Source of the DNA: Callorhinchus milii
Taxonomy: Eukaryota
NCBI RefSeq assembly: GCF_018977255.1
Contig: NW_024704742.1
Location: 15,626,001-15,690,000 of the forward strand
Direction of reading: 5' to 3'
Length of the DNA: 64,000 nt
Numbering within the stretch: position 1 is the stretch's first letter; every line of letters starts with the position of its first letter. The notes below the pieces were generated by a model that worked only from the letters and a program-made list of their open reading frames with translations, was not told the origin of the DNA and searched no databases. This document shows positions 1 to 64,000 of the stretch, piece after piece. Both the position numbers and the translations under genes were made by a program.

Positions 1-450
1 TGTTCCATAAGCTCATTTCTGAATTCTCTCCAGGGTGGCGATATATTTGCTTTGAACTTAAGGCCTGAACTGCACTCAATACTCCTGATGGGCGGGTCTC
101 ACAACAGACCAGCAAATGTATTTGTATCTTGCATCTTGTAAGTATGACATTTTTAGAGGACCAACAGCTTTTCTACCAATGTTAAAATCACACCTTGGAA
201 TACTCAACAACTGCTCTGATTCATTCCTTATTTTCTAGGTTGATATGTTGACAAGCTATGAAATTCCTGATGGAGTTGCTAGCATTCCTTCTTGTGAATT
301 TAAATTCCTTAGTGATCAGCACATTAGTGAGTGCATTGTTGTGTCAGAAATCTTGCATGAGCTCTTCCTTAAGGTAACCTATGAAGAGTTAAGAAGGCAC
401 AGAACAGAATACCGTGGAAAATGAAGAAATTAAACCAAGACTTGCAGTAC

Positions 451-537
451 CTCGCCATCAGCTTTTCCAATAGGTGAATTCAAAATAAAGTCAGGAGGAG
501 CAATGACATCCACCAAAGCCACTGCATCATTCTTCAA
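451..537 (-). CDS. ACOX3: ACOX3 exon 17 (87 nt): [29 protein letters not shown]
   Basis: AG acceptor and GT donor; matches the ACOX3 C-terminal [14 protein letters not shown] motif; phase 0/0. Confidence 0.95.
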
Positions 538-1299
538 CTGTAATAACACAACATATACTGTGTCAGTCATGCATCAGAGTTTACTTTAACTTAAGAAAAC
601 AAGTTTATGATAAATATAATAATAATCCTTGCATTCAATATAGAGTCTTATCACATCGTTGAGACGTCTTAAAGAGCTTCACAGAATATCCTGCAAAGTA
701 AATTGACTATATTTCATGGGCGAAACACCAACAGTTACTCTTCCTCTTGGGCTTGAAAAATCTCATGTTCTTAGGCTTAAAACCACTGACCTAAAATTTA
801 AGATTGCGAGGAAGTTTGAAAACACAAGCCTGAAATTTGGCTTAATTTGAAAGCTGATTTTCCTTCCACAATAATAAAAAAGAAATGTAAAAAAAACTTC
901 TAAATTAAGGCTTAATTTAAGACTCTTTTCCAAATTCTTTGTGATTTAAATTTTAAGATAATGGGAAACATTTTCATACCTCGGAACATGAGAATTTTGC
1001 TCTTAAAGCCAGGAAGAAAAACAACACATACACAAGTTGTGGATTGAACTTTTTCATGTTTTAGCAGATTTACAATAGTAATTCAAGATAACTAGCTGTT
1101 GAGTAGTTGCTGAACTTTACTCAACAACAACTTGCATTTATTTAGCACCCTTCATACAGAATAGCTTCTTGCTGACCAGTACTGGGCTTGGATGCAAAGC
1201 AAGGGAAAAAGAGGAGAGGGAGGTAACCATAGATGTGATCAAACAGGAGTCTCAAAGCAGGTCTGTCTGTGCTGCCTCCTATTGTATGTTTGAAGCAGT

Positions 1300-2507
1300 A
1301 CCTACCCTCCTCCCACGCCTCTCCTTTCACCTTAACTTTTAACGTTCTGTCCTTGAATGGTTCAGGTCCTACCTCTCAAACCAGCTCCACTTTGTCTCCA
1401 CAAATAGCTTCTCCTCCAGCCCCCGCACTGTCTCGTGTGGTGTTCCTCAGAGCTCTGTCCTCTCCTCTTCAACATGTACATCCTCCCTTTTGGTGACATC
1501 ATCCGCAGACATGGGGGTCAACTTTCACATGTATGCAGATGACACCAAGTCTATCTCTCTGCCTCCACCCTTGACCCCGGGACCACTGATGTCCTAACAG
1601 ACATTAAGTCCTGGATGAGAGCCAAATTTCTACATTTGAAAGTCAGAAAGACCGAGGAGCTTCTGATTGGCTCGCGCCAGCGCCTCCGCATTCAGGCACT
1701 GGCAGCATCAGAATCCATGGATACACACTCCACCTCACCAAACCTATCAGGAACTAGGCATCTTGTTCGACCCTCAACTGTCTTTCTCCCCCACATTTGT
1801 GCCGTGACCCGATCTGCCTTCCCCAACCAACGCAACATTGCCCAATATCGCTACAGCCTCCCCCCTCAGGCCACCGAAACCCTCATACATGCCTTCATTA
1901 CAACCAGGCTCGACTATGCCAAAGCCCTGCTTGTCGGCCTTCCCAAATCTTTCCTCCACAAGCTGCAGATCATCCAGAAATCTGCAGGTTGTCCCCTCTC
2001 CCACCCTAGGCTCCGTGACCCCATCACACCCACGCCCGGCTCCACTGGCTCCCCATCCCTCAGAGGATAGAGATCAGAATTTTCATCCTCACCTTCAAGG
2101 CCCTCCATGGCCTTGCCCCTTCCTACCTCTCCGACCTGCTTACCCCTTATCAATCTGTCTGCTCCTGCCACTCAGCAGGCTCCGGCCTGCTCCATGTCCC
2201 CTGCCAGGCCAGCCCCACCATTGGCGGTCGGGCCTTCAGCCTCTCTGTCCCCACCCTCTGGAACTCCATCCCACATTCCCTTCTCCCTCCCTTGTCTCCT
2301 TCAAGGCACGCCTCAAGACCCTCCTCTTCGACCGTATCTTCGGCCACCCTTCCACCCTCCACACTCCCTGGTCCCAAGCCCCTCCATCCTCTCTGATCCC
2401 AACCGCTCCCCCCACCCCTGCTTGCGTCTTAATCCCTGACTGTTCAGAGCTTGGGGATGGCTTCCCGACATGAAAGGCGCTTTACAAATGCAATTTGGTA
2501 TTGTATT
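1300..2507 (+). mobile_element. L2 LINE 3' fragment (degraded RT C-terminus plus 3' tail)
   Basis: HMYADDT-like motif, ETLIHAFITTRLDY, LHWLP; tail gaaaggcgctttacaaatgcaat. Confidence 0.9.
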
Positions 2508-2910
2508 TAGCTTAATTTAGCTTAATAATTATTGATACTCATTTAAATTATTTTGATGGAATTTTTGAAATGTATATATGTTTCTACTAAAGTCCTACTT
2601 TGGAATTATCCAGAATCATATATCCACACGTCACCTTTTGATATCCTATAGGCTTTACACAAATGGCTATAATGATAATCATAATAATAATGATCCATGT
2701 ATTTGATATGAGCACCTTTCACATTGGGGGGATGTCTCAAAACGTTTCACAGGATGTACTGTAAAATGTTGTGACAATGTATTTTGTAGGGGAATGTATG
2801 TGCTGATTCTATTACTTTTGCTCCTTAACCAGATCACATTTATTAAACTGAAAATAAAATTTGTGATTATATAACGTTACGATTAAATGATAAGCAAATT
2901 GTTTGGTTAC

Positions 2911-2978
2911 CTGTGCACAGAGGTTTAGAATAGCATTTTGCAAACTTTTAGCAGGTTGTTCACCATGGAAATATCCCC
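2911..2978 (-). CDS. ACOX3: ACOX3 exon 16 (68 nt): (G)GYFHGEQPAKSLQNAILNLCAQ
   Basis: acag|...|gtaacc splice sites; similar to ACOX3 GGYFSGEQ...LCSQ; phase 1/0. Confidence 0.93.
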
Positions 2979-3907
2979 CTGTAAATAAAAGTCCAACTTG
3001 ATATAAGTTACTGTTTATGAATTCTAAAACCATTTGTTGATCTATAACTAAAAAGTCAATTTGTAATCACTGGCATTTTTGTTTATTAAGGTAAAACTTG
3101 CATTTGTATTATTTTGAAATATATCAAAACAATTCTCTTGCAGTGTAAGGAAACTTTGCATTAATCAGTATCAATTAGCATCAAATAGTTGTGAAAATCT
3201 CAATAAATGCACTGTGGCTCAGTTGAATGTTTGCACTGTGCAGTCATGTCAGGGTGGGGGAAGAGACATGATTAAGGTCACAGCAGGTGCGATGTGTATT
3301 ACAGCTTGGTAGCCACTGTCTTTGCCATTCACAGCATAGGGTAGATATTAAATAAAGTATAAAACACATAAGCCATTAGACTATGTGAAATAGCAACTCA
3401 ACCCCTGGTTAGCAGGATTCCAGCTTTTCTGGGGGTTTTGTTTGGAAATAGAAAGCAAGCAATTCTTACTGTTGTTATTATTATTAACTGGCAATTGAAT
3501 GCAAACTGTGAGATGAAACTCAATCACTGCTGAGGACCCAGCTTCAAGACCTTCAGCATTGATAAGTCCTTGAGCACAACTAATATAAAAAACATTCAAT
3601 GTACCATTAAACCGGTACCAATGTTTAACAATAGACTATTTGACCATTTTTGTTTGGAGGATGGGGAGATTTTCGTCAGGTGTGGGGAAGTCCTCATCTA
3701 TACCATATATCCATCTGTTCTAGCAGCAATGATTTAATAGCAAACATGAGCTGGAACCTGGCTGAGTTTTCAGCCGAGTTGCTGAGGCCAACTTAGGTTC
3801 CCGGTACCACCCAGATGAGATCAGTTAACCGAGCAGGAATTGAAATATCCAGGTATCTCAGCCTTAGTTTGACACTTGGTAGTGACTTTGCTAACTGAAC
3901 CATTGAA

Positions 3908-4680
3908 ACAATAACAACAAAATTACACTACATATGTATAGCGCCTTTCATGTCAGGAGGATGTCCCAAGGCGATGTTTTGGACCCGAGCTGGGGGTCGG
4001 GATCGGGGAGGGTGGATGGGGTGGGGGTGGGAACGAAGTGACCGAAAACATGGTCAAAGAGGAGCGTCTTGAAGAAGGCAAGGGAAGGGGCAAGGCGGAG
4101 GGAATGTGGGATGGAGTTCCAGAGGGTAGAGGTAGAAAGGCTGAAGGCCCGATCACGGATGGTCAGGCGGGGTGGGCGGGGGAACGTGGAGCAGGCCAAA
4201 GCCTACTGAGCGGAGAGAGTGTGCAGGTTGATATGGGGTCAGCAGGTCGCACAGGTAGGAAGGAGCAAGACCGTGGCGGGTCTCTAATGTGATTTTGAAC
4301 ACTATGGGGGATGGGAAGCTAGTGTAGCCGGGAGGGGGTGTGGGTAATGGGGTCACAAAGCCTGCTGCGGCAGAGTTCTGGATGACCTGCAGCTTGTGGA
4401 GGGAAGGGTTGGGAAGGCTGACAAGCAGAGAGTCGGCATAGTTGAGCATAGATGTGATGGATGCATGGATGAGGGTTTCAGTGGCCTGAGGGGTGAGGCT
4501 GTGGCGGAGCCGGGTGATGATGCGGAGGTGGGAAAAGGCAGAGCGGGTCATGACACAGATGTGGGGTAGAAAGGACAGTTGAGCGTCAAACAAGATACCA
4601 AGATTCCAGACTGCCTTAGTAAGGTGGAGTGTGCCTGAGTTGTGGAAACGTTGACGGGAGCCAATTAGGAGAGCCTCGTG
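3908..4680 (-). mobile_element. L2 LINE 3' fragment
   Basis: ETLIHASITS.LNY, RAFSLS..TLWNSIP; (TTG)n tail. Confidence 0.9.
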
Positions 4681-4839
4681 ATGTATGGTGTCTCTCAGTT
4701 GTTTGACAACTGCAATAATGGCAACTCATATGTCAACTTGCTGCTGTTCTAGAAGAGGAAGCAACAGTCAGTCTAGCAGTGGAAGTGTCTTCGAAAAGGA
4801 GTAATTCAAACAACTGAAAACAAAACTGAAAGACATCTT

Positions 4840-6714
4840 CTGCACAACTGAGGCAGCTCCAGCTCAGAGTGGCTGAGCTGGAATCCGAGGTGCCGACACT
4901 ATGGAGTATCAGAGACAGTGAGTACTTCCTGGATAGCTACATCCTGGAGCCAGTCACTCCCCTGAGGGAATATACGGTCAACATAATTGGTTATGGTCAG
5001 GATAGGTCAATGGACAGTCAGGAGGTCAGGAGAACAACGGAAAGAGTGGTAGTAAATCCGGCATTAACCTTGAACAATAGATATGAGATCCTTGGAACTT
5101 GTATCGACAAGGAAGCTGGTGAGGTGGAAGGAAAGACTACCTCTAACACTGGGGCAAACGAGCGGATGGTTGTTGTCATTGGGGATGAGACTATTAGGCA
5201 ACACCAACCAGAAGACCCGAAGGCTTTGTTGCCTCCCTGGGGCCAGGGTGAAGGATGTCTCGGCAGGGCTAAAGGATAATTTAAAATACGAGGGCAAGGA
5301 TCCGTTGGTAGTACGTCACATAGATACCAATGACATCGGTAGAGTTGGCCAAGATGACTTGAGAAGGGAATTCAAAGAGCTGGGGTCCAAATTGAAGTCA
5401 AGATCATCGAAGGTGGTGATATCGGGATGACTGCCTGTACCATATAACAATTAGTACTTGAACAAACAAATTAAGGACTTGGCTAAGAGTAGTGCTGAAC
5501 TCAGGGGTTTCTTTATATGGGCCATTGGAATGAGTATCGGGGGAAAAGAAAGCTTTCAGAGAAATTCCTGCATTTAAATCGGGCTGGGACAAATGTCCTA
5601 GCTAAATGAATTAATAGGGAGGTAAATAGGAATTTGAACTAATAAAGAGGGGGTGGGGGGGGGAGTATATAGGTAAGAAAATAGAAAAAATAAGACAATG
5701 CAGAATAGCATGCCAGATAATAGGAATATGTTAACTAGGGTTAAGAAGCTTGGCAAAGCAGATAAGGAATCAGAGAGTAGAGGAAATGGTAGGAAATTAG
5801 AAATGCTATATCTGAATGCACGAAGCATTCAGAATAAAAATGATGAATTAAAAGCACAGATAGACACATATGGGTACGATCTAGTAGCCATCACTGAAAC
5901 ATGGTTACAAGGAGATCTAGGGTGGGAGTTCAATATTCCAGGATTCTCAGTTTACAGGAAAGATAGGCACTGTGGGGGGGGGGGGGGGGGGGGGGGTGGT
6001 GGTGGTGGTGAGTAGCCCTCACAAAAAGTTAGTTAGCAGGTACAGCAAGCAGTTAGGAAGGCTAACGGTATCTTGGCATTTGTTACAAAAGGGTTAGAAT
6101 ATAAGAGTAGGGAAGTCTTGCTGCAACTGTATAGGGCCCTGGTGAGACCACACCTGGAATACTGTGTGCAGTTTTGGTCTCCTTATTTAAGGAAGGATGT
6201 ACTTGCCTTGGAGGGGGTGCAGCGTAGGTTTACTAGGTTGGTACCAGGGATGAAGGGGATGAGTTACGAGGATAGGCTGACCAATTTGGGCCTATATTCT
6301 CTAGAATATAGAAGAATTAGAGGGGATCTTATAGAAATCTGTAAGATCATCAAAGGGCATGATAGAGTAGATAGTGGGAGATTGTTTCCTATGGTTGGAG
6401 AAACTATAACCAGGGGTCACAACCTTAAGATCAGAGGCAGCCCTTTTGCACTGAGTTGAGGAAGAACTTCACTCAAAGGGTGGTGAATGTATGGAACTCG
6501 CTACCCCAAAGGGCTGTTGACACTCAGTCCTTGAACATATTCAAGACTGAGATAGATAGATTTCTTATTGCAAAAGGGATTAAGGGATATGGGGATAAGG
6601 CAGGGTTATGGTATTAGCTGGAGTTAGATTAGAAGATCAGCCATGATTGAATGGAGGGGCAGGCTCGAAGGGCCGAATGGCCTACTCCTGCTCCTACATG
6701 TTATGTTACGTTAT
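4840..6714 (+). mobile_element. CR1 LINE: ORF1 esterase remnant, start of ORF2 endonuclease, internal deletion, then ORF2 C-terminus and 3' tail
   Basis: VVVIGD...CLPGARVKD...TNDIGR (SGNH esterase); YLNARSI...VAITETWL (APE); LVRPHLEYCVQFWSP; ggccgaatggcctactcctgctcc 3' end. Confidence 0.92.
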
Positions 6715-7526
6715 GAAAATATACCCTGCTAAATATGTGATTCCAGTTGTTTGAATGAGGAATACTTTTAAAGCAACAATTTACAGGACTGTACAATATT
6801 TTCGGCTGATTTCTTTTTTTGGTCCTTATCATTGTACCAGTTTTCAAGCTGCAGAATTGGGAGCTGGCAGCAATGTTTAGTGACCCACTTTGATATTGTC
6901 ACATTAGCAGTAAACTGAGCCCGATGTGGAGATATAGGAGAAAGCGACACAATGAGCGGAGGCTGAAGAACAACATTATAAAAACATATAGCAGCATTAC
7001 CACCCACCTCAAAAATATTTAATTACAGACTTAATTCAATCCACCATAACAGCTCTACTCTAATGAAACAATATGGTTGAATGAAAATATATATGTTTGT
7101 GTGGGCTGGGTGGTGCAAAGAGCTAGAATAATTTCTTGCCTTTGGGACCTGTATTCAAATTTAGTCCAAACAGATGGGAAGATGATACAATCTCTGAAAT
7201 GGCTCTTCGATCCAGGATATAATCCTCAATATAATCTTCAATCCTCAATCCATCTGATATAACTCCAAAACATTAAAACACCTTTGTGATTCATAACTCG
7301 CCCAATAGCTTGCATTTTTAAAAGGACAACATTTAAATATCTTGATCTGTTAAACCTGCGTGTTTTGTAGCGCTGAACACTAACTAATAAAGACAAAATG
7401 TTTACTTTAGTGTAATATAGTTCAGATGGTTATACATGGGAAGGGCATGCCATATAGATGTTTATTTTTAAGTAGGGAATCACAATAAAGCGAAATTAGG
7501 ATGATTTTCAGAGAAACTCTTCTCAC

Positions 7527-7701
7527 CTTGGTACAGCACAGCTGTATGTTTGCTAAGAGCCCAGAGTCCATACAGAGCACTGAGTCGTTTTAACACAGGC
7601 TGCAGGGAGGTCGGTGTGCTACAATTATGAGTAAAGTCATGGAATCGTTGAAATACATTGTACTCGATAAATGCAATTGCCAGGGATCTGCAATAATATA
7701 C
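7527..7701 (-). CDS. ACOX3: ACOX3 exon 15 (175 nt): VYYCRSLAIAFIEYNVFQRFHDF...LSALYGLWALSKHTAVLYQ
   Basis: Polypyrimidine tract plus tag acceptor, gtgaga donor; LSALYGLW motif; phase 0/1. Confidence 0.95.
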
Positions 7702-8619
7702 CTAGAGAGAGAAAAAAAATGCATTTACACAAAGTATAGACTACAAATTCATTTGGGGAAACAAAAATATATGTACAGTTTATATAATTTATTTAACAAG
7801 CTACCTTGTTCTAAATGTATTTTTCTTTTGCAACCAGTAAGACTAAAAAATACAATTTTGGTGGTAAGATTCTTTTAGTTAACAGTGATATAGTGAAGCA
7901 GTACAACACCAACTACATGCCCCATTCTACACAGTGTTACTAAAATTATCATGGGCTTAAACCTGTTAGCTAACAAAGAGAGCATTGATGTATTCACACA
8001 GTTACCTCATGTTATATTGTATGGTTCTTGTGTTACTCTGCGTCAACAAACTTATCCTTTTGGAACTGCAAGAACAGCTGACATTATTCATCCTTTTTCT
8101 TCTGACCTCACAAAGAAAACATTAACCGGAGACATGAACTGGTGTGTCATTCTATTTGAACAATTCGTAAAGTTGTATTGCCTGGCAGCAAACACCACTG
8201 TAGAAACAGGAATAGAAGCCAGTGTTGCAAGACTGATGGGAGCGGACACTGAGATTACATTAAAGAAGCTTTCATTAACTATTTTACACAGGTTTTCTTA
8301 CAATTATACACTAATTTCTGTTTGGATTTTTAATTTATGGATTTTTTTGATCCATTACGGTTTCCACTGAATGTGGATCTCATATCAAGGTTACATCTAG
8401 TATCTCACAACCATTCAACAATATATAATAAGTATTGTAATGTTGTACATCACAAGCTTTGTTCAGGAGGGGGTGGGGGGTGTGAAGATGAGCCCTTAGG
8501 CTCATTTGACCTTATTCTTCCAGAACATCCACCCTACTATTTTACAATTACATCAAACAGCTTTTAAATGAGTCTGATATTCTGGCCTCAAACACCTTTC
8601 CTGGTAACATTTCCCAGTC

Positions 8620-9185
8620 ATTAATTACGCCCTGTTTGTTGGCCTTCCCAAGTCTTCCATTCACAAGCTGCGGATCATCCAGAATTCTGCAGCTCGTGTC
8701 CTCTCCCGCACCAGGCTCCGTGACCCCATCATACCCACCCTTGCCCAGCTGCACTGGCTCCCCATCCCTCAAGGGATAGAGTTAAAAATCCTCGTCCTGA
8801 TCGTCAAGGCCCTCCATGGCTTTGCCCACTCCTATCTCTCCAATCTGCGAAACCCTTATTAACCTGTTTGCTCCCTCCGCAAAGCAAGCTCAGCCATGTC
8901 CCCTACCCAGCTCCCCCTCACTATCGACGGTCGGGCCTTCATCCTCTCTGCCTCCACCTTCTGGAGCTCCATTCCACATTCCCACTGCTTCGCTCCCTCC
9001 CTTCTTTCCTTCATGACACGCCTCAAGATCCTCCTCTTTGGCCGTGCCTTTGGTCACCCTCCTAACCTCTCTGCCACCATCACCCCACCACCCCCGGGTC
9101 CTAATCCCTGACTGTTCTGCGCCCTGGAAATCCTCCTGACATCAAAGGCGCTTTACAAATGTAATTTGGGCTTGTATTGTGTATT
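8620..9185 (+). mobile_element. L2 LINE 3' fragment
   Basis: Similar to the copy at 1900-2500; same tail. Confidence 0.85.
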
Positions 9186-11050
9186 TTGCATTGTATAATC
9201 AGGATATACAATGCATCTCTCCTGTAAGGAAAGCCAACTTGGGAGACTTCAGCTCTAACCCCAAATCACTGGTGTAAAGTATATGCAGTATTTTAACCCA
9301 ACCATCTTTTATCAATTTTGAAATAATCTGAATGCAATCCATAAAACTATTCAGACAAAGAAAAAATGTGCATATAATGCATTTCCTTTTTAGAATTTGT
9401 GGCTCAGACTGTGGTATTACCACACGTGGCTCAGAAATATGTTGCTATGTGTCTCGCATTCACAAGAAAAGTTAAAACAAGAGTCTGATGTCTGGCAAAT
9501 AATTAACAGCATGACTACATCTAAGATTTAAACAACTTATATATCTTTAACAGGGTGTTGAAACAATGCACAAGAATGGAAAAGACCACTGGTGTCTGTC
9601 TGGTCAGTTCCATTTTAACAAGGAGAGGAAGTTTAAATGATAATGGAATATCATTGACGATAGAAAAAAAGAGCAACACAAATACAGCAGAATATAATGA
9701 CGCTCTTGAAATACATTTATTTTATTTTCAAAGTGCCTTAAAGTCATCAGGAAGCTTTGACCCATGAGAGTTTGCTTTCTGTAAATTTACAAAGTTAATT
9801 TAATGCTATATAGTAAATGTCAATGATAGTACTATTTCTACAATGGATCGGAAGCAACAAACTAAGCCTCCTGAGACAGGGATTGCATCATGTTATTAAA
9901 AACTTTTGCAGTTCAAAGAAGTAAATAGAATTCATTTCCTTGGCATTCCTAGGTCCATTGTTAATTTCTAATGATTATTAATACTAATACTAAAAGTCCT
10001 TCCATTTAGTATAGGCGTTCATGTCTGGAGGACATCTCAAAGGGCTTCACAGGATTTAACTCAAAGGCAAAGCGTGAGGCTTTGAATACATCTTTGTTAA
10101 TCACAGAAGGAGGTTCTTTTTACTCAGCTGAAGCATTATGCCTTAACCCCAATTTTAAAAGGAGATACTGTACAATTATTTTTAAAAACATTGCATCTTT
10201 TAACTAATGCAAACTGAATTTCCACTTTGAATTTGCTGTGGAAACAATATTTTAATACAAACTTCTTTAACAAATTTGAAATAATTTTCAAAAGTTCTAG
10301 AAATGAATGTGCCGATTTGGATTAAAACTAAACTTCTGTTCCAACATTCTTTGAATGGCATTAAGAAGAATTATTGATAAGTTTTGGACATGAGGCATTC
10401 AATATAATAATTTAATGGAGTTCTTTAGAAAATAAAGAGTAAATTATTGCATTTCATCAGCTGTGTTTAAATTATACCTTAATTAAGCCCAAAGTGCATT
10501 ATGGTAGCTAATGATCAGATATTTGCCCCCCTCTGGTTGTTGGAATTTCATAAATTTTCAGCTTACATCACTAATATGAACAATAGTACGAACAATGTTA
10601 CATAATATGAACGATGTTACTTCAATCACCTTGTGACCATCAATTATTTCATCAAGAAATATGAAGTAGTCAATTGTCCTTTGTTTAGTCACATCAGACA
10701 CAAGCCATTTAATGGGTACAATGCAACTTTAGTCACCATATAATTGTCAAAAAAACAAACCTTTGTAATTTATCATAAAACATCTCAAAGCATTTTATTG
10801 ATATTGGTATTGTTGGCACACTTGGAAGCTGTTCAAGCTAGTAAAGTCCCACAAACAGCCATGAAGTTAATTAACCTTGATGATTATTGCCTGAACAAAG
10901 AAAGAAAAATCACTTTACCTTTTGAATAGTGCCATGGGTTCTCTGGTAATGTAGTTTGAAACTTGAACCAAAGTGCTATCAATTAAGATTATGGACAAGC
11001 TAAATAAACAAGATGAAGCAACTGTCACAGAACTTCCTCCAATCCCTTAC

Positions 11051-11166
11051 CTGACTGTTGTTTCTGGACTCAAAATCTGATTTTCCCGATTTCTTCTCCT
11101 GATCAAATTTCATGTGGCTTTCTCTCAACAGGTAACAAACTAGCCATTTGTACGCAGCCAAAGCAA
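11051..11166 (-). CDS. ACOX3: ACOX3 exon 14 (116 nt): [39 protein letters not shown]
   Basis: tttcag|...|gtaagg; [15 protein letters not shown] is characteristic of ACOX3. Confidence 0.96.
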
Positions 11167-14100
11167 CTGAAATACAAGGATATAACGACAGTCTTTTACA
11201 AACCAGGCTTGTTTCTTTTTTCAACCTTGCTACAAAAAGATCAAAGGAGTCCTGTACATTAATCATATGGAAATGTCATGAATCAGTCTATGATAATAAT
11301 AACGAGTTATGCTAACCTTCACTGGCAAGCTATTCTGTGGGCATTCCTTATAGAATATCAAATAGACTGAATTAAATTTGAAACATCACACGTTCCGGAG
11401 GCATGACATTTAATAATAACAATCATTAAGTTTGATACTGCATTGGGAGGATGTCTCCAAGCGCTTTGAAATATTTACTGTAAAGTGTAGCGATTGTATA
11501 TTATGTAGGTGAACTTCAAATGGTCTTAGCCTCTACTGCCTTAAAATTTTAAATCGTACAATATTTATGAACATTCTTAAATTCAGTCTTAATTTGGAAT
11601 CTAGTTTTCCACCTTTCTTAAAATTGTTGTTAAACCCATTAGGAACATTCACTGCCAAGTCTCAGACATGAATAAAAGCTATTGGGGCAAAGTACTAGGT
11701 ATTGTAAGGGTGCCCATGGGATCCTATCCCAGTGGAAGGCAAAAATAACTTAAAAGCCTTTCGAAGATGGGGAGTGGGGAAATATTAATTTATCCCCCTG
11801 CCCCCAAACAAAGGATTCTCAATATCATTTGAGTCCCGGGATCCCTTACTGTAAAGCGCTCTGAGACCCCGTCCAGCGTGGAGGGCGCTATATAATTCCA
11901 AGTTGTTGTTGTTGTATCAGTTTTTGTTAGACTCAAATGCTATGCTTCTTTTGTTGATTTAACCAAAGTGTTTTTTTAAAACAAAAAGATTTGAAAACAG
12001 GAGTTGTATTGGCAACCATTACAATCTAAGAGAATCTGTGTTGTCTGAATGCCAGATGAAACCTACTTTGAAAACAAAGCTTGCATTTTTGGTCAAAATA
12101 TGCTATGAGAAAGACAGAAAGATGAATAGAAAGGGAATAAAAGAAAAAAGAGGAAGAAAAAGAATGACACAAACAACGCATGGAAATAAGACTGAAAGGC
12201 AGACAGAAAGAACCAAGAAAGAGATAGACTGACAGAAAGATGGAAATAATTTAATTTTAGTTGTTGGCACTGTGACAAATCCATCTAGAGTGAAGACATT
12301 TATAAGCATTGTTACCTTTTCCAACTCCAAAATGCAGGAAGGTGATAAAGGCGCAGTCAAAGAGCACTCAACATGGAGCATACATACAATAAGATCAAAA
12401 CCTGCTCCCTTTGAACTGTACCTATGGCCACCGACCTGCAATCCCCCATCTTCCCCCCAACTCAGTCTCCCCGTTTCTATATATCACTTTAAGGCATTCT
12501 CCTACATGAGAGGTGTTATGTATGTGTGCAAATTGTTACTGGTATGGTAGACAAAGATGATCAAACACTGATATTGCAATATATTGATGTTATCACATTG
12601 CCAGAGAGGGAGAATAAGAATTTGATCAGGTAGTGCATTGGTCACCTTTGATGAATCCATTATTCATATTATTCCTGTGCTGAGGAAACCATCATCATAT
12701 CGCACTCTTTACATAGCAATTTTGCTATTTTTCTGAATTTTGTTTGAATCAATGGAGCCATTTCTGTTCTTTTGAATCATTTATGATTAAAAAAGCAAAA
12801 ATGGAATAGGCCAATTTCCCTTACATTAATTTTGAATGGTGAGTAGGAATGAAAATGCAGCTAAAATTTCCAGTCTGAAACTCAAACAATCTGTATGTAA
12901 GAGAGCTCTATAAAAAAATGCTTCTTCAATAATATCTTACGTTTGAGTGGGAAGAAACATGTTCCTCTTTGCTTTTATTGGCAAGTGTGTTAATAAATAT
13001 ACTAAAGGGAAAGTAATGATTGGCACCTTTGCAGTTGCCAAAGATGTTTATAAATATATAAATATTACATTCAAATAAGGAAACAGTGTTTCTCCGTTTG
13101 TTTGCTCAGCTAATGTATTAAAGTAACCTTCCCTGGTTGAGAACAGCGGGTTGATGACATGGGAAAGGGAAGCAAGGTCACAAGATGGGATGACATGATC
13201 TCTGGATAAATAAGACAGACATCCTGAGACTATCTGCTGTGGGTTATGCTGACTTTTGATAATTTCCAAAAGCATTTTTTTAGAGAATCTCATTCTAACA
13301 AAAAAGGTCATGAGATTTAGCCTGTGAGCAATTTGGCCTTTTTTTTAAGGCAAAGAAACTAAGCAAAAAAGTGACCACACATGGATACATAGAAAGGAAG
13401 GAGCAGAAAAAGGCCCAATAGGTCCTGGGATAGCTCCCTGTTCAATTAACTATTCAATGACTTATTTCTGAATTAGAGCAATAATTTGTTCTTTGTAAAT
13501 GTAAGTGAATAGTAAAAGAAAATGACTAGAGCTCAATGATGATTAATTTGAAGGCTCACTAATATATTACTATGGTAACCAGTAGAGTGAAAACTATGTT
13601 GTCAACCTAGATCTTTAAGAATGAGTATCCCCTCCGTCTTCTGATTTAAGGTTATGGATTGAAAACACACAACTAGACTTAATGTAACTGTGTTAGATTT
13701 TCAGCGACACAGTCTTTTGGATGAGATGTAACCCTGCAATCCTGTCAGGCTGTTCAGGTGGAAATTAAAATCCTTCACAAAAGGAAGTGATTTTTGTGTC
13801 TCAGCTAATAATCCTCTGGATTAATTGTTCATTCACTTTATCGCTATTTGTGGGACCTTCTTGTTGCAAACAGCTGACATGTTTGTCCATAAACAGAAAC
13901 TACACTTGATTGTCATTATTTCTTTAGTGTCTTGTCATATCAAGATGCTATAAAATGCTTGTTTTTGCTTTCCTTGTCCCCAAAAACATATTATTTATTT
14001 TTTGAAGATATATATTTTGTAATCGTACTTTATAAATGTTTTCCTGACTGTACCAAGCAACTGAATGAAAGTATAAAAGTATAAAAGTATTTATACATTT

Positions 14101-15370
14101 TGTAAACAAAAAATGAAAATGTTTACTTTCAAGAAAGGACTCCACTACTGAAACTAAACATAAATGGATCTTTAGTATTATCTCTCACAATAACACTGAA
14201 TACTCTTTCCCACTCCACCCCTTCCCATATGTGAGAAAAATAAATTGCATCTGTCTCATAGTTGAAGTCAAGGTTTATATTTTCTTCCATAAATGTTTTA
14301 CATTAGAAATGTCTTTTCTTTTCTAAAAATACCCTGTTTTCCCCCCAAAATTCACTGAAGCCCAATATTTCTCATGTTCTTTTTAAGAAATGCAGAAGTC
14401 CACCATTCAAATTAAAACTGAAATAATGATTTTTGTTTATATTTTTGCACAATCTTTTAAAAGAATGGATTTAAGGCCATGCCCACGAGACATTTCAGCT
14501 TTATGATTCAAAACTGAAGTTCACAAAAATGGTACATCTTAAGAGGATTACGCTGTACAGATTCTTTTTAAACAAATATCCAAACCAATATTCCATTACA
14601 AACATCTGCTCATATAGTGAGAAGCTTACTGACACATCATTGGAAGATTTACAAATGCTAAAGAGCAAGTGAAGTCCACTTTCTGATTTATAGTCATCTC
14701 ATCTTAAATTCTGTAAATTACTCAGGATTTGTTGCTTTCTTGGGCATAAACATTTATCCTGAAACAAGACATTTGAAAAGGCTTTAAACACACATTACAA
14801 CTTCCACCTCCAACTCACTGTTTTATTTACCCAATGTAACAGGTTGAGGATTGAACTAGTAATTCTACTCCAAACAAAACCATTTATAATCCTATTTTTA
14901 ATCCGGTGATTATTATGGAAACAAACACTGTGATAGAACAGCTTCCACTCAGTTTACTTTGCAAAAATTACATGAAAAAAAATCTGCCTATTTCAAAGCT
15001 CCATGTTCTCAAATTGTTTTTTTCGTTCTGTAAACATGGTATACATCCCAAGTTATATCTGTCAAAAAGAATGAAGGATGGGCTTGCTGGCCTTTTCTCA
15101 ATTATTTATTTATAAATTTCAAGCATCATAAAACAAAATCTACAGCAAGTGTAACAATACAGAACTAAATTTATATGCCAAATTAAGAATATAAACAATA
15201 AATCCCTGAGCAGTTCCAAATTAAAAACAGAACAAAACTTATTAGAAGTTCATAAAAACAGAGCAAATCAAAAGGATTGTCTATCCAACCAAAGCCAAAA
15301 TTGAACACCCACCAAGAATGGGGAAAAAAAGAATCCTGCTTCGGAGCAGTAATGGAAAATTCCAATATCC

Positions 15371-16985
15371 AGACATAAGAACATAAGAATTAGGAGCAGG
15401 AGTAGGCCATTCGGCCCCTCTAGCCTGCCCCGCCATTCAATAAGATCATGGCTGATCTATTCTAAACTCCACCTACCCGCCTTATCCTCATATCCTTTAA
15501 TCCCTATATCTGCAAGAAATCTATCAATCTCAGTCTTGAATATGTTCAAGGACTGAGCATCTACAGCTCTTTGGGGTAGAGAATTCCATAAATTTCACTA
15601 CCTTCTGAGTGAAGAAGATTTTCCTCAACTCAGTGCGAAAGGGATTAGCCCTAATTTTAAGACTGTTTATAGTTTCTCCAACCAGGGGAAAAAGTCTCCC
15701 ACTATCTATTCTGTCGTGCCCCTCAATAATCTTATAGGTTTCTATAAGATCACCTCTCATTCTTCTATATTCTAAATTGCTCAACCTATCCTCATAACTC
15801 ATCCTCCTCATCCCTGGTACCAACCTAGTGAATCTACATTGTACCCCGTCCAAGGCGAGTACATCCTTTCTTAAATAAGGAGACCAAAACTGCACACAAT
15901 ACTCTAGGTGCGGTCTCACTAGAGCCCTATACAGTTGCAGCAAGACTTCCTTATTTTATATTCTAACCCTTTTGTAACAAATGCCAACATACCGTTAGCC
16001 TTCCTAACTGCTTGCTGTACCTTCAAACTAACTTTTTGTGACTGGTGTACAAGGACACCCAAGTCCCTCTGAACGCTAACACTATCTAGTGTCTCCCCAT
16101 CTAAACAATAATCTGCTCCACTGTTTTTGCCACCTAGGTGGATGACCTCACACTTCCCGACATTATACTTCATCTGCCACCTATTTGCCCACTCACCTAG
16201 CCTATCTATATTCATTGCATTTTTTTAATGTCACCCTCGGTGTTTACTCTTCCTCCTGGTTTGATGTCATCCGCGAATTTGGATATATTAAGTTTGTTGT
16301 CCTCATCTAGATCTTTGATGTAGATAGTAAATAGTTGAGGCCCAAGCATTGATCCTTGTGGCACTCCACTAGTCACATCCCGCCAATCTGAAAAGGACCC
16401 GTTTATCCCTACTCTTTGTTTACTTTCTGTTAGCCATTTTTCAATCCATGCTATTATATTCCCCTTAATTCCATGGGCCCTAATCTTGTGAATCAACCTT
16501 TTATGCGGCACCTTATCGAATGCCTTTTGGAAATCTAAATACACTACATCCACTGATTCCTCCCTATTGCGGAGTCCTGTAGCTCATGGTTAGAGCACTC
16601 GCTTTGCAAGTGAGAGACCTGAGTTCAATTCCAGGCAGGGCGAAACCTTGGGCAAGTTTCCTTACTCCACACGCCTAATAATAATCCCTCCAAAAAAAAA
16701 AAAAAACAATAATAAATTGGTCATTTTCAATCTATGACTGTTTGTGGGACATTGCTGTGCGCAATTGGCTGCCGCGTTCGCCCACAAATATACAGTCAAC
16801 TCACTTTACAGTATATTCTGTGAAGCGCTTTGGGACGTCCTCCCGACGTGAAAAGCGCTATATCAAATGCAAGGATTATTATTATTATTATTATTACTTG
16901 ATATGTCCTCACAAAAATCTAAAAGATTTGTTAAGCATGACTTCCCTTTTGTAAAGCCATGTTGACTCTGTCTAATCATAGTCCT
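15371..16985 (-). mobile_element. CR1 LINE 3' half (RT domain, frameshifted), interrupted by a SINE
   Basis: DVVYLDFQKAFDKVPH, SGVPQGS.LGP, KFADD, LVRPHLEYCVQFWSP; (TTCTTATG)n tail. Confidence 0.95.
16571..16896 (+). mobile_element. tRNA-Ala(TGC)-derived SINE, young short subfamily (Deu-like body, L2-type tail)
   Basis: A/B boxes, gtgggacattgctgtgcgcaattggctgccgcg body, (ATT)n tail; near-identical copies elsewhere in the window. Confidence 0.92.
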
Positions 16986-18892
16986 GTCATGTCTAGTTTT
17001 CCAATAGCCACATTGGAAAAGCATCACAAGGATCTATTTGGCAATGCTGAAATCAAATAGCAGATAAAAGTAGGATTCACAAACTATTGTTTGTTAAGCT
17101 GTCCCTCTCCTAAGGGACTGATACTCGGGTGCATTCCACAAATGCTGGTTTACCTTGGGTATCTCACTCAAAAATTAACCCAATGAGTCAGGACTGCTAA
17201 CCCAAAATAACCGGGTTGTTATTTTATGTTTTATGAATAAACTCAACTTTAATAGCCCTTACATGTGGCTCAGTACTGGGCAATACATTTACCAGTTGAA
17301 ACATCAGTCAGCTGTGGAAAATTATTCTTACACTTATCTAATACCAATGTGAATAATTCTTTGCATATTCCTTAAATGATTTTCCAAGTCAGGCTGTTTG
17401 GTTAATTTTTTATGTAATTTACTCATCCTTTGATTTTAGTAATTGAAATGGTGTATGACAGCTGTAAAAGCAACTGGATCAAACAATATGTACAAAGCAG
17501 TTCACGCCAATATGATTAAATCTAATTTGGACAGCTGGAATTGGGTGTGTTTTACAATGATTTCTCAAGCTCATTCAGCTTGGTCGCCCTTTACGCTTGA
17601 TAACCCCAAATGTTTGCATACAAAAGGTTTAATTTGATTTAATGCCCACTTCATCCAGTGCTTTTTGATGCAATTTGCTAGAACAGTACAAATTATGGTC
17701 GGACACGTTATAATCAAATTGTGCTGTAGCCTGGCTGCTGGAAGCAAATGCTACTGGCAGCATTAATGTCTGTTTTTAAGGTGGACTTTCCAGCCTTCTT
17801 CAAGTTCTCCCTGAAATTAGGCGAGCCTTCAATGACTCCCTACTCATTGTGGGTCCCTGTGGTGGTGGGCCTTAGAATCAAAGCTCCATTAAACTCAGAA
17901 TTTAAAACAGCAGTCTCTCAGAGATTGTAAAATCTCAAGACACTGTAAGACCAGATCCGTAGCAAGACTCCATGGTCATGCCTTTCAGTTGGCTACTGTG
18001 ATCAGGCATCTGTGGATAGCACAATTGCCAGCGCATAAAGTGTGCCCTCAAGCTGGTGACTTAGCCTTGTACATAATCTTCTGCAGGTTAAGGGCTGAAG
18101 TGCCCTACAATATATTTAATTAGAAGCAAAGAAATACTGAACATTTGTGTTTAATGGTCTATTCAATAATCGTCTAGCCATAGATATCTATGCGGCTGTA
18201 TAAAATATAAACAGCCTGACTCAATCCCTGAAAGAATTTAGAAGGTAACAATAAATTGATTTTCTTGACTCATTGTGCTAGTTAAATGATTCAGCTTCAT
18301 GAACACTGAGTTCTCAATTCTCACTGTGATATCAAGGGAGCTTCAGAGTGCATCAAGGGAGGGCAAAAATCAGCATTTGAGTCACCTAGCCTGCTTTCAT
18401 TTTTCGGTATCAGATGGATTATTAAGAGACTGCAATGTTCAACAGTCATGATCTGATCCTAGGTTCTTGTCAAAGTTTTTTGTGTTTTCGACTCTTCGTT
18501 AAATTGTTTTAAGAAATCTAGGATTCTCCAATGGTTAGTAGATACAGTTTTGGTTTAGAAAAAGAACATTGCTTTTTTATAAAGCTTTTTACACAAAAAA
18601 AACTCTACAGTAATTTCTGTCAAGTGTAGTGTCTATTTTTCAGATAAATCAGGATCCCATAAACAGTAATCAGGTGAATCTTATCTGAGGGATTGTTGAC
18701 CAGGACACCTAGAGAAAATCGGTTCTCATTTTCAAATACGGTGATATCTACATGAAAACAGACAGAATTCAGTTTATGCCAAAAATAGCACCTGACGATG
18801 TGGTGCTCCACCAACACTACAATGAAGTCTCCTTATATTTGGTATAGTGCCTTTCACTTTGGGAGGGATCCCAAAGCTCTTCACAGGATATA

Positions 18893-19206
18893 TAATAATA
18901 ATAATAATCCTTGCATTTGATATAGCGCTTTTCACATCTTCTAGACGTCCCAAAGCGCTTCACAGAATATACTGTAGTGAATTGACTGTATATTTGTGGG
19001 CAAACGCGGCAGCCAATTGCGCACAGCAGTGTCCCACAAACAGTCATGGATTGAAAATGACCAATTTATTATTGTTTTTTTTTTGGAGGGATTATTATTA
19101 GGCGTGTGGAGTAAGGAAACTTGCCCAAGGTTTCGTCCTGCCTGGAATTGAACTCAGGTCTCTCACTAGCAAAGCGAATGCTCTAACCACTGAGCTGCAG
19201 GACTCC
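18893..19206 (-). mobile_element. tRNA-derived SINE, young short subfamily
   Basis: Reverse complement of the 16571 and 33979 copies. Confidence 0.92.
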
Positions 19207-19339
19207 ACTATATTGTATAAAGTGGAGCGATTATGTGTTCTGTGGGCAAACATGGCTGCCAATTTGTGCACAGCAAAGTCCCACAAACAGCCATGAAGTA
19301 CAAAAGTAACCAAATAATTCAAAATTTGAATAAAAATTA

Positions 19340-20070
19340 TTGATACTCACTAATCTAAGATGCAGTGCTGGGGGCGGCTGCATTATTGGAGATGCTGCCC
19401 TTCAGATAAATTTTAAACTGTGGTTCTGTCTGCCTGTTCAGGTGGACATTAAGTATCCCATTCGCGACCATATCACTCCCACCCTCGCTCGCCTCCACTG
19501 GCTTCCCATCCCCCCGAGGATCGAATTCAAGATCCTCATCCTCACCTACAAGGTCATTCACGGCCTTGCACATCCCTACCTCTCCGACCTACTATCCCCC
19601 TACCTACCTGCCCATACCCTCCGTTCCTCTGGCTCCGGTCTGCTCCACATCCCCCGCCCCAACCGCCCTACCATCGGTGGCCGGGCCTTCAGCCTCTCAG
19701 CCTCTAGGCTCTGGAACTCTATCCCCCAGTGCCTTCGCCTTGCCTCCTCCCTTTCCTCCTTCAAGGCCGGTCTCAAGACATTTCTCTTTGACCGTGCCTT
19801 CAGCTCCCCTCTCGACTCTCTACCCCCTCCTCGCTCCCTCCCTTCCCTCACCCTGACCATTTCTCCTGACCCAACTGTCCAGCGCCTTAGGACCTCCTCC
19901 CGACGCTCTATAAATGAAATCTTGTTGTTGTTGTTGTTGTGGGACATTGTTCTGTGCAAATTGGCTGCAGTTCACTCACAAAACTCCACTTTACGATATA
20001 TCCTTGTAGATCGCTTTGGGACAGCCTGCCAACTTGAAAGGTGCTGTACCAAAATGTAAAGATTATTATT
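19340..20070 (+). mobile_element. Old Deu-type SINE with an L2 3' fragment (~19460-19940) inserted
   Basis: ctgcctgttcaggtggacatt... then L2 LHWLP..RIEFKILIL, then tgtgggacattg..aaattggctgc resumes. Confidence 0.75.
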
Positions 20071-23000
20071 ATTGGGCCAATTTAAAGTTCCTGACTGCTA
20101 GATATCCTCCTGACATGAAAGGTGCTACATAAATGTGTGTTGTTGTTGCTAATCCCCCCACCACTCATTGTATTCAACCTTAAAAAATTCACTCATGTTT
20201 AAATGCTAATCTTCCTCATTTATATATGGAACAGATGTTGCCATACTAAAATTAAAAATTATTTTTTTCACAATTTGTAGCTGAAGTCAAGTTCAAATAG
20301 AACACTCGTCTCATCTAGTATTCAAGCAGTAATGTGTCATTACAATGAAACCTCAGTTTCAGAAAAATAATCTTTTATTGGACCAGTTAAGAATTTTGGC
20401 AGCTATCCTTACAATCTCTCTGAGTGAAATGGCATAATGGTTGAATTATGGTTAATTTCAACCTGTTAATGTGCACCCTCTTGGAAATGGATCGAGTCTG
20501 CCAATCCTTGATTCACTTAGAACAGTTTAGAGCTGGCAGAGAAAGGAGACTTACACCCCATTAGTCTGGTCTCAGAGGTAATGGACAATAAGCTAATCTT
20601 ACAATTCAAGTCAAAAACATGTCTTTTGAGTATCGAAGTAATATAATATTTCAAAAATACCATCTGTGGATTGTTTCACGGTCCACAAAATGGCATTAAA
20701 TTCTTCTTTCCCTCCTCCTTCCTGTATGGTACTGTTAAGTTAAGACTGTTAAATTGGTAAATTGTTTATAAACTTTACTTGTAAACAAAGCATAGAAAAA
20801 TAAGGCAAGCATTTTTTTTGCAAACCACTGTACGTTTAAACTTACTCCACGGTTAATAATGTTTCATGATTAAAACTTGTATCTGTAGCTTAGTTTGAGT
20901 AATATATGCTCTTGTTGGCTTCAGCATGTATGTTGTCAGTCCAAAACAATTTCACTAAGCTCATTGCATAACTTTAAAATCTGGGTTTTGATACCATAAC
21001 TGACCAATCAACACATTTTGATGATGCCTTTTTGCTGAGAATAAAATGTGCACATAATACTGTATACACAGTGAATTCCTCTGATAGCTTAGTGGATACA
21101 AAAATGGTCTCATTTGAAGCTAAGCGATGCAAACTTGTACAGTCCCAGTCTTGCTCCCCAGCTTATGGCGAAGCTGGCTTTAGCTTAGACACCAGCATTA
21201 GTTGATCCTTTGGGACTTTACTTAATGACTATACTGTCACGTGAAATACAGCCATGAGGATGAAGCCCTGGGGGTGGCGGGGGGGGCGGGGGGTGGTGCC
21301 CATGGATGTTAATACCTTCAAGAACAGTGGAAATAAAATTTGATGGGGGCGGGAAAAAAACATAATTTTAAAGTATCTTACATTAGGCACATGTGATCAC
21401 ATTTAATGGATTACTGCTGCAATATTAGGTCATTTTTGTGCTCAGACATGAGATGAAAGAGGAAAACTGGATGTCAAGTTGAACACTTCCTGGCTTCAAT
21501 GGTAAGGTGAATAAAACATAAAAATATTGCAGGATATTACAAAAGTACAATAGTCTTGCAGTGGGCAGGGCTATTGTAGTTCTGAAAAGAACAAAAGGTA
21601 TAAAAAGCATTTGGGCTTTCCGCATCTCTCTCTGGAACTCTATCCCAGAGTCTCTCTGCTCCCCCTTCCTCCTTCACCACATTAATAAAAGACTTATTTC
21701 TTTCCCGGTGGTATTGATCATCTTTCCCCTTCCTGCCAACCTTGCTCCAACCCCCAGCTCAGGAGCTAAGACAGGATTGTTAAGCACATTGGAACATCCT
21801 CGCAACGTGAAAGGCTCTACATAAATGTAAATATGTATTGTATTGTACCCACTGGGAGTATACTAAATGTTGAAAGAATGATTCAAATTGAAGTCAGAGC
21901 CTGGCATAGCACAAGTTGAAGTTTTGTTTATTATTCAGAATTCCTGCATCACAAATTGAATGTGGGAAAAGGTTCATGACTACAATGCTCCCAATAACAG
22001 TAGCAGCTTTAGAAATGTTAATCCAAACAGATGAAATGCAGTTTAATTTTAAATTAATTTTAATCCGAACAGCTGTCAGGCATCACAGTAGGTTACTATT
22101 CTTATGACTGTATAGACACAGTATTTACGTAGGACTGAACACATATTTCTGTTCATTTATTTTGTTGGCATTCTAAAATTAATTACTGCTGTTTGATTAT
22201 GGGCGGTGTTCCTAAAGGCACCTGATTCCATATTTAATAGACTGAATTAATGTGTGTTTCGAAATACATACCCCTCCCAACTATCTGGAAGCAGTCAATT
22301 CCATCAAATTCCATCTTGGCAGAGATCATTTCCAAGACTTGAAATATTTCCTTTGTGAGCTCATTCAGTCGATACTGACTTAACTCAATCGAAGTTAGAG
22401 CTACAACATTACTGCAAATAAGCCTAGAGAAACCAATTCCTGCACCTGCAAACTTCAATCAAAGACTTGGTGTAATCTTCTGGCCTGCTTTTCATTGGCC
22501 TGATTTTCAAAATATAAACTGCTATATGAGGATATTTTCTTTTAAATTTTGCAGCTGCAAACTATTTGAACCCATCAAGGTGGCAGAAACACAAGATAAT
22601 TGTACATGCTTCAGGCCAGATCAGTAACAACTATTTTGGAACATCTGGTTAAGTAGCCCAGACTATGGCACCGCTTCTTGAGGCAACTTAATCCCCATAA
22701 CATGAAGTAACTGGACTTTCTTTCCAGGGGTGCAGGAATTTATGACCAGTTCCTTTTTCTTCAAACCTCAATAGTTTCCAAATTAAAAAGTCACAACAGC
22801 TGCAACTTTCTAACCATCTCTGTGTCCTTTGTGATATTGGGAAAGAAAGGAGAGGTACATTTTGGGGTTTGTGTGCCTCTGCATAAACATACATTGAATA
22901 TCTCTGTATAAAACATGGGAGTATAAGCTGCTGTAATGGAAACATATTAGTAATGTTCTGATGCCTGGAAAAATGTTATGATGACCCTTGAAAACACTGC

Positions 23001-23259
23001 TCTAAATTGATCTACTTCTGGAAAGGAGAGTTGACAAGAATTCTAATGAGATTACTTAGTAAGAAATTGTTTTCAGAAATACTGGAAATTAGACCCTACT
23101 AGAGCAAAACCATCACAAATAATTACGTACACATAGGAAAAATAGGCCCATCGACCCTGCTCTGCCATTAAAACTAAAGCAATGCTAAAATTGTCCTACG
23201 TGTGCACGTAGTGTTAGATTTTGAAGGCTCTTAAAGAAGTGTTTATGCACCTTTTCTAT

Positions 23260-23520
23260 AATAATAATTCTTGCATTTGATATAGCACCTTATCATGTCA
23301 TCGAGATATTTCAAAGCACTTTGCAGGATATACTGATATACTGTAAAGTAGATTGACTGTATTTTGTGGGCGAGTGTGGTAGCCAATTTGCACACAGCAA
23401 TGTCCCACAAACAACCATGGAGTGCGTAACTAATTTTATTTGGAAGACTGTTGGCCACGAACCAGGGAGAAACTCCCTTCTCTTTTCGAATCCAATGGAA
23501 CAGGCAGACGGACCATACTT
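23260..23520 (-). mobile_element. Deu-type SINE 3' fragment
   Basis: Tail and body similar to the other copies. Confidence 0.75.
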
Positions 23521-26020
23521 CTGAAAACAACTACAAGCATGTACTATTATTTACTATTTTCTTTTTGAATATTAGCCCTAAATTCTCATCCTTCCTTTCA
23601 TATTGACCTGTCCTCAAGAGATGCATTAAATCAATGGATATCCACAAAGATTTATTTAGGGTAATAAACAAACAATTATTTAATGCTGATGGAAATTTAA
23701 GTGTTGCAATGAGAAAATAATGTACTTAGAAGGGTACTTAAGCACTGGGGAGGAGACAAACAGCATGGGCAGTATCAGCTGGCCCCAGCTGTCTAGAACA
23801 CAAGTCTTAAACTGCCGGCAAACAGGATGCAGCAACACCATACAATGATTCATCAGCCTATTATAATAATAATGTCAGAAAGCTGTGGAAAATAATTCCC
23901 AAAACATCAGGGAATCATTTATTGTTTTTCCACTTCCTTCAGTATTAGCATACTTCACAACAACAAAGAAAAACCACTTCAAATGTCCCCAATGAAGTGA
24001 TGCAATTGAGAAGTTAAGAAATGGGGGTGGGTTCTGTGCCCAGGATTTCGTACAGAGCAAATTCCTGATCTCAAGAATCAATAGGAGAGTGACAAGTGGT
24101 TCTAAAACAAGGAGATAGGGATAAACAGAATGATTCATCCTGAGCAAGTGATCAATCCAACTCATCATTTTATCAAGGCTGGAAGTCACTATATGTGATG
24201 TAAATTTGTGACCACATGCTCTTGTATCTGGATTCAATGGTTATACTGGTTCAAATGTTAAGCAACTACTTCTGAGGTTTCGGGGGAGGAGGAGAAAACC
24301 TTTTTCATTGCTTGCATTGTAAATTTCTCTAATTCTATAGTATCTGTTATCTGTTGTCTGGAAAATGTTGCCAATACATTCACAAACTATATGCACAACT
24401 ATGCTGGACATAAAGGACTAAACACCATACTGGGCAGATTTATAGCAGAATCCTTTGATTGAATCAGGTAATTTGAATAAGACTAATATTGTACCACATT
24501 ATTTGAACTGTAATGATGTACAATGTGTACATTATATGAAATAAGGAATAATTTTGTAATGCATATTGTTTGAAATCCTTTACATTCCCACTTCTGTATA
24601 ATAACTATTCATCTGTTTTGAATCTAGCCAGTGTAAAGATTTTAATGTAAATTCTTCAGCCAGTCTGAAAAGTTGTCAGACGACAGTAAATAAAAAAGCG
24701 AATAATTTGTGCATTTCAAATACAAGAAAAAAGCATCATTGAAAGCATTTGTCATTTGTTGTAATACATTGTAATTCTTTTAATTTGTTGTTTTAAATAA
24801 TTACATCTATCATTGAAATCATTGATCTCCTAACACCGAATTGGCCTTTTTATTGATCACAGACATGTGAATTTAATGCTTAAAGTCACTATGCTCTTTG
24901 ATGGAAACAAGTAGCTGTAGAGAGTTACTCAGTAGAGAGGGGGGATATATTATAGAATCTGAGAAATGAATGAGTGATGCATACTTAGAAGCCTCTGACG
25001 TTATTTTTCCACACACTATTTTTTGGAAAGATTGTTCAACATTTTTTCATGTGGGGTTTTTAATGTTTGGACACAGCTTAGCAAATCATCATTATTTTCA
25101 GAGAAGTAGGAAAGAGGAATGGATGAAAGACGTGAAATTTTAATTTAGTTTTCAGAATGAATTTTTCATTCAGCAGCAATTAGTTTATTTCCAGACACTC
25201 ATAAAGTAAAAGTAATCAATGGGACTCATCAGAAAAACATTATTGTCCAAATATAATTTATTATTTAACAACTTGCACAAATTAGGAAGCATTTTTCTGT
25301 CCACATCTACTGAAAATATACAGGGTATACTATTCCTTTGTAACTTGCAGTTAAAATTTGCAGTAGAATAGTTCAGATTACATCAAAGGATCTGTCCTAT
25401 ATGTCGGTACCTATCCATATAGTGAGATCATGTTGCTAACATTAGTGTTCCTCTTTTACAATGCGATTTCCCATTATAAAGACATTGGGAAATGCTCACA
25501 AAACATGACATTAATTTTTCTCTCAATTATTTTGTGGTTTATTGATGATTTCTATTAAAGTTAGTGTTGACAGATATATAACATAAGTGGTGAAGATCTG
25601 TGTTATGATTCAGACCGACTTCTAGAAGACTTACTATCAAAAATTCTGAATCATTATTAAATCAAACACAGCAGTAAGATTCTGCTATATGGTTCATGAA
25701 GTGCCTTTGGCAAATTTATCTAAGTCTATATAATTATCTAATTCTATATAATTATGCTTTGCAGACATAAGAAAACTTGAAACATTCCATATTATGTTGA
25801 ATTTATAGGAAAATCCTGAAGATAAAGCCATTACAGAACATGACCCTACAAGGTTCAATTAAAAGAGAGCAGGAAATGTAGCAGAAAAAAGACTATGTAT
25901 TTTGGTTGCAAGAATATTTAAATGCCAATCCACTTTCAATAACAGTTTGAATATAAAATTCATCTTAATAATTCACTTAAAACAAATTTGATTGTAATAC
26001 AAAGTGACTTGATACCTTAC

Positions 26021-26131
26021 CTGAGGCGTCCATGCCATCATCATTGGTTGAAATGAATTTTTGATTAAGAATGGAATTGAAGTCTTCAAGAAAATCAATC
26101 GAATGCAATGGAGACTTGACTGTACCCTGGT
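26021..26131 (-). CDS. ACOX3: ACOX3 exon 13 (111 nt): DQGTVKSPLHSIDFLEDFNSILNQKFISTNDDGMDAS
   Basis: gttag|...|gtaagg; SPL.S.DFL motif; this acceptor keeps phase 1/1. Confidence 0.9.
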
Positions 26132-26319
26132 CTAACATTGAACAAATTAAGATTTTTAATAGAAAATCCACATAATCGATTTTCAAAAGCATTTGTTTCT
26201 TTTACAGTGCATACTCTACATAATATATACAGTACGCATCATTCTTTAATGTTTTTCCACTTCTCTATACAACGTCTAAAGTAGATATCAACAACAAATG
26301 TAATGAATTGAGTTCAGGA

Positions 26320-26685
26320 GGTTGATGAGTAATCTGATCGAGGTGTATAAAATTATGAAGGAATCTGACAGGCTGGATAGCGAGCAACTGTTTCCTCTGG
26401 CGAGAGAATTGAGGGCTAAAGGCTGTAGCCTCAAACTTGAGGCTAAACTGTTGAAAAGTGAAATAAGGAAACATTTTTTCACATATTCACAGTGGGAGGA
26501 TGGAATTCACTCCCCCAGAGGACAGTGGAGGCAGAGTCAGGTGAGATTTTTAAAAGACAAATAGATAAATACTTGATAGATATGGGTGGGGAGGTGAAAT
26601 TGAGTTGTCAATCGGCCATGATCTTGGAAAATGGTGGGACAGGCTTGATGGGCTGAATGGCCTCCTCCAGTTCCTGTGTTCCAAA
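26320..26685 (+). mobile_element. CR1 3' fragment
   Basis: LIEVYKIM; gggctgaatggcctcctcc end. Confidence 0.8.
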
Positions 26686-27054
26686 TGGTCCAACAGTCAA
26701 TTTTAGAACATCAAAATGGAGTTAAGAAATCTTTTTTTAAAACTTCATGCTATGTTATTTTTGGGTTTATTATATGATTTCTATTAAAGTTAGTGTTGAC
26801 AGATATATAACAATATTAGTGGTGAAGATTTGTGCTATGATTCAGACTGACTTCTAGAAGACTTGCTGTCCAAAATTCTGAATCATTATTAAGTCAACAC
26901 ACAGCAGTGAGATTCTGCTACACAGCTCATGAAGATGGAGTTAAGAAATCTTTTTTTTTTTAAAACTTCATGCTATGTCAACTTAGGGATACATCAGGGA
27001 ATTCTAAGTGCAAAACCTTTATCCAGAAGTGTACCATGATTGTTAAGATCCAGA

Positions 27055-27440
27055 TAATCATAATAATCCTTGCATTTGATATTGTTCTATAGCCACTTTG
27101 CATGACATCTGAAAGAGCTTTGCAGAAAATACCGTAAAGTGTAGTTAGTGACTAACAAATTAATTTTTTTGTGTGGGGGAATGTTTACAGGATACCAGGA
27201 GATACTCCTTTTCTTTTTGAATAATGCCATGGGATCTTTAACATCATCTAAAGAGACAGATGGGACTTCAGTTTAGCATCTCATCCAAAGGATGGCACCT
27301 CCAACAATGCAACACTCCCCAAGCATTACATTAGAATGTCAAGCCGAGACTATACGCTCAAAGTCCCAAAACAGTGCTTGAATCCACAACCTTTTAACTC
27401 AGAGAACAAGAGAGCTATCAGACTTAACCAGGCTGACACT
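27055..27440 (-). mobile_element. Old full-length Deu-type tRNA SINE
   Basis: Tail, gccatgggatcttt, gatggcacctcc, acaaccttttaactcagag head. Confidence 0.75.
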
Positions 27441-27743
27441 TAATAGTTGTTTTCAGACTGGACTAACACATTGCTAAATGGTTTGCAAGTCTACAGACTT
27501 TCACCTTAAAAACACTGGAAGACTTAAACAACAATCTAAATCCTCACACTTAATGACATGTTTAAGCAAGAATTGTGGGTATATGCATGCCTGCTATATT
27601 ATAATACTAAAAATTAAAATAACCTTTAAAATGGGGAGAGCATATCATGGCTACTAAAAACAGAGTGGCAGTAAATTCTGGCAATGCAGCTGTTTTGGTA
27701 CATTACATTCTGTTTTGATGCACCAGATCAGATCTGTATCACC

Positions 27744-28625
27744 AACAACAACAACAAAATTACATTTGTATAGCGCCTTTCACGTCAGGAGGATGTCTCA
27801 AGGCGCTGGACAATCAGTGTTTCGGACCCGAGCTGCGGGTTGGGATCGGGGAGGGTGGCGGTCAGGGTGGAAGGAGGGTGACTGAAGGCAAGGTCGAAGA
27901 GGAGGATCTTGAGATGGGTCTTGAAGGAGGTGAGGGAATGGGCGAGGCCGATGGAGGGATGCGTTCCACAGGGGCAGAGTGGCTGTAGGCCCGCCAATAG
28001 TGGGGCAAGTGAGGCGAGGGACGTGAAGCTGGCCTGAGCCTGGTGAGCGGAAGGAGTGGATAGGTTGGTGGGGGTTTAGGAGGACGCAGGGGTATGGGGG
28101 AGCAAGACCACAGAGAGCTTTGAAGGTGAGGACCAGGATCCTGATCTGTATCCTCTGTGTGATGGAAAGCCAGTGGAGTTGGGGGAGGATGGGGTGATAG
28201 GGTAACAGAGCCTAGTGCGGGAGAGGACACGGGCTGAAGAGTTCTGAATGATCTGCAGCCAATGGAGGGAGGAGTTTGGGAGGCCGACAAGCAGGGAGTT
28301 TCCATAGACAAGCCTGGATGTAATGAAGGCATGTATGAGGGTTTCGGCGGCCTGCAGTGTGAGACAGTGGCGGAACCAGGCAATGTTGTGGAGGTGGGAG
28401 AAGGCAGAGCCTGGCATGGCATGGATGTGGGGTAGAAAGGATAGTTGAGGGTCAAACGAGACGCCAAGGTTCCGGACTGGCTCAGAAAAGTGGAGTGTGC
28501 ATCCTTGGATGGTGATGATGCCAGTGACTGAGGTGTGGAGGCGCTGACGGGAGCCAATCAGGAGGGCCTTGGTTTTGTTGCGGTTCAACTGAAGAAAGTT
28601 AGCTCTCATCCAGGATTTGATGTAC
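27744..28625 (-). mobile_element. L2 LINE 3' fragment
   Basis: WMRANFLQLN..KT, VRNLGV.FD..LSF, ETLIHAFITSRL. Confidence 0.92.
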
Positions 28626-29318
28626 CAAAGTTTATTGTAATACTAACATTTTCAGCCATTGACCCTTGATACAATTGACATTGGACCAGGATTAAGCCCA
28701 CACCATCTCTACTGATACTTATCCACATAACAGTTCAGTGCAACCTTGATGATTTATCACTAACTATACATTATCGTTGCCTCAGTTTTCCACTGAAGCA
28801 TGGAGTGAATATCAAAACATGATCAAATGCATTTAGTGCAAAGATCTGCCATCAGCATTATAGCAACTCTTTCCCAGAAAGGTTACGCTTAAGTGGAAAG
28901 AAAAGTGAATTGAAAACTAAAATAATTTGGCTAAAATAGAATGCTTTTCACTTCTTTTTTTATTTACTAAAATAACTTACAAAGCATCTCATTCACTCTT
29001 GCCAATCTAGACTGGTAGACCTTCTGATATGCATTTGTACATTTGTTCAGCAATTTATGCTTAGATTTGTGCCAAGTTTACTCGCAGGTTTTATAAGTTT
29101 ATAAAACTTCCCAATAACTTTCAAAGCATATTTCAACCAAACATAACCAGTTTCTGCAATAAAATTATACCATAAAATATTCCTTTCATTATGCTTCATT
29201 CTTTCTCACATGCACCAGTGCCATGAGACAAAAGATAATGATTTTTCATTATGACCTTCTTAATGAATGTATGCACCTTTTATTGAGAAAATGATATGCA
29301 ATGCAATAGGAAACTTAC

Positions 29319-29441
29319 CTTGGTGCTTTATTTTCACCCAACCGAGCAGGTAATTGCTAGTCTGCTGTAGAAGGACATTGTTGTCACCTTCATAAGTGCA
29401 GTTTGGATCATTGTCATTTCTTATGTCCCCAATGCGATTCA
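29319..29441 (-). CDS. ACOX3: ACOX3 exon 12 (123 nt): [41 protein letters not shown], with the catalytic Glu motif
   Basis: ttgcag|...|gtaagt; TYEGDNNVL acyl-CoA oxidase active-site signature. Confidence 0.97.
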
Positions 29442-30276
29442 CTGCAAAATTAAAATCATAGTGAGCAACTTAGGTGCTTGCTTAGCTAGTCTTCCTTACT
29501 GTTCTGAGAGTTGCACAACATAAGGCAGATGTATCTTATCTGGTGCACATGTTCTTATTTGTTCTTTGTATTATCAATCACTTGTTAAAAAAAATTGTCC
29601 TTTCCTTAAGACAGTAATTCCTAGGCTTTGTCTCCTTGGACAAGGGAAGTGAAATATCAGCTAAGATTCCTGCTCCTTAGTGATTTCTGCTGGAAATTAC
29701 CCATATGCAGACAATGAGTGAGGACAGGCTCCACAATTGAATGGTCTGTCAATACTCACTGTCTATACTCGGATATGAAAATTGCCCACAAGACAATATA
29801 CCAGAGGGCAGTCAGCAACTGCCACACTATTATCCAGCATGAGTTGTTTCCTACTGCTTGGCACAACTGTATTAGCATGTAATACTATTTAGAGCCACAG
29901 CAGATTCTTATACAGTATCTAGTACCAACGACTTAATTTTCAGCCACAAAATACAGTCAATCCACTTTACAGTACATCCTGTGAAGCGCTTTAAGTCGTC
30001 TCAACGTTGTGATAAGGTGCTATATCAAATGCAAGCATCATTATTATTATTTACTATTAGTTTTATCTTAACAGGAGCGTTCTAAGGAAATATATCAGGT
30101 TTCTCCATTTCTCATTACAGTATCAATGGATCAATGCTAATTTTTGTGAAATAGATATCATCAGCAAAGTCATGGGAGATTTACATTCATATCATGCTTC
30201 AATGTCATGGACACATGACAAGCATTTATCACCAATATTAGCAAGAGTGATTGCTTTCTCATATTTCTTATTACAT

Positions 30277-30590
30277 TCCCGGGCAGGGCGAAATGTTGGG
30301 CAAGTTTTCTTACTCCACATGCCTCTATTTACCTAGCAGTAAGTAGGAACCTGGTTGTTAGTCAATTGGAGGATTGCTTTTCTGGGGGTGACAATCCCTT
30401 CATATAAATAATAATAATAATTTGGTCAGTCAACCCACGATTGTTTGTGGGACACTGCTGTGCAATAGGCTGCCTCATTGCGCCCACAAAATATACAGTC
30501 AATTCACTTTACACTATATTCTATGAAGCGCCTTGAGAGGCCTAGAAGAAGTCATAAGGCGCTATATCAAATGCAAGGATTATTATTATG
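30277..30590 (+). mobile_element. SINE, long subfamily (5'-truncated)
   Basis: Same body and tail plus an extra ~65 bp segment. Confidence 0.85.
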
Positions 30591-30869
30591 CAAACGTGGT
30601 TTAACTAGTGATGTGGAGCATAAAGGAAAACTTATTTGTATTTCGTATTTAGTATGGCAAAAAGATTTTACTGAGTTAATTACAAATTTTTAAACCAAAG
30701 AGAATCTTCAAATTTACTTTGGGGAAAGTTAGGGAGGAGTAATTATTTAATGATGGGGGTGGGGGGGTGGAAAGCTGTATAGCAATATTTCAAGATTTGT
30801 GCTGAAGAATAAAGGTATTTTATTAATTGTAGCTCAATAGTTTTTATTGATGCATTTTTATTTATTTTT

Positions 30870-31090
30870 ATCAGTTGGTAGCACTCTTGCCTGCCGGTCA
30901 GAAGGTTGTTGTTTCAAACTCCATGTTGGACATTTGAGTTGATAATCTTAGCTAACACTACAATGCAGTGCTGAGGAAGCTCTCCTTCAAATGGGAGATT
31001 AAACTGAGGTCCCTTCTGCCTGCTCAGATAGATCATAAAGATCACATGGCACTATTCAAAAGAGAAGGGAACTTCTCTTTGTGTCCTGCC
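30870..31090 (+). mobile_element. Old Deu-type SINE, 5' half
   Basis: tcagttggtagcactcttgcc..tcagaaggttg head. Confidence 0.7.
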
Positions 31091-31509
31091 CGAACATATG
31101 ACACTGTGTCCCCTTCCCTTTCAAAATTGCCATTATCATGACCAACCTCATAAACGTTCCGCGATCTCTCTAAACACTCCAACTACGAGTCCATTTCCAA
31201 CCTATTTCAAAGTCCTGAAACATACTATTATCACTCATCGTCCCTCTCTGAGTCACCATTGAAGGCTGAGTCTTCACAATTCTAGGCCACTAAGATCTGG
31301 AACTTCCACGTTCTACCCCTAAGTCTCACTCCCTTTCTATCTGTCTTTAAATTCCACTTGAAAATCTACATGCCTATGATTACTTTCCCCTTCTCTGTTG
31401 GCATCCAACATAATTTTATAAAGCATTCTGAGACGTTCTCTTACATGAAAGGTGCTACATGAATGCAAGTTGTTTTTGTTGAGGATCCGTCATAAGTGTC
31501 TGTACTTAC

Positions 31510-31630
31510 TGGCAAGGAAGCCATGACCACCACAAGCTTCACGGCACTCTTGAATGCCTTGTTGAGCAGTCCACGAAACAAGAGGTTTGCTTGCGCTGGA
31601 AACAGCATGTATTTCTCTACCAAGTTCTTT
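31510..31630 (-). CDS. ACOX3: ACOX3 exon 11 (121 nt): [40 protein letters not shown]
   Basis: atgtag|...|gtaagt; [12 protein letters not shown]-binding motif. Confidence 0.97.
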
Positions 31631-31769
31631 CTACATAAGGAATTACAAAAAAAAGTATACAGGTACACTGTACAATTCCTATGGAACAGGGGCACACTGC
31701 AGCACATTTTTACAGATTGAATTTTACTTTCATTCTTTATACAATAGTTTGTCTCTAGCAGTTTATGCA

Positions 31770-32055
31770 TCTTAAACATGCATTCATAACATCCAAGCTT
31801 GACTATGCAAACTTCCTGCTTGTTGGCCTCCCCAACTCCTCCCTTTATAAGCTGCAGATCATCCAGAACTCTGCAGCTTGTGTCCTCTCCTGCACCAATC
31901 TCTGCGATTCTATCAACCCCATCATCGCCCGACTCCACTGGCTTCCCATCACACAGAGGATACAGTCCTGGTCCTCACCTTCAAAGCTCGCTGTAGTCTT
32001 GCTTCCCACTACCTCTGCGACCTCCTAACCCCTTACCAAACTGCCTGCTCACTGA
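31770..32055 (+). mobile_element. L2 internal fragment
   Basis: HAFITSKLDYAN...LHWLPI. Confidence 0.85.
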
Positions 32056-32558
32056 GTATCTACGTTTACAATGATATTTCAAAACATATTAAGAGAAACA
32101 CTGCACACAAATCTTTCAACAGGACTGCATCCCCTTGCCATGTTTTTTTTTGAAAAACACAGAGTTCAAAATAAATAAATTGACTGCATTTATAAAATGA
32201 AAAAATGGAAAAAAAAGGATTTCAGAAACATTTTATTTAAACAATTTGTGACGAAAATACTGTTATTTACAAGATTCACGTAATTCTGTTTAAGTTCTAA
32301 GCACTTCTCTCTCAAACATCCTCAAAGTGACAGAGTCAATGTGAGCAGTAGTGTCTACTGGCATGGGAAACAACTGGGAGATTCTGAAGATAATGAATGT
32401 GACAGAAGCTTCCCTCATCTAACAGTTTGAGGCGGGAGATTCCAGTCCTGTCAGGGCAAGAATCTGACATGTATCTGACCAAGGGGAGAAGATACATCCC
32501 AACAAGAAGTTCCTGACAAACCTCGAGTTGACAATGTTTATAGTATGGCACTGCTTAC

Positions 32559-32681
32559 CTGTCTCTCACTCTTGTCCTTCATCATTAGTCCCATTTGAAA
32601 CTCAGCATAGCTGAGAAAGAATGTCTTGGAAAAGTGATCTAGTGCAAAGGTGGCAGCCAAATAGGGAATAAGGCGCCATTG
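32559..32681 (-). CDS. ACOX3: ACOX3 exon 10 (123 nt): [41 protein letters not shown]
   Basis: tttcag|...|gtaagc; QWRL.PYLAA motif. Confidence 0.96.
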
Positions 32682-33394
32682 CTGAAATAAAATAACACAC
32701 TTCAATGCAGTTTATAAACATGGAATAATATAAAAACACTAAATCGAAATGATTTTCAACACTAATTTAGGACAAAGTCGCAATGTACATGACTGGATCT
32801 ATTAATAGATGGAAATTTAGAGCACAGAAGAAAGTCATTTAGCCCATCTTGTCTGTTGGGTTATTTTTAAGAGCAATTCTTCCAGACCCATTTAACTGCC
32901 TTTTCCCCACACCACTGTCGTTGACTCCTTTTTAAGCACTCTGGGATGCTACTCTGCGTGGAGGGCGCTTTATAAGTCCAAGTTGTTGTTTTAGATAGCT
33001 GTCATGTTCCCTTTTGAAAACCAATATGGATTCTGCCTCAACCACAGCACCCATCTCCTAGCTAGTGTGTGAAAAATAAATTCTGGTAACTTTTCAATTG
33101 ATGCCATCCAGTCACTGATCAGTGGAAATAATTTCACTCTATTGACTCGATAAAAGCCTGTTATCATTTTGAAGACCTCATTAAGGTCATTCCTTAACTC
33201 GTCAATATTATTGAACATTCTCTGAACTTATAAAGTAAATCAAATGTTGATCTATAGTGGAATTAATAATAAACAAGATCTTGTGGTTAACAGCTAAATA
33301 TGCCTGAATGTATTGTACATTGTACTCTACTTTTTTTGCAAAGAAAGGATTTATTATGTTCTTATTTATTATTTAGCCTTGGCTTGTACAGTAC

Positions 33395-33577
33395 CTGCAT
33401 TTGATATTCAAGCACTGGTATTTCTTCATTGTCTGTAGGTCCAAACTGACGCCGTACTGCTGAATATCGAATAGCAATTGACAGGCAAAGCTTAAGATTG
33501 ACAACTGCTATGCCAGCGATCGTCACTCTGCCAGCAGACAGTGCTCCAAGAGATGCACCAAATCGCTGATTAGAATC
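33395..33577 (-). CDS. ACOX3: ACOX3 exon 9 (183 nt): [18 protein letters not shown]...[24 protein letters not shown]
   Basis: ttttag|...|gtactg; RRQFGP and EIPVLEY motifs. Confidence 0.97.
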
Positions 33578-33978
33578 CTAAAAAGAAATGCACAAGCATA
33601 AACTGAATGCATCTACCAACTTCAGAGTTATCAATCTATAGCTAGAAAAAATTATTCACATTGGAGTCTTGCACCCTGCCAACATTGCCCAATAACAAAA
33701 TGTTAAGACTTGAAATCTTTAAGAATTACAATTTGATACTGTAGCTAAATTGGGGAACTGGAAATGACAGTTTGTGTGCCCAGTGTTTTCAATACATCAG
33801 CTTTTAAAACTTTTTCTGGCAATGATAAGACAATTCCACACCTGGAAAGCTGAAAATGTGTACAGCTACAACAACTTGGATTTCTATATCACCCTTCACA
33901 CGGGTTAGCATCCTGGAGCACTTGGAGCTACAAACTGTTGTGATAAGCATCTACAAGAGTCCTGTAGCATACATCTAT

Positions 33979-34305
33979 GGAGTCCTGTAGCTCAGTGGTT
34001 AGAGCACTCGCGTTGCAAGTGAGAGACCTGAGTTCAATTCCAGGCAGAGGGCGAAACCTTGGGCAAGTTTCCTTACTCCACACAGAGCCTAATGATAATC
34101 CCTCCAAAAACCAAAAACAATAATTAAATTGGTCATTTTCAATCTACGACTGTTTGTGGGACATTGCTATGCGCAATTGGCTGTCGCGTTCGCCCACAAA
34201 TATACAGTCAATTCACTTTACAGTGTATTCTGTGAAGCGCTTTGGGATGTCCTCCCGACGTGAAAAGCGCTATATCAAATGCAAGGATTATTATTATTAT
34301 TATTA
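33979..34305 (+). mobile_element. tRNA-derived SINE, young short subfamily, with 8 bp TSD CTACAAGA
   Basis: Full head to tail; CTACAAGA at 33951-33958 and 34306-34313. Confidence 0.93.
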
Positions 34306-35216
34306 CTACAAGATGACAACTACAAATTGACTGTCGTTATTTTCTGAGATGTATTAAGAGACAGCACATGTGTTGATTTGAATCTAATTTAGGATTTCAA
34401 GTCTACTAAATATTACAATAACATTACATACACCATGATTCATAATTTAGTGTCTCAATGATAAAAGCAATTCTATAACATTCTTCTTCAGTAAGCATTT
34501 GGCATTTTCAATTTTATGCATTAAGTGGACTCATTAAAAACATCTATAAAACATCTCCTCAAGCATCTATTCAATACAAGTCCCAAACTATTTAACCTAT
34601 TAGGAACTATATAACTAAAACTAAGTATTTGTATGCAAAGTGTGGAACATAAATTTGTTAAGTGATGTGACAATCATTCCAGTGCTTTTAATCACAAGGA
34701 TGGAAAATATAGTCAAAATGTGGCCTTCAGAGCTGTCTTTAATAACAGAATTGGGAATCCAGCAACTGTTCTTGTGAACAATTTCAGCAGTTGTTGACCT
34801 GTGCGCTATGTGCTGAAAACTGGATGTATATCGCTCTACCAATAAACCACAGATTCACATTGTAACCATGCTATAACCCAGACCTGCGTTATACCAAACA
34901 TGGCATAACAGGGTCTGATTTAAATCATAATAATAATCCTTGCATTTGATACAGTTCTTTTCATGTTGGTAGGATATCTGAAAGCGCATCACAACATATA
35001 TCGTATAGTCTATTTTCTAGGCAAATCAGAGGGACCAAGGGATTCCTTTAAATGTCTAAGTAGACTTGCAAAATCTGGGCAGACCCACAGCAACCGATGT
35101 AACATTGATGGTTGATCAATCTGACTGGTCTATCGAAAGAATTGCAAAAGCAATGTGCCTTTGCTGGATAAATTGTGTGCTGTGTGGTTATCATATTTGG
35201 AGTCCCGTAGAGTATT

Positions 35217-35640
35217 GGAGTCCTATAGAGAATTGGTTAGAGGAACTCGCCTCGCAAGAGAGGACCTGGGTTTGAGTTCCAGGCAGGGCGAAAACTTAGT
35301 CAAGTTTCCTTACTCCACACACTTCTGTTTACCTAGCAGTAAGTAGGAACCCGGCGCCTTGGGACGTCCTCCTGACGTGAAAGGCGCTTTATAAATGGAA
35401 TCTTGTTGTTGTTGTTGTTGTTGTTGTTAGTCAATTGGCAGATTGCTTTTCCGGAGTAATAATCCCTTCAAAAAAAAATTTGGTCAATCAATCCAGGACT
35501 GTTTGTGGGACACCGCTGTGTACAATTGGCTACCCACAAAACATACAGTCAATTCACTTTACACTATATTCTGTAAAAGTGCTTTGAGACTCTTAAAGAT
35601 GTGATAAGGTGCTATATCAAATGCAAGGATTATTATTATT
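35217..35640 (+). mobile_element. SINE, long subfamily, with an L2 tail inserted (35354-35426)
   Basis: Head, extra segment, body and (ATT)n tail all visible. Confidence 0.85.
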
Positions 35641-36000
35641 TTTTTGCAACTAATTGTTTTGCTGTTATATTTCTCCAGGTTCTATTTCAGTAAACCTAAT
35701 ATTGCATTAAGCTGTGACTGAAATAAAGCCTGAAGTTTATTTCGCTTTTCTTTTGGATGCTAAGAGAGTTTGCAAGTAAAGCAAAAGATCATTGATCTAC
35801 CTGGTTTACCCATTCAACTTCCGGAAAGATCTAAGAAGTCTGAAGCTTGATGTACATGAAATGACCACAATCTGGTCTTAAAAGAGGTTAGAAAGGCAGG
35901 TGATTTCATGTACAGTTCCAAATTACTTCTGTACTGGATGGAAGGAAATTCGACAAAATTACAACTTTGAAGGATTTTCTTTTGCAAGGTTTTGCTATAC

Positions 36001-36097
36001 CTTGAACGGAGATACATAAATTCCTTCAGGTGTGACATCTCCAGTTCTATTTAGCAGGTTTTCCCGAGGTATTCTAACATCATGGAACATAACAAAC
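36001..36097 (-). CDS. ACOX3: ACOX3 exon 8 (97 nt): [32 protein letters not shown]
   Basis: gaacag|...|gtatag; phase 2/0. Confidence 0.96.
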
Positions 36098-37789
36098 CTG
36101 TTCAAATAAACAAACACAATCGTTTTATATATTATACCACAATCAAATTTACACAAAACAGTGACACAACTAGGAACATCTGCTGAACTAAAACACAACT
36201 GTAGGATACAATTACATCATATAAAACAGCCCTAGCAACAGCATAAGCAAATTGTTGAGAGATAATTCATTCGCTGGCATAATTTGGAGCAGTTTCAATT
36301 CCAACTTTTCATAACATTAAGATACTGAATAATGTATTCATTAAGGCAATGCAGAGTAGACTGCGGGAGCAGTAAGCAGAATTGCAATTGGAGAGTACTG
36401 AAAGAGGCTTAAAGCAAGATTCTGTAGAGTAATTAACTCCAGAAATAAAGCTATTTTCTGAAAACTTTCAATAATCAGGATATAAACTTGTATGTGGTAC
36501 AGTGCTTCATCGCAACTTCTAGGTATCTCAAAGTAATTCACAGGATTTTAAAGACCCAGTTGCCTTCTTTCTCTTTAATAAATTTGAGAAACTAACCGGA
36601 GTATGGCATTGTCTCGTGGAACTATATGTTTGTACTCCTATTTTTGCCTGAGCTAAACTCTCAAGTCTCCAGTTGAAAGCAATTGGGGAGCCCAAAGCCT
36701 GAATTTTACTTAACCAATCTCTCTACTGCTGTAAGCAATAGCACATTGTTTCCAGGGGTATATNAAAAAGCACCAAATGCTTATTGAATTCTGGTACATT
36801 GCCAGCATTTTCAGTAAAAACATTAATACGTTTTAAATGGAACCCCAGAGAGGAATATCCAGACAGAACGTCTCATACTCTTGCTTCTCCATACTACAAG
36901 TATTTTATTAAAAAGAAAAGAAAACAAACTTGTTCCAATTTCAATCCTCATTGGAGACAGAGATAATCTTATACTGAAATTCAAAAGTTAAACATCAATT
37001 GGGTGGATTGCCACTAATACACCGCAAACAAGATAGATTAAAGGTTCTGTAATATCTTCTGTATTACTTATGTACAGTCAATACTTAAGGGGAATAATGT
37101 ATTTTATCTAAATCGTGCTATGGTTTGTAAGAGAAATCAATTTTAAGCACAAATTTTTACTTATCCTTCAGATTCTAAACAGCATAGAATTGCTAAACAT
37201 GTCTGTGGCAAATTGGTGTGACTCAGAAAAGGGGACCCTCCTGTGGCACCTTCCTAGATGTTCTACTTTTTGGAACAAAACAGCCAAGACAAATGAGGTT
37301 CTCACTGATCATGGCCTTAATGGAATTATTTTGAAGAATTATTCCATTTGCAAACAGTTTTATAATCCTACTCCACTTCCAAATTTGGGAAAATTTTAGT
37401 TTTGTGCACATACTGAGCACAAAAGTGAAATACGGAAATTCTCTTGGTGTGGGAAATGTGGAAAATCTCTCTATGGAAACCTTAAGAACTAGTCAGGTCA
37501 GAAAACAATTTGGGGACCAGGAAATACAGGGGAACTAAGATGAGGCACTTGCCAGATCCAAGGTGAAGATGAGAATGCTATCTTTGTCTCCCCTTTTCTG
37601 AATCTGAGGCCAGTATCCCCTGAATAAGCTCAGAAAAGATGTTTTGGGAGCTCAAAAGTGATCTCAATTAAACAGGAATCAAGGTTTGTGCACCCAGGGC
37701 TTTATAGCCAGGCTCGGTGCCACCATTACTCTGCTAACCATTTATCAACCTGTCCACTCCCTCTGTTCACCTAACCTTTAAGTAAGCTA

Positions 37790-38112
37790 TCCGCTCCGTC
37801 CGTTCAGCATGCTTTGGCTTCTCCACATTCCCCGCCTGGCCCACCCCACTACCTTCAGCCTCTTCGCCCCCACCCTTTGGAACTCCATCCCACATTCTCT
37901 TCGCCTAACTCCCTCCCTTGCCTCCTTCAAGGCACATCTCAAAACCCTCCTTTTCGACCGTGCCTTATGCCTCCCTCCTGCCCTCCACCCTACTTATCCC
38001 AACCCCCACCTCCCCCCACCCCGCTCGGATCCAAATCCCTGACTGTCCAGCACCTTGGGAAGTCCTCCTGACATGAGAGGCGCTATACAAATGTAATATT
38101 GTATTGTATTGT
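37790..38112 (+). mobile_element. L2 3' fragment
   Basis: APTLWNSIP..SFKAHLKT; tail. Confidence 0.85.
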
Positions 38113-39829
38113 ACTGAGAAGTCAGATGGAGATGCATTTCAAAACACATTTGTGCTACACAAGGAATGGAATATGTTTACGAATATCCAAATTTTGACCC
38201 CAAATGTAAATAATAATAAATAAAGCGTCCATTGTAGCTTTCAAGAGGAAAATAGACAGGTATATGAATCAGAAGGGGTATGCAGTGAAGGTGGACTGCT
38301 TTGTGAGCTGGTGCAGGCTTGATGAGCCGAATGGTCTCCTTCTGTGTTGTAGATTTCTATGTTTCTATGTTTTTAGGCAATAAAATGTTTAGGCAAGTCT
38401 TATACATGAATATTCATCTTTCAAATTTAAAACTCTTAGTGTACATTTAACCATTACAATTGCATTGGCTCACCAAAGAATAAATGTTACCTTATTTACG
38501 CTGAATAATCATCCTTTTGGATCACATACAGCCTATTATTCCCCAATTAAAGTGGTCACATCCACTGGGAGACAACTGACTTGGACCAGCAATGGGGGAG
38601 AAGTTTCTGTGCAGAACAATGTACAAGTCCTGGTTTTCTGTGCACACAGAAAATCTTGCATTACCTGGGAGCCTTGTTGTCTCAGAAATTACTCATAATA
38701 TAATTTTTAGAAATGTTATAAGCAAACACTTTTTTTTAAAAACTCACCATGTGGCGTCTGGTCTCTCTCCTGAGTGACCAGTATTTCCTAGTATTTCTGC
38801 TGAAACATGTTTCTTTGCTTAGTGTTGGCTCTCACCAACACATACTGCTCACTGCTTTGAGTGAAGGTGCCAGACGTTTGCCAATTGGAGTTTTATTAGA
38901 ATCTCTGCCTCTTACTTTAAGTACTTTGTTTTAAGTGCAAAGACTTTGGGCTTGATTTTCATGCTGGCAGGAACTACAAATGATATGTATCACCTTCTGT
39001 AAACTTGAACTTGGCAGTAAAGGTTTTTGACACTGCCAGGTTTTAGACTCGTATTCCCTCCTCGCTTTCTGATGACAAATTTCTCATACTGGCAGGATGG
39101 AAGAAGTGCATGTTTCAGGAGTCTGTACTGGGGCAGCTACTTTTACAACATGCATCAGTGTCTTGGGTGGGGAGGGGAATGTGCTAGTTTAATGTCCCAG
39201 GTCCTAGGTACATTGTGAAAACTGTGAGAATGTTTACACATGACATTAGGACGATATTGATAAACTGGGTTAAGTGTCAAACAAGTGACAGATACAGTTT
39301 AATGATGATAAATGTGAAGCACTGAATATTGGGATGAAAATTTTTAGTTGAATCAAAGACTTAGGTATAAATGCTTTAATGATTCATATTGATCCTTACG
39401 TGAAGCAGAGATCTGGGGCTACAAATAAACAGATAACTAGAAGTGTGACGGTGTATGAGGTACTATTAGAATGCAAGTTCTTTCTTCTTTCTATTGCACC
39501 AATCAAAATAATATATAAAAACAGTTGCAAGGGTTAGAAGGCTGAATGTTACACACATAATTGTCTTGGAAGTAAATAAAAGGAAGCTGAAAATATTTTC
39601 TAGTTACATCAACTCTACCAGCTCTACCAGACTGTAGGAAGACAGTGGGCAAACATGACCCAGACTACCAATACTCTACAGCAATTTGGAAAAAAGATAG
39701 TCATGAAACGCTTTCCAGCTGGCTTGGAAAATTGCTCATTTCCTCTTTCAGAAAGGAGACAAGCAAGTAGCAAGCCTACTTGATTTTTTTTGTACATTGA
39801 TGTTTCACATATTTTCTGCCAACTACCTT

Positions 39830-40305
39830 GACTTTCGCGACCCCATCTCCCCCATTCTTGCCCGACTCCATTGGCTCCCTATCTTTTAGAGGATCCAGTT
39901 CAAGATCCTGGTCCTCACCTACAAAACCCTCCATGGCCTTGCCCCAACCTACCTGTGCGACCTCCTAACCCCCTACCAACCCGCCCGCTCCCTCCGTTCA
40001 GCTGGCTGCGGCCTCCTCCACATCCCCCGACCCACTTGCCCCACCATTGGTGGGAGAGTTTCAGCCACTCTGCCCCCAACCTCTGGAATTCCATTCCCCA
40101 ATCACTCTGCTTCGCCCTTCCTTAGCCTCCTTCAAATCCCATCTCAAAACCCTCCTCTTCAACCATGCCATCGGTCTCCCCCCTTCCCCTCCCCTCCCTT
40201 CTCCCTCCCTGACCCCAGCTCGGATCTGAAATGCTGTACACTGTCCAGCGCCTTGGGACGTCCTCCCGACGGGAAAGGCGCTATACAAATGTAATCTTGT
40301 TGTTT
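39830..40305 (+). mobile_element. L2 3' fragment
   Basis: LHWLP..FKILVL; tail gaaaggcgctatacaaatgtaatcttgttgtt. Confidence 0.88.
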
Positions 40306-41212
40306 CGAAATTTCAATTATGTTGAATCGTTGATCCATTCCTATTTTTATGCAGCATTCCAGTTTTATTTTATTTTAAGTAAAACATCATCTTACAACTA
40401 TTCAATTAATGTCTATTAATTTTAAAAATATATATTTTGCATATATTTTCTACTCAGTTTGAACCATTTCAATTTACTGTCTTCAGAATGTATTTCTCCT
40501 CGGTCAGAATACGTGATCTAATTCCTCTGGATTACTTTACTAATTTATAAAATAAAACAACTAAGAGTGAAAATGAATGCACTTTATGGATTGAAAACGG
40601 TTTGAATAGGTAGAATACTACCCTTTATGAAATGTGAATATTATTATAATTCTATTTTTAGCATAAAGTTATGTTAATATACTTATGAAAAGCAGGTATA
40701 ATCAACAAAATACTGCAGAACTGTCAATACTTTAAAAAGTGAAGATATGGGTACAAAGTAACATTCTTTTCTTGTAGTTATATAATGTTTAAGTCAAAGC
40801 AATTTAAAAAATGACACAACGGACACCGGGAAACTGAAGAGGTTTCAGATGTTGCCATAACTACAAAACAACTGAGTGGGTTACAGCTATTTCCTAGATC
40901 CCAATGTAGTATTAGATTACAGCCTGAAAACATTTTCTGGAATGAATTATGATTGCTAATGTGATATGTCGCAACACAATGTGGAATTTTATATATGTTT
41001 GCTCAAATCTGTGTCAGCTGCAGCTGTTAGTGTGGATAGTAACCATTATTGGTCTTCGGATCCCTCATTCATGATATAGTAGTCTAATAGCGATTTCAAT
41101 TTAGAAAATTGTACTGTATCAAAGGATCCTTCTTCCTCCTNCCCCCCCACACCAGTCTCAATACTGACATGAAGCTGGGTCAGACATTTGGTTCATGTTA
41201 GTCAGCAACTTA

Positions 41213-41780
41213 TCATAGAATCATAAAATTATACAGCACAAAAGGAGGCCATTCTGCCCAGTGTGTCTGTGCCGGCTATTTGAAAAGTGCTATCAATTCA
41301 ATCGCATTCCCCTGCTCTTTCCCCAAAGCCCTGCAAACTTATCCTCCCCAAATAATTACCTACTTCTCTTAAAAGCTGTTATCGAATTGTCTACCACCAT
41401 CCTTTCAGGCAATGCATTCCAGATCCGAACAACTCGTTGTGTAAAATAATTTCTTCTCACCTCCCCTGTTTCTTTTAACAACTATTCTAAATCGATGTCC
41501 TTGGGCTACTGACCCACCCACCAGTGGAAATAGTTTCTCCTTCTTCATCCTATCGAATCCCTTCATAATTTTGAAAATTTCTTATTAAGTCCCCTCTTAA
41601 CCTTCTCTGCTCCAAGGAGAATAATCCTAGCTTCTCCAGCCTCTCCTGATAACTGAAGTTTCTCATTCCTGGTACCATCCTGGTAAATTTCCTTTGTAGC
41701 CTCTCCAATGCCTTGACATCCTTCCTAAAGTGTGGTGCCCACAACTGAACACTGTACTCTGTACCAGTGTTTTATAAAGG
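41213..41780 (-). mobile_element. CR1 3' fragment
   Basis: WAPHFRKDVKALER.QRKFTRMVPGM...LGLFSLEQRRLRGDLI. Confidence 0.9.
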
Positions 41781-42082
41781 TAACTTTACTTGAGTTTTTT
41801 TGTTAATTAAAAAACACAATACTCAGCAGGGCAAAGGAAACTACAGTTGAACAACTGTAAATTCTATGCCCTGCATGAAAATCCTATGTCAACCTAATAG
41901 CCGTTTAGCACAGACTTGGGAACCTATCATGATTGTTGTACTAACAACAGAAAGACTTTCTTTATCAGGAGTAATAATGTCTTGCAAACATTAAAACTGT
42001 TGCTGTTTAGTTTGTAGAGGACAATAAAAATATTATGGTGGCTTAGAAATAATGTCAGAATTGTGTTTTAATGTCTGATGAA

Positions 42083-42158
42083 TAGGTGGATTGGCTAAGA
42101 ATGTGCGTCACAATATTTGTTAGGTGGATTGGTTGAGAATGTGCGTCACAATATTTGT
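42083..42158. repeat. 38 bp tandem duplication
   Basis: taggtggattgg(ctaa/ttga)gaatgtgcgtcacaatatttgt occurs twice. Confidence 0.9.
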
Positions 42159-43161
42159 TACACTTTTGCTATTAATCACTTTCTATAAGTGAGAAACAAG
42201 GAAGATATGGGAAAAGTGAAAATAAACGTGTATTCATTTGCAATAACAATTAACATTTAAATAGTGACTTCCATAGCAGGAGGGTGTCTCAAAGTACTTC
42301 ACACACACTGATATGCAGTCACTCAATTGCAATGTACGGACTCCTGAGATAGATACAGATGCCCACATTCCGAATTATTGCCACATTGAATTAACTATAG
42401 TGCTTGAGGCGGGCTCCTTTTCACCCAGAAGGAAAATCAGTACAGTAGATTGTGTCTTCAGCAAAAGTAATGGAAAAGTAAAAGTAAACTTGCTGGTTTA
42501 TTGAAGTAAGAAATTGGGGTAAGACTTGACATTCAAACTTTTCCTTTTATCGGTCAGTCAATCCTCAAATTCCCTGCATAGTGCATGCTGAGCCTTATTA
42601 CTTTAATGGCTAAATACGTACACTTACCAGTGTTTAAGATAGCTATAAGAACCCTATGAATTTAAATGAATTACATACGTTTATTACATTATGTTGATTA
42701 CATTATATGTTAATCAATTTTGAAATTGCTTTGATAAAGTTATAATGGTCATCCATATAACCACTTTCTGACTACTCTAAAAAAAACAATTTCCATTAAA
42801 AGAAAGTCAAAATGGCTTCAGTTGTTATTGTAATGCTTGTGTCAACATCTCACAATTCACATATTGGTTAATAGAAGATTACGGACCTTTGACTGTCCAC
42901 CATATCAGATTGCTAAAGGTATGCAACAGTATGATATGTAACAGTATGACCACAAATTTTCTTTTTAGATTAAAAAATTGTTATCGGCGACTGTGGGTTG
43001 AAGGCAGGATTGTTAAAGGCATGCAAGTTTGCTGACAGATGAATCAGGTTGCAATGTAAACATATTTTCAGCAAAGAATTTGGGATCTCTGATCAAAACA
43101 AATAGATATGAAATGTGAGCTAATAAAATAAATTATATTTCAAATACTTACGGTAAAATGT

Positions 43162-43174
43162 TGCCACCTGGTGG
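43162..43174 (-). promoter_or_regulatory. Candidate CTCF site CCACCAGGTGGCA
   Basis: Matches the CTCF core consensus; motif match only. Confidence 0.45.
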
Positions 43175-43990
43175 TGAAACACAGAACGCAAATTCTTCAA
43201 TTTAGTCTACTTGTGTCACTCACAAAAGCACATGTATGTTCAAGAAAATACTACTTTAAAAATAACCACCAAAATTGACGTGTGTTGTGATGCTTCATGT
43301 GTTCCTGTGTAAATTTTTAAATATGAACAGAAGGTCCTGAGAGCAGTCAGGCTTGAAGCAGTCAGGCAGTAACATCCACATCCTCTGCTGTGAATGATAC
43401 CCAAACCTACCTCTCTACCTCCACCCATGATTCTAGGTACACTGATGCTCTGGCCTCCCACCTTCTTTTCAGATACCAAATCCTGGATAAGCTTATATTT
43501 CGTCAGCTAAACATATACAAGATGGAAGCTGAGACAGATATCACATTGAAAGTTCCCACAGATATGTTTTTTTTGAATAAAGGCAATCTCAGGGATTGGT
43601 GTCACAATTAGTTGGTTCTCTCCCAGTACATTTGGCTCTTCAAACCCAGCCAGCATTGATCAGATCATGGTCTTTTTACTGGATCCAAGAAATTATTGAA
43701 AGGCATTTCAATTTGAATAAATAATGAAACTACGTAACCAATTTAACCTGGTGTTCATGAGGAATTGCAAAGATTACTTTGACAATTTTTTTTTTCGAAA
43801 GACATATTTACTCACTGCAAATATTTGACAGTGACCACAAACCAACATAAAGTTTGTACTGGCTATTCAAACATTTTAATTTTTTTTTAAAAAAACTGCA
43901 TTTTAAATTGCAAAAAGTGTAATAGATTTTGAGAAAGAGACCAACAAACATATGAAAATTAAGTACAGTATTAAAGCAAGAGTTTCCTAC

Positions 43991-44079
43991 CCATTGTCCA
44001 GGCCATTCTGTCCCAGTTTCTTCCCCATATCTCCAACCATTACTCCTGGCATTGGGAGTAGAGTTTTGGGATCTCGGAT
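43991..44079 (-). CDS. ACOX3: ACOX3 exon 7 (89 nt): [30 protein letters not shown]
   Basis: ttttag|...|gtagga; [14 protein letters not shown] acyl-CoA oxidase motif; phase 0/2. Confidence 0.97.
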
Positions 44080-44137
44080 CTAAAATCATATAGTTTCCAT
44101 ATTTTTTATGTTACAAAAAGCACTTATATAGAACCCT

Positions 44138-45235
44138 CTATGCTCTATCAGAGCGCTTAACAGTTGTGGAGCCTGACTCTGAGTCGGGTGGGGGGAGGGG
44201 ACCCCCCCACCACCATCCGACTTGGTCAAAAGCATGGTCAAAAAGGAAGGTTTTCAGGCAGGACTTGAAAAAGGGGAGAGAGGGTGCAAGGCGGTGGGAT
44301 TGAAGGTGAGTGTTCCTGAGTTTCGGGGAGTAGCGGCTGAATGCACGACCTCCAGAGCAGAGGACGCGAGGGACAGCAGGAGGCCTGTGAGTAACGGTCG
44401 AACGGAGGCGCCAGGTGATGGATTGGGGAGTGAGGAGCTCGGAGAGATAGGGAGGTGCCAGGGAGTGAAGGGATAATAATAATAATCCTTGCATTTGATA
44501 TAGTGCTTTTCACGTCGGAGGACGTCCCAAAGCGCTTCACAGAACACACTGTAAAGTGAATTGACTGTGTATTTGTGGGCGAACGCGGCAGCCAATTGCG
44601 CACAGCAATGTCCCACAAACAGTCATAGATTGAAAATGACCAATTTATTATTGTTTTTTGTTTTGGAGGGATTATTATTAGGCGTGTGGAGTAAGGAAAC
44701 TTGCCCAAGGTTTCGCCCTGCCTGGAATTGAACTCAGGTCTCTTGCTTGCAAAGCGAGTGCTCTAACCACTGAGCTACAGGACTCCACAAATGAACACAA
44801 GTGAACACAATATGAACACAAGTTTTGAGGACCTTGAAGTCGATCAGTTCGGTGATGGGGAGCCAGTGGAGCCTGGCCAGAAATAGTGAGATGGGGATAT
44901 GGAGTTTGGTCTGGATAAGTATGCGGGCAACAGAGTTCTGAATGAACTGGATTTTCTGGTTCGGTGAGTGTGAGGTTGAACCCAGGGTGGTTGAGGAGTT
45001 CAGACTCGCAGGACTGAAGAAGTTGACAGGAGCCAAGGTGTATGGCTTCCGCCTTGTTCACATTTAGCTGCAGGAAATTTGCACTCGTCCAGGCCCTGAT
45101 GTCTGCCAGACAAGCTGATAGAACATCGGCGGACCTAGAGTTGCAGCTGGAGGAGGCCAAGTAGATTTGTGTGTCATCTACATACATAAGGAAGTTTACC
45201 CTGTGCCTAGGGATGACATCACCAAGAGGAAGCAA
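44138..45235 (-). mobile_element. L2 fragment interrupted by a SINE
   Basis: YVDDTQIY, NFLQLN, LHWLP. Confidence 0.88.
44474..44786 (-). mobile_element. tRNA-derived SINE, young short subfamily
   Basis: Near-identical to the other young copies. Confidence 0.93.
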
Positions 45236-47473
45236 TGAATAAATGTTAGAATGAATAAAAAAGCTTTCTTCTGAACTATATTCTGATTATATTCAATATG
45301 GAATGAAAATTACTAGTTTATGATGCATTAATTTACACCATTGTTAATCAACACATTGTTGAACACTTTCTATCATTGATACTAAAGACATTGACAAAGC
45401 CCCCTTGGCTCCGTCCCAATTATTGAACTCCAAAACATCTATGGCACACACTACAATTGCCATCTGGGGATTGTGCATTGAAATTCCGGGTAGAACAATA
45501 ATGGCTTATGAGGGTAAAGAAGTATTTCGATGACAGTCAAATACAATACCAAAGGGTGGCTCAGGGTCAATCATTGACAAAGTCAGAGGGAAGAGGAAAG
45601 TCGCACTCAAGAGCCAGATGATGTCTTTAGTTATTGACAATGTAGAATCTCCCACAATGTATCAATTAAAACATTACAAGATGCAGTCTAATCCTAATAA
45701 GATACACAACCAGTTTGCAAATTTTGTTTTAATAAATGTTTCTATAAATTGTACATGAATTGTACATAATAATAAATTGGTCACTTCAATCCACTATTGT
45801 CTGTGGGACACTGCTGTACGCAATTGGCTGCCGCGTTTTGCCCACAAATTCAATTCAAAGTGAATTCACTTTACAGTTTATCCTGTGAAGCGCTTTGAGA
45901 CGTCTAGCAGACGTGAAAAGCACTATATCAAATGCAAGGATTATTATAAAAACAGACAATTTGCATACCTTTACAAAATTGTTGATTTAGTCAATTCAGC
46001 AGCTCAACTAAAACAGAATAAAACATTCACAATAAAATGTGCTGCTGTCGCCAGGTGAAGTGAAATTTGGCAGTAAACTGATTATATTTTTTGTGCCAAT
46101 CTATTAATGCCCCATTTATGTTGTATTTTCACACCGAATTGATTAGAAAACACAGCATAAATCCTGTTTGAGGCATGGGATTGCAGTGGAAAATAATTAC
46201 CATAATTGCAGTATAAAATACAGGCAATGGGAATCAATCGTTCACTGATGTTTGTGTCTGTCCCTTTAAAAGCTCTTGGGTGCTGGAACCTAGTTAATTG
46301 GTATTTGGTGTCAGTTAGCAGCGTTCTGTCATGAGATTTCTAAAAGAAAAATTTAATCTCATTTCATTTCCAGCAATATAAATAGAATATAAAACCTCCC
46401 AAATTGAGGAACACTTCAAGTACACTCAACCCCTGGTTAACCGGAGCTGAAAAGGAAGGTTTTCAGGCGTGACTTGAAAAAGGGGAGAGAGGAACAAGGC
46501 GGAGAGATTGAGGGGTAGTATTCCAAAAAAATAATTTCCACACCTGGTAGGGCTATGTCTGAATTCCAGATACCTGAAGACCAGTTAATTGAGGGTTGAG
46601 TGTACTTCCCCACACTAAGGTTCATCTCTATAATCCCTGTAACAAGTATGAGTGATAAGTGATTTGGCACTTGACAATTATGGGATGACTTGCAACTTAT
46701 CATAACTTATTCAATGTGGTAGTCAAACACATATGATGAAATATAATATTATGAAATAATGCTTATTTCCAACCATTCCAAAAAGACTGGCTAAGGAACC
46801 ATCCCCACTCCAAGCATATTTCATTCATCCTATTCTTGCGGAGGCACATACATTATCCCGAGTTCAGGGAAATTACTCTCTCTTTCCTCCTGGCCTCTGC
46901 TCAAAAGTTGCACCAAGGATTTTCCTGTTCCATTACGGCTCAAACATTATGTTTGAGAGTTAGAAATAGAATACTGGACAAAATAAGTTGTGAAAGCAGA
47001 TCTCAAATGCTGCCTCCAGGATTTAAAACCAAACTTAATTGAGCTCTCAATTTCCTAGGTCCCTGTCATTTTTTTTCAAACTGGGATTAGAATATTTCTA
47101 TTCTGGGGGGTAATGTTTAAATTTAAAATTTAGATTCCATGGCCAATCTCTTTAAGTATAGCCAGAAATAACAACAACAAAATTACATTTGTAGAGCACC
47201 TTTCACGTCGGGAGGACGTCCCAAAGCGCTAAGTGACATCTCATGACAGATTCAGTGTGATAATTATCACCTATTTACATTTAAAACATTTTATATGCAA
47301 GTACATTTACATTTGTCTTATGTAGTGCTGATAAATTATATTACTATTTGCCATATAAAAGTAATCACTACATTGAATGCACGAGGCACTCTGAAATGCT
47401 ACCCCATGTGAAGGGCACTATATAAATGCAAGTTGTTGTTGTTGAATGCTTCAAAGCAAGTGGCAAACCTTAC

Positions 47474-47617
47474 CTGCACAATAAAAGAATGGAGCCCATG
47501 ACATTCTCCACCAGGGGTATAGAGTTGTGCAAACACCACAGCATGTGTGGCAGTTTTCCCAAGGTTTCCAACCCAAAACTTGGCTGCTTCAAAGTCAGGA
47601 GAAGTGATGATAAATTC
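47474..47617 (-). CDS. ACOX3: ACOX3 exon 6 (144 nt): [48 protein letters not shown]
   Basis: taatag|...|gtaagg; AAKFWVGN motif. Confidence 0.97.
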
Positions 47618-50116
47618 CTATTAAAGTAGAAATTTAATCCATTGGTTAAGTGAAGATCACTGTTGCTGTTGTGTGCACTGGTTTACAAATATGAATATAT
47701 TGGAATACTTATTCATGTATTCTATAAAGCTGCACAAAAAGATGCAATGCTCAACAGTGCATGTAATTGGTCACAGTGATTTACAAACTAAATCCAATGT
47801 ATAGAATTATTGACATGGAATAACAAACCACCTAAACAGGATAAAAGGATGAATTTAAGGAAGACTTAGAATCTCTCCTATAAATAGTTTTGGTTGAGAA
47901 AAATTATAGTAAGTCCTCAGTAAAGGCAACTTTAATTGTGAGGCTAATTGCATGGCAACTCTTATAAACCTTATATCTGAATAGAAATAACTCATAGTTA
48001 GCAATACTACAAAAGCTGAGGGTCAATAATATTATTGAGCATAAATACAATATGGTAAAAACTAACAGCTTCCTCGCCAGTAAGCAAAGATAGTTCATTT
48101 CAATATTTCCATTCACAACCACATATGGACAACAACAGGTTACAGTGTAAAATTACAAATCTTTTATAGGAGTTCTAAGCTTTATTTAATCCACTGGGAA
48201 ATTACTGGTTACTGGGAAAATTGTGCAAATCCAGTATATGAATGTATGCTTGCACAGATTTTTGAAAACTCTTCTTATAAAATCTAATTCAAACCACCAG
48301 AGAAAAGGCAGCAGTGATCTACAGATCAATACTGTATTACGATTGATGGAGCTCTCGCTCTCCAGTGCCATCTTGTGGTGTATCCAACTCCAATAAGTGA
48401 TAGAAAGAACTGCTCCTTATGCCCTTAATTTTCGCTAAATCCTCAATAAATTTTGGACAGCATTAAATTATATAAGGAATAATTAGTGCAAAGAAAGTAA
48501 AACAATGTGCATGATTTTACATCAAAATGTGCTTGATATTTGTATAACTGATCTCTTGAAAATTTTAAAAACAGAATAGCACTTAAAATATCTACAATTT
48601 GTACAATGAACTAAACTGAGATTGTGACACTTATATATGTACTTAATAAGTTTGGAATTCAGATTGTTCGTTGTACATTCAGTAATAATTAACAGATTGC
48701 CTCACAATCACAACATTTCAAATTCTTAGTAGCAATTCTTTAATTTTGCAAAATGAAACCACACAGCTCACTGCCCTGCAAAACTACAGGAAATTATGGA
48801 ATGGGAACAAGTCATTTCAACAGGAGGAACGGCTCAAAAAGGCAAACCAAACTGCTGCATCAGTGTTCAATAATTTCAAAAACAGCATTAGCGAAAATAT
48901 TAAAAATACTTGGCCTATTTTAATAAACTACACAAAATGGAAATAATTGACATACATAAAGTGCATGTTTGCACGTTATATTACTAAAAACTGGTGGACA
49001 ACATGTTACAGAGGAAGCCCTTTATACGATGCTTTGTTATAACACAGGTTCACTTCTTCTGTGTTCACTTCTGATTTTGTTTCACTTATCCGTCCCGCAC
49101 GTACTTGAATGCATTTGTCCTGCAGAATTTTTTTTAAGGATATCAATTTATCCTCAATTGATTTTATTTAAGTAATGCCTCCAAACCTATGTCACTTAAT
49201 TTAGGGCTCATATTCCTGAAGCTTACCCGTCTAAAGTTATGTATTGGAGTTTGGCTGTGTTTTTGTGCCATTTCCCCAAGGCAAATTGAATGTTACCAAG
49301 TGTGGTCACTGTTACCCAGTGGATCGACTACTTCTAGTGCCTGAATAGTGTCTGGGTGACTGATCAGAAGTAAATCACGAAGTGAACTGTCTCCCTCTGG
49401 GCTCCGACACAACAAGTTACATTTACATTTAATAGGTTACATTTACATTTACAACCTTAGAGGCCTTCCCACTTAGACATTCCTTATATATGTTGGGCAG
49501 ATCGAAATATCCCATCAGTACTATCTTCTCTTTCCCACATGCACTCCTAATAATGCCAAAAGTGACAAGCCATTCTCCCTACTTTGGTCTAGTGGTCTGC
49601 AGCAAACTTTGAATGTTAATCTGGCCATTTTGTTATTTAGCACAACTAACCAGAGAATTTCATACCATAATTAATCCTGCAATGCCTGCCAAACTGCCTT
49701 AAACTCCCATGTGTCCCACATATATGGAAACGCTTCTACTTCCTTTATTTCCTGAATAACCTGTAATAATAATAATCCTTGCATTTGATACAGGGCCTTA
49801 TCATGTCTTCGAGAAGTCTCAAGGCACTTCACAGAATATACTGCAAAGTGAATTGACTATAGATTTTGTGGGCAAAATGTACCCACAAAATAAGCTGTAT
49901 TGACTTCCATGATCCTACAAGCTAACTTACAAGCAACGTGCAGGAAGTGACATCGCAGCAATTCATTACAGTGTCCATTGAACACTGCTCATACTGTACA
50001 TTTTTAAAAAAATCTGCAAATGTGTATTACTAACAAGAAAGGAATAACACTCAAAATGGCACACTGTCAGATGTAAACAATACTCTCCAAGGTCACTATA
50101 ACTAGGGTGTACAAAC

Positions 50117-50206
50117 CTGAGTGGTGGGATCATATTTTGCTGTTGTTCTCATAGCCCTAGCGTTGCTGCCATGGCTTAATTCAGTCAAAGCAAAACATCC
50201 AAAGAT
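50117..50206 (-). CDS. ACOX3: ACOX3 exon 5 (90 nt): [30 protein letters not shown]
   Basis: gtttag|...|gtttgt; [13 protein letters not shown] motif. Confidence 0.97.
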
Positions 50207-50931
50207 CTAAACAAAAAATGTTTTAACAATCAGTAAAATAAACATCAAATATATATCATCCATGTTTTAAATATTTTACACCCATCTAAGTAACTCTTTA
50301 TTTTTGAGGGTTTGACTTAAAATAATAATCATCCTTACATATGATATAGCGCCTTATCATGTGTTTGTGCCCGGAAATCGAACCCAGGTCCATCTCGCTT
50401 GCAAGACAAATGCTTTAACTACTAAGCTACAGAATTCCATGCTCTGATCACTAACTTGCATGACTCTTACATCTGTTGTGAGCTGTTGCAGACTCTACAA
50501 TTGACTTCAGAAAATCAGCTAATGATCCGGCTTTTAAGGCTTGAATATCCATTTTGTCTCAGCCTGTAAAACCATTTCAATTTAACATTTAAGACCATGC
50601 AGAATTATGGAAATTCAGCCTTAGTTTGGGAGGTGGTTCTATTTAAGTACTATGGAAAACTGCAGCTTATGTATGTATAGTAAATGAATACGTATGTGTA
50701 AAGTATGTATGTTATTAACAATGTAAAGCTCACAACAGGATTTTTCTGTCACAGAATTAAGAAGCAGCAACATCTGGGTCAGAGAGTGAAGAAAGCAAAA
50801 TGTCCATTTCAACTACAAGAAGCTTTACGGAAACAACTACAATCTTAGCACTGTAGCAATATATTCCTCAATTCCTTCCTAATTGGAATTATCAATTTAG
50901 AACTATGACACAATCAACAGCAGGAATATAC

Positions 50932-51006
50932 CTCCATGTTGTTTATTTTCTTTATATAGTCCAGATGCCGACTAGATCCAGAAACGATAACAGTTCCACT
51001 AAATGT
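50932..51006 (-). CDS. ACOX3: ACOX3 exon 4 (75 nt): TFSGTVIVSGSSRHLDYIKKINNME
   Basis: tttcag|...|gtatat; SGS.RH motif, frame-consistent with neighbours. Confidence 0.92.
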
Positions 51007-51399
51007 CTGAAATAGAAACAAATGTGGTAAGTTTTTTTTGGTAATTTGGGTTTCTAACTCAAGCAAAAACCCATAACCATGATTAAGAGCTTCTAAACCA
51101 GACTGAGAGTTCCACATTTGTATGCTACCTACACATGGGAATTTCCCTGTGTAAGGAATGAAATGTACACTCTCTCCCTGGTGGGGCGTATCCTGCTTAA
51201 TCGTTGAGACATCTCAAAGCGCTTCACAAGATATACTGTATTTTGAGAGTATTAGGCACATCATGACAAAAAACAAGGCTTGGGGACTCCGGAGTGGGTT
51301 TAATCGGCTAAAACCGCATAGCTTGCTATTGAAAGCAATGTCTGTGACCATGTGTAAAAAACATAATCGCCAAATACTTTGTAATTATTGTCAATATCC

Positions 51400-51870
51400 T
51401 TTCGCCTGCATTCTCACCCGCACCCCGATTACTCCAGTCCTTGCCAGACTGCACTGGATGCAGAGGATCCAGAGAGGATCGACTTCAAGATCCTCACCCT
51501 CATATTCAAGTCCCTGCACTCCTCTCACCCCCCTACCTCTCTGACACCCTCTCCTCAAAACAGCACCCGTTGTCTTCGTTCCTCCGGGTCTGGCCTCCTC
51601 CTTGACCCCCGAGTCCTCTGCTCCACCCTTGGCGGCTGCGCCTTGAGCCACTATGCCCCGAGGCTCTGGAACTGCCTTCCTCGCTCCCTTCGTCTCGCTC
51701 CCTCCCTCCCTCCCTCCCCATTTTCAGGTCTCTGCTGAAGACCTTTCTTTTCGACCGTGCCTTTGGTCACCTTCCCCCCCTCCCCCTGGCTCGGTCCCGG
51801 GATCCGAAACTGTAAAGCGCTCTGAGACGCCGTCTGGCGTGGAGGGCGCTATATAAATCCAAGTTGTTGT
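51400..51870 (+). mobile_element. L2 3' fragment
   Basis: ITPVLARLHW, RIDFKIL; tail ggagggcgctatataaatccaagttgttgt. Confidence 0.87.
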
Positions 51871-52258
51871 TTTAAATTTTAGAACCTGATTATCTGAAAC
51901 TGGTCATTAGTCACTGAAAGAGTTATTGAGTTTTTCTCTAAATTTCTAAGATGCAAGAAATTCTTTCAGTTTAAGGGATTAGCAAAAATCTCACTCATAT
52001 AAAACCCCTAAATGTGACATGAATGTGACACACACTAGAGTAGTGTGTAGTCTTTATACGCCCATGAAGCGATTCTCCAATGTATAGATTTGTGTACACT
52101 CTAAAAGAGTGAAGAATCGGATTTTGGTTTGTGTGCTTTTTTTAAAAAAACACCACCTTGAATTATTAATTCGGAAAGTTGTGGGCCTAATAAAGCAGAA
52201 TATCAAATGTTGTTTACATGTTCAGTGAACTATAGCTATGTTTGTTTAAGGCACTTAC

Positions 52259-52492
52259 CTGTCTATTAAGAAAGTACTTAACAGATAGAGACCAATCATA
52301 CATGCCGAAACAGTCACTTATTGCTACAGCCTGAAGAGGGTTCTGCATAGCTTCTTCCAATGTTAAGATGTCATATTCAAACAGTCGTCTGCAGCGAAGG
52401 AAAGTCAGCTCCCGCTGCTTTTCCAGGGTTAGGTCTTCCCCAGGCTGGCGAGCAAAGACTGGATCATTTTCCATGGTTTTAAATACATGTTT
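52259..52492 (-). CDS. ACOX3: ACOX3 exon 3 (234 nt): KHVFKTMENDPVFARQPGEDLTLEKQRELTFLRCRRLFEYD...GMYDWSLSVKYFLNRQ
   Basis: caacag|...|gtaagt; ENDP.FAR and GMYD.SL motifs. Confidence 0.96.
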
Positions 52493-52759
52493 CTGTTGAT
52501 ACAATAAAAGTCAATAATTATTTATCAAAGAACAAGAACACCTGTAATGCCTTACCCACCTTAAGATCTTGATTATTTAGCAATAATGGGCATTCTTCAT
52601 CGCTGTCATAAATTGCATGAGATTTTGGTCTGTATTAAAAAAACATGAATATAACCATACTAATGGCAATTCCAGGTAGCAAAGGATAAAATCAGTCATG
52701 AGGAGACAGACTGAATTTTGACTTCAATAAGAGGTATTTGTGTTAAAAGCTACTTTAAA

Positions 52760-53030
52760 AATAATAATAATCCTTGCATTTGATACAGTGCCTCATCACA
52801 TCTTCGAGAGTCTCAAAGAGCTTCACAGAATATACTATAAAGTGAATTGACTGTATATTTTGTGGGCAAATCGCAGCAGCCAATTGGCACAGCAGTGTCT
52901 CACAAACAGTCATGGTTTAAAGACCAAATTATTTAATTTTTTTGAAGGAATTATTACCCCCGGAAAAGCGATCCACCAGTCGATTAATAACCGGGTTGTG
53001 GAAACTTGCCTAACGTTTCGCCCTGCCTGG
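52760..53030 (-). mobile_element. SINE (long-subfamily type, partial)
   Basis: Tail and body match the 30277 and 35217 copies. Confidence 0.78.
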
Positions 53031-54725
53031 CAAAATATGAGTCTTGTGCCTACATGTTACGTGTTGTAACAATTGTAAATGTTACGCATTGCATTCAACT
53101 CTCTAAAACATCAAGGTGGGTGGCATGTCAAAATTTGTCCTGTAAAGATCATTCTACCAAGCTAAAGGTCTATTGAATAGCCGGTAAGGAAGCTCGGAGG
53201 CTTGGGTAGACAGCCACTGGAAGGTGTTATTGGAGTCTGGTTTTATGGTTGCTCAATGGGGAGGGAAGTATCTTGAGCTGTTGGCAAGAAGATTGTGACA
53301 GTGCTCTCACGCATTTTATGCTGAGCTGTGCTGCTCACCAGGAAGCTGGCAGGGAATTCCTACTGCCTTTGTGTAGGCTCAAACCTGTGCTTGTCAGATA
53401 TCAAAATGGCCATCAAGTTACTGGGGGTGAAGTAAGCGGGTTCCAAGGGAACAAGCTTGGCAACGAAATGTCAAAATTGAGTTAATCCTCTATGGTGGTC
53501 TCAGTGGTCTGGTTCCTGAGTCAGGCAGGACCAGCACTGCTAATAACAGACCAGCCTGGCTCATTCTTCCAACTCAACTCCTATTCACCCTGCAGGCCAA
53601 AGGTTTAGCTGGTAGATTGGTTTTAGCTGGAATAGCAGCAGGAAAGATTGCCACAGTACTTTTAATGGCAAGCTGCGTGGTTTTAGCTGGTTAAACACCA
53701 GCAGTACCCAAATGCATACACTGGTGTCCCCAAGCTTCGGTCTTGCCCCTATGCTCTCCGGAATTAGGTAAGCAGGATGCATACTCCAGGGAGAGAGTGC
53801 ACATTCCAGACAAAGAGAAATTTCCATGTGTAGGTGCATACCTATGTGAAATTATTATTAAAGCTTCCACTGAGTGCTGGGCTCTTTATGAACTTTAAAA
53901 GCCAATCTCCCATTTGGACCATCTGTACAGTGCCACACTTGTGCACATGTGCGTTACACCAGAACTGTGTATTCTATTTTTCCTTGCTCCAATTGAGAGT
54001 GAAGTCAATCAGGCTTCCAACTGCCCATCACTGTCAAAGCTGTTCTGTTTCTGCCAGTATAATTGGAGCATGGCTGTCTGACTTCCAGTGACTGCACCCA
54101 TTGTACTTTGATAAGATTCAGATATAATCTGGTTGTTTAATTCATATATTCAGCCACAATTCTGATGCCAGTTTTCCAGTTCTTAAAAATACCCGTTTCA
54201 AAATTAAGACCGAATACAAATTTTACAAAATTATGCATGATTTTGATCTTTAAGAAACTTGCCTTAAGGCTAAAACCAGGTAAAATTTGGGGAAAGAATA
54301 GGAAATTGGGTCACATAGTTTGCTCCAATGGATGAGCTAGCACTATCTTAAATTTGATGGGCCACATGGCATCGTCCTGAACTGTAATTATACAATTCTA
54401 ATCTATAACCTCCCTGATTAATCTGCACTATAAATAAAATGTTAATAATCTGGAACTAGTGAGTGCCTGAACTAGATTGTGATTTTTTTTTAAATAATTG
54501 AGTTTCGGAAGACAGAGCTGTGTGTTTGTGTTCAATATATTTACATGACACTGTATAAGAGTGCTATTAAAATAATTGAAAATAGCCAATGAGATAGATA
54601 TTATCAATCATTATAGGTTGAAATGACAACATAAATAACCACCTGATATTTTTCAAACTATTGAAAGTAAAGTTTAAAAGGCATACAAGCTGGTCTGCTC
54701 AGCATTTTCACTGGGACCATCTTAC

Positions 54726-54875
54726 CTTGATGTTTATAATCTCCTTCCCATCCCAAAACAGGGCAAGTTCCTTCCAATTAAAGGAAGCTTTCTTCCGATA
54801 TAAATCCAATGGACCATTGGGAAAATCAGGCAGCAGCGAATCCAAGATATTTTCCTCGGAATGGATTGTACTCAT
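54726..54875 (-). CDS. ACOX3: ACOX3 first coding exon (150 coding nt): [50 protein letters not shown]
   Basis: ATG at 54875, donor AAG|gtaag; LLP.FP.GPLD.YR..ASF.WKELALF matches the ACOX3 N-terminus; likely acceptor ctgtag| just before 54898. Confidence 0.94.
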
Positions 54876-56594
54876 TTCTGCATCTGAGACACCTCAATCT
54901 ACAGTAACACAATTAAGATTTGTAAATAATGTTCCGAAAACATTNAAAAAAACTGTTGTTAAAATAGAAGGCACAAACAATAATACATCATTCATGACCT
55001 GAATCTAAAAAAACTAAGTACTATTTTTTCCAAGTTGCACCATTAACAAACTAAACCTAGACATTTTGTATGTTGCAGGACACATGCCATTCAATCAAGA
55101 GGTGAAAATTAGTCTAACTGACCCATCATTGGAATGCAGGTAGAATAGCAACAAACGAATACCAGTGCAAGTGACAGTCTAATAAGAGTATTATGTACCT
55201 GATTAGTCTTCCTAAGGTAAATAGCGTTTTGATAGGCGATAGGAAGAAATTATTTCCACTGGTCAGTGAGTCAGAGACTGGAGGCAGGGGCGGGAGTAAA
55301 TGATTCCTGAGCACCTCCGTGAAAGGCTCCCAAATCTTACCACCCTGGGCACCCAGCCCGACAAGGTTTTTAAACATGCTCTATGTGTTTTTGCACAGCC
55401 CTTCACACATCGGTGCTCCCATTTTACTTGACAGGCCTGAGCCCTTTTGGGAACCAGTCTGCCACTGACAAGAGCATCAATTTCAACATCAAAGAGCAAC
55501 AAAAACAACAACTTGCACGCAGCGCCTTTGGACATCCTCCCGTGATACTTCCCTTGTATGTGAAAGGTAGTTTACAAATGTCATTTTGTATTATATTTGT
55601 ATATATCACCCTTCACACAGGCAACATCTCAGAGCATTTGCTCGGATAACTGTGCAGCACAAGATTTATGCAGAAAAATTATTTACATAGAGTTGTTAGG
55701 ATGTGGAATGCCATGCCCGGTACAATGGTCAAGGCAAGATCCATGTTAGTTTTTATAGATATCTAAAAATAAATAATTTGCAGTGTGTGTGTGGAATAGA
55801 CAGGTAAATGGGACTGAATGGATTGCTCTTTCAAAGCATCAGCACTAACACTATGGACCAAACGGGGATAAAGACAGCCATAAAGTTATGGTTGCAATGT
55901 TGTGCAACAAAATTGATGTAAAACTGTTCAAGATATACATCAGCAAAGCTATCCCCTAAGGTGAGAGGCTCTTTAAAATAAATATTTGTTTAATGACCCC
56001 AAAGAACAGTTGTACATGTATTCAATTTTAGTAGAAAGTATGATTGCGTGGCATAATCTCATTGGGATGTCTCTCATAACAGATTTGGGAAGATCTATGG
56101 TTTTCTGGGTAATAAGTTTGTGCTGCCTTACAAGGCATTGTAGTTAATTTGAACAAAAGTTTGCAGCCCAAATTAACATATGAAAAAGCTGAATGAAGTT
56201 TCCAATTTCGGTCCACCAAAGGGTGTTTAAATAGAGTTGCTGCGATATCTGCATTTAAATGATCCCTGAGGCAAAAATCTACTTTATTCAATAAATTGTG
56301 TTTTTTTAAATAAAATTATCAATTTCAACAGTGTTAAATCGACTGCATATTGCAATAGTAAATCTAATTTGTAACTCCACTTACTGCAAAGCTCAAAATA
56401 ATATTACTCGTCTAATACCACTTTACATCAAACTGGGATGTGGGAGGTGGAAATATGCCTCTAAAAATCATTACTAGCCTTCTTTGTGAACAGCACTCCC
56501 TTTCCATGCATTTATATATTGTGGCACAGATTGAAGTTTAAATACAATAAGAAGTTCAGAGCGTTTGTAAGAAATTTTACACCTGAAATAATAA

Positions 56595-58680
56595 TATTTA
56601 TCCTTACATTCGATATAGCACCTTTCACGTCAGCTGGACATCCCAGAGTGCTTCATAGGATATAGTTTGCAGTTACTGTTTTGTGGGAGAATATGGCAAT
56701 CAATTTGCGCACAACAATGTCAAATTTATTTGTGGAATTGTTGGCCGGGACACTGGGAGAAACATCCTTCTCTTTTCGAGTAGCGCCATGGGATCTTTAA
56801 CATCCACCTGAACAGGCAGACATTTTTAACATCCCTCACCTCCATCATTTCAAAAATGAAGTCCACCACCTACTCCATCGACCCCACCCCTCTCCTCACC
56901 TCCCAGCTCCACCTCCTGGCCCCTCTCCTAACCAACATTATCAATCTCTCCTTATCCATTGGCATTGTTCCCACCCCCTAAAAATAGCTGTCATCATCCC
57001 CATCCTCAAAAAACCTTCCCTGGACCATCCCTACTCTCCAGCTATTGGTTTATCTCCAACCTCCCAATCCTCTCCAAGGCCCTGGAACGAGTCGTTGTGT
57101 CCCTGCTTTGCTCTTTCCTAATCCGACATTCCCTCTCTGAACCTCTCCAATCGGTCAAAGTTACCAATGACATTCCGAACATCTGCGACCAGGACTCTCT
57201 CTGCCTCCTGTCCTCCTCAACCTCTCTGCTGCCTTTGACACTGTCGACCACCACTCTATCCTCCTACACCGCCTCTCCTCTCAGCTCAATCTTCGCGGAC
57301 GTGCCCTTGCCTGGTTCAAATTCTACCTCTCCCACCACCTAGACTTTGTTGCCACTAACGGCTTCTCCTCCAGCCCCCGCACCGTCACGTGTGGTGTCCC
57401 TCAGGGATTTGTCCTTGACCCTCTCCTTTTCAATATCTATATTGGTGACATCCCCAGACATGGGGTCAACTCCCACATGTATGTAGATCACACCCAATTC
57501 TACCTCTCTGCCTCCATCCTTGATTGCAGGACCACAACTGTCCTCACAGACTGCCTGTCAGACATCAAGTCCTGGATAAGAGCTAACTTCCCGCAGTTGA
57601 ATGTCAACAACGCCAAAGCCCTCCTGCCTGGCTCCCATCTGCACCTCCATACCTCGGGCGCCGATAGCATCTCCCTCCATGGATGTACACTACATCTCAC
57701 GGAGCCAATACGGAACCTTGGCGTCCTGTTTGACCCTCAGCTATCCTTCATACTCCACATCCATGCCATGACCTGCTCCACCTTTTCCCACCTCTGCAAC
57801 ATCACTCGTTTCACACCACAGGCCGCCGAGATCCTCATACAAGCGTTCATAACATTCAGACTCGACTACACAAACTTGTCAGCCTCCTCAACTCCTCTCT
57901 CCATAAATTGTAGATCATCCAGAACTTTGCAGCCCGTGTCCTCTCCCACACCAGGCTCTGCGACCCTACCTCCCCATCCTCGTCCGACTCCACTGGCTTC
58001 CCATCACACAGAGGATACAGTTCAAGATACTGGTCAGCGCCTTGGGACGTCCTTCCGACGTGAAAGGCGCTATACAGATGTAATCTTGTTGCAGTTGTTG
58101 GTCCTCAATTTCAAAGCCCTCCATGGCCTTGCTCCTCCCTAGTTCTGTAACCTCCTAACGCCCTACCAACCTGCATGCTCCCTCCACTCAGCGGCCTCCA
58201 GCCTGCTTCACGCCCCCTGCCTCGCCCGCGCCACCATTGGCAGGTGGGCCTTCAGCCACTCTGCCCCCACCCTCTGGAACTCCATCCCTCAGTCCCTATG
58301 CCTTGTCCCCTCCCTTCCCTCCTTCAAGACCCATCTCAAGCCCCTCCTCTTTGACCATGTCTTCGGTCACCTTTCATCCCCCCCTGCCCTCCACCCTCCC
58401 CAATCCCCAGCTTGGGTCTGAAACATTTATTGTCCAGCGCCCCTGATTCCATCTCGGGTACGAAACACTGATTGTCCAGCACCTTGGGAGATCCTCCCGA
58501 TGTGAAAAGCGCGATACAAATGTAGTTGTGTTGTTGTTGCTGAAGGACAGCACCTCCAACACCGCAGCACTGCAATGGAATGTCATCTTAGACTATATGA
58601 ATTCCAAGTCCCAACATAGGGCTCAAACTCACAAACTTCTGACTCAGAGGAAAGAGTGCTATGAACTGAGCCAGGCTGAA
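56595..58680 (-). mobile_element. Old Deu-type SINE split into 56595-56830 and 58541-58680 by the L2 insertion
   Basis: The two halves are colinear with the intact copy at 27055-27440. Confidence 0.75.
56830..58540 (+). mobile_element. L2 LINE ORF2 fragment (RT) nested in an old SINE
   Basis: ISNLPILSKALERVV, GVPQG-like, YVDHTQFY, RNLGVLFD; (TTG)n tail. Confidence 0.92.
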
Positions 58681-59239
58681 TGTGATGGTGGATAATTATT
58701 TTTAATATTTACTATTTTACTTTATCAAAATCAGCCACTGTAAAACCTTTAAAAATTAGGGATTTACTTTATAGAACCCAGATCCTTTAAGTTAATGTAA
58801 TTCTCCAGCAAAATTAATTTTACAAATCTCAACATTTACCATTACTTAATAATTATTTTAGGTGTCTGGAATTCCTATTGAAATAATACAAATCAAGGGC
58901 TGCATAAAAGAGTCAGTGGATAAATGAATGTTACGGTTTCCTACTTTAACCCTGTGCTGATTTAGCTGACATTGTTTTCATAAATTCATAAAATAAAATT
59001 GTAAATAAGCGAATTGTAAAAATATTTATAGTTCATAATAGTTTTTATGAATTCTTTACAGATAAGGTAGCTATAACCAGTCTATCACTTTGCTGAATTT
59101 GTTACTGGATAACGCTCACAAGTCATTTGTGAGCATTGTCCAAATAGATTTTGTCCACGTATGACAAATCATGTGACCTTGACTGAGACTGACAGCAATC
59201 GACAACAGATCATAAGGCTGGTTGTGAAACGATAAAGGG

Positions 59240-60920
59240 GGCAACAACAACAACACTTTGCATTTATATAGCACCCTTCACGCAGGGTAGTGTCCCGGAA
59301 CACTTCACAGTTGTTGAATCTGACAATCAGCCAGGTGGAGGGAGGTGACCGTAAGCAGGATCAAAAAGGAAGGTCTTTAGGCGGGATCTGAAGGCGGGGA
59401 GGGGGCAAGGGAAGGTCTTCAGGCGGGTATGCAACATGAGAGGAGGAGGAGGAGGAAGCAGCATCCAGGCGGATGTTATCTGTGTTAGAGACAAAGAAGT
59501 CTGAGACTTCTTTCAACTTGGTATGGGGGGAGGTGAGGCTGGAGGAGGCATGGCGGAGGTGGCGGCAGGAGGAGGCATGGTGGAGGTGGTGGCAGGAGGA
59601 AGCATGGGGGGAGGTAGCGGCAGGAGGAGGCATGGCGGAGGTGGCGGCAGGAGGAGGCATGGCGGAGGTGGCGGCAGGAGGAGGCATGGGGGGAGGTGGC
59701 GGCAGGAGGAGGCATGGGGGGAGGTAGCGGCAGGAGGAGGCATGGGGGGAGGTGGCGGCAGGAGGAGGCAGGTGGAGGTGGCGGCAGGAGGAGGCATGGG
59801 GGGAGGTGGCGGCAGGAGGAGGCATGGGGGGAGGTGGCGGCAGGAGGAAGCATGGGGGGAGGTGGCGGCAGGAGGAGGCATGGGGGAGGTGGCGGCAGGA
59901 GGAGCCATGGGGGAGGTGGCGGCAGGAGGAGGCATGGGGGAGGTGGCGGCAGGAGGAGGCATGGGGGGAGGTGGCGGCAGGAGGAGGCATGGGGGGAGGT
60001 GGCGGCAGGAGGAAGCATGGGGGAGGTGGCGGCAGGAGGAGGCATGGGGGGAGGTGGCGGCAGGAGGAGGCATGGGGGAGGTGGCGGCTGGAGGAGGCAT
60101 GGGGGGAGGTGGCGGCAGGAGGAGGCATGGGGGAGGTGGCGGCAGGAGGAGGCATGGGGGAGGTGGCGGCAGGAGGAGGCATGGGGGGAGGTGGCGGCAG
60201 GAGGAGGCATGGGGGGAGGTGGCGGCAGGAGGAGGCATGGGGGAGGTGGCGGCAGGAGGAGGCATGGGGGGAGGTGGCAGCAGGAGGAGGCATGGGGGGA
60301 GGTGGCGGCAGGAGGAGGCATGGGGGGAGGTGGCGGCAGGAGGAGGCAGGAGGAGGCAGGTGGAGGCGGTGGCAGGAGGAGGCAGGTGGAGGTGGTGGCA
60401 GGAGGAGGCAGGAGGAGGCATGGCGGAGGAGGAGGCAGGAGGAAGCATGGCAGAGGAGGCAGGAGGAGGCATGGCGGAGGTGGCGGCAGGAGGAGGCAGG
60501 AGGAGGCATGGCGGAGGTGGCGGCAGGAGGAGGCAGGAGGAGGCAATGGCGGAGGTGGCGGCAGGAGGAGGCAGGAGGAAGCATGGCGGAGGAGGAGGCA
60601 GGAGGAGGCGGCAGGAGGAGGTGGCGGAGGTGGCGGCAGGAGGTGGTGGCGGAGGTGGAGGAGGCAATGGCGGAGGTGGCGACAGGAGGAGGCAATGGCG
60701 GAGGTGGCGGAGGCAATGGTGGAGGTGGCGACAGGAGGAGGAGGAGGTGGAGGAGGCAATGGTGGAGGTGGCGGCAGGAGGAGGCAGGAGGAAGCATGGC
60801 GGAGGAGGAGGCAGGAGGAGGTGGCGGAGGTGGAGGAGGCAATGGCGGAGGTGGCGACAGAGGGGACAGTTGGACGTTGGGATTGTGTTTGTTCTGGAGA
60901 ATGACCTGTGGGGAGAAGAC
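59240..60920 (-). mobile_element. L2-type LINE fragments surrounding the minisatellite (3' tail at ~59240-59410; ORF2 segments at 59440-59530 and 60860-60920)
   Basis: Minus-strand peptides ILQNKHNP..LSPLSP and LTSPHTKLKEVSDFFVSNTDNIR resemble the L2 ORF2 endonuclease-RT linker; (TTG)n tail at ~59243. Confidence 0.6.
59525..60860 (+). repeat. G-rich minisatellite, 27-29 bp unit GGAGGTGGCGGCAGGAGGAGGCATGG(C/GG/GGG), degenerating to shorter GGAGGAGGCA-type subunits at the right end
   Basis: Directly visible tandem array. Confidence 0.97.
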
Positions 60921-61372
60921 CATTAAAGCTGTGGGGTCGTGGCCGCTGTTTATGGGGACAGAGACCCCCCCCCACAGACCCGCGGGGTCTTCTCCCCACA
61001 AACAGACCCGCGGGTGAGTTCACTGTAAGAGTTGCGCAACACATTAAGTGCAAATAATTCGTAACCCGTTAACCGCAACAAGTCATTACCGTGTGAACGT
61101 CACAGCTGCTCGCGCCTGTGCTGGCGGCCAGGGACGGTATGACGTCATCAGGGCGCGCCAGCCTCCGCTCGGTGACGCACTAAACCGTGCGCCCGGCAGA
61201 CGCTCCAATGTGGGCGGGGTCTCAGCCGTCGCTGCTGCTGCTCGGTGTGCTGGACTGGGCCGGGCGGGCGCCTCATTTTTTTATTAAAAAAATGGAAACC
61301 CGCAACACATTTTAATTTGTTTGTTTGTAGTCCCCCCGCCCGCACCCCCTTCATCCGAAGAGCTTCTCTTAC

Positions 61373-61440
61373 CGGTTTCGAAACGCATTGACCCTAAATC
61401 GGGCAACTCTGCCGCCGGCCACAGGGAGGCGACGCCTGAC
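61373..61440 (-). other. ACOX3: Candidate non-coding exon 1 of ACOX3 (5' end undefined)
   Basis: Minus-strand donor CCG|gtaaga at 61373/61372 inside the CpG island; a second candidate donor ACG|gtaatg at 61090/61089. Confidence 0.45.
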
Positions 61441-61738
61441 ATTGGGCTACTTTTGGGCGACAAATCGCAATTTCTGGCGCACTCGATCGGAGGCGACGCA
61501 TAGTTTTGGGCTACTTTTTGGGCTGGCGTTTGGCTGCACGTCGTAATTTCTAGCAAAACCCTTTTTTTGGTGCGGCGGCGGCGGCGGCACTGAATGTGGG
61601 GCTACTTTGGGGCCCGGACTTTGGGCTATAAATTGTATTGTAATTTCTAGCAAAACCCCCCGTTAGGAGGCGACACGTGATATTACGCTCGTGTTTGGGC
61701 GACTTTTGGGCTACAATCCTGTCGTGTCATTTCCAGCA
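61425..61738. repeat. Four degenerate tandem copies of a composite promoter motif
   Basis: GG(A/C)GGCG(A/G)C ... TGGGC(T/G)ACTTT(T)GGGC ... (A/C)ATTTC(T/C)(A/G)GC starting near 61425, 61489, 61580 and 61666. Confidence 0.75.
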
Positions 61739-61771
61739 CCTTCGGCAGGTGTGTGACCGGGAGACCCGGCG

Positions 61772-62228
61772 CTGGCGGCGGCGGAGAGGGCCAGACCGGC
61801 GCTGGCGGCGGAGCTGCGGCTCAGGCCGGGCCCGGGCTCGGGCTCGGGAGCCGCCGTGGCCGCCGCTTTCTGGTCGGCGCTCGACGTGTGGACTCTGAAG
61901 CCGCAGGTGGTCAACCGCCGCCTGTGGGGCTGCCGTGTGGACGGGGAGAGAGCGAGCGGCCGGGGCCCGGGTCTGGGCTCGGGGGAGAGGCCGGGGGTCG
62001 GGCGGCTCCTCCTGGACTTGCTGCCGACTCTGTGCCGCCGAGGGTCTGGCCCCGAGCTGGAGCGGGAGCTGGAGACGGTCCTGACCGGCCTCCGAGGCCC
62101 TGGCGAGGAGGAGGCGGCGGCGGCGGCGGGTCAGGTCAGCGCCATCCTCAGGACGGTGATGGCTAAAGGGCGAGGGTCCGGGGCCGGGGCCGGGCCGGGC
62201 AGCGCAGCCCGAGAGGTCGTGCTCAGAG
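61772..62228 (+). CDS. TRMT44: TRMT44 (tRNA (uracil-O(2)-)-methyltransferase) exon 1; start codon uncertain (CTG 61772 or CTG 61802)
   Basis: FWSALDVWTLKPQVVNRRLWGCRV resembles the TRMT44 N-terminal FWAAVEVWLERPQVANKRLCGARL (recalled human sequence); ILRTVMAK...REVVLR resembles VLRTVIPK...REIVVQ; donor AG|gtgggt at 62228/62229; head-to-head with ACOX3 as in human. Confidence 0.85.
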
Positions 62229-62312
62229 GTGGGTTGTGAGCAGATCACACCGAGTCATCTCAGTCATTCAAGAGCCCCGGTCCCGGCCCCGCTCCACCCG
62301 CTCTTTACAGTA

Positions 62313-62634
62313 TAATAATAATAATAATAATCCTCGCATTTGATATAGCGCTTTTCACGTCGGGAGGACGTCCCAAAGCGCTTCACAGAACACACTGTAA
62401 AGTAAATTGACTGTATATTTGTGGGCAAACGCGGCAGCCAATTGCGCACAGCAATGTCCCACAAACAGTCGTGGATTGAAAATGACCAATTTATTATTGT
62501 TTTGTTTTGGAGGATTATTATTAGGCTCTGTGTGGAGTAAGGAAACTTGCCCAAGGTCTCGCCCTCTGCCTGGAATTGAACTCAGGTCTCTCACTTGCAA
62601 AGCGAGTGCTCTAACCACTGAGCTACAGGACTCC
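62313..62634 (-). mobile_element. tRNA-derived SINE, young short subfamily, nested in a plus-strand SINE 3' fragment (62302-62723)
   Basis: Host motif ctttacagta|tattctgtgaagcgc is split by the insert. Confidence 0.9.
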
Positions 62635-63224
62635 ACAAATATTCTGTGAAGCGCTTTGAGACGTCTCGAAGACGTGCTAAGGCGCTATAATCAAATGCAA
62701 GGGTTATTATTATTATTATTATTACTCTCACGCCCACATGCAGATGGATCCCTTGGCTTCTGGCTTCCACCTCTCTGACCTGCTCACAACCCACACCACA
62801 CCCAACGGCATCTTCAGTCAGTTGGGCTCCCAGAGGCAGTGGGGGACACACAGGCAGTGTGGAGGATGACAGGGAGCGCGGGAGGCACCGAGGAGCCTGG
62901 GGAGTGACGTCCCTTCGTCCCCTCCGCTCCGCTATCGGCGGCCGTGCTCTCAGCCACACTGCCCTGAATTTCTCTGTTTTGCTGCCTGTCTTCAAATCAT
63001 GTTGAAGACTTTTGTCTTGGACCATGCCTTCGGTCAACCCCCCCCCCCCCCCCGATCCTTTTTTTTGCAGCTTGGTGTGAAACCTCAATGCTGTTAAATG
63101 CTCAGAGGCACAACCTGGTGTGAAATGTGCTATATAATTGCATATTGTTGTATACCAGAGGAACGTCTCAAATGACTTCACCTGACTGACTTCTTTTTGC
63201 AGGTCAGGGGAGCGTTTCAATCTC

Positions 63225-63640
63225 GATCAGTCGCTAGCACTCCCACCTCGGAGTCAGAAGATTGTGAGTTCAAGCACCATGTTGGCACTTTGAGCTCACA
63301 GTTTAAGCTGACACCAGTGCTGGAATTGTGCTGCATTGTTTGATTGATGCCCTTCAGATGAGATGTTAAATTTAAGTACCTTTCCCGATTCAGGTGGACA
63401 TTAAAGACACCATGGCACTACTTGAAAAGAGAAGGGATTTTCTCCCGGTCTTCTGACCAACAATCCACATACAAATTCGGTTATTTATATCTTGGCTCTT
63501 TGTGGGTCATTGCCGTGTGCAAATTGAATGCTGTGTTTATCTACAAAATACAGTCAAAGCACTTACAGTGAATCCTGTGAAGCACTTCTGAGACATCCTC
63601 CTGACTTGAAGCTTTATATCAAATGCAATTTAATTTATTT
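63225..63640 (+). mobile_element. Old full-length Deu-type tRNA SINE
   Basis: tagcactcccacctcggagtcagaagattgtgagttcaag head; tgtgcaaattg body; tail. Confidence 0.78.
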
Positions 63641-64000
63641 CAATTCAAAAGGAAAATCTCAAGGTGATCATGGTCAGAAAGGTTTTTTTGAAGGTGGGGA
63701 GGGAGGGCGTAAGGCAAAGAGATTCTGGGGATGAATCATAAATTGAGTAGTACACCTAACATGACAGAACAGTCAATATAGAAACACATTTTGAAATTTG
63801 ATCATATTTATACAGTATGTATAAGTGTAGATTTTTAAATAAAACTTCTAGCCTATAGAAGTTTTTTTTTAAAAAATGCAATTCTTGGTAATCCTGGAAC
63901 CTCTAAACTTTTTAAAAAATTACTATGAAATTAAACATCACCCACAAAATATAGTCAATTCACTTTACAGTATATTCTGCAAAGAGCTTTGAAACGTCTC

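Follow-up and report, generated by a model that had tools for sequence, protein, structure and literature searches.

A candidate near-cognate start codon for TRMT44 in the elephant shark, whose first exon encodes a conserved N-terminus ahead of any in-frame ATG

The TRMT44 gene of the elephant shark (Callorhinchus milii, genome of 0.99 Gb) raises the question of where its translation begins, since the first exon encodes the conserved N-terminus of the protein upstream of the first in-frame ATG. The window considered here is the whole stretch of DNA that was analysed, 64,000 nucleotides long and read on the forward strand, and exon 1 lies near its end, at 61757..62228 (+); positions beyond the end are given as window equivalents. 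An earlier note on this stretch, made from the letters alone, had named the gene as TRMT44, and the assignment was borne out by a PF07757 exon situated 6.3 kb downstream and by the alignment of every exon to shark TRMT44. The PF07757 (AdoMet_MTase) exon, at window-equivalent 68520-68642 on the same strand, scores 31.2 bits against a cut-off of 27, and a downstream exon of the gene is 100% identical to the UniRef entry tRNA (uracil-O(2)-)-methyltransferase of Callorhinchus milii. When shark TRMT44 proteins (P0005 and P0019) were compared by tblastn with the window and the next 20 kb, ten ordered exon segments were recovered on the + strand, and the two RefSeq proteins of the locus (P0123 and P0121) score 113-114 bits for PF07757, the one Pfam family above its cut-off, a CCCH zinc-finger match in the shark protein being sub-threshold. 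The elephant shark gene has its exon structure in common with TRMT44 of sharks, rays and bony vertebrates (e.g., P0005, P0019, and P0058), together with the GFWxAxxVW..PQV.N.RL.G motif, the LRTxxPK strand, the PF07757 methyltransferase core and the C-terminal Cys/His cluster. The product is a putative tRNA 2'-O-methyltransferase, named "probable" or "putative" in the sources. Exon 1 is single-copy genome-wide, and a second copy carrying an ATG elsewhere in the genome was ruled out, the remaining matches having E >= 0.8. Intron 1 holds a tRNA-like element, which is the sole Rfam match in 60800-64000.

The open frame of exon 1 starts just past an in-frame TGA (61754..61756, +), extends to the GT donor at 62229-30 and is part of an ORF spanning 61757-62239. 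Closure of the frame by this TGA, as the earlier note had it, was seen again on re-reading the sequence, and so was the lack of any + strand ATG, in all frames, along the 562 nt from 61597 to 62158, the only nearby ATGs being those at 61594 and 62159. Readthrough of the TGA at 61754, or an upstream ORF in the same frame, was discarded, as the closest ATG on the upstream side (61594) belongs to a different frame and is the last one there. In a first-order Markov simulation the ATG-free stretch of 562 nt was mildly unusual when all frames were counted (mean of 3.6 expected, P(0) = 0.026), while it was not unusual for 134 codons to lack an in-frame ATG (P = 0.84), nor for an in-frame stop to be absent (P = 0.23). 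Both the openness of the frame and its lack of an ATG are thus expected from the composition of the exon, whose GC content is 78%, and the finding draws its weight from the encoded sequence, not from these counts. The GC content by codon position over 61802-62158 (0.78/0.61/0.90) shows a periodicity of the coding type, which the non-coding DNA upstream lacks when it is read in that phase (0.53/0.61/0.51).

The encoded content is that of the N-terminal part of TRMT44. The conserved motif FWSALDVWTLKPQVVNRRLWGC (61868..61933, +) begins at 61868, i.e., 97 codons before the first in-frame ATG at 62159, in keeping with the roughly 100 codons that had been claimed, and AAELRLRPGPGSGSGAAVAAAFWSALDVWTLK is an example of a segment encoded upstream of 62159. 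Two residues of the motif FWSALDVWTLKPQVVNRRL.GC are invariant in the 47 vertebrate sequences; in the alignment of these sequences (A1) the invariant positions are W136 and R146, and 11 more N-terminal positions are conserved in at least 90% of the sequences. The elephant shark retains 12 of these 13 positions, with Ala at G128, and the conservation of this N-terminus is established. In the tblastn comparison with shark TRMT44, exon 1 aligned from 61802/61811 to 62227 in a single frame (E about 2e-15), and no frameshift occurred over 139 aligned codons.

In the 19 orthologues examined, the start Met invariably stands 15-49 residues before FW, whereas the elephant shark lacks a Met codon at this place. 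FW occupies residue 16-33 in 10 chondrichthyans (residue 20 in a primate), and elasmobranchs use an AUG start, not a near-cognate codon. The columns of the orthologue start Met project onto window positions 61784-61808 (MAFFT, tblastn), and LAAELRLR of the window aligns with the segments LAERELRL (shark) and MERELPL (ray). The alignment of exon 1 with other chondrichthyans, proposed earlier as a means to see whether CTG replaces ATG at the same column, therefore gave a partial answer: the Met columns bracket the CTG at 61802, but an exact column match cannot be claimed. As for other holocephalans, none besides Callorhinchus occurred among the 120 matches listed, of 561, in a protein search started from a downstream exon. 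Searches with exon 1 itself (61757-62227) returned no match at E <= 0.001 with phmmer against 1.84 billion representatives and no longer homologous protein at E <= 0.01 among 8000 candidates scored, and the segment 61802-61954 likewise gave no longer homologous protein among 989 candidates; these searches were empty because the N-terminus alone is too short and of low complexity, and the orthologues were reached via the downstream exon. Run X11, which derives from another organism, gave at 80% likeness seven records, which matched a repeat within an intron or words of 31 letters, and none on exon 1.

The first in-frame ATG (acggtgATGgct; 62159..62161, +) is located inside the LRTV(I/M)xK strand. 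Since the window segment LRTVMAK aligns by tblastn to LRTVIPK of sharks, with the ATG in place of Ile, the codon is, judged from the aligned sequences, an internal residue of a conserved strand. An AlphaFold2 model was available for the older full-length RefSeq protein (P0123), built on the 47-sequence alignment and with a mean pLDDT of only 62.8, in which residues 91-160 reach a pLDDT of 74-90. The model predicts a strand at residues 106-113 (ALAAELRL), where the Leu encoded by CTG 61802 is residue 107, a helix at 122-138 that holds the FW motif and a strand at 147-157 (pLDDT 84-90), and further on a strand at 218-227 that includes M226, encoded by the ATG at 62159, after which the strands of exons 2-3 follow. 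On this model, a start at 62159 would deprive the predicted N-terminal domain of three elements and of the greater part of a fourth. A Foldseek search of the model against the PDB gave three matches at E <= 0.001, nearly all those listed being class I methyltransferases or complexes of them; the methyltransferase core alone was matched, and the N-terminal domain was explained by none of them.

Which codon could serve as the start of the conserved N-terminus? The two in-frame CTGs put forward in the earlier note (61772..61774 and 61802..61804, +) are indeed both present within ccggcgCTGgcg, with G at -4, -3, and +4, and a start at 61802 places FW at residue 23, as had been stated, while a start at 61772 places it at residue 33. 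The list of candidates was nevertheless incomplete, as it missed a third in-frame CTG at 61814..61816 (+), in a poorer context with C at +4, and an in-frame GTG at 61856..61858 (+), which stands four codons before FW in an exact Kozak context (gccgccGTGg). A favourable context, with a purine at -3 and G at +4, is thus found at CTG 61772, CTG 61802 and GTG 61856. The contexts of the two upstream CTGs are identical because both belong to one in-frame tandem duplication of 30 nt (61766..61825, +; copies 61766-61795 and 61796-61825, 77% identity, the first holding CTG 61772), each copy with ccggcgCTGgcggcgg and both also contained in the older RefSeq protein P0123, and they are not independent signals. 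CTG also ties with GGC as the commonest codon here (11/119 each), and given the duplication and this abundance the favourable context is weak evidence. According to the portions of PMC5778536 drawn upon here, the efficiency of CUG initiation is about 10-fold higher with G at +4, a purine at -3 is beneficial and C at -4 is more favourable than G, so that the G at -4 of CUG 61802 counts against an ideal context.

GC-rich sequence had been remarked after the two CTGs, and the structure predicted downstream of CTG 61802 is among the most stable of the exon. The folding energy computed over +17 to +61 after CUG 61802 is -27.8 kcal/mol (rank 10 of 480 exon positions; exon mean -18.4), as compared to -23.2 kcal/mol after CUG 61772 (rank 56 of 480), -18.6 kcal/mol after CUG 61814 and -13.3 kcal/mol after GUG 61856 (rank 446 of 480), where the downstream structure is weak. 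After CUG 61802 a hairpin is predicted between +15 and +53, whose 9-bp core, starting at +25, consists of GC pairs throughout, and the fold of 120 nt has -73.6 kcal/mol (z = -2.45). According to the reporter assays of PMC11165317, a CUG is used for initiation only when a stable structure is placed some +17 to +32 from it, positions +23 to +26 being optimal, and stability thresholds range from -15 to -22 kcal/mol. The stable GC hairpin predicted after CUG 61802 in this respect resembles the START initiation described there (Tidu et al., 2024, PMC11165317), and its -27.8 kcal/mol goes beyond the START threshold of -21.6 kcal/mol, although this energy is a thermodynamic prediction in an exon where most positions are stable; unlike the START optimum, the base of the hairpin lies closer to the codon, at about +15. 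Context and hairpin at CUG 61802 are therefore compatible with initiation at this codon, and as predicted features of a 78% GC exon they are, alone, not strong evidence. A start at GUG 61856 would give an N-terminus shorter than those of all 19 orthologues examined, with the first predicted strand gone.

The exon is transcribed and spliced. Its donor (AG|GT at 62228|62229) and the acceptor of exon 2 (ttgcag|AT at window-equivalent 64495|64496) are in place, and spliced Logan contigs from two studies (X1 and X4) join exon 1 to exons 2 and 3: one X4 contig (rec24) covers 61924-62226, then 64494-64618 and 65504-65726, and one X1 contig (rec2) covers 61826-62226 and goes onward into exon 3. The RNA status of the runs was taken from guessed labels, and X1 and X4 do contain spliced TRMT44 contigs. 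The splicing of exons 1, 2, and 3 is hence established, and the region of the FW motif belongs to processed RNA. Of the spliced contigs shown, that of X1 begins at 61826 and that of X4 at 61924, past CUG 61802 in each case, and no contig among those listed bridges 61785-61825, a segment of variable (GCG)n repeat length at which contigs would break. RNA ends cannot be read from contigs, and the junctions and loose ends considered are the rows listed. Upstream, another X1 contig (rec1, 61212-61784) has a depth of 13, vs. 89 for the exon contig and 3-5.6 for the intron contigs of the same run, and may represent pre-mRNA, another transcript or DNA. If the main transcription start were near 61826, GUG 61856 and AUG 62159 would be the sole starts available.

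On this evidence we consider near-cognate initiation, most likely at CUG 61802 and accompanied by leaky scanning to AUG 62159, to be the best explanation, and we give it a probability of about 0.5. CUG 61802 is the most likely start, with CUG 61772 and GUG 61856 as the alternatives, and the full-length enzyme can probably be made only via a CTG (or GTG) start. Three points in this are inferred: the presence of 61802 in the mRNA, the use of a near-cognate codon and the identity of that codon. Under the proposed mechanism, exon 1 of TRMT44 would have lost its ancestral ATG and would still encode the conserved N-terminal elements in frame, and scanning ribosomes entering the ATG-free leader would initiate at a near-cognate codon to produce the full-length protein. 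CUG 61802 would be favoured by the G at -3 and +4, by the GC hairpin at about +15 to +53 and by a position matching the starts of sharks and rays. Ribosomes missing the near-cognate codons would reach AUG 62159 and give a second, N-terminally truncated protein, equal to the current RefSeq one. Such leaky scanning is predicted because no out-of-frame AUG occurs between the candidate codons and 62159, in agreement with the prediction made, in the part of Ivanov et al. (2011; PMC3105428) considered here, that a lack of intervening AUGs allows leaky scanning to a downstream in-frame AUG. A more far-reaching version, which we regard as unlikely, has the CUG as the start of the only functional TRMT44, the 30-nt duplication and GC-biased evolution having erased the ATG and imposed an obligate near-cognate initiation, aided by the hairpin and with a truncated AUG-initiated by-product.

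The reading that competes best takes AUG 62159 as the true start, so that the ancestral ATG was lost, the first 120 or so residues are missing from the protein and the conserved upstream sequence survives, untranslated, as a remnant within the 5' UTR. This AUG is the first of the leader and has a strong context (acggtgATGg), and the current RefSeq protein of the locus, XP_042195423.1 (P0121, 552 aa), predicted on the same assembly, begins there with MAKGRGSG..., without the conserved N-terminus. The start of the spliced contigs downstream of the CUGs and the openness of the frame expected from composition (P = 0.23) are in line with it, as is the usual inefficiency of near-cognate initiation stated in the same portions of PMC5778536. 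Conservation, moreover, reflects past selection, and a recently lost ATG followed by an untranslated remnant is compatible with it, one holocephalan having been examined. Against a start at 62159 alone stands the position of its Met, which as M226 replaces Ile within a conserved and confidently predicted strand, with conservation running continuously across it; three or four elements of the N-terminal domain would be lost, and yet the remainder, encoded by exons 2-3, has kept an identity of 71-82% with sharks. Upstream of the ATG, the 12 intact positions out of 13, the 139 aligned codons free of frameshifts and a GC content at third positions far above that at second positions also count against this reading. 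We judge this explanation possible but doubtful, and the current RefSeq model is likely an annotation defect.

A further explanation keeps an ordinary AUG start by splicing in an upstream exon after the TGA, for instance at the AG of 61762..61763 (+), which would furnish a lineage-specific N-terminal extension. The earlier note had dismissed an upstream coding exon on the grounds that the obvious acceptors precede the stop; this holds for the AGs at 61735-36 and 61747-48, but the AG at 61762-63, which follows the stop, had been missed, and the dismissal was too quick, as the older RefSeq model, XP_007889719.1 (P0123, 791 aa), used exactly this acceptor. The junction of P0123 (...GGGGGG|DPALAA...) fits an acceptor at 61763/61764, with 61764 as the first position of a phase-1 exon, seven AG dinucleotides occur between the stop and the FW motif, and a minor spliced form may lie outside the junction rows listed. 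The proposed exon is nonetheless a translation of minisatellite DNA. The approximately 90 N-terminal residues of P0123 derive from a 28/55-bp minisatellite at 59400..60860 (+), the source of the ATG-bearing exon, and residues 1-90 match many registers of 59550-60842 as translations of the 28-bp unit; TRF applied to 60000-64000 found arrays of period 28 and 55 at 60000-60860, and repetitive ORFs extend over 59361-61019. The acceptor implied by XP_007889719.1 lacks a polypyrimidine tract (40% pyrimidine in the preceding 20 nt), and all seven AGs have just 30-45% pyrimidine over that distance. The X1 contig rec1 is collinear with the genome across 61764, no junction or loose end at 61764 was found among the rows listed, the newer RefSeq model on the same assembly dropped the exon and 0/19 orthologues examined carry such an extension. 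The two RefSeq models thus describe the same locus with the same exons from 2 onward and both attempt an AUG start, XP_042195423.1 by discarding the conserved N-terminus and XP_007889719.1 by adding a minisatellite exon via a weak acceptor, and neither considers a non-AUG codon. A spliced upstream exon appears to us quite improbable.

The independent data agree on the missing ATG, as the assembly, the older RefSeq protein, a DNA contig and the RNA contigs all lack it, and a base error, which the earlier note had asked to exclude, is unlikely to be its cause. The older protein has the same Leu residues as the window. The DNA contig (X12 rec16), which reaches from 61568 to 62303, differs by two substitutions and is longer by 24 letters; the substitutions listed in the span are those at 61686 and 62177. 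X1 rec1 has four substitutions across 61212-61784, three of them listed at 61371, 61686, and 61693; among the differences listed for these independent DNA and RNA contigs none falls in 61751-61860. What does vary is the length of the repeat, with three more Ala in the (GCG)n run of the older protein and indels of 9, 6, and 24 letters in the contigs, although the rows listed include no indel for this span. That a real ATG within 61757-61867 is hidden by an error of sequence or assembly, or by a private allele, could be suspected in a region of 78% GC with triplet repeats of differing length between sources, but it is very improbable, given that the older, separately derived RefSeq protein has no Met, that the differences listed for X12 rec16 and X1 rec1 lie elsewhere and that the indel between the protein versions is a multiple of three within the repeat.

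Near-cognate initiation at TRMT44 can be compared with the human non-AUG N-terminal extensions reported by Ivanov et al. (2011; PMC3105428). In the portion of that study relevant here, those cases share with the elephant shark gene a conserved coding segment ahead of the first in-frame AUG, an in-frame stop that bounds it and a near-cognate codon with a purine at -3 and G at +4. They differ in resting on conservation of the non-AUG codon among multiple species, while here one species was examined, and the orthologues of elephant shark TRMT44 have a normal AUG, so that this would be a lineage-specific replacement and not a conserved non-AUG start. The names TRMT44, METTL19, and C4orf23 are absent from the main text of that article, and in the library searched no paper mentions TRMT44 together with non-AUG initiation. 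The hypothesis is reasonable and testable, and the mechanism itself is not new.

If near-cognate initiation were true, a conserved housekeeping tRNA-modification enzyme of a key reference vertebrate would depend on non-AUG initiation, the reference annotation would describe a truncated protein deprived of residues that are invariant from sharks to mammals, and the replacement of an AUG by a near-cognate start could be dated within one lineage. The case also calls for caution with gene models forced to begin at an ATG, whose conserved N-termini may go missing where the first exon is GC-rich; if such exons of this slowly evolving genome have lost their ATGs widely, pipelines would systematically truncate these genes. 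Should the reading be false and the short form be the sole product, the conserved N-terminal elements of TRMT44 would be dispensable, which would bear on the function of this uncharacterised domain.

A plus-strand open frame of 323 residues (57171-58142), located between the upstream DNA and a long, GC-rich minisatellite, contains sequence that by eye is reverse-transcriptase-like, and on the same visual judgement looks like a LINE fragment. The minisatellite itself (59400-60860, both strands) shows periods of 28 and 55 bp with about 77% matches, and its six-frame translation yields open frames of 430-550 residues, either Pro/Ala/Ser-rich or Gly/Arg/Glu-rich; its ATGs are those that the older RefSeq model (XP_007889719.1) took for the first exon of TRMT44. 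Closer to the gene, four to five copies of a degenerate repeat (61425-61710; unit of roughly 64-97 bp, GGAGGCGAC...GGGCTACTTTTGGG...GTAATTTCTAGCAAAACCC) directly adjoin exon 1 on its upstream side, within the CpG-rich presumed promoter, and a TATAAA motif lies inside the repeat region at 61627-61632. DNA depth over these copies in X12, the DNA contig run, was 2-5x the single-copy level, and related copies must therefore be present elsewhere in the genome.

The length of the GC-rich triplet repeats in exon 1, such as those at 61775-61786 and 62105-62127, varied from source to source. The older RefSeq protein carries three additional Ala, and relative to the window the contigs differed by +9 (X1, spliced RNA), -6 (X4, spliced RNA) and +24 letters (X12), each a total per contig. 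These differences look like in-frame length polymorphisms within the coding exon. In intron 1, a tRNA-like element on the minus strand (62566-62628; Rfam RF00005, 40.2 bits) is enclosed by a repeat at about 62340-62640, where depth was extremely high in all runs mapped, including X11, which derives from another organism; element and surrounding repeat presumably constitute a tRNA-derived SINE.

At the other end of the gene, the current RefSeq protein (XP_042195423.1) departs from all orthologues past ...LLRNNYQ (exon at window-equivalent 81896-82012, numbered on past the window end, and beyond), terminating in 60-odd unrelated residues. The conserved C-terminal Cys/His cluster is missing from it and is kept in the Ensembl-derived and older RefSeq proteins. 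The current RefSeq model of TRMT44 may be wrong at both ends.
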